A stretch of 63,436 bases of DNA, filler included, from Vezdaea acicularis (lineage: Eukaryota), in the NCBI GenBank assembly GCA_026025075.1. It is 7 parts of 7 records of this genome, joined end to end, with 100 filler letters (N's around TTAATTAATTAA, not from the genome) between each part and the next. Parts side by side here need not be neighbours in the genome. Positions count along the whole stretch, not along the records: positions 1 to 10,289 come from JAPEUI010000259.1; 6 more parts are not named here. One strand, given 5' to 3'. The notes beneath the pieces were generated by a model. The model saw only the letters and a program-made list of their open reading frames with translations. It was not told where the DNA came from and searched no databases. The stretch's first letter is position 1. Every line of letters starts with the position of its first letter. Positions 1-63,436 of the stretch are shown in pieces. The translations under genes and the position numbers were made by a program.

Positions 1-1838
1 GTCCTCCGCCCGTTCTCCTCATTGAGGGGCATCTTTTTCTGAGCGTCTCACGGCTCGAGATCGAACGCGCGCCCGGATCTCGCCCTCGAATGTTTTAGGT
101 TTCGCTCAATGGTCTGAGGATGCTTCCCAATCAGGCACGGCGGTCGTCCAGATTGCACATCGATCCTTCGCACGGTCCACGGCTTGCCTCCAGCTCGGGA
201 GGGGAGAAGACGATCAGGGTGTCTAGAGTTTGCGCATGTAGGGGCCCCGTACCGTGGATGGGCGCTCAGTAAGGTTTCAGGCACATATCCGAGAGGCTCG
301 GTAGATGTCAGGAGCAATATAAAGGATACAGGAATGAGGAAGTGCCCAAGGGTCGAGCGGTGGTGCAAAAGCTAAACTCCGGCAAAAAGCAGTTGGTGGT
401 GATGAGGAGGAGGTCGTAGCTCGGTCAGGAGGTAGGTACGTGGGCACGCGTGTGTGGGGTTTCTTTCTTGCTTGCTACTCTGGCCAGCCAGCCGAGAGGG
501 CCCATCAGGGGTCGGGCGGTTCCTGGCAGCTTTCGCGACGAATCAAAAGCAAAACAGGCACGACAGGCACGATTGCGACGAAAGCCACGCCCGCAAATAT
601 AGCCAGCAGCCAGCCGCGACCGTGATTGGATGGGGAATTATTGATTTCGCATTGATTTTTTCCTTCTGGAAGAGCCCGCGATCGATCTCTCGTCGGATGG
701 GGGGGAAAACGCACGACGAGAACAACTTCGCCCGATGACCCGTCCATCTCCGTCCATCCCCTCCGGCCCTTAAGAGGTTAAGAAGGTAAAGGAGGAGGGG
801 GACGAAGAGAAAGATAGAGAGAGAGGGGGTGTTACACACAGCGCCCAAACTCGCCGGGATCCCTCTACCAGCCCCAAACGCACCAGAAACCATTTAGAGT
901 TTTTATTCATCGCGATCTCCGATTTCTTGCTCACACCACACAGTTTCACTCGTCCGACCGAACAAATGCATTGCCCCGTCTCGACCCATTCACACCCCGC
1001 GCTGCTACACCCTCAATCCCCCATCCCCCATCCCGCCAAGCAATACTGTCTATATACCCGTGCCAACCCCTCTCACGATATCCCAATTTACCCGTAAGCT
1101 CCGAGCTGACCGCCCCCACCCCCAAAGGCCCGCGCCCCTCGCCGCAGTAGCACGCATGTTTCAAGTTCGCAGCACCGGAGAGGTCAGGGCAGAGGCGAAA
1201 GGACGAAAGAACCACCACGACGAGAACACGTGCTCGCCCCCCATCTATCCATCCAACCAGCAAGTGGTGACTATTCCATCATCGCACCATTTAGCATACA
1301 CGAATCAGTATTCTGCGTTTATTGATCAGATGTAGAAAAATTGGCAATGCAGCAGCTAAGCGTGCCCTCGTGACCGTACAAGCACCCGACCAGCTTTCTA
1401 CTGCTGCCCGCGCTTACCCTCGCGCCCCGCGCGGCTATGGATGCGGAGTTGGGAGGAATAAGAGTATTATAGCAAGCATGGCATAGCATACCCAAGCACC
1501 AGAAACCGAGAGGGACACATTGCGAGAGACGGGACAGGTAGATAGACTAAAGCGCACAGAAAGGGATAGAACTTGGGACATGCTGAAGCGAAGGAACAAT
1601 TTAAATGAGAAAAAAAAACATTAACGATGATGGTGAGAACAACATGGTATCATACAACCCGATCCAATCCTTCCGCTTACAAGGCAGTCCTGCAAAACAA
1701 AACATAAAAGAAAACTCCGGGATAGTTGTACAGATCACGGAAACGCCGGATTAGAACCAGAACAGAAGAGAGAATCAGAGAGACGAAGAAGACCCCCATC
1801 AACAAATACAACAGCCCCCTCCTGACCTATCTATCCCC

Positions 1839-4800
1839 CTACAGAAACTTCAACGCGAGCCCGGACCCCGCCTCCCCATTCACACCCCCCAGACTATTTC
1901 CCCTCCTCCTCGCCCTTAACTCCTCCGCATCCCAATCCACCGCCGCAGGCGGCATGGGATCGACACCCGGATACGGCGTGCGTGGATTTTGGTGGTGGTT
2001 GTGGGGGTGGTGATGAAGCTTAAACTCCTGGCGCTCGAAGCGCTCGACGATTTCGCGGCGGTGGCGCTGAGCCTGTTCTTCGTCGGCGAGCGTCGACTGC
2101 TGCGCGGGGTTGAGGGAGGAGGTGGGTTCGGGGTCACGCTCGCCGAGGAGGACGAGGCCGTTGGCGGTGGAGAAGCCGGGGCCGGACGAGGAGCGTTGCA
2201 TGTCGCCGTCGGATCCCAAGGGTGGGGTGGAGATAGTGGTAGTGGGCTTTTCGGGAGCGGACCAGCCGCCGATGCTGTTCAGGGCGTGGCTTGGTCTGCT
2301 CGTGGATTTGTTGCTGGTGAGTGGCGGGGTATGTTTCGTGTCGCCGTTGCTCTCGCCGTCGCGGCTGGCTTGGGTGGGGTCCGTGGGGCGGAGGTACGGT
2401 GAGATGAGCGGTCGTTCGCGGGCGGGCTCGGAGTCGACGACGGAGGTTTCGGATTGGTGGGAGACGTCCCGGGATAAGGGCTGCGAGGTGTAGCCTGTGA
2501 AGGTCCCGGGGCGAGCGTAGTTCGCGGTGAGACCATAAGAGGGCAGGGTTTTCTTGCGAGAGGCAAGTTGATAATTCTCGTCTTGACCATCGGGAGAGCG
2601 TCTCTGCTGCTGTGATGGCGGCGCTGGAGGCGGTATCTCTTCAAAGCGGAGTGGCGCTCTGTTTGGGCCTTTTAGATTCTGGGAAATACGGTAAGGTGTT
2701 CTCGCAGTGGCCATGGGCAACGAGAGCTCTGGGATGTTAGAGTCTGACGCGTGTAGCTGGTTGCTGTACCTCAGCCCGGGTGAAGAGTTCGAGGTTCCTG
2801 GGCGGTTCTCCGCATCAGTCCTTGGAGAGCCAAGTGGTGAGGGCCCAAGCTGTTTGCGGAGACTTGAATCGGAGAGGTCGTGCGATGATGGTAACGCGGC
2901 TTGTTCGGAGTCGGAATCGCTTGTAGTTGGCGAAGTGGCCACCTCCTCTTCCCGGGCCCTCTTGAGGAAGGCGGCACGGAAGACGTCGAGGGCAAAAGAC
3001 GTGCGGGATTGGCTGGACGGCCGCCGGTCTTTCGTCGAGCCATTCTGCCCAAGCTTGGGGGATCGTGCGTTTTGAGCAGCAGCTAAAGACGCTTCAGCCT
3101 CCGATCTTGCCGTTATCTCGCTGCTGGTGGAGGGTTTATTACCGATTATATCAGCATTGGCAACTACCCGCGCGAGCCCAATTCCTGGGGCGACTCTAGG
3201 GAAAGTGTGGATCCACGATGGTGGCATTTGATCCCTTCGAATTTTCCGGTTCTGGACAGTTCGATGTTTATCCGGTTCTTGTTCTCTAAGCTTAGTAGTC
3301 AATGGTTCGGTGCGACTCTTCTCATCAAGGAGAAGAGAACCGGGATTCGGCGGAGCTCTTGAAGTTGATCGTGGCGAGGGTGTCTTCATGTTGACTCTCC
3401 CGGGTATGTCATCATCGGTCATGTAGCCAGATTCGTCGATCACGTCAAGGTTTCCATATCTGTCCAGAAATCCGCTGTTGCTCATCTTAGACATCGGCGA
3501 GTCCGTCCCAATGCTCGCGGGCGATTCGAGGTGCATGCGATCGTGGTCTATGAGCATTGTAGTATATGTTGGAATGATTGACAAGGCCGACAGTTCTGGG
3601 GTCTCAGGGCCAGTTTCAGGACCGGTACTGGATGTGCTGCTGCCTCGATCAAAGATCGATGAGCCAGCAGCAATTGCCTCTTGCGATACATTCGGTGTCC
3701 TCTTCTGGATCTCCTCTCCGATGGCGTTCAGCGTCTTCTGTAGGCTTGCCCGTACTTCGAGTAATCTCTCATTCCCTTTCCTTGGAGCATAGTGATCCAG
3801 ATGGTCCATCAATTGCTTCCCATTGACCTCGTACTGACGGTAATCCGAGACAAGGCCCGTCTTAACGTTAGCTTTGATCTTATTGTTAGCCTCGTAGTAT
3901 GACCTTTGGAAGACTTTGACGGCCAGTTCCAGCCAGAAGACCAGATCATCGACACTTCTCAGATCGTCGATGCAGAACGCCTGGACCACGCTATGCACTT
4001 TCAACATGTCAATCGTACCGACTGTACCAGTCATACTGCCACGCTCCTTCTCAGATATAAACGGGTCCGGCTCAGTGTTCCTGTCGACCAGAGCATACCT
4101 CAGCAGAGTGCTGATGGTGGCCGAAAGATCCGGCTCGCTATCATTGTCGCGAGCTTCCGTAATCTCGATACCTCGCTTAGCAAAAGCTTTAGTGCCAAAG
4201 TGGACCATTTCGTATGGTATGTGCCTCGCGAAGAAACAAAGGACGTTGATCAGATCGCGGGCTGGCTTATGGCCATAGGTTATGATGTCCTCAAAAATGT
4301 CCCTATACGTGTCTTTGATCTTTTTGTCTGGCGAGGACTTGAAATGATAACGTAATATCGAGTCGGCTAGCCCCAAGGTCTTGATATGTCGGCCTTTGGC
4401 GTGTATCCACAGAGGAAGACATTCAGTCCTTCTCACAATCTCCAAAGCTTTTTGCTTCTCTTCCTCCCCTGGATGCCTTACCTTGAGCTCCTCAAAAAGC
4501 ATCTTCACCGCCTCAGCCTCATCCAGAGGTTTAATCTGGATTGCTTTTGGATAAAGCAAGCGCTTGCTTCCCTCTAGGTTACGGTTGACCGACGTGAGAA
4601 TGATGGCGCTGTCACTACTCGACGGTATGAACTTTTCCATGTCCGTGAGCTGGTCATCGTAATCGATCGTGAGACCATCAAACACCAGGAGCCATCCATG
4701 TCTCTCTTCGAACCAATCTTTGATCGCTTTCACGAAATCGGCTTTCTCTGCCTCGTCGTGGAGCGTACGGGGATTCTGGAGGGAATTCAGCGCCGATTTC

Positions 4801-6932
4801 TCGGCAATGTTCCAAAACCCTTCCCAGATTTCCGCTTTCGACGATGCTTGAACCCAGAAGACTCCTCCGGGAAACTTGTGGCGGTTGCCAAAGACATATT
4901 GACGGGCGAGATAGGACTTACCACCCCCAGGGAGACACCACAGAAGCACGCAGGCAGAACGTGTTGCCCGAACCGTCTTGTTGAACAGATATGAATCAAG
5001 CTTCTTGAGCTCTTTTTTCATGCCAAAGAACACGTTATTCTCTATGAACCCCTGCGGCACCGCCCACGGAGGTGCTTTGGAATCTGTTGCAGATGGCTCG
5101 ATATCTGCTACAGTCTCGGCTGGCGTCACGCTCACGCGCGACGAATTCTGCTCGGGTTCTGGAAGTGCAAGCGACGATTTTGATTTTTCTACATAATGAA
5201 ACCAAAAGTCAGCCAAATCTGACTCGAGATAAAATTGCTGAGATAGCAGTCATCAAGCATTTTCGTATAAAAGAGAGAAATGGTTCGGAACGGAAAGCCA
5301 TGATATAGATCTTTTTGCAAAGTGGAAAAACGCTAAGCAATGACTTTGTCCCGATCATCTTCTATCTCCTCGATTTCGAATGGTTCTTGAGACCGAGTGC
5401 GGAAAGGATTGCCGTCGTTACGCAACCTACCATACGTTCCCGTCGAATCCCTATCAGACGCATCTCCCACAGGGACACCTTCTATCTGCCTTGGTTTAGG
5501 CGAATCGACGTGATTCCCACTATTCACATCATCGCGTCGATAGTTCGAATATTCGGAGTTGTCTAATCTGTCTAGGGGAGTCATTACATCAGCCGTCTGC
5601 ATTCCACTAGAAAGTGAACATCTCCAACGGATCACATACCACCACCATATGCATTCATGGCATTATTATCCCGCCTACGCTTCCTTTCGTTTAGCTCCTG
5701 GCGCCAGTAATTTCTAACCTTGGGCCCAGCCGCTTTAGCATATGTTTTGATGGTTCCCGCGACGAGTTCAAACCCCGGAGAGATATCAGAGGCGAATTTG
5801 CACATGCCGGTGTGATTTGCCTCGATACCGGCGTAGAGGCAGCCGGGCAGGATCGTGCCCGCAGAGTCCTCATCCACAACCTGCCCGTATAATTAGCGAA
5901 ATGATTCAAGGAAATCCGCGTAATGCCGATGACCTACAAATGCCATGCCGACTTTCCAGATATCAGTCTTCAAGTTCTCGTGAAATAGATACATCGAGAA
6001 TCGCTCCATGTAGTTTCGGAAGTCAAGGTTGATGTTGAGAAGAGTCTCGGAATTGGAAGCTAATGTATTCAGGAGGTTGTGATCAGTGTCGAGGATTTTC
6101 TTTGGCATGACAGCGCTAGCCACTCTTTGCAGAAGCAGCCCGAATTCCGCCTTTTTGGCGCCATTGTGTGGCGTGCCTAGAAAGAGAATGCCGGAGGTGG
6201 AGACGAAAACGGAACGCTCGTCTTCGAGAGAAAGCGCGGTAAGGCTTGCAGAATAATTGAGAGCCTGCGAAAGAGTTAGATCGATAGCAGTGTTGCGCTT
6301 GGGGCTGAAACTGACCCTTTTGATTAGGATACCCCCCAGCGAATGGCCAATCCAGATGATTGGTCGATCGGGGCAGTCCCTCAGCTATTAGGCAAATCAG
6401 AGATGAGTGGACTTTCTTGACGATGGGATCCAGATGACTTCACACGTACGGTTCGATTTGCATTCACCGCGCCCACCAACGTCTCGGCATGTTGGTGGAT
6501 CATGTCCGATGTCGCCTGCTTCTCCCCTCCAAAGGCGACGACGTTGGCGTTGTAGCCGTACACCAGAATCCTCACCTTCGTGGTTCCCATGATCTCTGGG
6601 AGAAGCTCCGCGGGCCAGAAGACGCCATTCTCCGCGGTCCACGTCTCGCGCGGATGTCCACCAAGGCCATGGCACAGGATGATACTGCACGATCGATTAG
6701 CACCCTGACCGCCATCAAATCCGCGCCCGTCACACTCACTCGGCGATCGCGTCCTTATCCTTGTGCACCTCGGTCAGGCCTATGTCCCTGATCTCCAGTC
6801 CCGCCTTCGTCTTCGAAGTCTGGCGGGGAAGTTAGCGACCGTCGTTGCCGTAAGGCGACACGAGTTTTGCGGGGTTCGAGGGGACAAGGCAAAAAAAGGG
6901 TGGCCAGTAACTTGAACTTGCAGACTTACCAT
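1839..6932 (-). CDS. NLR-like protein: N-terminal SesB/PGAP1/DUF676-type alpha/beta-hydrolase, NB-ARC domain, long disordered C-terminus ('LipA and NB-ARC domain protein' type)
   Basis: Exons read from splice signals: 6932-6930 (ATG only), 6819-6740, 6684-6450, 6384-6316, 6264-5938, 5880-5640, then 5571-5431 and/or directly 5188-1839. Hydrolase motifs IILCHGLGGHP..TW..FWP..LLP, RILVYGYNA, nucleophile elbow GHSLGG, LFLGTPH, FHE, ANHTGMCKF. NB-ARC: Walker A-like CLPGGGKS, Walker B WLLVFDGL, IILTS, CLPLWI, VHSVVQ at the MHD position. Confidence 0.85.
5333..5571 (-). CDS. Possible alternative terminal exon ending a short hydrolase-only isoform (…EPFEIEEIEDDRDKVIA*)
   Basis: A 68-nt intron 5639-5572 (GTATGT…CTGAT…CCCCTAG) joins in frame to an open frame ending in TAG at 5335-5333. 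Confidence 0.55.
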
Positions 6933-7371
6933 GGCTGGTCCTCTGCGGAATCGCAGAACTCGAGGTTCGAGGATCGCCGCTACTGCTAGACCGATAACTT
7001 TATCTCTTATATGCCTCTTGATTCGGCCGGCGCGCAAGCTGCTGTTTTGATTGTGTATGAACGACCGTGCGGCGCCAGGACGGCCGAGGAGTAATAGTGT
7101 CGGCTGCGGCTCCGAGACGAGATGGTAAGATGATCTGTGCACGCTCGGGGTGTCTCTCCTCGGCGAGACCTGCCGACTCCCAACGCTTCCTCTTATGAAG
7201 AGTGATGAGGGCGATCTAAAAGGGCCGTATGCTCTCCCGACCGAGCCCCAGGGTTGTTAACCCCGCCGCACTGTCCGGGGAATGCAGTCACTAGTAAGTG
7301 ACTGTTTGAGGCCCGCTAGGGTTATGGTCTCACACAGGACGGCGCGGGGTTTGCCCTCAAGGGTGTCAGCC

Positions 7372-7373
<2 letters not shown>

Positions 7374-7408
<35 letters not shown>
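7374..7408. repeat. Poly-C tract (35 nt)
   Basis: Uninterrupted C run read directly. Confidence 0.95.
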
Positions 7409-7409
<1 letters not shown>

Positions 7410-7571
7410 CCAACGGTGTGCCTGGGACGCCTGGTCTACTATTAGGCCACAAAAGACGGCCGTCATTCATGCGCACTGTGATATTGTCATACACATTCCG
7501 TGCTTCCCCCGGTCACGATGCTCAATCAATCACCATCCTGATCAGGCCCCCTCCCAATCTATTCATATCCA

Positions 7572-7799
7572 GCGTTGGTCGTAAAGGGGGCGACGAGGAA
7601 CAAGACGGTGCGGCTGTGCGACAAGGACATCCTGCGGGAGCTGCTGCGCCGGGCCGAAAATGGATCCCGGGACGGGGGAGACGGCGCAAGTCAGCCGAAG
7701 AGGCAACTCCCCAGCCTTACGCAACCACGACCAATGATCATCTGCCCTCCTCCATCACCCTACTCCTCTTCTTTCATCCGACCAGGCTGCTTCCTCTAA
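7572..7799 (+). CDS. Possible small coding exon or gene fragment (VVKGATRNKTVRLCDKDILRELLRRAENG…)
   Basis: Strong G/C bias at third codon positions in one frame, preceded by a pyrimidine-rich CAG. No start codon or family recognised. Confidence 0.25.
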   Translation, partial: ALVVKGATRNKTVRLCDKDILRELLRRAENGSRDGGDGASQPKRQLPSLTQPRPMIICPPPSPYSSSFIRPGCFL

Positions 7800-8004
7800 G
7801 ATGGAGGCCCGCGAGGCCGTACGCGTATACTTACCAGCTTCACATGAAAGGTCGTCGTCATCACTGTTGGATTACTGTGGTCTATGTGACGGCCAACATC
7901 TTCGAAGTTCGTTCGAGATATTACCAAACGCTCGCGTGCTCTGGACCTCGAGCCTTACATCTTACTTTGCCGCCTGAGGGCTTTAGAGTTTGCGGCGTCA
8001 ACAC

Positions 8005-8259
8005 CGAGGCGGTGTTCAAAAGTCTCGCATACGCACACAGGCGAAGCGAGGTCACCCTTCTAAAATCGGACGATGTTAAGGAGAGTAGAGCGGCGCCATA
8101 ATTAATCAAATCTTCTTGTGATTTACAGTATACATTGGGGAGCAGTTGCAGTGTACAAATGCAGAGTTCTGGAGAATTTCGGCCATTTTTTGGTGCTTCA
8201 ATAGGGTTCCGCAGGCGGCCGATTACTTTGCGTATGCGAGACTTTTGAACACCGCCTCG
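8005..8259. mobile_element. MITE (non-autonomous TIR transposon), 255 bp
   Basis: Perfect 31-bp inverted repeats CGAGGCGGTGTTCAAAAGTCTCGCATACGCA (8005-8035) and its reverse complement (8229-8259). Flanked by the direct repeat CAC (8002-8004 and 8260-8262). No internal transposase frame. Confidence 0.8.
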
Positions 8260-9943
8260 CACCCTTCTGGCCAAGTGTTCTGCTTGGCGTCTTTTCTATT
8301 TTTCCGTTCAGCATGTTATACAGCCATGATTTCTCTGTCCTTCCACATGGCTGCCTTCTGTTGCAAGGCGGCTCCTGACCTTTTCTTCCTGGTAGAGTCG
8401 CCCTGTCTGGCGACGTATACAAATCCCGCCGGAGCGCGATGACAATGAGAACATTTCGCAGTCACGCCCCGTCTAGCGAGGTCAATACTAATGTACCGAT
8501 GTATGCCCTATTACCACAACCGGGCTTTCGTCGCTCGACATGCTGGCCGCGATGTTTATCGCTCGACTCGCAAACATCGTATATGCTCCTGCGCCTCCTC
8601 TCGTCTCATCCCTCTGAATTCGAGGGCGTTAAACAGCTATCTAATCATCACCTACTCATACATCTGGGGCGGTAGGAGGGTTTGTTTAGGCAAACAATCA
8701 TCTTCGAGTCCAAGGAGTCGTTTACGAGGCGAATCTCGAGCAAACACAGATAAAGACCTCGAAATGGTTCGGTACGAAGACCCAAAGTATTGCACTCATC
8801 GTCTTTCCTACATTGCTCGTCACTTCGTCGTCGGGATGTCCTGAGACAGAGTCTGCCCTTCCTGAACGCAGAGTTTCTTCAGAGCCTCTGGTGGGCTTCC
8901 TTCATGCGTATTGAGTCATCCGCTTAGCATTTTTACCTTTCAATGCGAGGCCGAATGTCTAGAACAAGGCCGCGCATTCCGCCCTTCTTAAACGGCTGGT
9001 AAACCCTCAACACATCATTACATTTCTTCAATTCAGCGCAAGACCAACGGACGGTGCGTGCAATAATCCTCTCCCTTGATCTCTGCCCAAAATTCTGCAT
9101 AAAGCATCCCCTTCAGGTTCGTCGGGCTTTGCCATAGATGCCCAAATATGCCGGTCATCAAATACGATGGAATATTTATAATGTGGCTTGATGGCAGGAA
9201 GCATTCAATACCCCAGCCGTATTCTTTCTCATTTGAGAGCGTTATGCGGCTCTAGCGCTTCGACACCCTCGTGTCAGCCGCACGGAATGAGGCTTTTCAA
9301 ATGGCTTATCTTATCCGATCCCCATCCTCGAGATTCGCGAGCAGAATCTTGCTAAGAAATGGCACCCTTAGGGGTAGTTTGATGGCAGACGTCAGCAGAC
9401 GACTTATGTAGGACTATGAAGTTTAGGATCATACTACCACTCCTTCTCAAAACCCCCATGTTGTGAGCTCCACTCGTTCCATATCTGACAACAGTACCAA
9501 ACCAAAAAACAAGTGACCTTCCATATTGTAAACACAATCACATCTCCCATCAATGCATCACCAGGAACCCCCCAAAGCAACGACAGCCCCTATCCACACA
9601 ACATCCCGAAGCCTACACCTAATCCCACCCCCAATCCCCTAAATACAAAAAATCCAGCCACGAGCAATAGAAAAGCCTGACTTCTCCACAAGCTATGACG
9701 CAGCAGACCGCATGCCGTCAATCATCTGGCTGTCGAACAATTCATCTGCTGGGGAGGTTGGAATTTCATGGTGACCTATGTGCTGTGGTGGAGTGTTGCT
9801 GTAGCGGTAAGAAAGCGTGGTCTCACGATGCACCCAATAGATAGATGTGTTTGTAGCTTATCCTTCTTTTCTAAACCAAAAAATTGTTTATAAGATACAT
9901 CCACGCCATGCAATGCCCTGCCCTGCTCTGCTGCGCTACCACG

Positions 9944-10219
9944 CTACCCCCCCGCCCCGAGTAACAAGAGAGGCGCTACGTGTTTCGCGAGATTAAGCCC
10001 AAACAGCGACCCAAAGAAAAGGACGAGGAAGAGGGGGATAGGCAGGAGGAGGAACTCGGTGTGGTTCAGGAAGGGAAGGGCTGGTGAGTGAGGAAAGCTG
10101 TTAGTAGGGGATGTTGTAGCGGGGGGAGGTGGGGCGTACCGTTGTAGCCTAGAAAGGTGATGATGGCGTAGTAGCTGAGTGCGACTAGGTAGAGGGAGTT
10201 TCCTAGGAGGAGACAGATC
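9944..10219 (-). CDS. GMH1: UNC-50/Gmh1 family Golgi membrane protein, last two exons (5' part lost at contig end)
   Basis: Exons 10219-10140 and 10080-9944 give ICLLLGNSLYLVALSYYAIITFLGYN/ALPFLNHTEFLLLP…SLFGLNLAKH…*, matching the UNC-50 C-terminal FLGYNALPFL motif. Not in the ORF track. Confidence 0.85.
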   Translation of the reverse strand, partial: DLSPPRKLPLPSRTQLLRHHHLSRLQRYAPPPPATTSPTNSFPHSPALPFLNHTEFLLLPIPLFLVLFFGSLFGLNLAKHVAPLLLLGAGG

Positions 10220-10257
10220 CTGTGGTTGCGGGTTTAGGTTAGGTAGAGAGAAAGGAA

Positions 10258-10289
<32 letters not shown>

Positions 10290-10389
10290 NNNNNNNNNNN
10301 NNNNNNNNNNNNNNNNNNNNNNNNNNNNNNNNNTTAATTAATTAANNNNNNNNNNNNNNNNNNNNNNNNNNNNNNNNNNNNNNNNNNNN
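10290..10389. other. Artificial contig spacer
   Basis: N44-TTAATTAATTAA-N44, giving stops in all six frames. Flanked by G32 (10258-10289) and C32 (10390-10421). Confidence 0.99.
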
Positions 10390-10423
<34 letters not shown>

Positions 10424-11072
10424 CAGTCCAGAAAACACGTTCTGGAAGCCCTCCTATCTGTCGCCTTGGAAGCAACGCCGTCGCCGGATTCGCCGACGCT
10501 CCTCTGAGCGCTCGCGTGTCTCTACCATGGTAGCGGTACTTCCTCTCCACTGGCTGCCCTGCTGCAGCGACGCGCTCGCAGCCTTGTCCTTGGTACCGAT
10601 CGCCCAGGGCTATGGTTTCGCATGCAAGATCTCCCTGCTGATTGGCCGCCTCGTCCTTGATCGACGTCCGCCTTGGCCACGAGAGGTATATATTGCTCGT
10701 CTCTCCACGTGCTCCCTTCTCGACGGTCTTGCCTTTGAAACAGAAGGCAATCGGGCGTAATGCAGGGGCAGGACGGTGATGGTCGCCGGACCGTGCCTAG
10801 CGGTGAAAGCCTTAGAATAGCAACCCCCTCGGGCTTTTCTGCGAAGGCTGGGCGGAAGGCGCTTTGCATTTCTTCTATGAAAGGTCGCCCACGTCCTTTA
10901 GAGCTTACGTATGACTCGGGAGAGAGAGCTATGCTTGGGCGCCCCATTTCCATTTCCATTCCGTCAGTCAAGTCATAAAACCAAAAAATAGCTACGGACA
11001 ATAATACATAAATGAGAAACCTATCCATCCACGAGCCCAACTAAATCGCGACTTTGCCCCCCTTCTCCGCAG

Positions 11073-11618
11073 TCATCGCCCCCCTATCTTCTCCGCCCGC
11101 TTCCATTCAACGGCGTTATGGTTCGCGATCAGCTGCCCCATCTTCGCCTCGTCTCTCCCTGGGCCGGTATGCTCGCTCATCGGGAAGTTCTGGAGTTTGT
11201 ATTCGTGCACCATTACCGTATCTTTGTCGACTCTGGCTTGGCTCTTGTCTGTGCTCTTGCCTGTGCTCTTGCTTGTAGTCTTATCCGTATTCTGGCTCAT
11301 TATCTTGCCATCAGCTCTATCCACGCCGGCCTTATGCGTCTGAGCCGTTAGCACAACCAATCCATCCCTCTTCGCTACCGGGGGTGGGAGGCGTGTCGGT
11401 TGCACAAGGACGGGGAGGCTCGGGATTGCGGGGATGAGGACGGGACCGTCGACCGCGGGAGCAGGGGTGGGGAAGGTAGGGACGTGCTCGACTGCGAAGG
11501 AGGCGAGGAGCTCGGCGTGCTCGCGGGTGGGCATATTGACGAGGGGGGTGGGTGCGGCGAGGCAGTGGAGGTGGAGGAAGACTGTCATGAAGATGGATAG
11601 CCAGATGTTCTCCATCAT
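11073..11618 (-). CDS. Small secreted protein with signal peptide and dibasic KR sites
   Basis: Single-exon 181-aa ORF. N-terminus MMENIWLSIFMTVFLHLHCLA|APTP is a signal peptide followed by the common fungal A-P-x-P mature start. Pro-rich segment, VAKR|DG and EWKR|AE sites, TSKSTGKSTDKS repeat. Confidence 0.6.
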   Translation of the reverse strand: MMENIWLSIFMTVFLHLHCLAAPTPLVNMPTREHAELLASFAVEHVPTFPTPAPAVDGPVLIPAIPSLPVLVQPTRLPPPVAKRDGLVVLTAQTHKAGVDRADGKIMSQNTDKTTSKSTGKSTDKSQARVDKDTVMVHEYKLQNFPMSEHTGPGRDEAKMGQLIANHNAVEWKRAEKIGGR

Positions 11619-12068
11619 GGCGGGAAGAGTCTGGTGGTTGGAGGGGGTGGGTTGGTAGGTTTTGGGGGCCTTGTGGCTTGCGGATGTAGATGAGGGATGG
11701 ATGGTTTTGAATCGGGTATGGAGCAGGAGGTTGAGGGGATGAGGGAGCTATGTAGGCGGTCGCGATGGGGCGATTCGAAATGGGTCTGGAGAGGAGTTGA
11801 GGATTGCACTGGGGAAGTTCCATGATTTGTTGGGGGGTCACTGTGATGCTGAATTTGAGAGTGGAGACACGATTTTGGCAAGTGGACCAAGTTAAGCGTT
11901 CTCCACAACAAATGAAGATTGAACATCACGAGCCAGGTATGACTTGTAACTCCACTACCCCACCTTTTTCCATGCCATGATTCTTTGATGCAGTATGACT
12001 CCTGGAGACTTTCCAAACTCCGCTCAGTAACGCCATCACGCGTCTAGCAAAATGCCTTGACGGACTCT

Positions 12069-14206
12069 TCACATCCTATAGATAGAGGTTAGCGATTACA
12101 TCCGATCATATTGTACGTTACTCAAACTGACCTCTCTACAGGATTCAGACCCAGCATCACCATGCCGTTCCTGAGCACCTGACGCGCGCTCTCGTAAAGC
12201 GCTAGCCTAGCTTTCCCCAGCTCCCTTTCCTTCCCCACGATCCATAAATGATCGTATGAGCTACTCAGCATATGCGTCATCTTGAACAGATACGTCAGCA
12301 CCGTGACCGGTTCCAGCGTCTTCAGTGTCTGATTGATGATATCGGGCCACTGGGCCAGAACCCTGACTAGGTCGACGGCATATGGCTCTTTCAGGAGCGA
12401 CAAATCTGCCGTAAAGAGTTCTTCACGTGGGATGCCTGCCTTTCGCGTGATGGAGCAGAGACGCGCGTGTGCGTACTGCAGGTAGGGACCAGTGTCACCC
12501 TCGAAGGAGGTCATCCGGTCAATGTCAAACTTGTAGCCGTTGACGCGCTTGCCGGCCATATCTTGCACCATAACAGAGCTTATGCCCAGAGTGTCCGCTA
12601 CTTCTTCAGGCTTGGCTACTTGCTCGTATTTGGCTTGGTTCATGCGCATCACATCGTGCATTTTCTCTGCGACCTCCTTCAGGATGTCGTCGAGGAATTT
12701 GACCGTTCCTTTTCGAGTAGACATGCCTTGTACCATCCCGAAGGTGATGTGGGTACATTTGTCCGCAATCTCTTTGTGGCCCATCAGCTCCAGGATCTTG
12801 AAGAGTTGGGCTAGGTGCAGGTCTTGCTGCGAGGCCACGACATATATCATCTTGTCGAAATGGTATTTATCATAGCGCTCGGTAGCGGCGGCAATATCAC
12901 GGGTGAGATAAAGGCTTGTGCCGTCCTTCTTTCGAACAACGGCTTTGCCCAGTTTCTTCGAGTGCTTCTCGAGATTTACGATAACAGCGCCTTGTGATTC
13001 TTCCGAGACGCCAGACTCTTCCATAAGCCTCGCAGCGGCAGCTATACTCTCAGGCTTGACCATTGACTCGCCGCTATATTCATCGTACTTGATGTTGAGG
13101 CGAGCATAGGTCTGCTTGTATTTTTCGATGCTGAGGTCTCGAAACCGCTTCCATAGTCCCAACGCCTTCTCGTCCCCATCTTCCATCCGCTTGAAGTAAT
13201 CTCGGGCAAGCCCATTTTGACTTTTGTTTTCCAGCTCGGTGACATCCTCTCCTGCTTCCCTCTTCTTCTTAATTTCCTCTTGCTCCGGCTCCGAGATCTT
13301 ATTTATCTGGACATAAACGTCATATAAATGGCCAATCGGATCTTCTTCGAACTTTGCCTCGTCTCCAAACTTCAAGAAGCCGTTTGCGAGTAGCCCGAAC
13401 TGCCTCCCCCAATCGCCAAGGTAATTCATTCGGATGACATCCCATCCTGCGCCCTCATATAGGTTTGATAAGAAGCCACCAATAATTGTTGACCGAAGAT
13501 GTCCCGCATGAAACTGTTTTGCAATGTTTGGTGACGAGAACTCCACTATAACCCGCTTTCTTCCTTTGCTAGGATCGCTTGGATCTTTCATACCGTTATG
13601 GGGATTTAGCCCGAACTTCTCTCCCTGAGTCAATATCATCTGTATGACCAGCTCAGCCAGCTGCTTTGGCTTAAAAAAGAATTGTAGAAATGTTGTTGCC
13701 ACTACTGGCTTCTCCACCAAAGGACTTTCGGGAAAGTTTGCTGCCCATTCTTTTGCCAACTCGACTGGTTTCTTGCCCTTGACTCGAAGAGCAGGGACAG
13801 GAAGCACAAGATCGCCTTTGTCGAGTGTCTGTGTCCACGAGAGCGCGTTGTACACAATACCCCACTCAACGCCCGTGACTTTGGTGAGCAACTCCGTAAG
13901 ATGCAGGCGGTAGATGTCGACGGGATTGAGGTTGGGATGAGCCGTCGGTGAAGAGGGGAGAGAAGACACGCCTAGGGCAGATAGTTGGTGTGCGAGTTCT
14001 GACCGCTTTGGGGATGTTCCTCGGGGCTGCGGGGCTGCCATTGTGCAAGTGGATGAAAGGGTTCGTTGTCTAGACGCGCGGGGGAAAGTCCGTTTGGTTA
14101 TCAAATAGCGATGCAAACTATACGATGTACATAAGTTTTGCGAAGAGAACGATTTATAGCCGACTTTTCTAAGAAGCACTCCACAGGTGATATCGATTCT
14201 TGGCAT
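12069..14206 (-). CDS. RARS: Arginyl-tRNA synthetase (class I), probably both cytosolic and mitochondrial
   Basis: EFSSPNIAKQFHAGHLRSTIIG (HIGH region), NYLGDWGRQFG, MSTRKG, GDTGPYLQYAHARL. Terminal intron 12131-12076 gives the conserved …VERM* end. In-frame ATGs at 14206 and 14041. Confidence 0.97.
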
Positions 14207-14443
14207 CAATGCCAGGTAGGAGCGGGAGGTGAATGTAAGTTTAATGAGTCAGAGCATATCAAAAGTTGCGAAGCATGAATACCCTTCGAACCACAACCTC
14301 GCTTAGAACGGTAAGGTAGAATGATTATTTGCAGCAGTCAGTCACGGAGTGCTTATTTCGCAAGATTTTTTTTAGTTAATATATACTCTATCCGACAGGT
14401 AGCTTGAGGTTTAGACCCTGATTTTTTCTGTTTGTTGTTGATC

Positions 14444-15853
14444 TCAACCTTGGGGTGAACGCCGTAGAATCCATGCATAGGTCTCGATCCTTTCTCCCTG
14501 ACCCCTTGTCAAGACAGTCCATTGGGGGCGTGTCACTATCCGGAAACACTCAGCTGGATTATCATCAAGGGTACGGAACCCAGGACTTAATTCATGGTGG
14601 AGCCAATTGAGTTTCCGGTCTAGATGATCTATGAAAGTTTTCTCGGGGATGGTAAGTCCTCCCGAGGGGACGACGTCAGGGACTTTCACCCCGGTGCCCA
14701 CCTCGTCCATCGATCCGGACGCTACTACGGCTCTAGATCGGGATAGAGACGTATACAATGCTCTATCAGGCTTATGGTGGCCACCCTCAGTTGACAGGAA
14801 GGGAAGCGAGAGAGTATGCTTCGTATAGAGGAAAGACAGGGAAGGGCGCTCTTTAGTCTCTTTGCGATGCTTGTCATACCAGCGAGGTTTTACATGCTCA
14901 GCTGACTCGCCTTGTCCATAGCTTTGATGCAGTGGAGCTCTCTGAGAAGGTGAGGGATAGTCTCCAGTCCCGTCATAGACTTGGCAAAGCCTACCACCCA
15001 GATCTGCCGACCTTGAATGCCGTATACTGCCCCCTAATGGACTTGGCAAAGATAGAGAATGCAGCGCTTCAGCACCCTCTGTGAGATTTTTCCAGCCCAT
15101 TTCAGGGCTCGGCCGTCTGCCGCTAATTCCTCCATCACCTGGCTGGAGGGTTGAGGGGTCAATGATCATTGCCGAAACCCAAGGTCGTAATGTCTTGTTC
15201 ACCTGTCTCAAAGCTTCTGATCGACTGTCTGATGATTTTTGAAGAGTCACTGTTTCTCGAGAAGGATCTGGTACATTTGGACCTGACGAAGGCGTTGGTT
15301 TACGTCGACCGTGATTCAGTAAGCAAAGCTCGGGTTTGCTTAGTTTTAGACTTAATGACTCCGATACCGCTACAATTTCAGAAGATCGACAGGTATATGC
15401 TTCAGGTACCATCGGCTCTCTTGCCTTTTCTTCGTCGTTATCGTTCTTCCTTGACCGCGTCCAATAATAGTGCCAGGACTGATCTTTTACATCTGTTGGA
15501 ATTTTACCAGTGGTAGAGTCCCAAAATACTTCGTTCCAGTCTCTGAGAACGGATCGAGACCTCAACATTGGACTCCTTTCCTTTGGTTTCTCCTCGTGCC
15601 TGACAGGAGCAAGCTTCCAGCCACGCCAAGTCTTGATGTATCTGCTTTCCTGTAGGAGGGGGTTTGTCGCGTCCGGAAAACCAACCAAGGGAAGCCACCA
15701 GCCCCAATTTGCTATTATTCGCCATAGGGCAAATAATAGTACTGGTCCAGTTATGACTGCAGCACAGATCAGTAACATCCCCTTCAAAGCCGTCCTGTTG
15801 GGCTCCAAATCCGAGTTAAGTGGCGTATAATGCTGCGACCTCCAAATCGACAT
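14444..15853 (-). CDS. Hypothetical membrane protein with long Ser/Pro-rich tail; may extend to ATG 15985 across an in-frame TAG
   Basis: 469-codon ORF with hydrophobic segment MLLICAAVITGPVLLFALWRII. The frame stays open upstream except for one TAG at 15940-15938. Confidence 0.6.
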   Translation of the reverse strand: MSIWRSQHYTPLNSDLEPNRTALKGMLLICAAVITGPVLLFALWRIIANWGWWLPLVGFPDATNPLLQESRYIKTWRGWKLAPVRHEEKPKERSPMLRSRSVLRDWNEVFWDSTTGKIPTDVKDQSWHYYWTRSRKNDNDEEKAREPMVPEAYTCRSSEIVAVSESLSLKLSKPELCLLNHGRRKPTPSSGPNVPDPSRETVTLQKSSDSRSEALRQVNKTLRPWVSAMIIDPSTLQPGDGGISGRRPSPEMGWKNLTEGAEALHSLSLPSPLGGSIRHSRSADLGGRLCQVYDGTGDYPSPSQRAPLHQSYGQGESAEHVKPRWYDKHRKETKERPSLSFLYTKHTLSLPFLSTEGGHHKPDRALYTSLSRSRAVVASGSMDEVGTGVKVPDVVPSGGLTIPEKTFIDHLDRKLNWLHHELSPGFRTLDDNPAECFRIVTRPQWTVLTRGQGERIETYAWILRRSPQG

Positions 15854-17269
15854 ATCCGCTGCACGGGCTAGTCGCCGGCTTGACTGACTGGAAGATGGGT
15901 CAAGGTTGACAAGGATAACGCCAGTGTAGAAGAGCGACTAGACTATAGGAAGGAGAAGCGAAAGAACAGCCCTGATTTGTAGCATTCCACTACTTGAATA
16001 CGGATATAAAAGGGATATTAATAGTAAAGGCAAGGCATCATTGGCGGAGAGGTAAGACCTTTGCCGATGCGAGCAGCTCCTTGAATGGAAAGAACGCTTT
16101 CTTGTAGAGCCTACAAAACAATCGTGCAAAACGACTCCGGCCCCGCTTGCCATTAGGGAAGAACATGGCTTTGGGAGGAAAGAATCATCCCACCATTCCC
16201 AATCGCAGAGCTTGCTGGGCAATCCGTGGAGAGCATTCACGTTGCACCAACCTCGGGACGAGCATTCAAATTCCAAATAGTCGTAAAGTCATGCTTCTTG
16301 AATAGCTTCAGTAAAAGACGGAGAAGACGGAAAAGTCTGTTACATGATCTACTTTGTAGATACTCGATGTGAGCACACCAATCTTGTAGTACGGCGGACG
16401 GAATGTGAGAACGGGAACAGCGATCCAAGGCGCTGGTGCTTTGGCGAGATCGATCGACGTGTGATCGACATGTCAGGGAGCCGTAGCGGGGTCCGATGGA
16501 GTTCCCCGAAGCCACAAAAGCCACAATTCCCGCTTCTGTCGAAACAACAGCAACCCGATTCAGCATCAGCTTGCAAAATCTTACCGGATTCGCATTTTGA
16601 GGCGCCCTCGATGCACTATGTTGCACGCTTTCGTGTATGGGGTGGACAAGGTATTGGCCAGTTCTGGACTCCCCTTGATTGTGAGGAGTGCTCAGACACC
16701 CGCATTTTCCATCATTCGAGTCCCAACATAAGCACGGCAGCCCTCCCGAGCGCCCGAATACCCTTTGACTGGATCATAAACCCTCGCTTGGAAAGAATGA
16801 TCTTGCGGCGGCTCCGGAAGGGCGCCCTTTCGTCCAATGAGATTTGAAAGCTATTCTCTATTATCTCGGAGCTAACACGGTCCAGACTGACCATGAACTC
16901 TTTGAGGTTAGGAGGAAGACTAGTGATTACTCAGGAGGCTGATGGAGGTGTAAACCTTGATGGAGATCTCCCGAACGCAACAAGATTACATTGATAGACT
17001 GCTGGAGTCTTCGACAACGGTGGCTCATATAATGGATTATGCACCCCAGGTTCGCGGAGTTCTCAAGAGGCATAAACCAATCTTTGCTGTTTGATGCGTT
17101 GAAATGGTTCAAATTCTTAATATCCAAACGGGGCACCTTTTCTTCAACGGACTAAACTAGAATTCTCATACTATCCTACGGCCTACTTCAATCTTTGAGA
17201 GGCATATAGGGGCACGTTGGAGTTTTTGTGTATGTCCTTCTAATCAAGTGTAGGCTTACCATCTTGTCT

Positions 17270-18167
17270 ATGCCTGCAGGGAAGCGCAAGAAGCAAAGAA
17301 GCCCCGATGACGAAAGTACTGTGACATCCAATCCTTCTCGACGACGAAGGACCATTACCTCGACTGCTGAGGTTTCAGTAACCCCATTACGGCGGTCTGT
17401 CCGGCTTTCTGAGTTGTATCAAGGCTCGCCCCGACAAAACCCCGCTATAACTTCCCGGGTTATAGCAGAGACAAGACAGGAAGAGCTTCAGAATACTCCG
17501 AATCTGGCAGCTGCCACTGCAGATGCCGCAGAACAGCTACATCAACAGCCACAGCCACAGCAACAGCAGCGCGCGTTTTCAGCTGAGCGTGGAGCAAGAA
17601 GATCTTCTGTGGAGGCTCCGGAACGTCCGGAATTTCGGGAGGTTTCTGATACTGCTCTATCCTTCGTGAACGGTGCAGAGGTCGGTGGATCAGCTACAGA
17701 TAGGGCTTACGATATGAACGTTGCCGTTCAGCCTCCGCGTCAAGCCCAGGCTGGATCCCCTTTAGAACCCGTGCTTCATGTCCGACTCATCCATGGAGGA
17801 GCAGGCACGGATGACGCCTGGGGTCGACTTCTGGGTGTCATAGCTTTGACGAACGAAGATGGAACGGAGATCCTAAGCCCACCCCGCTTAGATCTTCTCG
17901 ATCTCGCATCGGGGACTCGAGTCAGCTCGCCATCTCCATTTCTAGCTCAAGCCAATGCTATTGAGAGCATAGAAGCATCTCGAGAAAGCTATATGAGTTT
18001 CCCGGGGTTGGCCATCAACAGGGCGGGGACATATCGCCTTCGTATCAACTTACTCCTAATGGGAGAAGGTGGAATGTACACTCCGTCACCAGGGGCTGCA
18101 GCACTTTGGCATGTGGACAGTCGGATCATAAACGTGTTGGAAGGACCTGTAGAACAGGTACCGCTGG
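17270..18167 (+). CDS. Velvet-domain-like protein (3' end unresolved)
   Basis: Basic NLS-like start MPAGKRKKQR. C-terminal domain YDMNVAVQPP…PLEPVLHVRL…YMSFPGLAINRAGTYRLRINL…VDSRIINV resembles the velvet QPP / F-x-x-L-x-I-x-x-x-G-x-YRL pattern. Donor GTAAGT at 18168. Confidence 0.65.
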
Positions 18168-19621
18168 GTAAGTTCCTGCCATATCTCTATCCACAAGCCC
18201 AACTCTTGAGAGCTTGTACGGTATTGTGAAATGGAACACACCCTCCTCCCCTACCTTAATTGTTCCCTTCCTAGGCCGAGCTTTCTGCAGGGATTGAAGG
18301 GGTTGGGGCTTAGTCAATAGCTCTCGACCAGAAGCATTGGCAGAAAAATACCTTGGAGAGCCGCGAGGTCGAAGGCATGGCTCAAAGCTTATCATGCCCG
18401 CTTGAAAACTGGACGAGTAAGTCGTGATTAGAACTGTCAAACCGGCTAATGAAATCCCAGATGAAGCAGAAGCGTCATTTCTCAATCGGGTGACTGGTTA
18501 AGCCTTGAGAGCTATGATAGCCCAAGTCTATCATCAAAATGCGATCCGAGCGGATTTCGAGCCACTTGTCACTGTCCATGTAAGGGTTTTCCCGTATTGG
18601 TCTCGACTAATCACGGCCCGAGTAAATGTCACCATGAGTATCATTACAAATGTCGATGAAACCTCCATCGTCATGATCGTAAGAACTTGATGGAAGAAAA
18701 TCTTGCGCAGTCTGCGTAGTCCAGAAATGCGGGCGTTGACAAGGTAAAGTACTTAGCGACTCAGGCTGCAATCTGACGGCCAATCAAAACTCGATGTTAG
18801 CATCATACCCGCGGCCCTATGGCAACGAATTATGAGTACATACTCAGTGGCTAGCCATGCGGCTGTGAATCATCGATAAGGCGTCATGCAGGACATGGTC
18901 TTGCTTTGCGACACGGTGTCGCGAGCATTGAGCACAGATCGCCGTCATCTTCAGCAATTTTGCCAGTCACTGGTCCTGCTCACTTCAGCGGTGAAGTTGC
19001 GCTTCTACAAGGGACGGAACTACCGCTGAGTGGCTGGCTGGCGACTTTCTGGGCTGGCTACCGCGTCGAGGTGCGGGGCAGTCGCGAGCGCACACCGCAA
19101 CCACACCGCACCCATGCACCAGACAGGGTCTGGAGTTCCACACATTCACGTCTCAATGCATCTGCACAGGCGTGTCACTGGATCGTCCAATCCTCTCACG
19201 GACCGGTTGGCGGGCTCGGAGCTAGCAAAGAATCCACAATCGCGATGGGAGTTCTGGCTCCTTCACGCCAAGAGGTTGCGATTCTAGAGGCACCGTCGCT
19301 CAATTCGAATAAGAAGTCCTTGAAGCCCTGGTGTCACGGACCTCCATGACCGGAAGATCACACCCTTAGCCAACACCCACCGAAGTGCAGAGGCATCTTG
19401 GATCAAAGCTTGCCAAACCCGAGGAAATAAACACACTTTTTCGAGGTAGTCACATTGCGCAAACGACGGAGCCGCTACCAGCATAAGGCTGACGGACCCC
19501 CACCAACTCCGAACGTGTCGGAAGAAAAGTGGGGCCTGCTTGTGCGATAACCATCTGATCCCGAGCCCGTCATCGAAGGCAGACGACCATATATATCCTC
19601 ATCACCTCTCAAACAGATACG

Positions 19622-20080
19622 ATGGATCGCTATACGTCTGCAGACAGCGTACCACGTTCAAACGCTCAGAAACCAGCCCCTATAAATACCGTAGCCGGCA
19701 CCATTGATAGAAGAGACTCAAGCTTCTATCCTCTCTCTCCAGCAACCTCAACCACGCCTCTCTCACCCATGTCTCCATACGGTTCAGAGAGCCCCAATCC
19801 TCAACGGCAAGGTTCCTTCTATCGACCGGAGCAGCCCGCCTCGCCAACCTCATCACCGTATCTCCCACGCAACAATAGCGATAGCAGTGCAAGCAGCGCC
19901 GCTACATCAACCGCACCAAATCAACCGTATGCAGCACAGCGATCCAACACTACAGGCACGGTTCAGAGCAAACGCAACAGCGGCAACTACATGCAGTATG
20001 GCCGGCATAGCAACGAGTGGCTCTTCGGTGGCATCAGCGTGACGGAAACCGTGAAGGGCTGGATCCACCCCAAGAATTGA
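19622..20080 (+). CDS. Conserved-type small fungal protein, Ser/Pro-rich, with C-terminal GRHSNEWLFGG motif
   Basis: Single-exon 152-aa ORF. TATA-like ATATATA about 30 nt upstream. The motif YGRHSNEWLFGGISVTETVKG is recalled from Pezizomycotina hypothetical proteins. Confidence 0.75.
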   Translation: MDRYTSADSVPRSNAQKPAPINTVAGTIDRRDSSFYPLSPATSTTPLSPMSPYGSESPNPQRQGSFYRPEQPASPTSSPYLPRNNSDSSASSAATSTAPNQPYAAQRSNTTGTVQSKRNSGNYMQYGRHSNEWLFGGISVTETVKGWIHPKN

Positions 20081-20532
20081 TCGGTAAAGCTTCTGAGATG
20101 CTGGACAACTCTCAACCGCATTGACTGCGATGACGCACATTCGGCTGGCTTCGAAGGCAATTGTGACGATGGAATATTTTATGATTTTGAGCTCGATGGG
20201 TATTGGGTTCCATAGATTTGATACCAGCTATCTACGGTGTCGATGATGGATGGAGCGCGTGGCATTTCTGCATGGTCGCAGGATGACGCATTCAGCGATT
20301 GCGGTCCTCAGGTTATCGGCGACCTTTCCCCCCAATGGAACTTTTTGTCTATCTAGTCGGAATGCAAATCTCCTTCTCATGCCGCGCTCCCCTCCTTCGC
20401 GAAATGCAATCGTGTCCTCTGCATCTTTATCATGCCCATGTTCGCAAAATCCTGATGCGTAGTCCGCTATCGCACCCCATCTCGCTGCCGCCTAAACCCC
20501 ACCCCGAGCTCATCCCGATACTCGCACGATTC

Positions 20533-20632
20533 NNNNNNNNNNNNNNNNNNNNNNNNNNNNNNNNNNNNNNNNNNNNTTAATTAATTAANNNNNNNNNNNN
20601 NNNNNNNNNNNNNNNNNNNNNNNNNNNNNNNN
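20533..20632. other. Artificial contig spacer
   Basis: N44-TTAATTAATTAA-N44. Confidence 0.99.
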
Positions 20633-21057
20633 GATGAGTGGTGATGGTGATGGAGATGGAGAGGCTGTGGCGGTTGGGGAGAAAAGTGTTGCAAGGGCCG
20701 CTGCTTAGCCAAGAATTTGCCATCCTCCAGCTCTTCTAGAGAGGCCACCCGGCAATCATTCATCTCCTCTGGACGAACGACCGCGCGAGAATTTCGCTAG
20801 GAGAGTGTCGTCCTTTCGTCTCTATGTATATACTGTATATTACACAGCTCTAACCCCTACGCGCCCTCAACTACAAACCCATCTCACCTCCAGACCTGCT
20901 CCACCCCGCTCCACCCATATGCTCCACTAATTCCTCATACCAGCTGCGTCTGTGGAAGAGAGAAGGCCGTGCCGTGGGATACGTGAAATGAAGGTAAACC
21001 AGCCGTACTGACCGGACGTTCCACTTAGGACGGGAGGAGATGCGAGTGACAACAGCA

Positions 21058-21063
21058 GGGGGG

Positions 21064-21097
<34 letters not shown>
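21058..21097. repeat. Poly-G tract
   Basis: G6-C-G33 read directly. Confidence 0.95.
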
Positions 21098-21098
<1 letters not shown>

Positions 21099-21324
21099 GG
21101 AGGGAGTAGCGTGATGAGGAGAAGCTGCGCGTTCTGGACTGCTCAAGCAGAACCCCCTTCTCGTATGTGCTGGTTCTGGTATCGCAAGCGTCTGGACTGT
21201 GGATTGGAGGAACGGTGGATCAGTTTGGAAACCGGGTAGGGAGGTGCTTTATTCCTCCGCATGAACCGAGTACGGGGGATATATCCCCATCAGCCAACTA
21301 GCCAAACCCTCCTTACAGCAAAAA

Positions 21325-21950
21325 CGCTGCGAGAGCAAAGCTTTTGCCCCTTTGTCTCTACTGAGAAAACGATATCCCATGCGTGTGAGGCGGAGTGAGG
21401 GTTTATACCAGACGCAGCGGTTACGGCGTTCCTTTGCAGGAAACGTGCACTACCGGAAAAAACGGAACGCTAAGGGAGTGAAGGCCCAGCCCGTCATATC
21501 CACCAAGCAAACGATATCTCGTGCATGCAAAGCGGAATGAGGGCTTATTCCGAATCGGGAGAGCCACCGCATTCTTTTGCAGGAACATTCTTTACTGGAA
21601 GAAACGGGACGCTGAGAGAGTATAGCTCCACCCTTTATCTCCAAAAGTAAACGATATCCAATGGGTACGAGCCTAGGCTTCCCTTTGAGCGCAACGGGAA
21701 ATAATGCAGTGAATGAATGCTTATTCCCAACCGCGGGAGCTATTACGTTCTTTTGCAGGGAAAGTGCAATATAGGAACAAGCGGAACGCTGGGGAAGTGA
21801 AGGTGCAGTCCTTCTGTCTCTAAAACTAAATGATATCCTATGCATGCGAGACGGAGTGAGGGTTTACACCGGACGTAGCGGTCACGGCGTTCCTTTGCAG
21901 GAAACGTTCGCTACCGCGATAAACGGAGCCCAAGGGGTTAGGATGCAGCT
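21325..21950. repeat. Degenerate tandem repeat, unit about 142 bp, about 4.5 copies
   Basis: TTTGCAGG recurs at 21433, 21576, 21752, 21894 and A(C/T)GATATC at 21369, 21511, 21651, 21830. One interval carries about 35 extra bp. Copies 1 and 4, 461 bp apart, are the most similar. Confidence 0.85.
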
Positions 21951-22160
21951 TTCCATCATTACGCATGCGTTCCCCTTGCACGGAGATCATGTGTTTGCTG
22001 TCTCGTCTGCGGATTAACTCTCCCCATTTCCCTCCTAGCGTCTTGTATCCCTGCCCGACGCTGAAGCGTTTGCAGTCTCGTCCGGGGACAAGCCTGCCTA
22101 TCTCCCCTCTAGCGTCCTATGTCTTTCTGTAAAAACGGTCCTGGGGGGTGGGTACGTGGG

Positions 22161-22168
22161 TATATAAA
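22161..22168 (+). promoter_or_regulatory. TATA box upstream of the small gene at 22385
   Basis: TATATAAA, followed by a putative 5'UTR intron 22265-22332 (GTAAGA…CTGAC…TATAG). Confidence 0.55.
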
Positions 22169-22384
22169 ACCCTACGACGTTACCAAATCACCCCCACATC
22201 GCCTTCGACCATACGACCTTCTCCCTCCAGGAATTTTAGAATAGCTGTGCATCGTTACTACGTGGTAAGAAAATTTGAGGAGATTCGAGCTCGTTTCATG
22301 AAGTGCTCTCTCTGACCAAGACTTGATTATAGGCGAACATTGCTGGTGTCCTAGGAGTAAGGCGTCAAGGCCTCTGATAACAAG

Positions 22385-22687
22385 ATGGTCGACGATAGAA
22401 TCCCAATCAAAGTCAGCTGTCTTGGGAGGTTTTGCTGGGATGATGTCTTGCTTGTCCGTCCCGATATCGAATATGACGAGCTATGTACTGAGCTAATTGC
22501 CCATTCAATATCGTTTAGAGGAGGTAGGCCAGAGTTGTCTTCTCGCCGTCCTCATATTGAATTAAGCTAGAGAACTGGAGAGCGCATTCACCTGCATGAA
22601 GGGAACGTGAATGCAGTCTTGAAGTTGATGGCCATCAGCGGCGTGAAGACTAGTCTAACTTTTGATTTTCGTCAAATACCACATTGA
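22385..22687 (+). CDS. Small 100-codon gene interrupted by one in-frame TAG (recoded gene or young pseudogene)
   Basis: MVDDRIPIKVSC…RPHIELS*RTGERIHLHEGNVNAVLKLMAISGVKTSLTFDFRQIPH*. TAG at 22568-22570; the frame continues for 38 protein-like codons. Confidence 0.5.
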
Positions 22688-23664
22688 CAAAAGGCACATT
22701 GTCAACGTATCTAAACTAGCAAAGCAAGTTGAATCGACCATGGGTCTCTACCTATTTTAGATGTCCGTAATCAAGCATCTCTATGAATCCCTGAAAGTGT
22801 TGACTTACTGTTTCTGGATGATTTTGATTTCTTCCGTCTTTATTTGCATCAGATATGCTTTAATATTTAATAGAATTTTCTGCTGATGATGGCGACTCCT
22901 AGCCTTCTGTCCACTTGTGACCTTCATCTTCCTCAATTATGTAGACATTTCAGTCTTGCTCCTGCTGGTAATCGAATTTTGCTAAACCTTTATTAGCGGA
23001 AACCCTCTTCTCAAGAATGGTAGTAGCAATAAACCTGACTGGGAAAAGAAGGGCCCGACCAGCGCGCCAAGTAAACCTCTTGTAATCATTAGCCCAATAC
23101 ACGCAAGACCAAAGCCCGTCCCAATTGGTGATCCACTGGGATAGAACTGATACCACCCAATCATATCGATCGATGGCAAATGGACATTTGCGGGTGTGCG
23201 CGAGACGATTTTTAAACATTTGATCCAAAGTTGAGGAGCAAGCGGACGTACGGAAACCTGAGTCCTTTTTTTCAAGAGCTTCGAAGCTCGCCTTCAGTGC
23301 TCTGACAGCCATTTATATCATGTTTTACTGGAGAGGAACAATCCCGAGGCGGTCCTGAGCCCCATGGCAGGCTGTGCCACTACATCTCAGTTTTGAGTTC
23401 CTTATCGTGGAGAACTACGAACCAATACTCAATTTGAAATTAGCCATGGAGAATCTGGTTAGCGGACATACGTGATCAGAACTCAAAAGGCTGTGATCGT
23501 AAGAGGATAACAATCGAAGCAACTTTTTAAATAATTTCTACCTTGGAGCTGCTACTACTCTTAAAACCGCACTTAAGCATTTTCGGCAGGGTTTTTCTCC
23601 GTACGAACATATGTTACATCTGCCTTGCATCGTGATATTCTAGCTATTTTCATTAGGAAGACCA

Positions 23665-25934
23665 TCACTCAGAGTCTATTATAAGTCAGCATAATGATCA
23701 AGCTAGGAGTATGCGGTAGAACGAACCCCGATAATAAACCCGCTCAAATACCCCACCTACAGCCGCAGATAGCACATCTGAGATCGCCTGGACTTCGTCC
23801 TCCGAGATCAAGTATTCGGGCTCCTGGTTCATGATCACCAGGGAAAAATCCCTGTTGCCTTCGCCAAGAGCGGTGATGAAGTCCAGAATGCGATCAGTAG
23901 TAAAGCGTGTCGTTGCATTGAATGTCATCTTGCGGAGCCGTGAAAGCTTTGCGATATCAGGCCAGATAACATCGGAGATCTCCCAGCCATCGACGCAGAG
24001 ATCTTCGAGGTTATGGAGATTCCTTGCCAGAATGCTGATATGCTTTTCTCGAAGGGGATCATCACTCTCAATACTCAAATAGAGCGTCCGTAGCCCAGTG
24101 AGCTGACCAATCGAGTCTACAAGCCCGTCTAACTCAAACGTCAGAGGCAACGTATGCGTGACGTCGTTTATCAACAAACTGACGTTTACTAGAGATTGAT
24201 GTTCTTTCAAAGTTTCATAGAATAAACTGTGAGGTACGGGGCCACTATACTCGAGGTTGTGAAGGCGCACCTTACTTCCAAAGAATAGACTTGAAAGTAT
24301 TTCATCTCCCCTCTCAATATGTTTTATCGAGATGTTATCGAGATTTTCACATATCCGGAGCCCAGCAACAGCGTCCTTGAATGCATCATCGTTCATGAAC
24401 GAAGGATTAAAAGCCGTGCTTCCAGCCAAACGGAGAGTTTTAAGGGCCGTGAAGTCTTTTAACACAGCTAGGGCAGTCAGCGCTTCACTATCGAGTCCTC
24501 CAAGTTGCAATTCGGTGAGAGAAGCCGCATGCTTGGCTAATGCTGACATTGTAACTAAGCTCATTTTGGCATTGCTGATGACCTCAAGGGATTCTAGAGA
24601 CTGAGGTCTTAGCCCAACAAAGAAGGCGGCCAGCATTTGATCTGCGTCATCATCCACCCTAGCACATGTTAGCACTCGAACGTACGTAAATTGAAGGACG
24701 TAGGGCTTGTGCGCCATGAAGTTTCAATTGCTCGCGGTATGGAGGCTGTCCTCTGCTTAAGATAAATGACTCGGACTCTTTTGCAGTCTCATCAGGCCTG
24801 ACTTGAACATGTATATGATGGTCCGGATAATACTCGTCATAGGAAAGAGACATCACGACCTCTTGCGGTATTCGAGCATTTGTCGTGAGGTAGCTTCGAG
24901 CTAGGTCTGCTACTAGACGTGGCTTTGGGAAAATGCCGGCGATGCCCGTACTGGTATCTAGCCTGACCGAGTAACAAGTATCCCACACTTTCTTGATTAT
25001 CCAGAGTGCTCCCCAAGGGCCCTTCGAGTGTATGCATCATTGTGCATGAGATTAACTAGACTCCACGGGCCCAGCCATCGGGCCGTTGGTTCGAATTTCA
25101 AGAGTATCCGAGTCATTTATCCCCACGCATATCTTGAAGTAGACGTACCATTGATAAATGCTGAGAGCCTTAAAAGACGGGCAATGAACTGCGATGATAT
25201 CCTCCGCGCCCTCAGAAAGAGCTTTGCCATTCCATAGTTCCAAAGACTGAAGGCGAGGTAGACGTGATGCCCAGATGCCCAAAGAGCTGGACAGGATATT
25301 GCCTGATAGCTTCTCAAGTATTGGGGAGTCCCGCGTAACGGCCTCACCTATCGCAGCAATCACAGATGCAGCGTGTAGTCTTTTTGAGGGTCTTCCTTTG
25401 ACATTGGACTTCCTAGGAGTATCTGACTCTCTATAGAATTCGGAAAGATCCCCAGAGAAAAATTCCCTAGAGTAACGTTAGTTAGATAATGGACTTTTTT
25501 GCTTAACTTCAATTCTAACTTCTCTATGGCACCTTTAAACTTCATGTCGTCAAATAGATATTCTAGATCTCTTAAATCAAGCTCCTTTATATACCTGCAA
25601 TAGGGAAACAGTGTTTTTGCTAAGCTAGACAGTACCATGGACCGCCAAAGGAGCGCCCATTTTCTTGTCTTTCTTTCATGGGGCCATTTTTGACTGGGTT
25701 CATCACCCCCGCCACTAAATGTCACAGGTGCTACATTATGCATGCTTGAAAGGTTCGAGGTCAATTCGACCCCGCCAAGTCCAATCAGAATGCTTACCGA
25801 TACAGCTCCCTTATGGCCGGTGTTGCTAGCTGTTTGCTTGCAAGTGCACAAGAAAACAAGGAATTGAAGTCACGAAGATGCCACAACTCGGTGCAAACCA
25901 TGTGATAAATGTCGTCTGGCAAGCTGACGGCCAT
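23665..25934 (-). CDS. F-box-like / leucine-rich-repeat (RNI-like) protein
   Basis: Exons 25934-25798, 25744-25520, 25466-25149, 24658-23727, 23675-23665 splice in frame. N-terminus LPDDIYHMVCTEL…LFSCALASK is F-box-like. FPYCRYIKELDL and repeated LxxLxL motifs follow. Confidence 0.85.
24761..25121 (-). ncRNA. Putative structured intronic RNA element (identity unknown)
   Basis: Inside the 490-nt intron 25148-24659. Closing 15-bp perfect stem (25121-25107 with 24775-24761) plus several nested helices, some with G-U pairs. Confidence 0.4.
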
Positions 25935-26486
25935 CTCGTACGAGGGCGGGCGACAGAACTCTCCGTACTCCGTCGATATTAGGTCGCAAGCCACCACACT
26001 CAAAACGCTGCACAATACGTTTAGACAATAAGATTTCTAACACCTCCTTGTGATAGATATGCCACTCTGTCTCTGGTTTATGTTTTAGACTTCCTTCATG
26101 TGAGAATGGATATCTTTATTGGGTGTTGCTGATCTTCGGTGACTACGAATATGTTTGGCAAGGTACGGAGATTTTTGTCGCCCGCCCTCGTACACCGGGC
26201 CACACTCTGCCGGATGTTGCAAGCTTCGATGATTTAGAAGGTCTGATCGGAGAGCAATATACTCAAGGACGCATTTGCTCTGTGAAGTTGGAGCTCATCT
26301 AGGTCGCAAAATATTCAATAAACCCTGCGCGCGGTGCCTCCATGAGTATTGCTTTAATCAGTCTTTATATCTCACAGAACAAGCTTGCGGTGTTGCGCGT
26401 CCAGAAAAAGTGAACGCGTCGCACCGAACATCGCCCATTAGTTTCGCGCTCTCAAAATACCGTGCTTCACGTACAACTGAGCGACA

Positions 26487-28069
26487 ATGACGTCTTTGAA
26501 CTTCACTTTATCGCCAGAGGCAATAGGGAAGTTTTATGATGCTCTCACCTGCCTGTCTAGATTCAGCGAGGACGTCTCTATAGAGGCCCGCCGACAAAAG
26601 GTATCATTGTTTCTAGCAAAAACCGTGAGAACAGATCATTCTCACCGTGCTGTAGTTCATTTTAACGGCACTCAACTCCGCCAAATCTACTTACGCGGCT
26701 TTTGCTTTCGATGGCAATCGTTTCTTCAGAAGATATCAATTTCGCTCGTCGAAATCACCTGATCATTTCTCATGCCGCATCTACAACAAAGTATCAGACG
26801 CTTCAGCCTGGTTCCATGGTGCATAAAGACTGATTCAAATTAGACCCTTCTATCCATTTTCAAGGGCCGAATTGCTGATGGACGTGACCGGGAAAAAGAG
26901 TCTGCAATAGATCGATGCGAACTCAGCATCAATGATGACCCTGAAAGGACTGAATGTCGACTAATCGTCAAGATGGTTTGCCGTAACGGCGTTCTGAAAA
27001 CGTACAAGCTGACATATGAGTCCGTCGATGTTCTCACTGCAGTGTTTGATAAGGAATCGGCGCTTAACAGATGGACTATATCGTCAAGAACCTTGAGAGA
27101 ATTCATCGAGTACTTCGGACCCAAGACAGAACAGCTGGATATATCCTCTGAGAACGAGCGTGCCACCTTTATGAGCTATACAGAGAAAGTCGTGGACGGC
27201 AAAGGTTGGATTACTTCAAGCAAGTCCAATTAGGGGGTTGTAGCTAACTATCTCCTAGAGATTCTCAAACAGCCTCTCCAGACCTCTGTAGCGATTGACG
27301 TTCTGGACTTCAGTTCCTTCGAAGTCGAGGACAAGCTACACATTGCTATTAGTGTGAAAGACTTCAAATCGATTGTCATCCATGCGGAGACACTGAACAC
27401 TGATATCTCAGCTTACTATAGCCGGCCTAATCGTCCCATGCAGATTGCGTATCAAAGTGAAGGATTAACATGTGAATTCACCCTCATGACAATAGGAGAC
27501 TATCGTGGCGTCTCAGCCACTCCCGCTCCCATTCTCACAAAGTCGAATCTAGCACGGTCATCCAAGGTTGTACCATCTATTTCGAAACCTATGAAGGAAA
27601 GAAACGTAGGCAAGACTGATATGCCCCCTCCTCAACGATCCCTAACCCAGAGTTTTACGGAATCGGGAAGGCCTAAGATCCGTAAACCATCGCCCCCACC
27701 CCCACAAGCTAGTATGGATTCTAGAAGCCTTTTCCTTCCTGAAGATGACGATCGTCAGTGGGACGAACGTACGTATGAAGAAGATGAAGACCAGCTAGGC
27801 TGGGATGCAAGCGCAGACAATGTAAGTAACGGATGCGCAAGTCCCTAGAAGTGAAGAGATGACTCACAAGGACAGGACGCTATGGCGACTAGGTTCGGTC
27901 AGTCACTACTAGACAGGAAGCCAAGTGGTCGGAGTGACCCAGAACTACAACGACCCGGCGAGCAACGCCTTGAGCCCACTCAACGTCTCTCTGAGGTAAG
28001 CGGCCCTAGCGGGTGGCGCTGTTCTGTGAACTGAAAACCTGCCAGGTCCAGGACTTATTCGGAGGCTGA
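26487..28069 (+). CDS. rad9: Rad9/Ddc1 subunit of the 9-1-1 checkpoint clamp
   Basis: Exons 26487-26600, 26656-26790, 26844-27204, 27259-27821, 27876-27995, 28046-28069. Motifs LTCLSRFSEDVSIEA, LTALNSAKS, GVLKTYKLTYE, LREFIEYFGPKTEQLD, KDFKSIVIHAE, YSRPNRPMQ. Confidence 0.93.
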
Positions 28070-28195
28070 GGTGGTCCTGGTACCAACGAATACACTTTAT
28101 AGTTTTCTCGATGGCGTGGAAGTAACAGCTAAGTCAATGAGCTAGCCTAAAGCCGTTGAAGTTCCAGAAAGCGGTCTATGCTTATTCTGGTTCTT

Positions 28196-29284
28196 TCATG
28201 CGCTCATCCATACCCAACTCGTGGCACAGCCTGCACCAATTCGAGTAGGGATTGGGTCAAGAGAGGGATCTGTTCGTGGGATCGTAAAGCTATTCCAACG
28301 ACCCTTTACATCTCCCTCTTCCGTTTCATTGCCACAATTACCATGCTCACCCCAGCCCCATGCTATTAGCGAGGGGTTAAGAGTCAAGGCGACCACATGT
28401 TCGCTCCCAACAGCGATGCTTCGTAGCAAAGGCAACTTAGGTGGTGTAAGCTGACCGTGGTCATCGCGGCCCCATGAAAGTAGCTTTCCCGATGAGAATA
28501 ATACGAAGACGCTTCCCCAGGAAGCGCCAACGCTCTTCCAATCACAGATATTTGCAGGACCTCCTGACTGGACACCCCATTTGTCAGAGCCTAGTATAGA
28601 GTACTCGCCGCAATTCTGATCTCCAATAAGAAAAGTAAATTCCCGACCACAGACAGCGCGTTTGACTTGGAAGTTAATGCCTTCAAATCGACGCGGGGAC
28701 TGTAGTATACCTGATGGTAGTCCTAGTTGCCCTTTTCGGCCGCTGCCCCAACCGTAGACATCACCATTTGATAAAACCACGACGACATGACTTATACAGC
28801 CGGCAATGTCAACTATACTATGGCCCTCAGGCGGAAATGATGGTACTTCATGGAAGCTTTGTGCACTTCGAACGCCATCGCCAAGGCCCAGTTCACCCTT
28901 CAATCCCACACCCCGGGACAAAATCCGATCGTCTTCAGCTACAAGGAATGATCCTTCCCATGTAGCAGCGATTGCTTTGTACTTCTGTGACTTTAAGCCA
29001 CTTGACAACCCGTCAGGGGCAAGCTGTGAAAAGGTCATAGTCCCAACCAAATGATTATCATCTAGGCCATGTCCGTCATTGACAGATCCACCGACGGCCC
29101 AAACCGAACCATCTGAAAGTAGAACGAGGGTGTGGCTACCACCAGCTGCTATTTGCACAGGTTCTTCTGATATTGTGGACGAAAATTGAGATGGTGTTGG
29201 TATAGAAACATCTACGCAACTTCCATTCCCAAGTTGTCCTGCGCCGTTGGAACCAAAGGAGTAGAGTCGCGATTTGTAAGCCAT
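28196..29284 (-). CDS. ATS1: RCC1-repeat protein, Ats1/Kti13 (Elongator-associated)
   Basis: Single-exon 362-aa ORF: LYSFGSNGAGQLG, AAGGSHTL, YGWGSGRKGQLG, SWGRDDHGQL, AVGSEH, WGWGEHGNCG, GAGCATSW. Confidence 0.88.
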   Translation of the reverse strand: MAYKSRLYSFGSNGAGQLGNGSCVDVSIPTPSQFSSTISEEPVQIAAGGSHTLVLLSDGSVWAVGGSVNDGHGLDDNHLVGTMTFSQLAPDGLSSGLKSQKYKAIAATWEGSFLVAEDDRILSRGVGLKGELGLGDGVRSAQSFHEVPSFPPEGHSIVDIAGCISHVVVVLSNGDVYGWGSGRKGQLGLPSGILQSPRRFEGINFQVKRAVCGREFTFLIGDQNCGEYSILGSDKWGVQSGGPANICDWKSVGASWGSVFVLFSSGKLLSWGRDDHGQLTPPKLPLLRSIAVGSEHVVALTLNPSLIAWGWGEHGNCGNETEEGDVKGRWNSFTIPRTDPSLDPIPTRIGAGCATSWVWMSA

Positions 29285-29536
29285 GTATAAGAAGAACTAG
29301 AGGTTGACGTGCCAAATCATTATTCCTGTCAAAGTCATAAGTTAGACAAATGGCGATCACTTTGTATCATCAAAACACCTCTGCTCGCCAAGACCCCAGG
29401 GGTGAAGCCCTAGCGCACTGGCTCGCTTAGCTATAGTGTTAGAATTTCGCTGCTTCGAATAATTATGCACGCCTCACAATAGACTAAATTTATAGCTTCC
29501 TCTACACAACGAGTCTCCTACGGTCCATTAATCATT

Positions 29537-30222
29537 ATGGCCGAGAAGACGCAGAGTGTTCAGTGCTTCGGCAAGAAGAAGACAGGTGAGTTAGGGCCGT
29601 GAAGATTGTCGGACATCGGAAAGCTAAACTCTATCCCCATAGCCACCGCTGTTGCCCATTGCAAGGTAGGAAACAGAGAGAGTCAGATATGATTATACCG
29701 AGGAGAAAGCTGAGACGATTGATATAGGCTGGAAAAGGTCTAGTCAAGGTTAACGGGAAGCCTCTCGCTCTCGTGGAGCCCGCCGTCCTTCGATTCAAGG
29801 TACCGAATTAGATACGGTCATTCTGTTTTGTTTCTTCTTCCTTACCTCTATCAAGGTCTTCGAGCCACTTCTAGTCGTTGGACCAGAAAAATTCTCTGGG
29901 GTCGATATTCGAGTGCGGGTTACAGGGGGTGGGCACACATCTCAGGTTTACGCCATACGACAAGCTATCGCCAAGTCGATCATTGCATACTACCAAAAGT
30001 ATGTCGACGAGCACGCGAAGAACTTATTAAAGCAATCATTCGTTCAATATGATAGGACATTACTGGTGGCAGATAATAGACGGTGTGAGCCTAAAAAGGC
30101 AAGTCTCCTTACATGGTCTATCAGTTTGACTACCGTATGCTCGTGTTTCTTTCGCTAATCATTTGATAATATAGTTTGGCGGAAAAGGCGCAAGGAGCAG
30201 GTTCCAGAAGTCTTACCGTTAG
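29537..30222 (+). CDS. RPS16: 40S ribosomal protein S16 (uS9)
   Basis: Exons 29537-29585, 29643-29665, 29728-29799, 29856-30098, 30175-30222 give [17 protein letters not shown]…[17 protein letters not shown]…[22 protein letters not shown]. The last intron is GC-AG. Confidence 0.98.
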
Positions 30223-30548
30223 ATTATGGATTATGGTTGGTGGATGGAACTCTTGTGGCTGGAACCTGGCTTGCTTCAATTCGGTCACTCTAGCATGGCT
30301 TGCGAACATATGAAACCACAACATGAACCACCTAGCTCAACCTGAGAGAAATGGGTGAAACGAACGGAAGATGATTGTTCTTTCAAGAATGTTCCACCAA
30401 GGCCGCTTCCTTTGGGCAGGCTATAGTTATCCTGATACTCCCTACAAGTATGAACGACGCTAGGATGCCCTTTCTGTCCTGCTTGGTGTCTTTAATGCCA
30501 GCCCATGCCCGATCACTTGCATAATATTATACACGTTAGAAGATTTAT

Positions 30549-30754
30549 TCAAGTTTCTGTATTGCTTGGTCTAGCATCCTCCTCAGCAACAATGACTGGA
30601 GCGTAGTCTCCACTCTCGTCCTCAATATCCAGGTCGTTGACCTCCATTTCTACCATTTCTCCATCCTCTAACTCTAGCATTCCTCTCTTAACATATGAAT
30701 CACTCAGTTGCCATCCAAACCTGGTAATCAGGTATTCCTCCAATTGCTCTAGAG
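30549..30754 (-). CDS. AAR2: AAR2 (U5 snRNP assembly factor), C-terminal fragment
   Basis: LEEYLITRFGWQLSDSYVKRGMLELEDGEMVEME…EDESGDYAPVIV resembles the fungal Aar2 C-terminus. Truncated by the contig end. Confidence 0.75.
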
Positions 30755-30854
30755 NNNNNNNNNNNNNNNNNNNNNNNNNNNNNNNNNNNNNNNNNNNNTT
30801 AATTAATTAANNNNNNNNNNNNNNNNNNNNNNNNNNNNNNNNNNNNNNNNNNNN
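30755..30854. other. Artificial contig spacer
   Basis: N44-TTAATTAATTAA-N44. Confidence 0.99.
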
Positions 30855-31787
30855 GAACGTACGAACGCGCGCGGACGGAGCATTTCGACGGTCACGGCAG
30901 GCGTCGCGCCAGCCCGTTCGGACAAGACGACGGTGCGAAAAGGGAGAGCGAGGGGGAGAGGCAGATGGCGAGATGGCGAGAACGAGGGGCGAGATGGCAC
31001 GAATGTTTGATAACGTCCCGCGCTGAGTGTGTCGATCATCTTGCCCGCGCCTCGGCCTATCAGACGTATCAGATCGAAGGGGGCAGAGGCAGCCCCATCA
31101 GCTCCCTTTTGCCTCCTGCCCAGAGAGACCGACAGACGACGGGCGACGGGGGACGACGGCAGAGGCGGGCGGCGCTAGGCTGCGCGCGGACAAGCGTCAA
31201 ACCGACCCGACCCCGTGACCTGCTATCCTGGCGCGCACCGTCCGCCGTGGTCCGACGATGTCGCACAGGCGTGACGGGCAGCGAGCAAGTGATCGGCTGC
31301 CTGTCAGGAATGCCTCTGCCTCGCATCGGCGCGCACCAGCTCCACTCTCGAGCAGCGGCCGACCCCGGCGCGATCAGACGAAGGGAGGGGAACCGTGGAT
31401 AACGTGCATGCTGCTCTTTACCTCGTTGCGCCGTAGTGCGCAGTCCGCCCGCCGACTACTGTAAGACACTCGCCAGACGGCTCGCGAGGGAGGCCACTGA
31501 GCGTCGATGGAGGTGCGCGCGCGCCGCTCGGTACCTGCGGGTACCGCCAAGACAGATCACATTGTGCGCCCGATTGCGTACTGGTGAGTACCATCGGCCC
31601 TTCCGTGACGGGAGGGGGGAAACAGACACGGTCGGTCGGCCGATACTGTATAGAACTCGTGCACGCCTCCTGGCCTGCTCGTGCCTTGCTCAGGAGTCCT
31701 CCTGCGTTCGTGTCGCTGCTCGAGGAAGAAGCAAAAGAAGCAAAAGAATTGGGACTGGGACCCGCGAGCCTGCCCCTGCCGGACCCG

Positions 31788-31820
31788 ACCTCCTCCTCCT
31801 CCTCCTCCTCCTCCTCCTCT
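31788..31820. repeat. (CCT)n microsatellite in the 5' region of the Mto2-like gene
   Basis: About 10 tandem CCT units. Confidence 0.9.
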
Positions 31821-31891
31821 CCCCTCCTCTCCAAGTCCGCGCGCTTCGGGTGCCCGCTGGCGATGCTGGCTCCTTACCAATAACAACAGAC

Positions 31892-34799
31892 ATGAGCACC
31901 AGCAAATCGCCTGCGACCACCAAGCAGAAGAGAGCTCCCGCCTCCAGGAGCAGCCATGGGATAGAGACCGCGACGGGGCCACCGCCCGCACTGTCCACCC
32001 AGCGCTCGCACTCGAATGACGTGGTGCTGGTGCGACGAGCCCACCATCCGGCTGATTTCGCGTTTGCGCATCAACACTTGTCGACAGGGGCTCGCAGCAA
32101 CAGCGTGAGCAGCAGCAACACGAGCGACACCTCTTCTCAACACCGCGCCCGAGACGAAGACGACGCTCGCTCGGCCTCGGCCTCCGTCTCCACCTCCAAC
32201 TCCTCTTCTCTCGTTCATCGCCGGAACCGAAACCGTGATTCGCAGGAGACCGCGAGACCGTCGCGACGACGCTCTTTACGACCGGACGACGACAACATGC
32301 ATTCTCGAGGGCCCAGCCGATACGGCGAGGACCTCCTGGACCACGACCGGGACCGGACGTTACGCGCCCTGGAGGGCCTGCACGATGATAATATTGATAA
32401 TAACCAACCCGACCGGGAGGAATACTCGAGCTCGATCGGGGACAGGTCGGACGGCGAGCGCGCGCAGGGGGCGAACGATGACCTCTTCTTGAACCTTGCA
32501 CGCGCGAGTTCATCGCGACAGGGAAACGAAGAAGCAAGTGCTCGTAATGAGCGACGACGAGTAAGTGAAATAAACAATCTCGTCCGTTGAATTTTGTTCT
32601 TGGGTTACACCCGATATGAGTGGGGACAGCCCTACAAGGGCATCGCGTTTCATCTCGGCCCCCAAATTACGCCATCTCCATACTAACGTAACTCAAAATT
32701 TTTGATAGTCTCGAATTGCACTTGCGAGCCATCGACAGTCGCTCCCGCTCAATTCTTACTCATCGCCGTTGACTCGATCAGCGCTGAAGGATGCGGAGCT
32801 CAACAACCAAGATAGCTCACCGGCGATGGCTCCAAACAGCGCGGAAGCGTGGCAGCCGCAACACGGGAGGAGGACATCTCACGGAATGTCTCCGACAATA
32901 CAGCATCGTCCAGCAGTTAGGGAGAAGTCATATGCTGCTTCAGCCCATCCGTTGGAAGATAGTGGTCGGAGGCGGTACTCTGGGATGGGGGCGAGGTCAT
33001 CGTTCTCGACCCCACGAGGGGCTGCGCGTGAGACCTCACCGGAGTCGACGGTATCACACGAGCGAAGGTCCTCGATCAAGATGCCCGCAAGACTGAATGG
33101 TTATCGTCCGTCGAATCTGTCATACTCGGCGCCGCGCAATTATCATTCGTCTCCCTTGATCGACCGGTCTCCGGCACCGTTCGACGACCAGGCCGTGCAA
33201 GAGGCCCCCCACAAAGACGGTACGGAGTCCACCGCATCGACAACAGCTCCTTCTACGGTATGGGACGAACTGGACGACCTCAAGTCTCGCATCCGCAAGC
33301 TCGAGCTGACCGGCAAGCTTCCCCCTTCCTCTGGTGCCGACATATCACAAGCCTCAGGCGACCGGCCACGCACGGCGACTACCACCGTAACGACCATCTC
33401 GTCCTCGCCCAAGCATGGCCGTCAGAACAGCATCTCACCGTCAAGTTCTACTCTTGGTGGTCCTGGCGCCGCCAACCTCCATCCTCTCCTGCACTCTGCT
33501 CTCGCCAAGACGAAGCCCCTGATCAGCCAAGACATATACCGAGCTCTCGAGGCTACCGCTTCCGACGCCCTCTCGATCGCGGCCCTGTCCAACAGCGGCA
33601 ATGGATCCCTCTCTGCATCCCAATCAGTCATCAACGGCCCCACCAGCCCTTCCGTGCCCGACCGCCACCTCCGACGCAAAGCAGATAGCATGTGCCGCGG
33701 CCTGACGGAACTGTGCATCGCACTCTCCGAAGCCCCCTCCAAGACCAGCGCCGGCAGCCCAACAGCCACCCCACAAGCCAGCACCGTCGGCCCTGAGCCC
33801 CCCATCCCCAACGGCATCTACAACGACGCCCCATACACCACTACCGCCCCCAGCACCGTCCCGAGTCAAATCCCCCGCTCCTCCCCCAGCGCCCTCAACC
33901 GCCTCGAAGCCCGGCGCAGCAGCATGCTCGCCCTACAGTCCACCCCATCCCCCCGCACCTCCTCCCAAACGCCCACCAACGCCTCCAACACACCACCAAC
34001 CTACGCCCCCTCCAGCACGCCCTCCCACCGCCTCCCCCGCAGCTCTACCCTCCTCTCCCGCCGCTACGGCAGCCGCACCTACACCCCGAACCCCACCGCC
34101 GCCACTGCCGCCATCGACAACGACCGCGACGACGTCGAATCGACGCGCAGTTTCCGCGCTCCGTCCAGAGCAGCCACCGACGTCGGATACATCCGGCACT
34201 CCCCGCGAGAAGGGCGGATCAGCCGGGAATACACCTCCTCGCACCCTTTGCCGCAGATGGAGAGTCCCGCCGCCGCCGCTGCCGCCCTTGCAGCAACATC
34301 ATCATCATCGACCACCACCACCCCTTCAACCGCCCTCACCCTCACAAACGGCACCACCGGTCTCGGCCGCAGCCCCAGCGTCCAAAGCACCAGCAACCAC
34401 AGCAACAAGATGACCCCCCTCCGCCGACACTACGGCAGCGCCAGCCTCTCCAACATGCCCTCCCCCGCCTCTCCCGGCGGCGTGTCCCTCAACGGCGGCA
34501 CCGGGCTCAACAGTCGCCGCTTCCTCGACCGTAACTCTGCTCCTCCGCCCTCCAACACAAACACCAGTGCAAATACCCCCACACAAATCATCGACAGAGA
34601 CACACTCACCACCGGCACCAAATCCGTCGAGCGCGAAGCCCGCACGGATCTAGCACAGGAAGGCGGCGGGCCTGTGGCGAGCTTTATGGACGGCTTGCGA
34701 CGCTCGAGAGCCGGCAGTCTAGGCAGGTCTGGAAGTCGGAAACTGCGGCAGGCGGTCGTGGATCCGCTTCCCCCGCCGTCCTCGCAGCAGAAGCGGTGA
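31892..34799 (+). CDS. Mto2/Spa18-like disordered MTOC protein
   Basis: Exons 31892-32560 and 32709-34799 splice in frame. Conserved blocks STVWDELDDLKSRIRKLEL, HPLLHSAL and RKADSMCRGLTELCIAL sit in Ser/Thr/Arg-rich low-complexity sequence. Confidence 0.75.
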
Positions 34800-36097
34800 G
34801 CACAGCCCATAGGCGCACGGGCGGGTATGTGTGCTTTTCTTGGAGTTTATTCTGGGCTTCTGGGGTTGGGGCTGTAAGGGAGGTTTTTGGAGGCTTGGCT
34901 GTGAACTTTCTTTCTCTGATGATCTGGGAGGGAGGCGGGGAGGGAAAAAGTTTCTGTTAGCCTAGCTCGCTCTGTTACGGACGACGACGGGGAGGAGTGT
35001 CCACACCTGCCGGCGCAGTAAGCAGCGCGGTAGCTGTTGCGACTACCGCTTTCCCGACTTTTTTTTCTTCCCGTGGACTGGCTTTTTGGTGGTGGGCGGA
35101 TTATTTATTTTTTCATGATTGATGGGACGGGATGCGGAAACGATATGATTCACGAAGCAAAGGCTCTTCTTCTTGCTGCTACAGTAGCTTTCTCTTCTGG
35201 CTGCGTCCGGCTGTGTTAGTATATCACTTTCTTCTTTCATGGCGAGGTGGGTGTGTATAATTCTACTGGCTTGTGGGCTTGTGGGCTTGTGAGATTGGGG
35301 GGTCGGGGGAATTATGAGATTGTGGGATTATGAGACTGCGGGCTTGTCTTGCGGACTTTGCTTGCTAGCTATATAGATAGCCAACCACAACATCTTCACA
35401 AATAGCTCATCAAATCAACTACTCGTAGCTCTTCAAGAGATTGATGCCTGCTCTGCGTCACGCCTGTTATCCCGTTTGCCTGTTCTGTGGAGGGAGGGGT
35501 TGTCACAGAGGAAGGCAATGATGGTGATGGTGGTGGATAAGGGTGGTGAGGGTGGGTTGCAAAAGGTGCATGCATTGGTGGGGCGTGACTACATACACTC
35601 ATCTCTCATCGCTTTCCCCTTTCCCCTTTTCCCCTTTCCCGCTTCCCGCTTTCCCCCTCCCTTCTCCCCCCCGCATCCACAATCTGCCCAACCAATTCAG
35701 TCCCCTCCGCCCCACAAACCAAACAACAGACACCCTTCACCCGGTACTCAAAAAAAAAGGAAAAAAAGCGAGACCAAAAAAACCCCCTCGCAGCGCAAAG
35801 TCGCTCGATCCGCCGCACAACCGCCCTATCCGAGCTTTAACCTCATGGGGCAAGATGGCCCACTCCTCGGTGCTCGTGAAAAAGGAGGCGGGGTGCGTGC
35901 AGAGAGTCAGGAGCCGCCGCTTAGTAATCCAAGGCTGACAAAGGGAAAGGAGAGGGAAGGAAAGGTGGGTGGGTGGTGGTGGTAATGATGAGGACGCAAT
36001 GGCCTCGTGCAGTCGTTGTTGGTGTAAAACGCCAACTCGAAATGAAGGAGGAAGTAGCCATGTTGGTAGCGGTGCGCCAGCAGCAACAGCAGCCATT

Positions 36098-37471
36098 CTA
36101 CTCCTCCATACGGCCAAAGACGCCGTCATACTCTTCTTCGACGTCGCTGCGCCCACGCCTCTCAAAGTCATCGTCTTCCTCGTCCGCCACGCTCTCCTCG
36201 CTGCCGTCCATGTTGACTTCGCGGCCCTTATACGCCTTGTAGTTGGACGGATAAATTTCTTCCGAGGGGTCATGGCCATGACCATGGTGGGGGGTAAAGC
36301 CGGCGCCGCCCTTCTCAGCTACGAAGCGTGCCGGGAGAGGCGGAACGGGCGGTACGTCGGGAGGGAGGGTCACGGGCCCGCTGCGGGGCGTGCCGAAGGA
36401 GCAAGAGAGTAGCTCTACAGCAGCGGCGACACTGGCCTCATCTTCTTCTGCGCCGGGGTGATAGTGCGTAAAGGAGGATGCGGCGGAGGGAGCGCTGCCG
36501 GCGAAAGTCGGCGCGGATTGATAAGAGCGTGAAAACCCGCTGCTGGCGCTGCTGTAGCGTTTTGAGCGCGCGGTGCGTGGCCGTGCTGAAAGGGGCGCAG
36601 TGGAGGATGGATCGTCAGCGCTGGTCTGCGGTGGTGGGGTTGTGTCTGTAGAGGACATGGCTTCCTCGTCGCGGAGACCGGACGAGCCCGACGCTGCTGG
36701 AGAGGCTGACGAGTGCGGGCTTTGGGGCGCCTTGAGTGGCTCGGGATCTTGATTCATCTGGACGAGTACTGAGGCTGCTTCGAGAAGTTGGACTTGTTGA
36801 TGCTTGGAGATGAGAAGCTTAGACGTGTACGACCACTCTGGCGTATGTTCCCACCTTCACAGAAACGTATTAGCGGATGGGTCAAGAATTGGATAAGTGA
36901 AGCATAACACATACAAATGTTTCGTCAAGCAGCTGCTGTGCTTATAGCCTTTCCCACATTTATCGCATCTCAGCTCTCCAGCGGTCACACGCTTCCCCTC
37001 CCCTTTTATCAACTGAGAGCCTTCACTTGCACGACGCATGCGCGCCTTGTTGGGGCTGTCTGGGCTTTGCATAGTTGATAAAGAAGGCCCATCTGTGATG
37101 GCCATGCCACTCTTCGACTCTGTACGGGGTGCATCGAAAATATTCGCGTGATTCGGGAGGCTGCTGGGTGGGGACGGGTAATTACCGTAAGTCGGGACCA
37201 ACCCATCCACAACCTTCGGTACCGAGCTATTACTTTTCGTCGTCAAGCTTCTCCGGTGAGAGGAAGGCAACGGCATCACGAAGGAGCCTTCGCCCGCTTC
37301 TTGTACAGCAGCGGCTACGGCTGCGAGGTTGCTACCATTCGAGGACATGCTCTTCCGGCGCGTCACACGGTGTGTCGGATTTATGGAGCCAACGGAAAGT
37401 GAATGCGAATGGTGTTTTGAATACGATTGTCGGATCGGTAGACTCGAGCCTGAATTTGAAGATGCTGACAT
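36098..37471 (-). CDS. Conserved fungal single C2H2 zinc-finger transcription factor
   Basis: Exons 37471-36915 and 36854-36098: CDKCGKGYKHSSCLTKHL/WEHTPEWSYTSKLLISKHQQVQLLEAASVLVQMN, HRVTRRKS, AVELLSCSFGTP, acidic end DGVFGRMEE. Confidence 0.9.
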
Positions 37472-40400
37472 ACGATGATGACTTGAAGAGCGCCGAGCTT
37501 GGGAGTCCTAAACAGTTCACGCGGGTCACGTCAGCTGGCTGATCAAAGGAGTCACGTAACCGAGTTTCGGGGCACCAACATGAGAGGAGGCCATGATCAA
37601 TTGATTTCAGAGTGACGGCCCTGAAATGTGCAGCTGTCCAAACTGCAATTTCAAGGGCCGTAATCACGAGTTAAGGCAAGATTGGAGAGTTCTTGGAATC
37701 GATAATTGCTCGAATGTAGTACACCTCCCCCAGCCAAGATGTTATAGCGTCAGAGGTCCCTGAAGTCGTGAAAATCGTGAGAACCGTTCAACGCCGTCGA
37801 AGAAAAAAAGCTGGCAGCTCGCAAGGTCTCGTCCGTATTGGTCGACAGATATGCAGGAGTCGTTTTCGAAAAGATAATTATATCTTTTGCAGAGCCCAGG
37901 AGACGGCCAACAGTCGCGAGGCGCAGCTACCGCGGGGTCCTGCAACGGCAGCGTTTCACGAAAGCGAGCGGCTGTTCGGAGGCCGGTCCACCGCACGCTT
38001 GCGTTGAATTAGCCTTGCGATGAAGACAGGATGAGCTGATAGCTTGGTAGAGCCGTGGGCGAGGTCGGTGGACGGTTTGTACAAGATTGATGGAGGTGGA
38101 GAGAGAGAAAAAAAAAAGTTGGAGAGGGTTGGATGCAAATGTGGAGAAAGGTCGAGGTGGTGCTCGGTGCGCGAAGCAAGGAAAGCTGTTCCCCGTCAGT
38201 GTCCGGGGCCGGCTGTCAGTGGTTGGCCGCAAGTCCAGAATTTGGGGCCCGTGGCGTAATCAGCGGCCCTGACTACAGCACCCACTAGCCGGCCAATAAT
38301 GTCATGCACGAGGAAAAGACGCCCTTCTCCCTTCCCCTCTTCACCCTTCACCAGCTCAGCAGCTCAGCATGTCGGCGACCCGTCTGTCCCACGTCTCTCG
38401 TCTCGTCTCCCCTCCGCAACAGGATTCAGAGCAGGCAAGACTGCGGACCGGCGAGGGCGAAATGCAGCGTTGCGGCAGAAAAAAAAAGAGACCGGACAGG
38501 CCGATCAGCGTTAGTCGCTGGCTTGTTCACGCGATGTTGCGGCCGCTGCAAAGGGTTTAGCCCCGCTCCGCTTGTCTTTCCCGCGGTCGGGAGGTGGCCC
38601 TGGCGACGCCCCAGCCTTTGCTTCGTTCACACACACTCCCTCTCTCCCCCTCCCACCTGAGCGCCAATGAGGATGGGTGTGGGTCGAAAGACACGGGCAT
38701 CAGCCTAGGAAAGGAAGGCCGGACGAACCACTGCGAACAGACTGGACGCGCCTCCAATCCCAGGCTTTGCGTCAGGCGATGACGATTTGGAGAGCTGGAG
38801 AATTTAAAGAGTCCCTGAAGATTAGCAGCAAGCAGCAGCACCAGCGGCAGCAGGAGGAGGAGGTTCCAGGAACTGAGAGCATCTGATCGAACCGAGGAAG
38901 ATACTGAATCAGGTTCCACGCACGAGGCAATAAGCTGATGACGCTTCCCGCGCAACAGCGTGCAGAAGCGGCGACAACAAAATAAACCAACCGTTCAATT
39001 AGTTCTGCTTTTTCCTCCGCTTTTTTCCTCCGGTCCCTCCGCCCCCCAAAACACTGAAACGTCGACAGGAACGGCCCCCGTCCGGTCGATGATCGATCGG
39101 ACGGGATTGCGAGGGCGCAGTGGACGGCGTCCCAGATTAGGTGCACGCAATCTCTCCGCGGGCGCCCCCCCTCTCCTCCTCTTCCAATGGTTGCCTGTGA
39201 GGCCATTCAGCCTATCATCCGCGTCTCGACTTGCCCTCCCACGCGCCTGAATACCAAGAGCCCACCGTGCTCGTTTGGGCCTCAGCAAGTGAACTCAACT
39301 ACCATCGTCTCTCATCCTCTGTATTGCACGCTCGTTCCTTTCCCTGCATGTCTGACATCCGCCATACGTCAAGACCCCGTAAGGACCGCAGAGGTGTTCG
39401 GCCAATGCCATGGCATGCTTATCGCTTGCGGTCGTGCGGCTGGATTGGAGCTCCGGCGGTTCCTGAGCAGCCCAGCTAACCAAGTTTTCTTTCATTGCAA
39501 GAGTTCTTCGGCCTCCAAAGGCGGCTAGCCGGAAGGAAGACCAGGCTTTCAGCGGTGTCGTAGGGCGAACAGTGGGTTTCAACTCTGAAGCCGGAATGTC
39601 TCCATGGCTTGATCATCCTGATGGAGCGTGGTGTACCTGGGAGAGATTCGGACTCGGGTTCAGATTCCACCTGGACATGAAGTTCCAACAGCCGCGCAAG
39701 TTGCGGCCGCCCGTCTGCAGCAGAGCCTGGTCCGTGCAGCAACAAGGGACCTCATCAGTGGAAATGATCTGCATTGGGTTTTCCTCTTTCCCCAGATATG
39801 GCGACAGGCACGAAAGCTTGAAGGTCCGAATAATGCCGCAGTAACGGAACGGTGTGGTCGGCGTACTGTAGCGCGAGGTCAAACGGCATGCGCAGTCCCG
39901 GGAGCGATCCGTGGGGTCGAGAACGGTCCGTCCTACGCCCAAACCGCAGCCGTAAAATGCCTCTCACGTCAATCCTGGTGCTGCAAGAGCGACCTCGCCG
40001 TCACTGTTTATGCGTTTTCTACTCTTTTCCTCTATGATTACCTTTCTGGTTGTATCGATAAGTCTTTTGCTCTCATGCTCATACGATCGCACAGCACGCA
40101 GACCTGTCCACGGTCTTCTCTTTGCCGGACGTGGTGGGACAAGACGGAACGCAAGGTTACTGAGTCTGGCATGAAGCTCCTGTAGGATAGCGCTAGATAC
40201 AATCCCAAGACATTTCCCAACTTCCGCTGAAGATGGCATGACCCGATAAACAAGCTCAGCAAGGTGCCATACTCACTTTTGAGGTGGTATTCCCGAAGCT
40301 ATAGTCAGTCCATCTGCGATTGGTCTCGTCACGACTGACCTATCCAATCAGCCAGGCCAACTCCGTTAACCGATCATCCGCTATGAAGAATTGCGTTATG

Positions 40401-40654
40401 TTATTCGCAATCGACTAGTTTCTGCCCTCTCGTCACCTGCTAACTCAAGTGGCTTTCTGCACGCAACTAGTCTGCTCAGCAAGGTATGATCAGCCATCGG
40501 CCGCTAAACTTTTTTGTAGCTTGCTCACCTGATGGATCTGCAACCGAACCAGACAGATTGTGCCAGAAGAGAGTCGGACGCCTCTCGAAGGTGGGTCTGC
40601 TTTTCTGGTTGGTCGAAGCCGTGAAGATTAAAGCTGCTGAAGTCGTCTTACAAC

Positions 40655-40754
40655 NNNNNNNNNNNNNNNNNNNNNNNNNNNNNNNNNNNNNNNNNNNNTT
40701 AATTAATTAANNNNNNNNNNNNNNNNNNNNNNNNNNNNNNNNNNNNNNNNNNNN
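40655..40754. other. Artificial contig spacer
   Basis: N44-TTAATTAATTAA-N44. Confidence 0.99.
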
Positions 40755-41466
40755 ATGAGTGTAATTGTAAGGCTGTGCCCCACATAAGAAAAGAGAGTGA
40801 TCTGGGAATGCTGGAAGACTGTATTCACCAGACTGGAGGGGGACGGTGTGAAGTGAGGTGAGGTAAGGTTAAGATTAGAGTGATAAATGTTGATAGGTCA
40901 CAGACGCGTGAGTTACCGCGGGAACGGCGGCCATCGCGTCACCAGGCCGAGTATGGACGAACTTATTTGGCGTGTAATCGGCAGCACATAAAGGTTAGAG
41001 ATTTCTTCTACACACGTACACCGCTATGCAGTACTTTGCACGCTGACAATGGTATCTCAGAAAGGTTTCTGCATTTGCAAACCGATTGTGAGAGATTGCC
41101 ATCTTACGGAGTCCACACGTTGCATCAGACCCATATCATTTACTACACTGCATGCATGAGGCTATACAACGCTGATATATAGGTTTGAAGGCTACACGGC
41201 GCAAGGAAATCTTCTCTAAGAAAACTCTAGGAGTTTTCTCCACAAGACCAAGCTTCGCCTTCGTAATTCGGCTTATGCCAATTGTGAACTTTGCAACTTT
41301 CGGTCACACTACATGGTGCAAAGAGTGCAAGACGGAGATAAGTACCTCAGCCTTCCTGACAAACGCTTTCCCCCTGGCCCCGCACAACTGTAATGAAGAG
41401 TAATAATAGCTTGACCTCCACAGCAGAATGGCCACTGGCAAGTGACAATCAGCCACTCAGCGATCC

Positions 41467-43293
41467 TTACAAATCATCTTCGTGTGGCTCTGGGAGCGGG
41501 CCAGTCGGATATGGCACAACAAGCTTCTGGAGCTCCTCATAATTCTCATAAGGCGGACAAGCGATGGCTCGAATGATAGGAGACTCCTCCTCTTCATGGA
41601 GCGATGTCTTCTTCAGTTCTTGGCTGTCGAGTATGGGCTCGTTCCCAATTTGCTGGTTGGTACCTTGTGCCGCGCTTTTCGCTATATCCTCCTCATCGTC
41701 CTTCTTCTCGTTCTCCTCATCCTCCTCAGCGGAATCACCACTGTTCGATAAAGCGTCGTTTGGCTCAATGTGCAGTCGATGAACCGCCTCCCAGTCTTCA
41801 CCAGGTAAGGAGAGGGCAGTGAGAAAAGTTGAGTCCTCTTTGTTTGCTGACGTCGAATTCATCTCCTGAGATTGAACACTTGGGTCCAACGCGGCTATTG
41901 CGGCGCCCGGATCTTGCTTCTTATTGCGTTTCTGCACCGCTCGGCGATGGCCACGACTCTTAAGATGCTTCTCCCAGTCCTCCTTCGTCACAGCGGTGGT
42001 ATTGCACAAGTTGCAGCTATTCCTGACCCACATGTCCCTACGATCACTGAGATCATAGTCTCTCCTCGGCGTCAGCAGCTCAGCGGCCAATGTAGAAAGA
42101 CCCTTAGGATCCGGAAGGTCCTGCCCCTCAAGGAACCGTCTCGTTATATCAATCGCAGGCTCTGCGACATTCTCGGACCACTTCTCTAGATCCGTCGTAT
42201 CAAGCAGAAAGATATTCTTCTTGGCCCCAGCACTCGCAAGGGCGTTCAAGAGCTTGATGCGGATCCATCGGACCTGGCGCTTCGCATACTGTCTAGTCGA
42301 AGCCCTGACGCGGTCGATGCTTTGGAGTAGCAACGCTTCTGACGCGTTCCCGGGAGAGCTTTTGCAGGCTTCGAGGTACGGTTCGAATTCTTTGTAGCCG
42401 ATGGAGACCCAGATGCCGCGCGTTCGATCGATCTCCTTGCCCTCTGCCACTTGCCGCTTGAGGTGCTCGTGCAGGGAGGTAACTTCGGAGATGAGCCCGT
42501 TCTCAAGCATCGTCCCGACTCTGTTGTCTAGTCGAGCTTTCAGCACGGCATCCGTGGCGTGTGGCCAGAAGAGTAGTGTCGGAAACCGAAGTTTGGCGGC
42601 CGCATCGGTGGTCTGAGCCGGCATGGTCCCATCCCCTGAATCCTCCTCCTCCGCCGTCGACGATCCCCCCTTCTTCTGCGCGTCGTAGACATCCGAAGCC
42701 TTCCTCCCCGTGGTCAGATAAATCTCCAACGACCTCTGAATCTTCCTCCGCTCATTCGGATGCCACCTCTCCGCCATGACCGGATCCACCCTCCTCAACT
42801 CCTCCAACACCCTCTCCGTCTCCTGCTCCAGCACCGGCCACCTTTCCTTCATCTCCCTCACCCCGCCGCTCCCTACCATCCTACCCCCAAAAAGCAGCGC
42901 TTGAGTATAATACCCCGTCCCACCCACCACAACCGGCACTCTCCCCCTCCCCCTGATCTCCTCAATAACCCTTCCCGCCCTTTCCACGAACTCCCCCACC
43001 GTCACCCCCCCTTCTTCCAGCCCTACCTGGCCTAGCAAATGATGCCGCACCCCCCCTCGCTCCTCCACGGGTATCTTATTCGTGATGATCGGCAGCCCGG
43101 AGTAGAGTTGCATCGCATCGCCATTGATGATCTCCCCGTTGAATTGACGCGCTAGTTCCACGGCGAGGCGAGACTTGCCGGTCCCGGTTGCGCCGATGAT
43201 GGCGAGTAGGGGTTGGTGTGGGATGGAGTGTGGTGCTGTCATGATGGGGAGGTGGCGGGGGATGTGTCGGATGGTGCTAAACAGCTGGTTCAT
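41467..43293 (-). CDS. MOD5: tRNA dimethylallyltransferase (Mod5/Tit1) with C-terminal zinc finger and acidic extension
   Basis: P-loop GATGTGKS, EIINGDAMQLY, IITNK, VVGGTGYY, SIGYKEF, TRQYAKRQVRW, finger CNLC…HLKSRGH. In-frame ATGs at 43293 and 43242. Confidence 0.95.
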   Translation of the reverse strand: MNQLFSTIRHIPRHLPIMTAPHSIPHQPLLAIIGATGTGKSRLAVELARQFNGEIINGDAMQLYSGLPIITNKIPVEERGGVRHHLLGQVGLEEGGVTVGEFVERAGRVIEEIRGRGRVPVVVGGTGYYTQALLFGGRMVGSGGVREMKERWPVLEQETERVLEELRRVDPVMAERWHPNERRKIQRSLEIYLTTGRKASDVYDAQKKGGSSTAEEEDSGDGTMPAQTTDAAAKLRFPTLLFWPHATDAVLKARLDNRVGTMLENGLISEVTSLHEHLKRQVAEGKEIDRTRGIWVSIGYKEFEPYLEACKSSPGNASEALLLQSIDRVRASTRQYAKRQVRWIRIKLLNALASAGAKKNIFLLDTTDLEKWSENVAEPAIDITRRFLEGQDLPDPKGLSTLAAELLTPRRDYDLSDRRDMWVRNSCNLCNTTAVTKEDWEKHLKSRGHRRAVQKRNKKQDPGAAIAALDPSVQSQEMNSTSANKEDSTFLTALSLPGEDWEAVHRLHIEPNDALSNSGDSAEEDEENEKKDDEEDIAKSAAQGTNQQIGNEPILDSQELKKTSLHEEEESPIIRAIACPPYENYEELQKLVVPYPTGPLPEPHEDDL

Positions 43294-43928
43294 CCCAGCT
43301 TTCGTTTTGAGGACATCGTCTGCGGCGGCCTGGGTAGGCGGCAGCTTGTGTCCGATTACCAATATACGGTCTTCAATATGCGGCCGTAGGTGCGGGTGGG
43401 TTTGTAAGTCGCAGTGATTGATACGCGTCCGACTAATCTGGCAGCGCAAGTCGTTTGTAAGGCAGGCTTCCAAGAAAGTGGTTCACGGGCAGACCTTGCG
43501 CTGAAGTTCGGGAGAGGTGAGAAGTTCGGTAGATCACTGCCTAACCGCCTCGGCCGCGTCGCTAAGCCCGCCAGCCAAGTCCCGCTTTCTCGCCAGCCCA
43601 GCTCCAAGTCTTAGGCGCGACGCGACGCAACCAGATATGGACCACGTGCAATGGGGTGGGTTCGTGGATTAGAAAATAGGATTCTCGTTATACATATCTT
43701 TCTAGACATACGACCTGCTCTAAAGCGCTAAAGTGGGGTAAAAAAAATAACTAGGATAATCGTAGTGAGAAAGATAGGAGGAAAGAATTGAAGCGTGCAT
43801 TACCCCCCACCTCCTCCCCCTTTCACTCTCCAAAAAGAACATTTAAAAACCCCCAAACCCAGTCTCCCCAAACCCATCTAGCCAAACCGCCTACTCCCCC
43901 CCCCCTTCCCCTCTTCTGCGCACATCCC

Positions 43929-46880
43929 TCACGAATACCCCTCTCCCCTCATCCTAACCGCCACCACAACGAGTACAACGATGCACACCACAAGCAGTAA
44001 TCCTACCCCACTCATCACACGATTGACACCACGCCACCACTTAGCATTCTCGAACCTTGCCTCATCCACCAGCCGGACTTCCCTCTCAAACCGACTTCTC
44101 CTGCGCGAGAAATCCGGGGACGTGGGCATGGAATACACGCCCTCCTCTTCCACATCAGGCGCCCGCCTCTCAGCCTTACGCTTGCCACCCCCCTTTTCCC
44201 GATCTGTCCGCCGACGCGGATCTTCGGGTAAAGGCCACACGGCCGCAACCATCCACGCGAGGGGCACCAAGAAGCCTAGACAGAACCCTAGGACTTGAAC
44301 ATTGCGACGGCCGCAGGGGCCTACGTCGGCGGGGCCGTCGAGTGGAGGGGGTTCCCAGATGCTGATTACAGTCGCGCGACGGTCTGGTTGGAGACGGGGG
44401 GTTGACCAGTTGAGTTCGCTGCGCGGACGGACGGGGTTGAGGCCCTCGTCGAGGTGGAAAGGGGGGTAGGTTGGTGCTTCTGCTTCTGCTTCGGCGCGGT
44501 GGGAGGGAAGGAGGAGGGATGGGCGGTCCATCGCGCGATCTGGACGGAGCGGAAGCGGGCGTGTCCGCTGCCCTTCTCCGCCTCGTTCGGGCGCGGTAGC
44601 GACCAGCTCGTCCATCAGCCGCGCGGAAGGAGTCCAATCCGCGGCAGCGGCCCCCCCTTTCCTCACACGTGTTTTGGGGCGGTAGATCGATAACGGCATG
44701 TTATCATCCACGGGACTACCCTCGTCGTCGTCGTCCCCCTCGCCCTCGAGTTCGGACGTCAAGGGCTCCTCCGTCGAACTCCCTGGCGCGCCGGGACTTA
44801 GTTGCGGTAGACGCAGCGCGGGTGGTGGAGAGAGGGTTGGGAGGGGTGGGGGTGCGGGCGAGCCGATGCCGTAGTAGGACCGTTTCGGGCCGTCGATGCG
44901 GTCGCGTATGCGTTGGTCTTCGTCGTCGGCGGTGCGGCGGGTGTAGCCCGGAAGCCGGCTGAGGCGTGAAGTCCGTGGTGAGGCGGGCTCTGCTCCGCTC
45001 CTGTCGTGCGGCGGCTCGGACGAGGATTCGGCGGCCGCGATGGCAAAGGCGTTGCCGCTCATTTTGGGGTCGAGGCGGGATTTGTAGCTGCTTTTCCGGG
45101 CGAGTTGGCCGTCGCGAGGCGGGGGGGTGGGGCGGCCGCCGGTGCTGGTTGGGGAGGGGGTTAGGGCCGGGTCGCGGTAGGACCAGTTGCGGATGTGGGG
45201 GCGGGTGAGGCGTTTGGCGGGGCGGAGGGGGCTGCCTTGGCTGGTTGTGTTGGCGGTGGTGGTGGGGCGCGGGCGGGAGTATGTGGAGGGGAGGTGTAGG
45301 ATGTCCGGGCTGGAGGAGGATACTTCGGCCAGGAGGGAGGAGGAGGGCGTTTGTGAGAGGTGCGGGACGGAGAGGGGCTGAATTTGGAAGTCGGGGGTGA
45401 GGGAGAGGCGGGGATGTGATGCGCCTTGGCTGTCTCGAGTAGGTTGTTGGTGTTGTTGGGGTAGAGGTTGTTGGCTTTGGTCGGCGGAGGCGGAGGGCGT
45501 GTGATGCGGGGGTGTGACCGGGTTCAAGGCGAGCGGCGTGGCGGAGACGCGGGGCGACGTAGGGGACGCGCCGGAGTTTCGGGGAGACATGGCGGGGCGG
45601 CGGCGGGGGATATGCAGCGCGGAGGTCGCCCATGAGCGCTGGCTGGTCGGCGCGCGCACAGTCGGGTACTGCACCTGTGGGGAACTCCGCGATTCCCTGA
45701 GCTGCTCTTGCGGTTGCTGCTGCTGCTGTTGCCGTGAGAGGCGCGACGAGAACAGTGGCAGCGGCGTCGTGCTTGCGCGTTGTGGGTCTAGCTGCGAAAT
45801 GTATGCGGACGAGGGCGGGGCAGGGAGCGGCGGCTCGGGGGTGTCCTTCGGCGGGGGCTGCGGCGGGACGGGCGGGGTCGTCGCGGAACGTTTGCTGCGC
45901 GTCGAGGGGGAGCGCGGGAAGGCGGAGTAGGTCGACGAGCGTCCGGAAGGGGTTGCTAAAGGTTTGTGTCTATGGCCTTGGAGGGTCTCGGACGAGGCGG
46001 AGGAGGCTACGGAGGACGAGCGTCGTTTGCGCGCCCCGCTGAAGAGAGCGCTGAAGGTGGCGGTCGTCGTGCTTTCGGGAGGAGGGCCGTGACGGGTCGG
46101 AGGAAGATCTCTGCTCTGTGTTGGGACGCTCGCGGGAAAGTAGGTAGGGAAAGGCGGTGGGGGAGAAGCTGATAGAGGTCGTCCTGAGCCCGCGGGGTAG
46201 TCGTCGCTGGACGACACCGGCGAGGGGAAGGAGGCATGTTTAAAGTCCGATTGCGTCGGTGAGAGCGCCGGTGATAGCGTCGGAGAGAGCAGAGGGAAAC
46301 GCGTTGTCGTCGTCGTCGACGCGGTGTAGGTCGTCCGTAGTGCGGTGGTTGCGGTCGCAGGAGGGTATGAGGGGTAGGATCGTGTCGCTGTGGTGAACGG
46401 ATAGACGGCCTCGCGGTCGTCGTCGGGTTTCGCGAATTGCCCGCGCGCGGTTTCAGGTGGAGAGGACGGATAGGGTGAAACGTCGGCTACGACGCGGGAG
46501 GTGCCCGAGGTGCGGCTTGGCGAGAGGATGTGCGAGGCCCGGCTGGGAAAGGGCGACGAGGCGAAGATGGAGCGCTCCGATAGGTTGAGCTGCGCGGGCC
46601 GGGATTGCGCTTGCGCTTGCGATTGCGATTGCGGATAGCCTTTCCACTCCCTATCGCGCTCCGCCCCGCCGCCCCCCTCCGACGCGGAATCGTACTCCTC
46701 CGCCCCTTCCGCCTCCGCCTCCTCCTGATTCTCGTCTTCGTCGTCGCTGTCCACCACCAGCCGGATGGACGAGTGCGATGCCGATGCGGACATATTCGCC
46801 GAATTCGTGTGCGAGGGGGATCGTTCGTGTAGTGGTCTTCGTTTTGGCGGCGATCGTGAAGGTGAAGAGCGGGTTTGCAT
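43929..46880 (-). CDS. Large Ser/Pro-rich protein with C-terminal membrane segments
   Basis: 983-codon single ORF. N-terminal RRPLHERSPS; C-terminal RRNVQVLGFCLGFLVPLAWMVAAVWPLP and RFENAKWWRGVNRVMSGVGLLLVVCIVVLVVV, typical of a conserved filamentous-ascomycete family. Confidence 0.85.
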   Translation of the reverse strand: MQTRSSPSRSPPKRRPLHERSPSHTNSANMSASASHSSIRLVVDSDDEDENQEEAEAEGAEEYDSASEGGGGAERDREWKGYPQSQSQAQAQSRPAQLNLSERSIFASSPFPSRASHILSPSRTSGTSRVVADVSPYPSSPPETARGQFAKPDDDREAVYPFTTATRSYPSYPPATATTALRTTYTASTTTTTRFPLLSPTLSPALSPTQSDFKHASFPSPVSSSDDYPAGSGRPLSASPPPPFPTYFPASVPTQSRDLPPTRHGPPPESTTTATFSALFSGARKRRSSSVASSASSETLQGHRHKPLATPSGRSSTYSAFPRSPSTRSKRSATTPPVPPQPPPKDTPEPPLPAPPSSAYISQLDPQRASTTPLPLFSSRLSRQQQQQQPQEQLRESRSSPQVQYPTVRAPTSQRSWATSALHIPRRRPAMSPRNSGASPTSPRVSATPLALNPVTPPHHTPSASADQSQQPLPQQHQQPTRDSQGASHPRLSLTPDFQIQPLSVPHLSQTPSSSLLAEVSSSSPDILHLPSTYSRPRPTTTANTTSQGSPLRPAKRLTRPHIRNWSYRDPALTPSPTSTGGRPTPPPRDGQLARKSSYKSRLDPKMSGNAFAIAAAESSSEPPHDRSGAEPASPRTSRLSRLPGYTRRTADDEDQRIRDRIDGPKRSYYGIGSPAPPPLPTLSPPPALRLPQLSPGAPGSSTEEPLTSELEGEGDDDDEGSPVDDNMPLSIYRPKTRVRKGGAAAADWTPSARLMDELVATAPERGGEGQRTRPLPLRPDRAMDRPSLLLPSHRAEAEAEAPTYPPFHLDEGLNPVRPRSELNWSTPRLQPDRRATVISIWEPPPLDGPADVGPCGRRNVQVLGFCLGFLVPLAWMVAAVWPLPEDPRRRTDREKGGGKRKAERRAPDVEEEGVYSMPTSPDFSRRRSRFEREVRLVDEARFENAKWWRGVNRVMSGVGLLLVVCIVVLVVVAVRMRGEGYS

Positions 46881-48415
46881 GTCTCTGCGGACTGGGAGTC
46901 GTGAATTAGTACGTCGTTAGGATTCTTTTAGAAAAAATTAGGAAAAGCTGCCAGTCGTGCAGAGTTAGAGTGAGCGCAGTAAACGGTCGAAATTCAGTCC
47001 GTGAATGATCCCTGTATCGGGTCTCGTAAAGGAGCGTGGTGAATGCTGAAGAGCAGTTCGGGTCGTCGTAAAGAGTGTCTGGTCGAGTTGGCCGTCAAGT
47101 ATAAGTCTATCGTGAAGAAAACGTGAAGAACAAAGAGAATGAACGAGTGTCGCCGAGAGGCAGAAAAGAAAACGAAGGACGAGAAACAGTTGAAGGTATC
47201 GAGGGGGCGAGAAGAGAAGGGCGCTGAGGGGGGGGGGCCCCGAGAAGATAATAATTCTCGCGGATTTCGGTCGTTTTCTTTTTCGACGAATGAGAAATCT
47301 CGCTGGCGGCGTGCCCTTTTTTTGCGCGCGCTGCAGAGGATAAGGGGGGGCCGTGCTCTACCCCTACATTAGCCCGGCGTCAGTCGCTGCGAGTCGCTGC
47401 TGGGCCCGCTGCAGGAGAGACGCTGGCCTCGCTGGCCCCGCTGGAGGCGGTCGCTGGGCGGGCTGCGATTCGAGGGAGCGCTGCGAACGCGCATACGGCT
47501 ATGCTCCGCGACGCTCCGGCGCTCACCGTATGGCCGTCCGGCTCAGGCACAAGCAGTACGGCGCCGGCGGGCGGACAGGCACAATCCGCTGCGTCTCCCT
47601 GTCGTCTCCGCTCCGTCTCCCTATTTTCGGTTCCGCGCTCGCCGTCCGCACCAGTCGCCGCTTGACAGGTCGCTTCGTCTATGCTGTCCGTCGTCGTTCG
47701 TCACCGATGAAATCATGCGCTCTCTTTCTCTCTCTCTCCCTCACAGCAGCAGCACCACCTTATTGTATATAAGGCGCAGTTGATTGTGGCCTAATTTTAT
47801 TGTCGCGATGACGACCGTCCTGCGCGAAATTTCCCCTCGACCTCGCACGACGGAGCGAGATTTGCGGGGGCGCGATACAACGCAACTGGCCGTCTGGAAG
47901 GGGGATAGTGTCGTGTCAGGTAGCGTAGGCGAGCAACTGCCCAGGTTGAGTTCGTGGCGCCGACGCCCTGAGGAGGCTGGACGAAGTAGAGGATGCAGAC
48001 GAAAGCAGAGGACGCAGATGACGCCAGGGGTTTCGGGACTGTTATTGCAGTACCGACAACTGCGCGTTGAGGGCGCCGAGGACCAAAGTACTTTCTTCCT
48101 GTGTGCTTGTAGTGCGTTCGTATGCGGACGAACCTCGGATCAGTGCTCGAATCGGAATCGCTGTTCTCGTCGTAGTCACCACTCTCTTTCTCTCTTTCTC
48201 TCTTTTCCTCAGAAGTGACTGCTCGTCGACCTCCAGCATCTCATCCTTCTCACGCCCTCGCCCTCCCCTCGTCTTTCTTATATCACCGCCAGCCCATCCC
48301 CACGCCCTCAAGCGAAACCATTAGGCTTTCCTCACCATCTTAGCACCCGCTCTCCAGTCGATCACGCAACGAGGATCGCCGGCCTCTGCTTGGTCGACGA
48401 CGGACGATTCCTCTC

Positions 48416-50037
48416 ATGGCGCCTACAGCAGCGGCCATTCTGGCTCGCTTGAAGCATCTCTACACCGGAGCTGGTACGTGCGTTTGACAGTGCGTTTGAC
48501 AACGACTGGCCCTCGGCGCTTCGCCCGTTGAAACCATCCCTGCAGCCCCCCTCCCCGTGACTTCATCCCCAACGAACTCTGCAGCACGGACGTCAACTCG
48601 TGAGAGATGATACTTTCTTCGTCGAACTTAGTCTCCTATCGCTATCGATACGTTGCCGTCCGCGTTCGTGGGCTAACCCGTGCATGTCATGCTTCTAGAA
48701 GAGACTCCGCCAGCCATCACTTCTCAAACTGCGGCGCTCTTGTCGGTATGTATACCGAATGAAATTCTCCGACTGAGCGCTGTTTTCTGTGCGCTGCATG
48801 ACCACGCATGCAAGCTATTTCGGGCTTGCCTCGCCGTCTCGAGTCTTTTCAATGCTTTCGTTCGTCATTGTCCGCCTGGCGTTAGAAAGACGCCGTGTGC
48901 TTTGCAATGCCATGCTATGCCAGCGTCACTCAAGCGTCACTCAAGCTTGTGTCTTCTCGCCCAATTTATCTCATTGGCTAAATTGCTAAATTCTATCTAT
49001 ATCCTGGTTTCAAGCACTAACCGATTTGCCCAAGATTCTCTATACGCTGCTTTATGTTCTCCCTTTCTACCTCTCGCCCACCACTCGGCCTTCACCTACG
49101 CTATCTCGAGACAGTGAGACCGTTATTCGAGCGCGAATTAGGGCAGTCACCATCTCCTGCGTCATCAGCACCACCTCGACCCTTTACATCCTGGCGGGCT
49201 GGGCCGGATTGACCATCCCCGAATCGCTCAGGCTGCTTGGCTGGTGGCCGATAGGCCTTGTCGAGGTGTCCAGATGTCTACTGCTTACCGCTATCCTATT
49301 TCTAGGGCCTCTGTTTGAGCGAGGCATCGTGGAGTCGAGATGGCGTGACTGGATAAACGGACGCAATTTGCTCCAAGCCGTGAGTGGCTGGACGGGGTGG
49401 CGGAACTACGTTGCTGTGAGTCCTTGACCTGTGTTCTATCATTGCACGCACCGCCCTCGTCTCCAAGCTGATATGAATGCAGGGCCCGATAACCGAGGAG
49501 GTGGTCTTCCGCTCCGCCCTGGTTCCGCTGCACCTCATCGCCGGCGTAGCGCCATCCCGCATCGTCTTCCTGACTCCCCTCTACTTTGGCATCGCGCATA
49601 TCCATCACTTCTACGAATTCAAGCTCACCCACCCGCGTGCGCCCTGGTTCGTGGCCCTCATCCGGTCTCTGGTTCAGTTCAGCTACACCTCTCTCTTCGG
49701 CTTCTTCGCGACGTTCATCTTCCTTCGAACCGGCTCCTTGCCCGCCGCAATACTCGTCCACAGTTTCTGCAACTTCTGCGGTCTGCCACGGTTCTGGGGG
49801 AGAGTCGAGGCGGGTGAGCCGCTGGTACCTCCAGCAAACCCAAATGGAGACGGAAATGCGCCGGATAGGCCAGGTTCATCGGGCGTTCACTTCCAGGTGG
49901 CCGATGGACCACTCGGGATAGGCTGGACGGTGGCATATTACGCCTTATTGGTGATGGGCGCGATAGGATTTTGGCAGGGTCTCTGGCCTTTGACAGCTTC
50001 GGATAAATCGCTGGCCAGCTTTACCGGACATCGATAA
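48416..50037 (+). CDS. RCE1: CAAX prenyl protease 2
   Basis: Exons 48416-48473, 48699-48745, 49035-49415, 49483-50037. Motifs LFLGPL, WRNYVA/GPITEEVVFRS, FGIAHIHH, QFSYTSLFG, HSFCNFCGLP. Confidence 0.95.
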
Positions 50038-50553
50038 ACGATTCACCGTCCAGGATACTTATCATCGTAACCGTGCGCATGCTCCAAGACGTTGGGTTTC
50101 CAACAACGCTGGATGTCTTGGCGCCGTGGGGAACCTAAACCTCTCCCAATGTCGCTTCAACCGAAACGAACTTGAAACACTGCTCCTGGGAAGAACTCTG
50201 AAGCGAGCGAACGCAGCGATGCAGCTATGCAGCAGCTCCACGTACCGTCACCTAAACTTTACAAGCTGCGGGGGCCATGCCGACCTCGGTTTTATCCGGT
50301 CGCGTTCCGATCGGATGAAGGATAACATGGTGAGCGGCTTGCACTCTGAAAGGATGGTGCAAGTTCTCCGGCTGCATGATCCTCGCAAGAATCTGGACGG
50401 GCGGGAAGCTCGGCACCGGTCTCTCTCACAACCCATCCCACTCGAAAGGATGGTACCGAAAGCCACGCGCCGTCCGCGGGAGTGCTCTGAGTCGCGATCA
50501 ACCCCCAAAGCAGTAAGGCAACACAACGCCCCCACCGGGTGAAACGCAAACCA

Positions 50554-50653
50554 NNNNNNNNNNNNNNNNNNNNNNNNNNNNNNNNNNNNNNNNNNNNTTA
50601 ATTAATTAANNNNNNNNNNNNNNNNNNNNNNNNNNNNNNNNNNNNNNNNNNNN
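50554..50653. other. Artificial contig spacer
   Basis: N44-TTAATTAATTAA-N44. Confidence 0.99.
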
Positions 50654-50664
50654 TGACTCTGTAC

Positions 50665-52044
50665 CTTGAGGTCCTCCATAGCCCCTTTGCTCTCATCCCA
50701 ATCAACAACGACATCAAACAACTCTTCAACTCGTAACCGGCCAAGCCGCTCCATCCCCATCTCCTGCCACTTCACAACATCGTCAAGACTTACGCCTGGT
50801 TTCCATTGCCGGACTTGGCTCGTCCGACTGTCCTCTTGCCTCTGGTCTTCTGTCTGCAGGCAGTCCAGCACTTCCACCGCAAGCCTCGCAAATTTGTTCT
50901 CCACCCAATACTTTAACTTTGCCGGAGCTTTGGACGGAGACTTCCACTGCCTCGAGAACGTTGTTCTCACGTAGTCCGTCATGAGATTATTCATGACTTC
51001 CGCAAAGACTCGCTCACCGCTGCCTCCGCCCAGTCCAACGGCCTGAAGGTCTCGCATGAAGGGGATCAGCTTTAGGCGGGCAGATTTGGCGTCCTCGCTC
51101 TCAGCCATAACGGATGCATCTGAATCCAAGTCCATGCTTTCGTCAGGGTCAGGCTCTGACTCCTGAATTTCCCATTCTTCAAGCTTACGGGGAAGGCCGA
51201 CAATCGTTGCACATTCTGTATTCAGGTAACTTCGTAGCATTGTAGAGACAAAGTCCTGGGGGAGAGAGTAGGTGACGATGGTGTGGAAATCTCGACGGAA
51301 TTTTGATTCTAGTTGCCGTATCTCTGTCTGGATCAGCTCCCACCGCTCGGGCTCGGTGATAGGATCACATTGATGAGCGTAAATGGGCAGAATTTGATTC
51401 GTGACGGGAGTGAGATAAACAAGCTGGGCTGCCTTTAGGGTGCTAATCATGGAAGTTAGGGCTTCCTCTTCACCTCCCTTGGCATTATCCTGGTCTCATG
51501 TTAGTTGCAAGCTGTGGAGCCCCATAAGGCTTCTGGAGCCTACAATTATCAAGTTTGGACGCCCGTATGTCAAAAAGTGCCTTCTAATTTCATTGATATA
51601 CCATTCGAGTATGTCGTCTTGACCTGTGCCTCTCTCCACGGTTGCCCGCAGAGGTGTATTCACTACAATATATTCCAGGGCCTCTTGAGTCTCCCTTTTC
51701 AACCGTTTGTTCCAAATACCTTTCAACGTCGAGCTCGAATACTTGGCAAGCATGGGCTCGATGGGTTCATTCGGTAAGCTCAAGAAAGATGTTGCGGTAT
51801 GCCAGGCTCGGTTCCAACGCAGTTGATCCCCCACGATATCAAATGATGCATTAGGATCAGCTGTTAGCTGCCTCTCGGCCAGCGGGCCACCAAAGGGCCT
51901 CCCTGGCGCAACAAATCCGGCCTCAGGCGTTGCTTGTTGCGTTGGAGGTATCGCAAGCTCAGAGGACTGAGGAAAGACAGAAGTGAAGATACGCCGATGA
52001 CTGGCTTCCAATACAGAGACCTTTGAAGCCATCTTCGCAGGCAT
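50665..52044 (-). CDS. APC2: Anaphase-promoting complex subunit 2, 5' part (truncated by contig end)
   Basis: Exons 52044-51544 and 51489-50665. WNRAWHTATSFL, VGLGG..GERVFAEVM, LGRLRVEELFDVVVDWDESKGAMEDLK correspond to the Apc2 'LFDIIVD.P.S..A.EDL' block. Confidence 0.88.
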
Positions 52045-55000
52045 GAGGGAGTTGCCTCAAAGCAGACAGCCCCAAAGCAGATGATTCTACAACTATCGCC
52101 TCATCGTCATTGTGTTCATTGCTGCACCAGCATTCCACCTTCGATATCAAGCCTCTCGCTAAAAGACGCGAGCTTGCCCTAGCTTTCACGCGACTTGGAC
52201 TCGCCCTTGCGCGTTCCTCGCTTCTCCGTCCCCACCACGAGCATCTCAAACCTCGAAAATCTCGTCCCGCATAATGCCTTCCTCCCGCGCATCCAAACGA
52301 GCTTCGTTTAGTTTCATCTATTTCGATCTCATTCCTTCTGTTCATGACCCTGGCCGGGCCGTTCTGCATGGCATAGCGTTCTGCACACACGGCTCGTTAA
52401 GCCACGAGGCTTACTCGAAGACCATCTTCAACGGCATTAAAAATTTCTCGTTGGCTCTGCAGCTTAGTGGTTTCACCATACCCAAAATGAACGGTAGTGG
52501 GCATTCTCGTAATGCTGGGTTGGATCTGCATGGCAGATTGATGAGGCTGTCTTGAGATCAGAGATGCCCTCGTGCAAGACAATGATGGTCGAGTCTTGGA
52601 TTGTGTCATTCACTTGACAGAATCCTCTTATCTCATTGCTCAAGGCGATGATGTTCAGGGAAATCTACTAAGAGCGAGATAGTCGTACTAACTAGACGAT
52701 CTACAAGAGCCTGGACAGGGAGACGGGGCTCGGGTGGCAAGAGGAGAACTATCGGAAGGGACGGCCGCTGCTACGACTAAGGGTCCACCAAAAAACGTGG
52801 TCGACGAGGATGATGACCGGCTAAGGTTTGAGGCCAGCCACGAAGCGGGCGACAGAGGCAAGACAGGCGAGTCAGCTTCTGCGAATCTTTCCGACTCGTC
52901 CGAGCCGAAACACCACATGGCTCTCGCGTGGTCATCCCCCCCAGGCATGCCATTTTTTTTCCTGCCGTCTGCCGTCCGCCGTCGCTGAAACCGGACAAGG
53001 TCATGCACGACGATCGTTCTACTCGGATAATGTTGAGATGGTGGACGGCCGGTTCATTGCGTCGAGATTAGATGGGGAGCCCTTTTTCCCTGCCGCTCGT
53101 CAAGTGTGCCTTGCATGACGGATACGGTCTCCACCGGAAGTCGTATTGTCTCTCCGCAGAACTTTGGCTAATCGCGAGACGAACGAGATGGATCATCGAC
53201 GACGACAGCGGCGACGACAGGGAGGGCAGTGAATACTCGCGTACGTCAGACGTGCGGGGTCCTACCTGAAGATATCGTTGACGAACGCTCCAGCTTCGTC
53301 GCTCTCTCTCGGTTCTTCGATCGTCGATGGCCGCGACCAGCTGCGAGTCATCTCATCGAAGATGCTGACGCCACCGTGATAACCGAGCCCGGCAAAACTC
53401 GTCATTGGTGCACAGCGGCCGTCGTGTGTTTGGCCATGTTTGCGATCTGGCGCACTCAGGCCCGCCGTAGTCGAGCCCACTTGAGCACGGCGTTTCAGAA
53501 TCTTCGTTTCGTCAGCGCAGGGATCGTAAGGTGGCCACTTCTGACATCTTCTCTGCCCCGGATTTCATTCACGCACGACGGCTCCTGCCAACTCAGATGA
53601 GCCTGCCAATAGGAGCGGCGACAGGTTCGCTCCCAAGCATGTGCCGTACCTGATTCCGAGCCGCCGCTGTGCTCAATCCAGCTCTGCTTCTCCTTCCTCT
53701 GCTCTCTTTCCGTCACAGGGTCCAGGGCGAAATTCGTTTCATCTTGGGAGGAAAGAAAAGCGGGAAGTCCGGCAAGATCCAGAACAAGTGGACAACTGGC
53801 GTGGGGGAATGGAGCGGCGCCACTGACACATGGCGATCGGCGGCAACCCTCATCGTCGGCCTGTTCCAGAAGCACTTATGGACACTCAGCCTAACGTTGC
53901 TCGAAACATTCAGACCATTGGCCTTTCGCTACCGTAGCCACGCTGATTTGCCGAACCGCGTTCCAGATATCGCAGAAGACCAGCGGGTTTTGACTTCTGA
54001 GCGTCTGGCAAATTCCATACAAGCGCCGCTGCTCGTATCACCCGTATCACACCGGCCATGTTCCCCGCCAGTTTCACCCACTACTCATCCATTCATTTCC
54101 AGCGTTGATTTTCAGAATCTTCGTCTGCCTCGCAGGCCTTGCTCTCCGTGCACCTCTGGCCGACCCTCTCCGCTTTTGGATAAGATGTACCTCGATGCAC
54201 TGGATGGTGAGGGATAAAGCATCAGGCGACGGGGATCTGCTAGAGTAGGAGTGCTGACCGCTGATACGCTCGCCAGTACGGGCCCAGGCGCGCGAGCCAA
54301 GCCCTGCGCACGACTCAACCCCACTTTCGCTAACTCGCGCCACTACGGAAATGTAGTCAGTGGTCAGCTTGGTGCGGCCTTGCCCTAGTCCATTCTCCTG
54401 GGCACTTTCCCCCCGAATATGTGATCACAAAAACCCAGGGTCCGAGTGGCGCTGACAGCTTCCTTTTCTCTCAGCATGTGGTCAGTGTCTGAGCGGATTA
54501 TTGCGGCTATTTCATCGCCAGGGATAAAGACGGACAAGAGCTCGTCTGTCGCGGCGTTACCACCGTGTGTGGAGCGAGACGGTCTCCCAATTGCCCCCCC
54601 CCTTCTATCTCTGACAGAGGGGCACTTAGTCAGCCTACTCTCTTTCCTGGTGTGTGTGTGGAGTGAGAGGCTGGGGTCAGGCTTGTCAGGATTGGGCGGT
54701 CAGGCCTTTTCAGCGAGATGCTATCCTGGAGCACAGATACCAATGCATTCCACTGCACGAATGCACGTACGCTGGAACGGTCTTATGCACGCCTGCTTGG
54801 ACAAGTTATCTCGATATCCTCAACGATCGATATTGAGTTTTCGCGCAATTTTGGCCCGTCGTCCGTCCCTACCAATCGACTATCCTTGCTCCGCAGACGC
54901 CGGCCAATAGTCGCACCCGGTTCGAGATTGCTGTAGTATTGCCCCAGATCGCGCTATCATGCGACATGGGCACCGACGCTGATGAAAGTATATCATCTCG

Positions 55001-58000
55001 CAAATACTCGATCAGCAATTGCGCGCATGGTACGTGCGTCTCCGTCGGGCCATTTCCCCACAAAGAGGAGCACGACTATCGCTATGATGAAAGTATGTCT
55101 TCAGCGTGACGAAGCGCGGAGGGATCTCAAGGGCCCGAGCGGAACGTGTTTCAGTACCTCTTCGGGAGCACGCCAGCTTGAATCGAGTAATGATACGTCG
55201 AACTGGCGGCGAGCCCGTTTCGCCGTGGCCGTCGTGGTGCAACACAGAATCCGGTCAGAGTCCAGACGCACGTGAAACACCTTGCAGTGAGACTATCTTC
55301 GATGATCCGCTGCTGATCACACCGACGGACGGAGGGTGACGCTGGTTGGTCTTCGACGATGCTTCTCGAAGACGTTTGCCTGCAGGCGCCGCTTGCTGTT
55401 CGGGAATGGCCTCGACCAGAGCGTTCGACGCGCAGGGATCATCCCCGTCGCAACGCAGTCGACGACAGCACCCCGGGCGTCTGCACGCACACAGGACGCA
55501 CGCCCTCGAGGGAGATGGAGAGCTGGATCAGAGGTGATCAGGTCGCCTCTGATCACACCGGAAATGCTCGCTGCAACTCTAGTGCCTCCTCCGCGATCCC
55601 AGGACAGATCGCAGGGCGGCCCCCCTCTCCCCAGGCCCCACGACCATCGATTACTAGATCCGCTGTGCTGCATCACTCATCCCCAGGAAATACACCGGGA
55701 CTCCCTGTCAGCAACGGCGCACCTAAGTGATGCGGATGCTGCTTTCAATGCGATGGTCGTAGTAGCGGTCAGCAAAATAGCAACAGGGTGGCCGCTCGGA
55801 CCAACATTTTCGCCAGGTCGCCCAGCTTGAAGATGGATCACGAGTAAGCCCATGCGGTCGGATGAAGTTGTTGACGACGCTGTAAGTTTGCTCGCCCGCT
55901 ATCTGCCCTAGCTGGCCGTGTTCATTCGGCAAGCCGATGCGACGCGACGGGCGATGAGTTCGAGGGTCTTGGCGATCGGACGTTCGTCCAGTTCACCCTC
56001 CATCGTGTCTCCCGTTTCTCCAATGTCGTCTATCGCCCATCGCGCCCACGGCCGGCCCCACCCAATGACAGGGCGGCGGTCGCAAAAAAAGACGTTTGCG
56101 GGAGATCATTTGCCTTGCGAGGCGGCTGAGCGCGTGGCTCCCCTCAATCTCACACGTTTTCCGCTTTTTTTCGTCACTAGTTAGTCGACCCGCGCCACGA
56201 GCAGCCGACGAGCCATCAATTTTTTTTTCCTGAGACGAACCGTCGGGCGAGTTATGAGCGGGCAACGAATGATGAGGGCAGAAATACCTAACACTCGACA
56301 CCGCATGAAGAGAGGACGAGAGAGGGACGGGCGGTACCTGCGCAGGCTCAGTAGGGCCTGCAACTGCACCAGACCCAGTCGAGCAGAGAGCGGAGCTATT
56401 TTTCTCTCGATTCGACCCCCTCGATCGTTCCCGCCCGGGCAGATTTGGTTGCACGCAGGCCAATTTGAACATGGCATGACGAAGGAATTGCTCTTCCGAG
56501 GACTCGGGTTCGCCCAACGTGACGCCGTGCGTTCTGGGAATCGGGGCCGGATTGACGTCTTGACTACACCACTGCCGTTTCAAGAGGGCTGGCGACGCGC
56601 AGAAGGCCCGACGCGGCGCAGAAATCTGCAGGCCGACTGCTGCTGTAGCTCGCGCACGCGCACCCCCTCGCTGCTGCCCTCAATTCTAGGTCGACGTTCA
56701 TGTTCGGCGACGGTGCACGTCCGTTGATGTGTGGGTCCTTTTGCCCGAGCAGCGCGCACCACACGCAGTCCATTCAGTCAGAGGCCGGCGCGAACAGGGC
56801 TCTTGCTTGTTGATGCCGACATTGGAACGCATGGACCTTTCGTGATGGTCGTTCGCGCGACCAGGCTTGGGGTGATTAAGTTTCACGGCGGGTCCGCGGT
56901 GCGCATGAGAGCGAGGTCTCTCACACGCTTTTTTTCCTGGCCCCGATTTTGCCTTGCCCTTCCCATGTTTCCATCCAGCGTCATATCCCGTCACGTCAAA
57001 TGCGCCTCTCATAGGCCGATCGGGTCTAGTCGCTCGCCGAGCGCTCCCTCTCTCCCCCACACTCTCCCTCCCGACTGCCCGCCCTGCTCGCTGGCCCTTG
57101 TTTGAGGTTTCGCCGACACGTTTTGAGCCGGCGGCCACTAAGCCAAGGCGCGCTTGGTCCTAGGCCGCGCTCGTCATAGCGAGCCCTAGTCCGATGGGCC
57201 CGCCCTTAGCCCTTCGCCCGCTGGCCTCCGCAGGCTCTACCTTAGTATGATTTTCATCTGGAGCCAGGGGGAAGCTGCATCTCATGCTCCCTCCGTGGCG
57301 GCCGGGATGCAAATCCTTCCCTTACCCCGGCAAGCGTGGCAACCCCCGGACACCCCCCAGCGCTGCGACCGACGCCAGCCAATCATGATTAACGCTGCGC
57401 CTAGTGCTTCTATGAAAACCCTCGAAACCGAGAAGCCGCTGCCCTCTGCCCTCGACCCTCTGCCCAAAGACCCGACGGGGCCTGGCGGGGTGGTGACATG
57501 GGGTCGTCCAACGCCCGTGTACCTGCTCGACACAACTTAAGACACGCCCGCATGGGCTCATCACACATCGACTTCCCCACTGCCGTTTCTATCTTAGTCC
57601 CGACCAGCAGCACTTTTAGTAGTCAACAAAACCCCGTCACTCCCCCCCCCTCTCCTCCCCAACACCACACCTCTTCAAATCCTGCCCCCCGTCCGTTGCC
57701 CTTTTGATGCAGACTGCAGATCCTGGATCCAACCTAGGGCTACACTCGTTCATCTGTACAACTAGTATTTACTTGACAGCCTCCCACCCTCTTCTCCCCG
57801 AGGACGACTTTTCTTGACCTAGCTTCTCAGCCAGCCGCCTCCCGTCGATCTTCCTCCGCGATCCCTTTTTTTATAATACCATCCGAGGCTCCTCATTCTG
57901 CCTCCGTATACTCTCCTCTCACGTACGTTTCTCACCGTCCTTCCAAGCATTCGTTTTTCTGTTCTCTCCTTCTCTCTCTTTCTTCACCTTGCATTCTCTT

Positions 58001-58023
58001 GCACCCATGCATCGCCTTCGGTG

Positions 58024-59710
58024 ATGCATTCGCCCTGGAGCCGTGCTGTGCTCGACCCCAAGCGCATTAAACCCCGAGCGAACAGCGGGCTGTCGTTCAG
58101 TGGTGCTCACCTGCTTGATCCACAGTATCCTACTACTCGTTCTCGTTCTGTACCACTCTCTATCGTCCCTCCTTACGCATATCATCTCGAACCCTCCCTC
58201 TGGGAAAGTGCCAAGACGACTGTCGCCACGGAAGGACCGGCACATCTCGTGCCCACTGCTCCGGCTGGACCCGAGTCGATCCCCTCGTACGAAGAGAAGC
58301 CTCTCCTCCCTGCAAGACAAGACTACACGCAGGTCGACTGGCTGCCTTACTCGATAGAGCCCCTTCCGACGGTTGCAGAGGAGCTATCAGAGGAGCATAC
58401 AGAGGAGGGAGAAGTCCATCGACTACCTACACAGTCAGAGCCGCCACCAGCGACGCAAGTTCAGGATCAAAAAGTCAACATGAGGTAAGAGCGTACAGCC
58501 CCACTTTTCGCTCTATAGAGTTGCTGACCGAGCGGAAAGTGTTATCAGTTATCCCTATCCAGCTCCCCTAGATTACGAGCGGGGTCATCATTACCATCCG
58601 AATTTGAATTCAACCATCACTTCTAATCCACCCATGTCCGGTGAGATTCTCTTCCACTCAGAAGACATACGTGTGGCAAGTGAAGCTGATCATTTCATTC
58701 ATAGGTTACGACCCGCTTCACCCCGCTGACGATGGCCATCATCAGTCCGTGGGTTCTCTAGATGACAGTGCAGGGTCGTATTCTATGAGTCACGAGTTTC
58801 CTCCGTCTCACGTCCTTAATGCTTTGGCGAACAGCACTTCCTCCAGCTCGTCTCCAACGTCAGTGAGCTCTAAAGAAGCAGAGCTAGCGCGACTACGGAG
58901 AAAGAATAATTACACACGCCGCCAATCGAAGACGAAAATTCGACGGCAGCGATCTGTCGAACCGCCTACGACGGCATATCTGCCCCGTTCTTGCGGGCAA
59001 GACTACGGGCTTGGCATTCAGTATAGCAGTGCGCCGGGAATGCAAGCTTCAATTACGAGTCAGCCTATGGGGGGACCACCATTCATGGAACCGTACGAAG
59101 AGACCATATCGCCTGCGGTACAACACGTATATCCTCCCGAATATTATGGGTGAGTGCCAAACGAGCGGTCCCATCCTCTGGATATTCTGAACTAACCCCT
59201 CCCAAGCCATCCTGCAGAGTTCACCCTCGACAACTACCAGATGTCCTACGCTGTTCATGGCGCCTCCGAATCGCCACAAGCCATGTATCCTCCGTAAGCT
59301 CCCCCCCTTCCCCCGCTTACATTTTCTTCTACCCTGTGGCTTACCCCGACCTTTCCAGCTACACTGTCCCGACTCTTCCCTCCATCAGCGTCTCTGCCCC
59401 CCACGTCGGCGGCGGTGCAGACGCGATGTACGCTACGGCGGCTGTGGGCGCCAACCGGGGTCTCTCGCACTCGCCTGGTGCCGAAGAGGGCGTGCGCGTC
59501 ATCACCGCGCGCCCTAAGCCGCAGTGCTGGGATCACGGCTGCAACGGGCGCCAGTTCAGCACCTTCAGCAACCTGCTGCGACACCAGCGCGAGAAGAGCG
59601 GTACAGCCACCAAGAGCTATTGCCCGAAGTGCGGGGCAGAATTTACGCGCACGACGGCCAGGAATGGCCACATGGCGCACGAGAAGTGTAAGCCCAGGAC
59701 TGAAGCTTGA
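58024..59710 (+). CDS. C2H2 zinc-finger transcription factor with C-terminal finger pair (tentatively Aspergillus ZfpA-like)
   Basis: Exons 58024-58484, 58540-58640, 58705-59149, 59207-59293, 59359-59710 splice in frame. [31 protein letters not shown]…[17 protein letters not shown]…C. Confidence 0.85.
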
Positions 59711-60420
59711 CGATGTCGAATGTAAAGAAGAAATGATAAGATAAAGCAAAATTTGTTGCGGCACCCACCATTTGGGGGTACAAGGCGTATTTGAGCAAGC
59801 GAAAGCACGAAAGAACGAACAAACGAACGAGTATTAATAAAGCGTGGATGCGACGGCGGCGGCGTCTGTCTTCAAAGCATGCATCGGTTGGTTGGTCGAT
59901 CGGTTGGTCGGCGCGTGCGTGTATGTGCGGGCAGGTGGGTGTAATTTGACACTCCACCCAGGAGTTTTTAATATCTCTACCCTTCTTTATCGTCTTTTCC
60001 CTCTGCTACTACTGTTGTTATTACTGTCTACCTCGGATGAGCGACTATTCTCGCATCTCTCTTCCCCTTTGTCGTTCAGTCTCCTAAAATGTCTTGCCTA
60101 CCCTCATCTATCTGTCTACTGCCGCGAGCGAGAACGCATTCAAGGAGTCAGGGGGTGAGAGCGGAACCCCCTTTGTTTGCTATACGCAAGGATCGAAATG
60201 AACGGAGGGACGGGCGATGGGACGCATAGCCTTTGGCGGTCAGGGGCTTGCTGGTGTTTGACAAAATAAAAGGCGTCCGCCCTTCCTTTTTCTTTTTTTT
60301 TTTTTGGTTCGTCTAACCCGCTGTCCTGTTTCATCTATTCCCTTTTATTGTGGGGTTGTCTTTTTCTAATGGGGGATTCTTTCTTTGATCTCTCTGGGAT
60401 ACATTGGGATGCGCGGATTT

Positions 60421-60520
60421 NNNNNNNNNNNNNNNNNNNNNNNNNNNNNNNNNNNNNNNNNNNNTTAATTAATTAANNNNNNNNNNNNNNNNNNNNNNNN
60501 NNNNNNNNNNNNNNNNNNNN
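60421..60520. other. Artificial contig spacer
   Basis: N44-TTAATTAATTAA-N44. Confidence 0.99.
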
Positions 60521-60902
60521 AAGCGCTTGCTGCTCTCTAGCCGACGGTGGCAGATGGCTCCGTGGCTTTTCGGATAGGTGGTGGAAGGGCCACCGTCCGG
60601 CTTCGGTTGAAGGTGCTCGCTTACCAAAAACCGCATGCTAAGGGTGACCTTGGGGGCTGGTTTTGCACGTGCAAACTCATCTCATCCAATCTCATAGTCA
60701 CGGCAAATTCCGGCCCTTGCTGTAATACTGTACTTAATGTTGGCAAAAGTTGGAACGTCATTTAAATTAGAAAGGTACTTTTGGAACTGGATAGTATCGA
60801 TACAGATGAAAATTACACCAAGAAAGTAAGAGGCCCAACTAGGTATGCGATGCCCCCCATCCATGTTGCATTGCTAGATTAGAATTCTCCCATCATACTT
60901 CA

Positions 60903-63188
60903 TTATATGAACGAGTTCATGCCGTTGGTCTGCACATCAAAGATCTCGTTTCTCCATCCACGTGTTGCATTGTCGTCGACTACCTCTCCAGCTCTCGCTG
61001 CTTCCTCGTTCCACAGTTTTACCACGCTGCCGGGAGCATACACACCAGAGAATATGCCTTTGCTCGGTGTGACTCCGACGCTTGTATAAAGATCTGGATC
61101 TTCTTCCGGTGTCAAACGCGTGATGATAGCCTTGACAAATGTACGGATGTCTTGTGGATCTGAGATTCGGGTTGCTCGAAGTCGCTCGCGAGCAAAGAGC
61201 AACTCCCGGTTTGCGGCGTGCAGCCCATCAGCGATGGCATTGGCCAGTTGTCTCTCCATTACCTTGCGGATGATAGGGCGAAGAATGGGCTTGAAAATCC
61301 AGGCAAGGCAAGCAAACTTAGACTTCCGAAGCGAATAACTCAAGTGATGAATGTGAACTCGCACAGATTTAAGAGTGAGAATTTTCTCGAGGCGTTCCTT
61401 GCCTACCTCCACGTCAATGTGGATATCAATTCCACGGTCATCGACCTCAAAAGAAGCAATTCCCTCATCTGCTAGTCGGAAGATTCCCGAATGAGCTCGA
61501 AGCCAGAATCCAATCTCGTCAGCTCGCATCGAAAGACCATCCATTTTGATAGTGACAAAGCTCGCCACGTTAGAGACTGTGTTAAATTTCGCTTTGCGGA
61601 TTTCAAGATCGTTCTTCGTCTCCACGCGTAATCTGAATGGCAAGAATGATGAGTTGTTGACATTTCGGCCTGGTTCAAGGATGAGATTCTCGAGAAGGAG
61701 ATCGATCTCGGGTACCGAGACTTCTAGTCGTGGAATTGGGACATATTGTATAGCCTTGATCAGAAGAGGGATGAACACTTGGAAAGAATCATTGATCAGT
61801 TCGGTATTTGTCATTGCATTGACCGGAGAGAGGAGGTTGAAAATCTGCGAGGTCGTTGCAAGGAGCTTCGAGACGTCAACGTCATTCCAAACAGAGTCAA
61901 GTGTGATCTTGGACTGCGTGAGTAGCGCTTCGACGTCCTTCCTAAGAGGCGAATTATTGCCGACGTCTTGAGTCTTTCTACGAAGTTCCTGAACTTTGTC
62001 GCCAGCATTATCGAAGAATTCGGGATCCGTGAGAAGCCTCTGCAAAGATGTCGCGACTTCGCCCATAAGACTTTCAAACTCTGGGTCCGACTGAGAGTGC
62101 TTCATGACCGTATTAAACCTATCCTCGAGCTTCTCCCATTCGTCATGGTCCCCAAAGGAACTCATCAGAGACCAGAATTCCTTCACAGCTCTGTCGAGTT
62201 CTTCATTTGTGCTCAGATCATCTTGAAGGGTTCCAATGGTCTGGTCAGCGGCACGGGAGTAGACCTTAGCGTAGCGTTGCAGGAGTAGTCCTATAGTAGA
62301 GACGGAGTCAGAATAATCATTCCGCTTCCGAAGCTTAATGACGGCCTGCTTTAGCCGGTATAGTAGAGTCTCCTTCTGCTGGCCAGACACATTATCGACC
62401 AGGCTCAACTTTGCCTCTTGCCCCGTTTTCGCTACGCCGTCAGCTACGACTTTCGAAATCTCAGTGATCTCCCCGTTAAGATCATCTGCTGAAGGTGGGG
62501 GGCCTTCCTCGGAGCCTGGCTCCTTGATTGCCCGGGAATCTTGCTCAGAGGGTTCTATCTGTTTCCCTGCTTCCTTTGCAACGTCTGATACGGTATTGGC
62601 AGTGTCGGCGAAGACCTGTCGTCCAATTATATTCAAGTCTGAAAGGAAAAGTCGGAAGTCGGAGTTGGTCAAGAGCAAGGTGCCAACAGTTCTAAGGCTT
62701 TCATATGCTGTTATGAATATTAGCAACGAGTGCAAAGAGCACGTGCAGAGCTGCCGCCTACCTGCTGAGGCATCTGCCTTGACTCTAACGGAAGACGCCG
62801 TCCTAGCCAGGTCTTCAACATCTAACGACACCTTCGACTTGGACATGAACCAAATAAAGTCTTGAATCTGATCCTTGTCATTCTTGTTTCGTAAAAGCTC
62901 GATGAACTCTGTGACCCAATTCCTTGAGTACTTAAGCAAGAGGCGTCCAGAGTCACTAAGCTCGGGGTTCGTTGCATTCAAAACATCTGACGCGAGTATA
63001 GTTCTTAGATTGATGATAACTTGCTCATTCGAGGGCATGTACAGCTTGGAAAGAGCTCTTAGCATCTGATATGAGTGCAGCTTCTGATGCACCCGCCTTT
63101 GTAAGGCCGTATCATCCTCATATTGGGGAAGCAATGGATCAGTATCATCGCCTCTGCGAGACTTTCTATTACCGAAGCAGGACGACAT
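60903..63188 (-). CDS. TULIP/BPI-like (DUF4449-type) lipid-binding-fold protein
   Basis: 761-codon ORF including a likely 54-nt in-frame intron (62761-62708). Motifs MPSNEQ, LLLTNSDFRLFLSDL, YVPIPRLE…DLLLENL, FRLADEGIASF, and KSKFACLAWIFKP. Confidence 0.85.
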   Translation of the reverse strand: MSSCFGNRKSRRGDDTDPLLPQYEDDTALQRRVHQKLHSYQMLRALSKLYMPSNEQVIINLRTILASDVLNATNPELSDSGRLLLKYSRNWVTEFIELLRNKNDKDQIQDFIWFMSKSKVSLDVEDLARTASSVRVKADASAGRRQLCTCSLHSLLIFITAYESLRTVGTLLLTNSDFRLFLSDLNIIGRQVFADTANTVSDVAKEAGKQIEPSEQDSRAIKEPGSEEGPPPSADDLNGEITEISKVVADGVAKTGQEAKLSLVDNVSGQQKETLLYRLKQAVIKLRKRNDYSDSVSTIGLLLQRYAKVYSRAADQTIGTLQDDLSTNEELDRAVKEFWSLMSSFGDHDEWEKLEDRFNTVMKHSQSDPEFESLMGEVATSLQRLLTDPEFFDNAGDKVQELRRKTQDVGNNSPLRKDVEALLTQSKITLDSVWNDVDVSKLLATTSQIFNLLSPVNAMTNTELINDSFQVFIPLLIKAIQYVPIPRLEVSVPEIDLLLENLILEPGRNVNNSSFLPFRLRVETKNDLEIRKAKFNTVSNVASFVTIKMDGLSMRADEIGFWLRAHSGIFRLADEGIASFEVDDRGIDIHIDVEVGKERLEKILTLKSVRVHIHHLSYSLRKSKFACLAWIFKPILRPIIRKVMERQLANAIADGLHAANRELLFARERLRATRISDPQDIRTFVKAIITRLTPEEDPDLYTSVGVTPSKGIFSGVYAPGSVVKLWNEEAARAGEVVDDNATRGWRNEIFDVQTNGMNSFI

Positions 63189-63436
63189 GGCTATGAGTAT
63201 GAGATGCGTCTTTCATCTAAAACTATCAATAGTGGTTAAATTAAGGAGGTAAACCCATAATGTACCCCGCATTTTCAGTGGTCAATGAGCAGGTTTCAAC
63301 ATTGCGTGCCTTAGTAGTTCCATGGCGACCACATCACTACGTCAGTTCTCGATCATAGCTCAGAAATAGCCGCATGGTTCTTGCAGGGAGTTTTCTGACC
63401 ACGTGAAGCAAATGCGATGGATTTGTTCGTATTGAG

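Follow-up and report, generated by a model that had tools for sequence, protein, structure and literature searches.

In Dyrka et al. 2014 (PMC4986451), fungal NLRs include proteins with sesB-like N-terminal domains, and sesB is there merged with the Pfam α/β hydrolase annotations. Such systems have a lipase/esterase-type α/β hydrolase module at the N-terminus of a STAND protein, and their effector domain occurs both fused to the NOD module and free; the Vezdaea acicularis gene described here shares the first feature by homology and would share the second. The fused and free forms of the described SesB cases are separate genes, and the described free effectors are linked to their NLR by an amyloid motif, whereas in Vezdaea one gene would give both forms and the candidate tail of the free form is acidic and not amyloid-like. 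A free SesB of Nectria has reportedly been described (Graziani 2004; Daskalov 2012). A Tuber micro-exon is the sole splicing case cited in the portions of the fungal NLR papers examined, and a literature search found no described splice isoform of fungal SesB/LipA-NB-ARC genes.

Comparable isoforms come from plants and yeast. Tobacco N and Arabidopsis RPS4 are said to give truncated NLR isoforms by alternative splicing. In Arabidopsis, FPA is reported to drive premature transcription termination of NLR genes (PMC8116057). As in the reading proposed here, the product of a retained intron or of termination within one still has its N-terminal signalling or enzymatic domain but no NOD module. The plant genes belong to another kingdom, with a TIR N-terminus in place of the Vezdaea hydrolase, and their RNA isoforms are demonstrated, whereas for the proposed Vezdaea switch sequence conservation alone is shown, although a conserved peptide encoded in the intron gives it a stronger evolutionary signature than truncated NLR isoforms usually have. 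Yeast PTC7 and SKI7/HBS1 are examples of two proteins from one gene and of a translated retained intron. They share with the Vezdaea locus a fungal intron kept as an open frame, so that unspliced mRNA gives a second functional protein. The PTC7 intron is read into the downstream exon, whereas that of Vezdaea would give a new C-terminus and a stop, with two thirds of the protein lost.

The orthologues of the Vezdaea protein carry the annotation name 'LipA and NB-ARC domain protein' (names only) in Aspergillus, Penicillium, Histoplasma, Colletotrichum and lichen-forming fungi. They share both architecture and colinear sequence with it: a DUF676 hydrolase is joined through a variable linker to an NB-ARC/AAA_16 NTPase, which is followed by a long tail of low complexity. 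Identity over the NTPase is 31–51%, and among named relatives Candelaria pacifica and Pycnora praestabilis rank best (46–47% identity). Our literature search found no published account of the splicing or function of these proteins, and no description of an intron-encoded tail or of the disagreement between split and fused gene models.

Gene structure and domain identity

The window, meaning the whole stretch of DNA analysed, comprises 63,436 nucleotides, filler included, from V. acicularis (assembly GCA_026025075.1). The gene lies on its minus strand at 6932-1839 and has eight exons, the join of which is open over 1481 codons with a single terminal stop, encoding a 1481-aa fusion of a putative DUF676 hydrolase and a putative NB-ARC-type ATPase. 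By homology it is a member of the 'LipA and NB-ARC' family, conserved in Pezizomycotina, and its predicted layout runs from an N-terminal DUF676/SesB-type α/β hydrolase through a variable linker and an NB-ARC-type STAND ATPase to a long C-terminus of low complexity. The gene sits as a conserved orthologue amid housekeeping genes. Its features are as follows, a slash marking the splice site.

6930-6932, minus strand: start codon, the whole coding part of exon 1, with GTAAGT directly after
6929-6820, minus strand: intron 1, 110 nt
6819-6740, 6684-6450, 6384-6316 and 6264-5938, minus strand: hydrolase exons 2-5, separated by introns of 55, 65 and 51 nt
6348-6331, minus strand: GHSLGG nucleophile elbow
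5640-5880, minus strand: exon 6, the last hydrolase exon, with VVDEDSA and ANHTGMCKF (putative catalytic acid and His) and a phase-1 donor G/GTATGT at 5640/5639
5572-5639, minus strand: intron 6, 68 nt, phase 1, GTATGT...GCTGAT...CCCCTAG
5431-5571, minus strand: exon 7, 141 nt, 47 codons, both ends phase 1
5189-5430, minus strand: intron 7, the proposed switch point, 242 nt, phase 1, donor G/GTAGGT at 5431/5430
1839-5188, minus strand: exon 8, STAND/NB-ARC-type NTPase, with a helical region after it and a long Ser/Pro-rich stretch at the C-terminus
4928-4914, minus strand: exon 8 Walker A, PGGGKS
4691-4674, minus strand: exon 8 Walker B, WLLVFDG (LLVFDG)
1841-1839, minus strand: exon 8 stop TAG

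In exon 2 no ATG precedes the conserved GLTEV N-terminus. Introns 1-6 measure 51-110 nt and the last, intron 7, 242 nt; retention of intron 6 would stop translation 2 codons on. Exon 7 encodes a linker that is variable and probably disordered.

The original prediction had called the two halves SesB-like and NB-ARC, labels that hold through homology to relatives and find no direct Pfam match on the Vezdaea pieces. No PF05057 match was returned when the Vezdaea exons were scanned singly, and relatives 44-49% identical to its hydrolase score 35.6 (P0221), 22.6 (P0134), 27.8 (P0003) and 27.9 bits (P0004) at a gathering cutoff of 20.3 bits. The GxSxG elbow, an acidic residue and a His are all found at aligned positions in the Vezdaea hydrolase, and across 82 relatives H121, G124 and G125 are invariant and H261 nearly so; alignment suggests catalytic roles for the elbow, acid and His residues. 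An AlphaFold2 model of the relative P0221 (82 sequences) has a mean pLDDT of 86, a pTM of 0.82 and a confident core at 16-315. Against the PDB, Foldseek matched this model solely to carboxylesterases, thioesterases and lipases (best E 5e-8), with target-normalised TM-scores of 0.41-0.62 among the matches listed. The modelled fold is that of an α/β hydrolase, on P0221 rather than on the Vezdaea protein. Its linker and tail (about 320-371) have pLDDT values near 48-58, and the model therefore says nothing on tail placement.

Exon 8 of Vezdaea contains both a Walker A motif GxxxxGK[ST] and a Walker B motif hhhhD, and G87, G89, K90, D170 and G171 of the NTPase are invariant in 28 relatives. The Vezdaea 1115-aa frame matches AAA_16 alone in Pfam (E 0.067), while among 28 aligned family members NB-ARC is matched by 18 (best 6.2e-16) and AAA_16 by 27. 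Unlike the sesB NLRs, the Vezdaea frame has no WD40, ANK or TPR repeats at E up to 1, and the C-terminal half of the protein is Ser/Pro-rich and of low complexity. In lacking a repeat sensor domain the protein is therefore NLR-like rather than a canonical tripartite NLR.

The open frame of intron 7 and its conservation

Reading through the donor of intron 7 adds 32 in-frame codons ending ...EPFEIEEIEDDRDKVIA before a TAG, with the whole hydrolase and linker kept.

5336-5431, minus strand: intron-encoded tail, 32 codons including the split Gly codon, GRLRNDGNPFRTRSQEPFEIEEIEDDRDKVIA
5380-5354, minus strand: conserved acidic motif FEIEEIEDD
5333-5335, minus strand: TAG inside intron 7, ending the 397-aa free-hydrolase reading
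5213-5208, minus strand: branch-like GCTGAC, with the acceptor TATGTAG/ at 5189, phase 1

Much of this framework had been laid out in the original prediction and is indeed present on the minus strand: the phase-1 donor at 5640/5639, the near acceptor ...CCCCTAG/ whose last intron base is 5572, the inner phase-1 donor at 5431/5430, and the second acceptor with its GCTGAC branch, which is phase 1 and enters the NB-ARC frame. From the exon 7 start at 5571 the frame runs, as foreseen, for 79 codons to the TAG at 5335-5333, 47 of them in exon 7 and 32 past the donor. Also as described, the NB-ARC frame (5249-1839, 1136 codons) has no ATG of its own ahead of the conserved FFGM where the NTPase region begins.

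Taken by itself in the Vezdaea window, a 32-codon read-through is within chance and not unusual, the gene's introns 1 and 4 having open read-throughs of 49 and 140 codons. The feature rises above chance because it is conserved in other genomes. GC content is 0.48 in the tail against 0.37 in the remainder of intron 7. Comparing the length of the post-donor open frame with that of the two alternative frames makes a poor control, since the donor sequence GTAAG/GTAGG brings its own stop in frame +2. A profile built from 29 orthologue tails ranks the Vezdaea tail first of 2281 six-frame pieces (E 0.0066; second-ranked piece E 0.34), with a modest score of 13.7 bits; the LPAPE part of the motif is missing from Vezdaea. 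A TAYRTA-type search of 32 loci turned up no poly(A)-type signal in the remainder of the intron; an apparent enrichment (14 of 32 loci, 4.2 expected) proved to be an artefact of the conserved acceptor TAYGTAG and gave 2 of 32 against 3.8 expected once the last 10 nt were excluded. RNA folding of the intron gave no signal (z-score -0.32). An acceptor at 5219, considered as a conserved alternative, is phase-compatible in Vezdaea, but the equivalent CAG in locus L018 is not, and we rejected it in that role.

The hydrolase lies 290-670 nt upstream of the NTPase in 71 of the 80 fungal loci fetched. Among 42 distinct homologous linkers, 33 have the same long phase-1 intron, within which an in-frame extension of 25-55 codons carries ...LPAPE...[YF]E[VI]EE... 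before reaching a stop, so that the coding conservation of the acidic tail and its stop, a point on which the original prediction had asked for orthologues, is borne out. The frame stays open for 17-40 codons from donor to motif, and the stop follows 3-39 codons after it. The nine remaining linkers lack an in-frame motif (absent in L038, L039, L053, L059, L062, L068 and L071, doubtful in L072, out of frame in L078). Tail-bearing loci have their best named relatives in Lecanoromycetes, Eurotiomycetes, Leotiomycetes and Sordariomycetes.

The homologous introns measure 123-392 nt. In the 29 loci tested for phase they span 146-392 nt, and each of these loci has a phase-1 donor and a phase-compatible acceptor after a branch site (GCTGAY...GTAG). 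In 39 loci the donor has +1 G, +2 T and +5 G without exception and +3 A in 37, while the encoded residues differ (GK, GR, GM, GT, S-), and selection therefore acts on the splice signal. Protein conservation of exon 8 begins at the acceptor (NST.., LSNS..SIEP, PPGF.PN), and 20 of 39 loci have no in-frame ATG ahead of the NTPase start, both of which speak for a genuine fusion. In the tail itself, 23 locus pairs, which are not phylogenetically independent and of which the distant ones were aligned via their peptides, give pN 0.229 and pS 0.558. The close pair L001/L003 has a tail dN/dS of 0.09, with 0 indels in the tail and 14 in the rest of the intron, and close pairs in general are free of indels in the tail with many elsewhere. 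Judged by these substitutions, which are codon-like, the tail is evolving as coding sequence under coding-type selection. With a coding-like tail, conserved splice signals and a conserved exon 8, selection therefore appears to act on the free product as well as on the fusion.

Gene models and competing explanations

Public annotations conflict, showing a fusion, two neighbouring genes or a motif-containing fusion at the same locus. By tblastn, 40 full-length relatives cover 6700-5635 at 36-54% identity. Annotated relatives of 1415-1554 aa are colinear with the 1481-aa protein and contain PF05057 plus PF00931/PF13191. Free forms are also in the databases, since the tail occurs in 42 of 120 listed proteins of 149-476 aa, all 42 of which end no more than 15 aa past it and 18 of which are full-length free hydrolases of 329-392 aa. 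The ORF-type calls P0122 and P0125 (contigs of 1305-1330 nt) lack the introns of close genomic relatives, yet the tail is read through, and they would fit a spliced RNA that keeps intron 7 alone. The similar protein P0128 lies on a 62.9-kb contig, however, and intron-poor genomes could therefore equally explain ORFs of this type. When 1.84 billion cluster representatives were searched with a profile, the tail was present in 3 of the 146 that were newly listed, few because each 50%-identity cluster shows one member.

If splicing were constitutive, the gene would make the 1481-aa fusion alone and the intron segment would be an untranslated RNA element, such as a purine-rich GAR splicing enhancer, or the slowly decaying remnant of a linker exon. 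Both splice sites are canonical, GAA/GAG repeats make the core motif GAR-rich so that it could act as an RNA signal, and the motif is skipped in 33 of 39 full-length annotated relatives. Nevertheless, an RNA element needs neither an open frame of 17-40 codons leading to the motif nor a stop soon after it, nor does it require indels in close pairs to be restricted to multiples of three. It would not account for non-purine parts that are conserved at the amino-acid level (LPAP, an aromatic residue ahead of EVEE, V/I whatever the third base) or for the excess of third-position differences (207/195/386 by codon position over the 23 locus pairs). An exon remnant would not persist across four fungal classes with the rest of the intron unalignable. 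We regard constitutive splicing with an untranslated segment as unlikely.

Motif-containing fusions raise the possibility of an alternative 5' splice site, in which a distal donor AAA/GTCATT (intron from 5344, phase 0) is joined to a phase-0 acceptor TCTCAG/ at 5238, leaving the acidic motif internal to the fusion. The GTCATT/TCTCAG pair is in frame, and the motif is present in the annotated fusions P0015, P0046, P0077, P0080, P0084, P0089 and P0099 and in P0242 and P0244, the last two adding to 6 of 120 listed proteins found by profile, so the motif may belong to the fusion in some lineages. These models are predictions, however, and disagree between close species (P0046, P0049, P0147). GTCATT also lacks the +5 G that is invariant in all 39 homologous donors, a phase-compatible GTRNG donor between motif and stop exists in 1 of 29 loci, the stop always precedes the remaining intron, and the conserved acceptor requires a phase-1 donor. 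Use of the distal donor in Vezdaea is accordingly improbable, and more so than constitutive splicing.

A third product had been part of the original prediction, made by the junction 5640>5188, which skips exon 7; it would be a linker-less fusion of 1434 aa and, in the form considered here, a regulated isoform. What speaks for it at the locus is that the frame is kept, the 141 nt lying between two phase-1 introns, and linker length is highly variable among relatives (37-119 aa in 39 annotated relatives, aligning poorly). Against this, none of the 39 is fully linker-less, the implied intron of 451 nt compares with 51-242 nt in the gene, intron 6 is absent in the relatives L021 and L047, and no conserved feature points to skipping; this part of the prediction is unsupported and very improbable. 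Least credible of all is a pair of separate genes without a fusion, a hydrolase ending at TAG 5333 and an NB-ARC gene with its own transcript, as in the split NCBI models in which a free hydrolase with the tail at its end adjoins a separate NB-ARC model (PDE_04779/PDE_04780 and Q9160_001166/Q9160_001167), since there is no ATG from 5249 to the conserved FFGM although relatives conserve this part of the protein, the donor does not vary even at synonymous positions, donor and acceptor phases agree in 29 of 29 loci, the 144-nt gap is too small for a promoter and 40 annotated relatives of at least 1380 aa are fusions.

A proposed two-product gene

Our preferred reading, to which we assign a probability of roughly 0.7, is that one gene gives either a hydrolase-ATPase fusion or a free hydrolase by way of intron 7. 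The intron at 5430-5189 would act as a two-way switch. Spliced (5431>5188), it would yield the 1481-aa fusion; left unspliced, through retention or through transcript termination within the intron, it would let the ribosome read the 32 extra codons with the conserved acidic peptide (...FEIEEIEDD...) and stop at TAG 5335-5333, producing the 397-aa free hydrolase. The idea that one locus supplies both forms thus survives from the original prediction with retention of intron 5430-5189 as its route, and not with alternative 3' splicing from 5640 to 5188. We infer that the unspliced RNA would be made and translated, in a regulated ratio to the spliced form. With GTAGGT as a canonical donor, intron 7 may be spliced efficiently, which would make the unspliced form rare; a retained-intron mRNA would have a 3' UTR of ~3.5 kb and might be degraded. 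The tail would most likely be a short linear motif, disordered, through which the free enzyme is docked or controlled.

More speculatively, the locus could be a self-contained effector/receptor pair held in one transcription unit over several hundred million years, an age suggested by the class-level spread rather than by dating. A regulated choice at the last intron would then tether a lipase-like enzyme to a STAND ATPase or set it free, and the acidic peptide would be a handle by which the full-length protein or another partner recruits or restrains the free enzyme. We offer this wider picture tentatively, as doubtful though conceivable.

Fungal NLR-like proteins are numerous and for the most part uncharacterised, the control of their N-terminal enzymatic domains included. 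An intron that is deeply conserved and codes for an alternative C-terminus leads to the hypothesis that an effector domain can be made tethered and free from one gene. The two-product reading accounts for the recurring annotation conflict between one fusion, two genes and a motif-containing fusion, and similar switches could be sought by their signature, a long phase-1 intron in which a conserved tail and a stop lie in frame. Should the tail turn out to serve in docking or inhibition, fungal STAND biology would be linked to the regulation of plant NLRs by truncated isoforms. If the wider picture of an effector/receptor pair is true, this would be the first conserved splice switch described in a fungal NLR-like gene, a counterpart of the truncated isoforms of plant NLRs.

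The gene and its splice signals

The hydrolase-NTPase gene lies on the minus strand, and its coding parts, with exons set on canonical signals, join into a 1481-codon open frame terminated by TAG. The donors, acceptors, branch site and tail stop named in the original prediction, which proposed that alternative splicing or intron retention may yield up to three products from this locus, are all found in place on that strand.

Coding parts of the gene (borders set on canonical signals), splice signals seen in the sequence, and housekeeping neighbours in the window
6932-6930, minus, start codon ATG (coding part of exon 1)
6819-6740, minus, exon 2 coding
6684-6450, minus, exon 3 coding
6384-6316, minus, exon 4 coding
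6264-5938, minus, exon 5 coding
5880-5640, minus, exon 6 coding
5640/5639, minus, donor G/GTATGT
5572, minus, acceptor of intron 6
5571-5431, minus, exon 7 coding
5431/5430, minus, donor G/GTAGGT
5335-5333, minus, TAG stop of the tail
5213-5208, minus, branch GCTGAC
5189, minus, acceptor TATGTAG
5188-1839, minus, exon 8 coding, to TAG
12125-14248, minus, arginyl-tRNA synthetase
28199-29296, minus, RCC1-like
41470-43482, minus, tRNA isopentenyl transferase
60906-63212, minus, HAM1-like

Introns 1 to 6 measure 110, 55, 65, 51, 57 and 68 nt, and intron 7 measures 242 nt. Retention of intron 7 gives a 397-aa product that reads past the donor at 5431/5430 into a 32-codon tail bearing an acidic motif, while retention of intron 6 meets a stop two codons on. 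In the gene model, the ATG alone is the coding share of exon 1, with GTAAGT directly after it and then the 110-nt intron (6820-6932, minus strand), and exon 2 lacks its own ATG ahead of the conserved N-terminus. Immediately before the gene (7310-7466) lies a long G/C homopolymer-like run whose ORFs read poly-Pro in one orientation and poly-Gly in the opposite one.

A search with the 1115-aa frame of exon 8 found 127 relatives, and among the best 120 listed many are named 'LipA and NB-ARC domain protein', 'protein SERAC1' or 'NB-ARC domain-containing protein', with PF05057, PF00931 and PF13191 as precomputed domains. The nearest named relatives among the matches listed are lichen-forming or lichen-associated ascomycetes (46-47% identity). 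When 40 relatives of at least 1380 aa were aligned to the window by tblastn, the hydrolase exons and exon 8 matched colinearly (14 of the 40 queries displayed). In Pfam, the sole match of the window's own pieces was AAA_16 (E 0.067); relatives pass the DUF676 model, and 18 of 28 the NB-ARC model. The window protein carries Walker A, Walker B and GHSLGG motifs; no repeat domain was found in it, so it counts as NLR-like and not as a canonical NLR. The hydrolase of a relative is predicted to fold as an alpha/beta hydrolase (pLDDT 86), with only generic esterases, thioesterases and lipases as PDB neighbours. Before the putative catalytic His, the window has Asn (ANHTGM; exon 6, 5814-5816, minus strand), all 26 aligned short forms have Asp (D260 invariant), and other relatives have Ser or Asn. 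The family is known solely as an annotation name. Housekeeping genes surround the gene (11000-63300), so its setting is not a variable NLR cluster.

Conservation of the last intron and its tail

Metagenome contigs scanned with the NTPase alignment gave 80 fungal loci. In 71 of them the hydrolase lies 290-670 nt upstream of the NTPase, and these reduce to 42 distinct linkers. With a simple pattern search the motif turned up within an open frame, ahead of a stop, in 29 linkers; inspection of the remaining 13 added L042, L047, L049 and L048, which brings the linkers with an in-frame tail (25-55 codons) to 33 of 42. The motif is out of frame in L078, doubtful in L072 and absent from L038, L039, L053, L059, L062, L068 and L071. 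The short reading appears to have been lost by lineage in L038, L039, L059, L062, L068, L071 and L078, several of which retain the long intron. By best named relative, tail-bearing loci belong to Lecanoromycetes, Eurotiomycetes, Leotiomycetes and Sordariomycetes. In each the tail starts at a phase-1 donor G/GTRNG. A conserved GCTGAY...GTAG acceptor fits the phase of that donor in all 29 loci tested (introns 146-392 nt), and splicing there opens the NTPase frame. Shortly before the branch site, the long intron has a conserved AGTCAGA (L001, L003, L018, L019, L030 and window 5225-5216); in the window the CAG of this element (5219) offers an alternative acceptor of compatible phase, which is not so in L018.

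Both readings look to be under selection, judging from sequence comparison. For the spliced form, all 39 of 39 loci share the donor GT and +5 G, though the overlapping codons encode varied residues, and protein conservation sets in at the first codon past the acceptor. For the unspliced form, the coding conservation whose absence would have counted against the original prediction is present: across 23 pairs of related loci pN is 0.229 against a pS of 0.558, with 207, 195 and 386 differences at codon positions 1, 2 and 3. Close pairs show no tail indels, whereas outside the tail the same intron holds many that are not multiples of three (0 against 14 in L001/L003, dN/dS 0.09). The tails average 0.51 GC, against 0.41 for what remains of the intron. 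When 2281 six-frame pieces were scored with a profile of 29 orthologue tails, none of them the window's, the window piece 5662-5336 came top (E 0.0066; next 0.34). Constitutive splicing, with the conserved segment as an RNA-level element or a relic, would fit the canonical donor and acceptor and is unlikely given this codon-level pattern. Still less probable is a distal donor that makes the motif an internal part of the fusion (for the window, GTCATT joined to an acceptor at 5238): a phase-compatible GTRNG donor past the motif occurs in only one of 29 loci. In favour of this reading, linkers of some annotated relatives do include the motif.

The tail in database proteins

In annotated relatives the hydrolase-NTPase linker spans 37-119 aa and is barely alignable. 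An acidic motif like that of the window's tail (YEIEEP, YTVEEFE and similar) occurs in the linker of 6 of 39 and is missing from very close species (P0046 versus P0049, both Aspergillus section Flavi), which suggests that gene predictors call one conserved segment either exon or intron. Three close section Flavi species (P0046, P0049, P0147) have three different models of one locus: the first is a fusion with the motif, the second a fusion without it, and the third a free hydrolase of 370 aa that ends ...YEVEEPPEILYASKRF. As the P0046 model leaves the P0147 tail at a Ser-Lys pair, these protein models point to a possible second, distal donor in this lineage. In P0242 and P0244, cluster representatives with long models, the motif runs straight into the conserved exon 8 start (...YEVEEPEPEF-TIASIEP...), reflecting either a choice made by the predictor or lineages whose linker now includes the motif constitutively.

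A search of 149-476-aa proteins with a 272-aa genomic frame from a Penicillium-like locus, running from GHSLGG to the tail, gave 567 matches. Among the 120 listed, the profile found the tail in 42, ending within 15 residues of the C-terminus in all 42; 18 of them have a complete N-terminus and are free hydrolases of 329-392 aa. The tail is internal in just 6 of the 120 long relatives listed (of 127). The short proteins listed with a tail include NCBI gene models from Penicillium, Aspergillus, Talaromyces, Cladophialophora, Pyrenula and several lichens, two of them with locus tags consecutive to a separate NB-ARC model. Two separate genes would match such annotation and form the least probable explanation; the stretch from acceptor to NTPase start has no ATG in 20 of 39 loci.

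The 'lgn' proteins resemble plain ORF calls, as 26 of 26 NTPase-side examples examined begin at an internal Met or within the intron. Two full-length proteins, P0122 and P0125, are encoded on contigs 1330 and 1305 nt long. P0125 lacks two out-of-frame upstream introns present in its close relative L018, P0122 lacks the first intron and the in-frame intron 6 of its close relative L019, and both still read into the tail. Spliced RNA retaining intron 7 alone would give this pattern. Intron-poor genomes are a possible alternative source of such ORFs, since P0128 sits on a 62.9-kb contig.

A probable two-way outcome at the last intron

Plants produce truncated NLR isoforms by splicing, as for N and RPS4. 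Sequence comparison suggests that the window gene may have a comparable short form. Truncated plant NLR isoforms from premature termination are reported in PMC8116057, and sesB-like hydrolase domains are a major class of fungal NLR N-termini (PMC4986451). In the fungal NLR papers covered, a Tuber micro-exon case is the one mention of alternative splicing. No description of a retained-intron isoform of a fungal hydrolase-NB-ARC gene was found in the literature searched.

Of the three products originally proposed, the fusion and the free hydrolase are the probable ones, both readings being conserved. Exon-7 skipping as a real third product is very improbable, though it keeps the frame and would leave a 1434-aa protein. 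No special RNA structure was found in the intron, and no poly(A)-type signal was left there after removal of an acceptor artefact. The findings are best explained by two alternative outcomes at the last intron. Splicing would tether the hydrolase to the NTPase; an unspliced transcript, or one terminated inside the intron, would give a free hydrolase whose C-terminus is a conserved acidic peptide. As this tail is predicted to be unstructured in a relative (pLDDT about 48), it would most likely act as a short linear motif.
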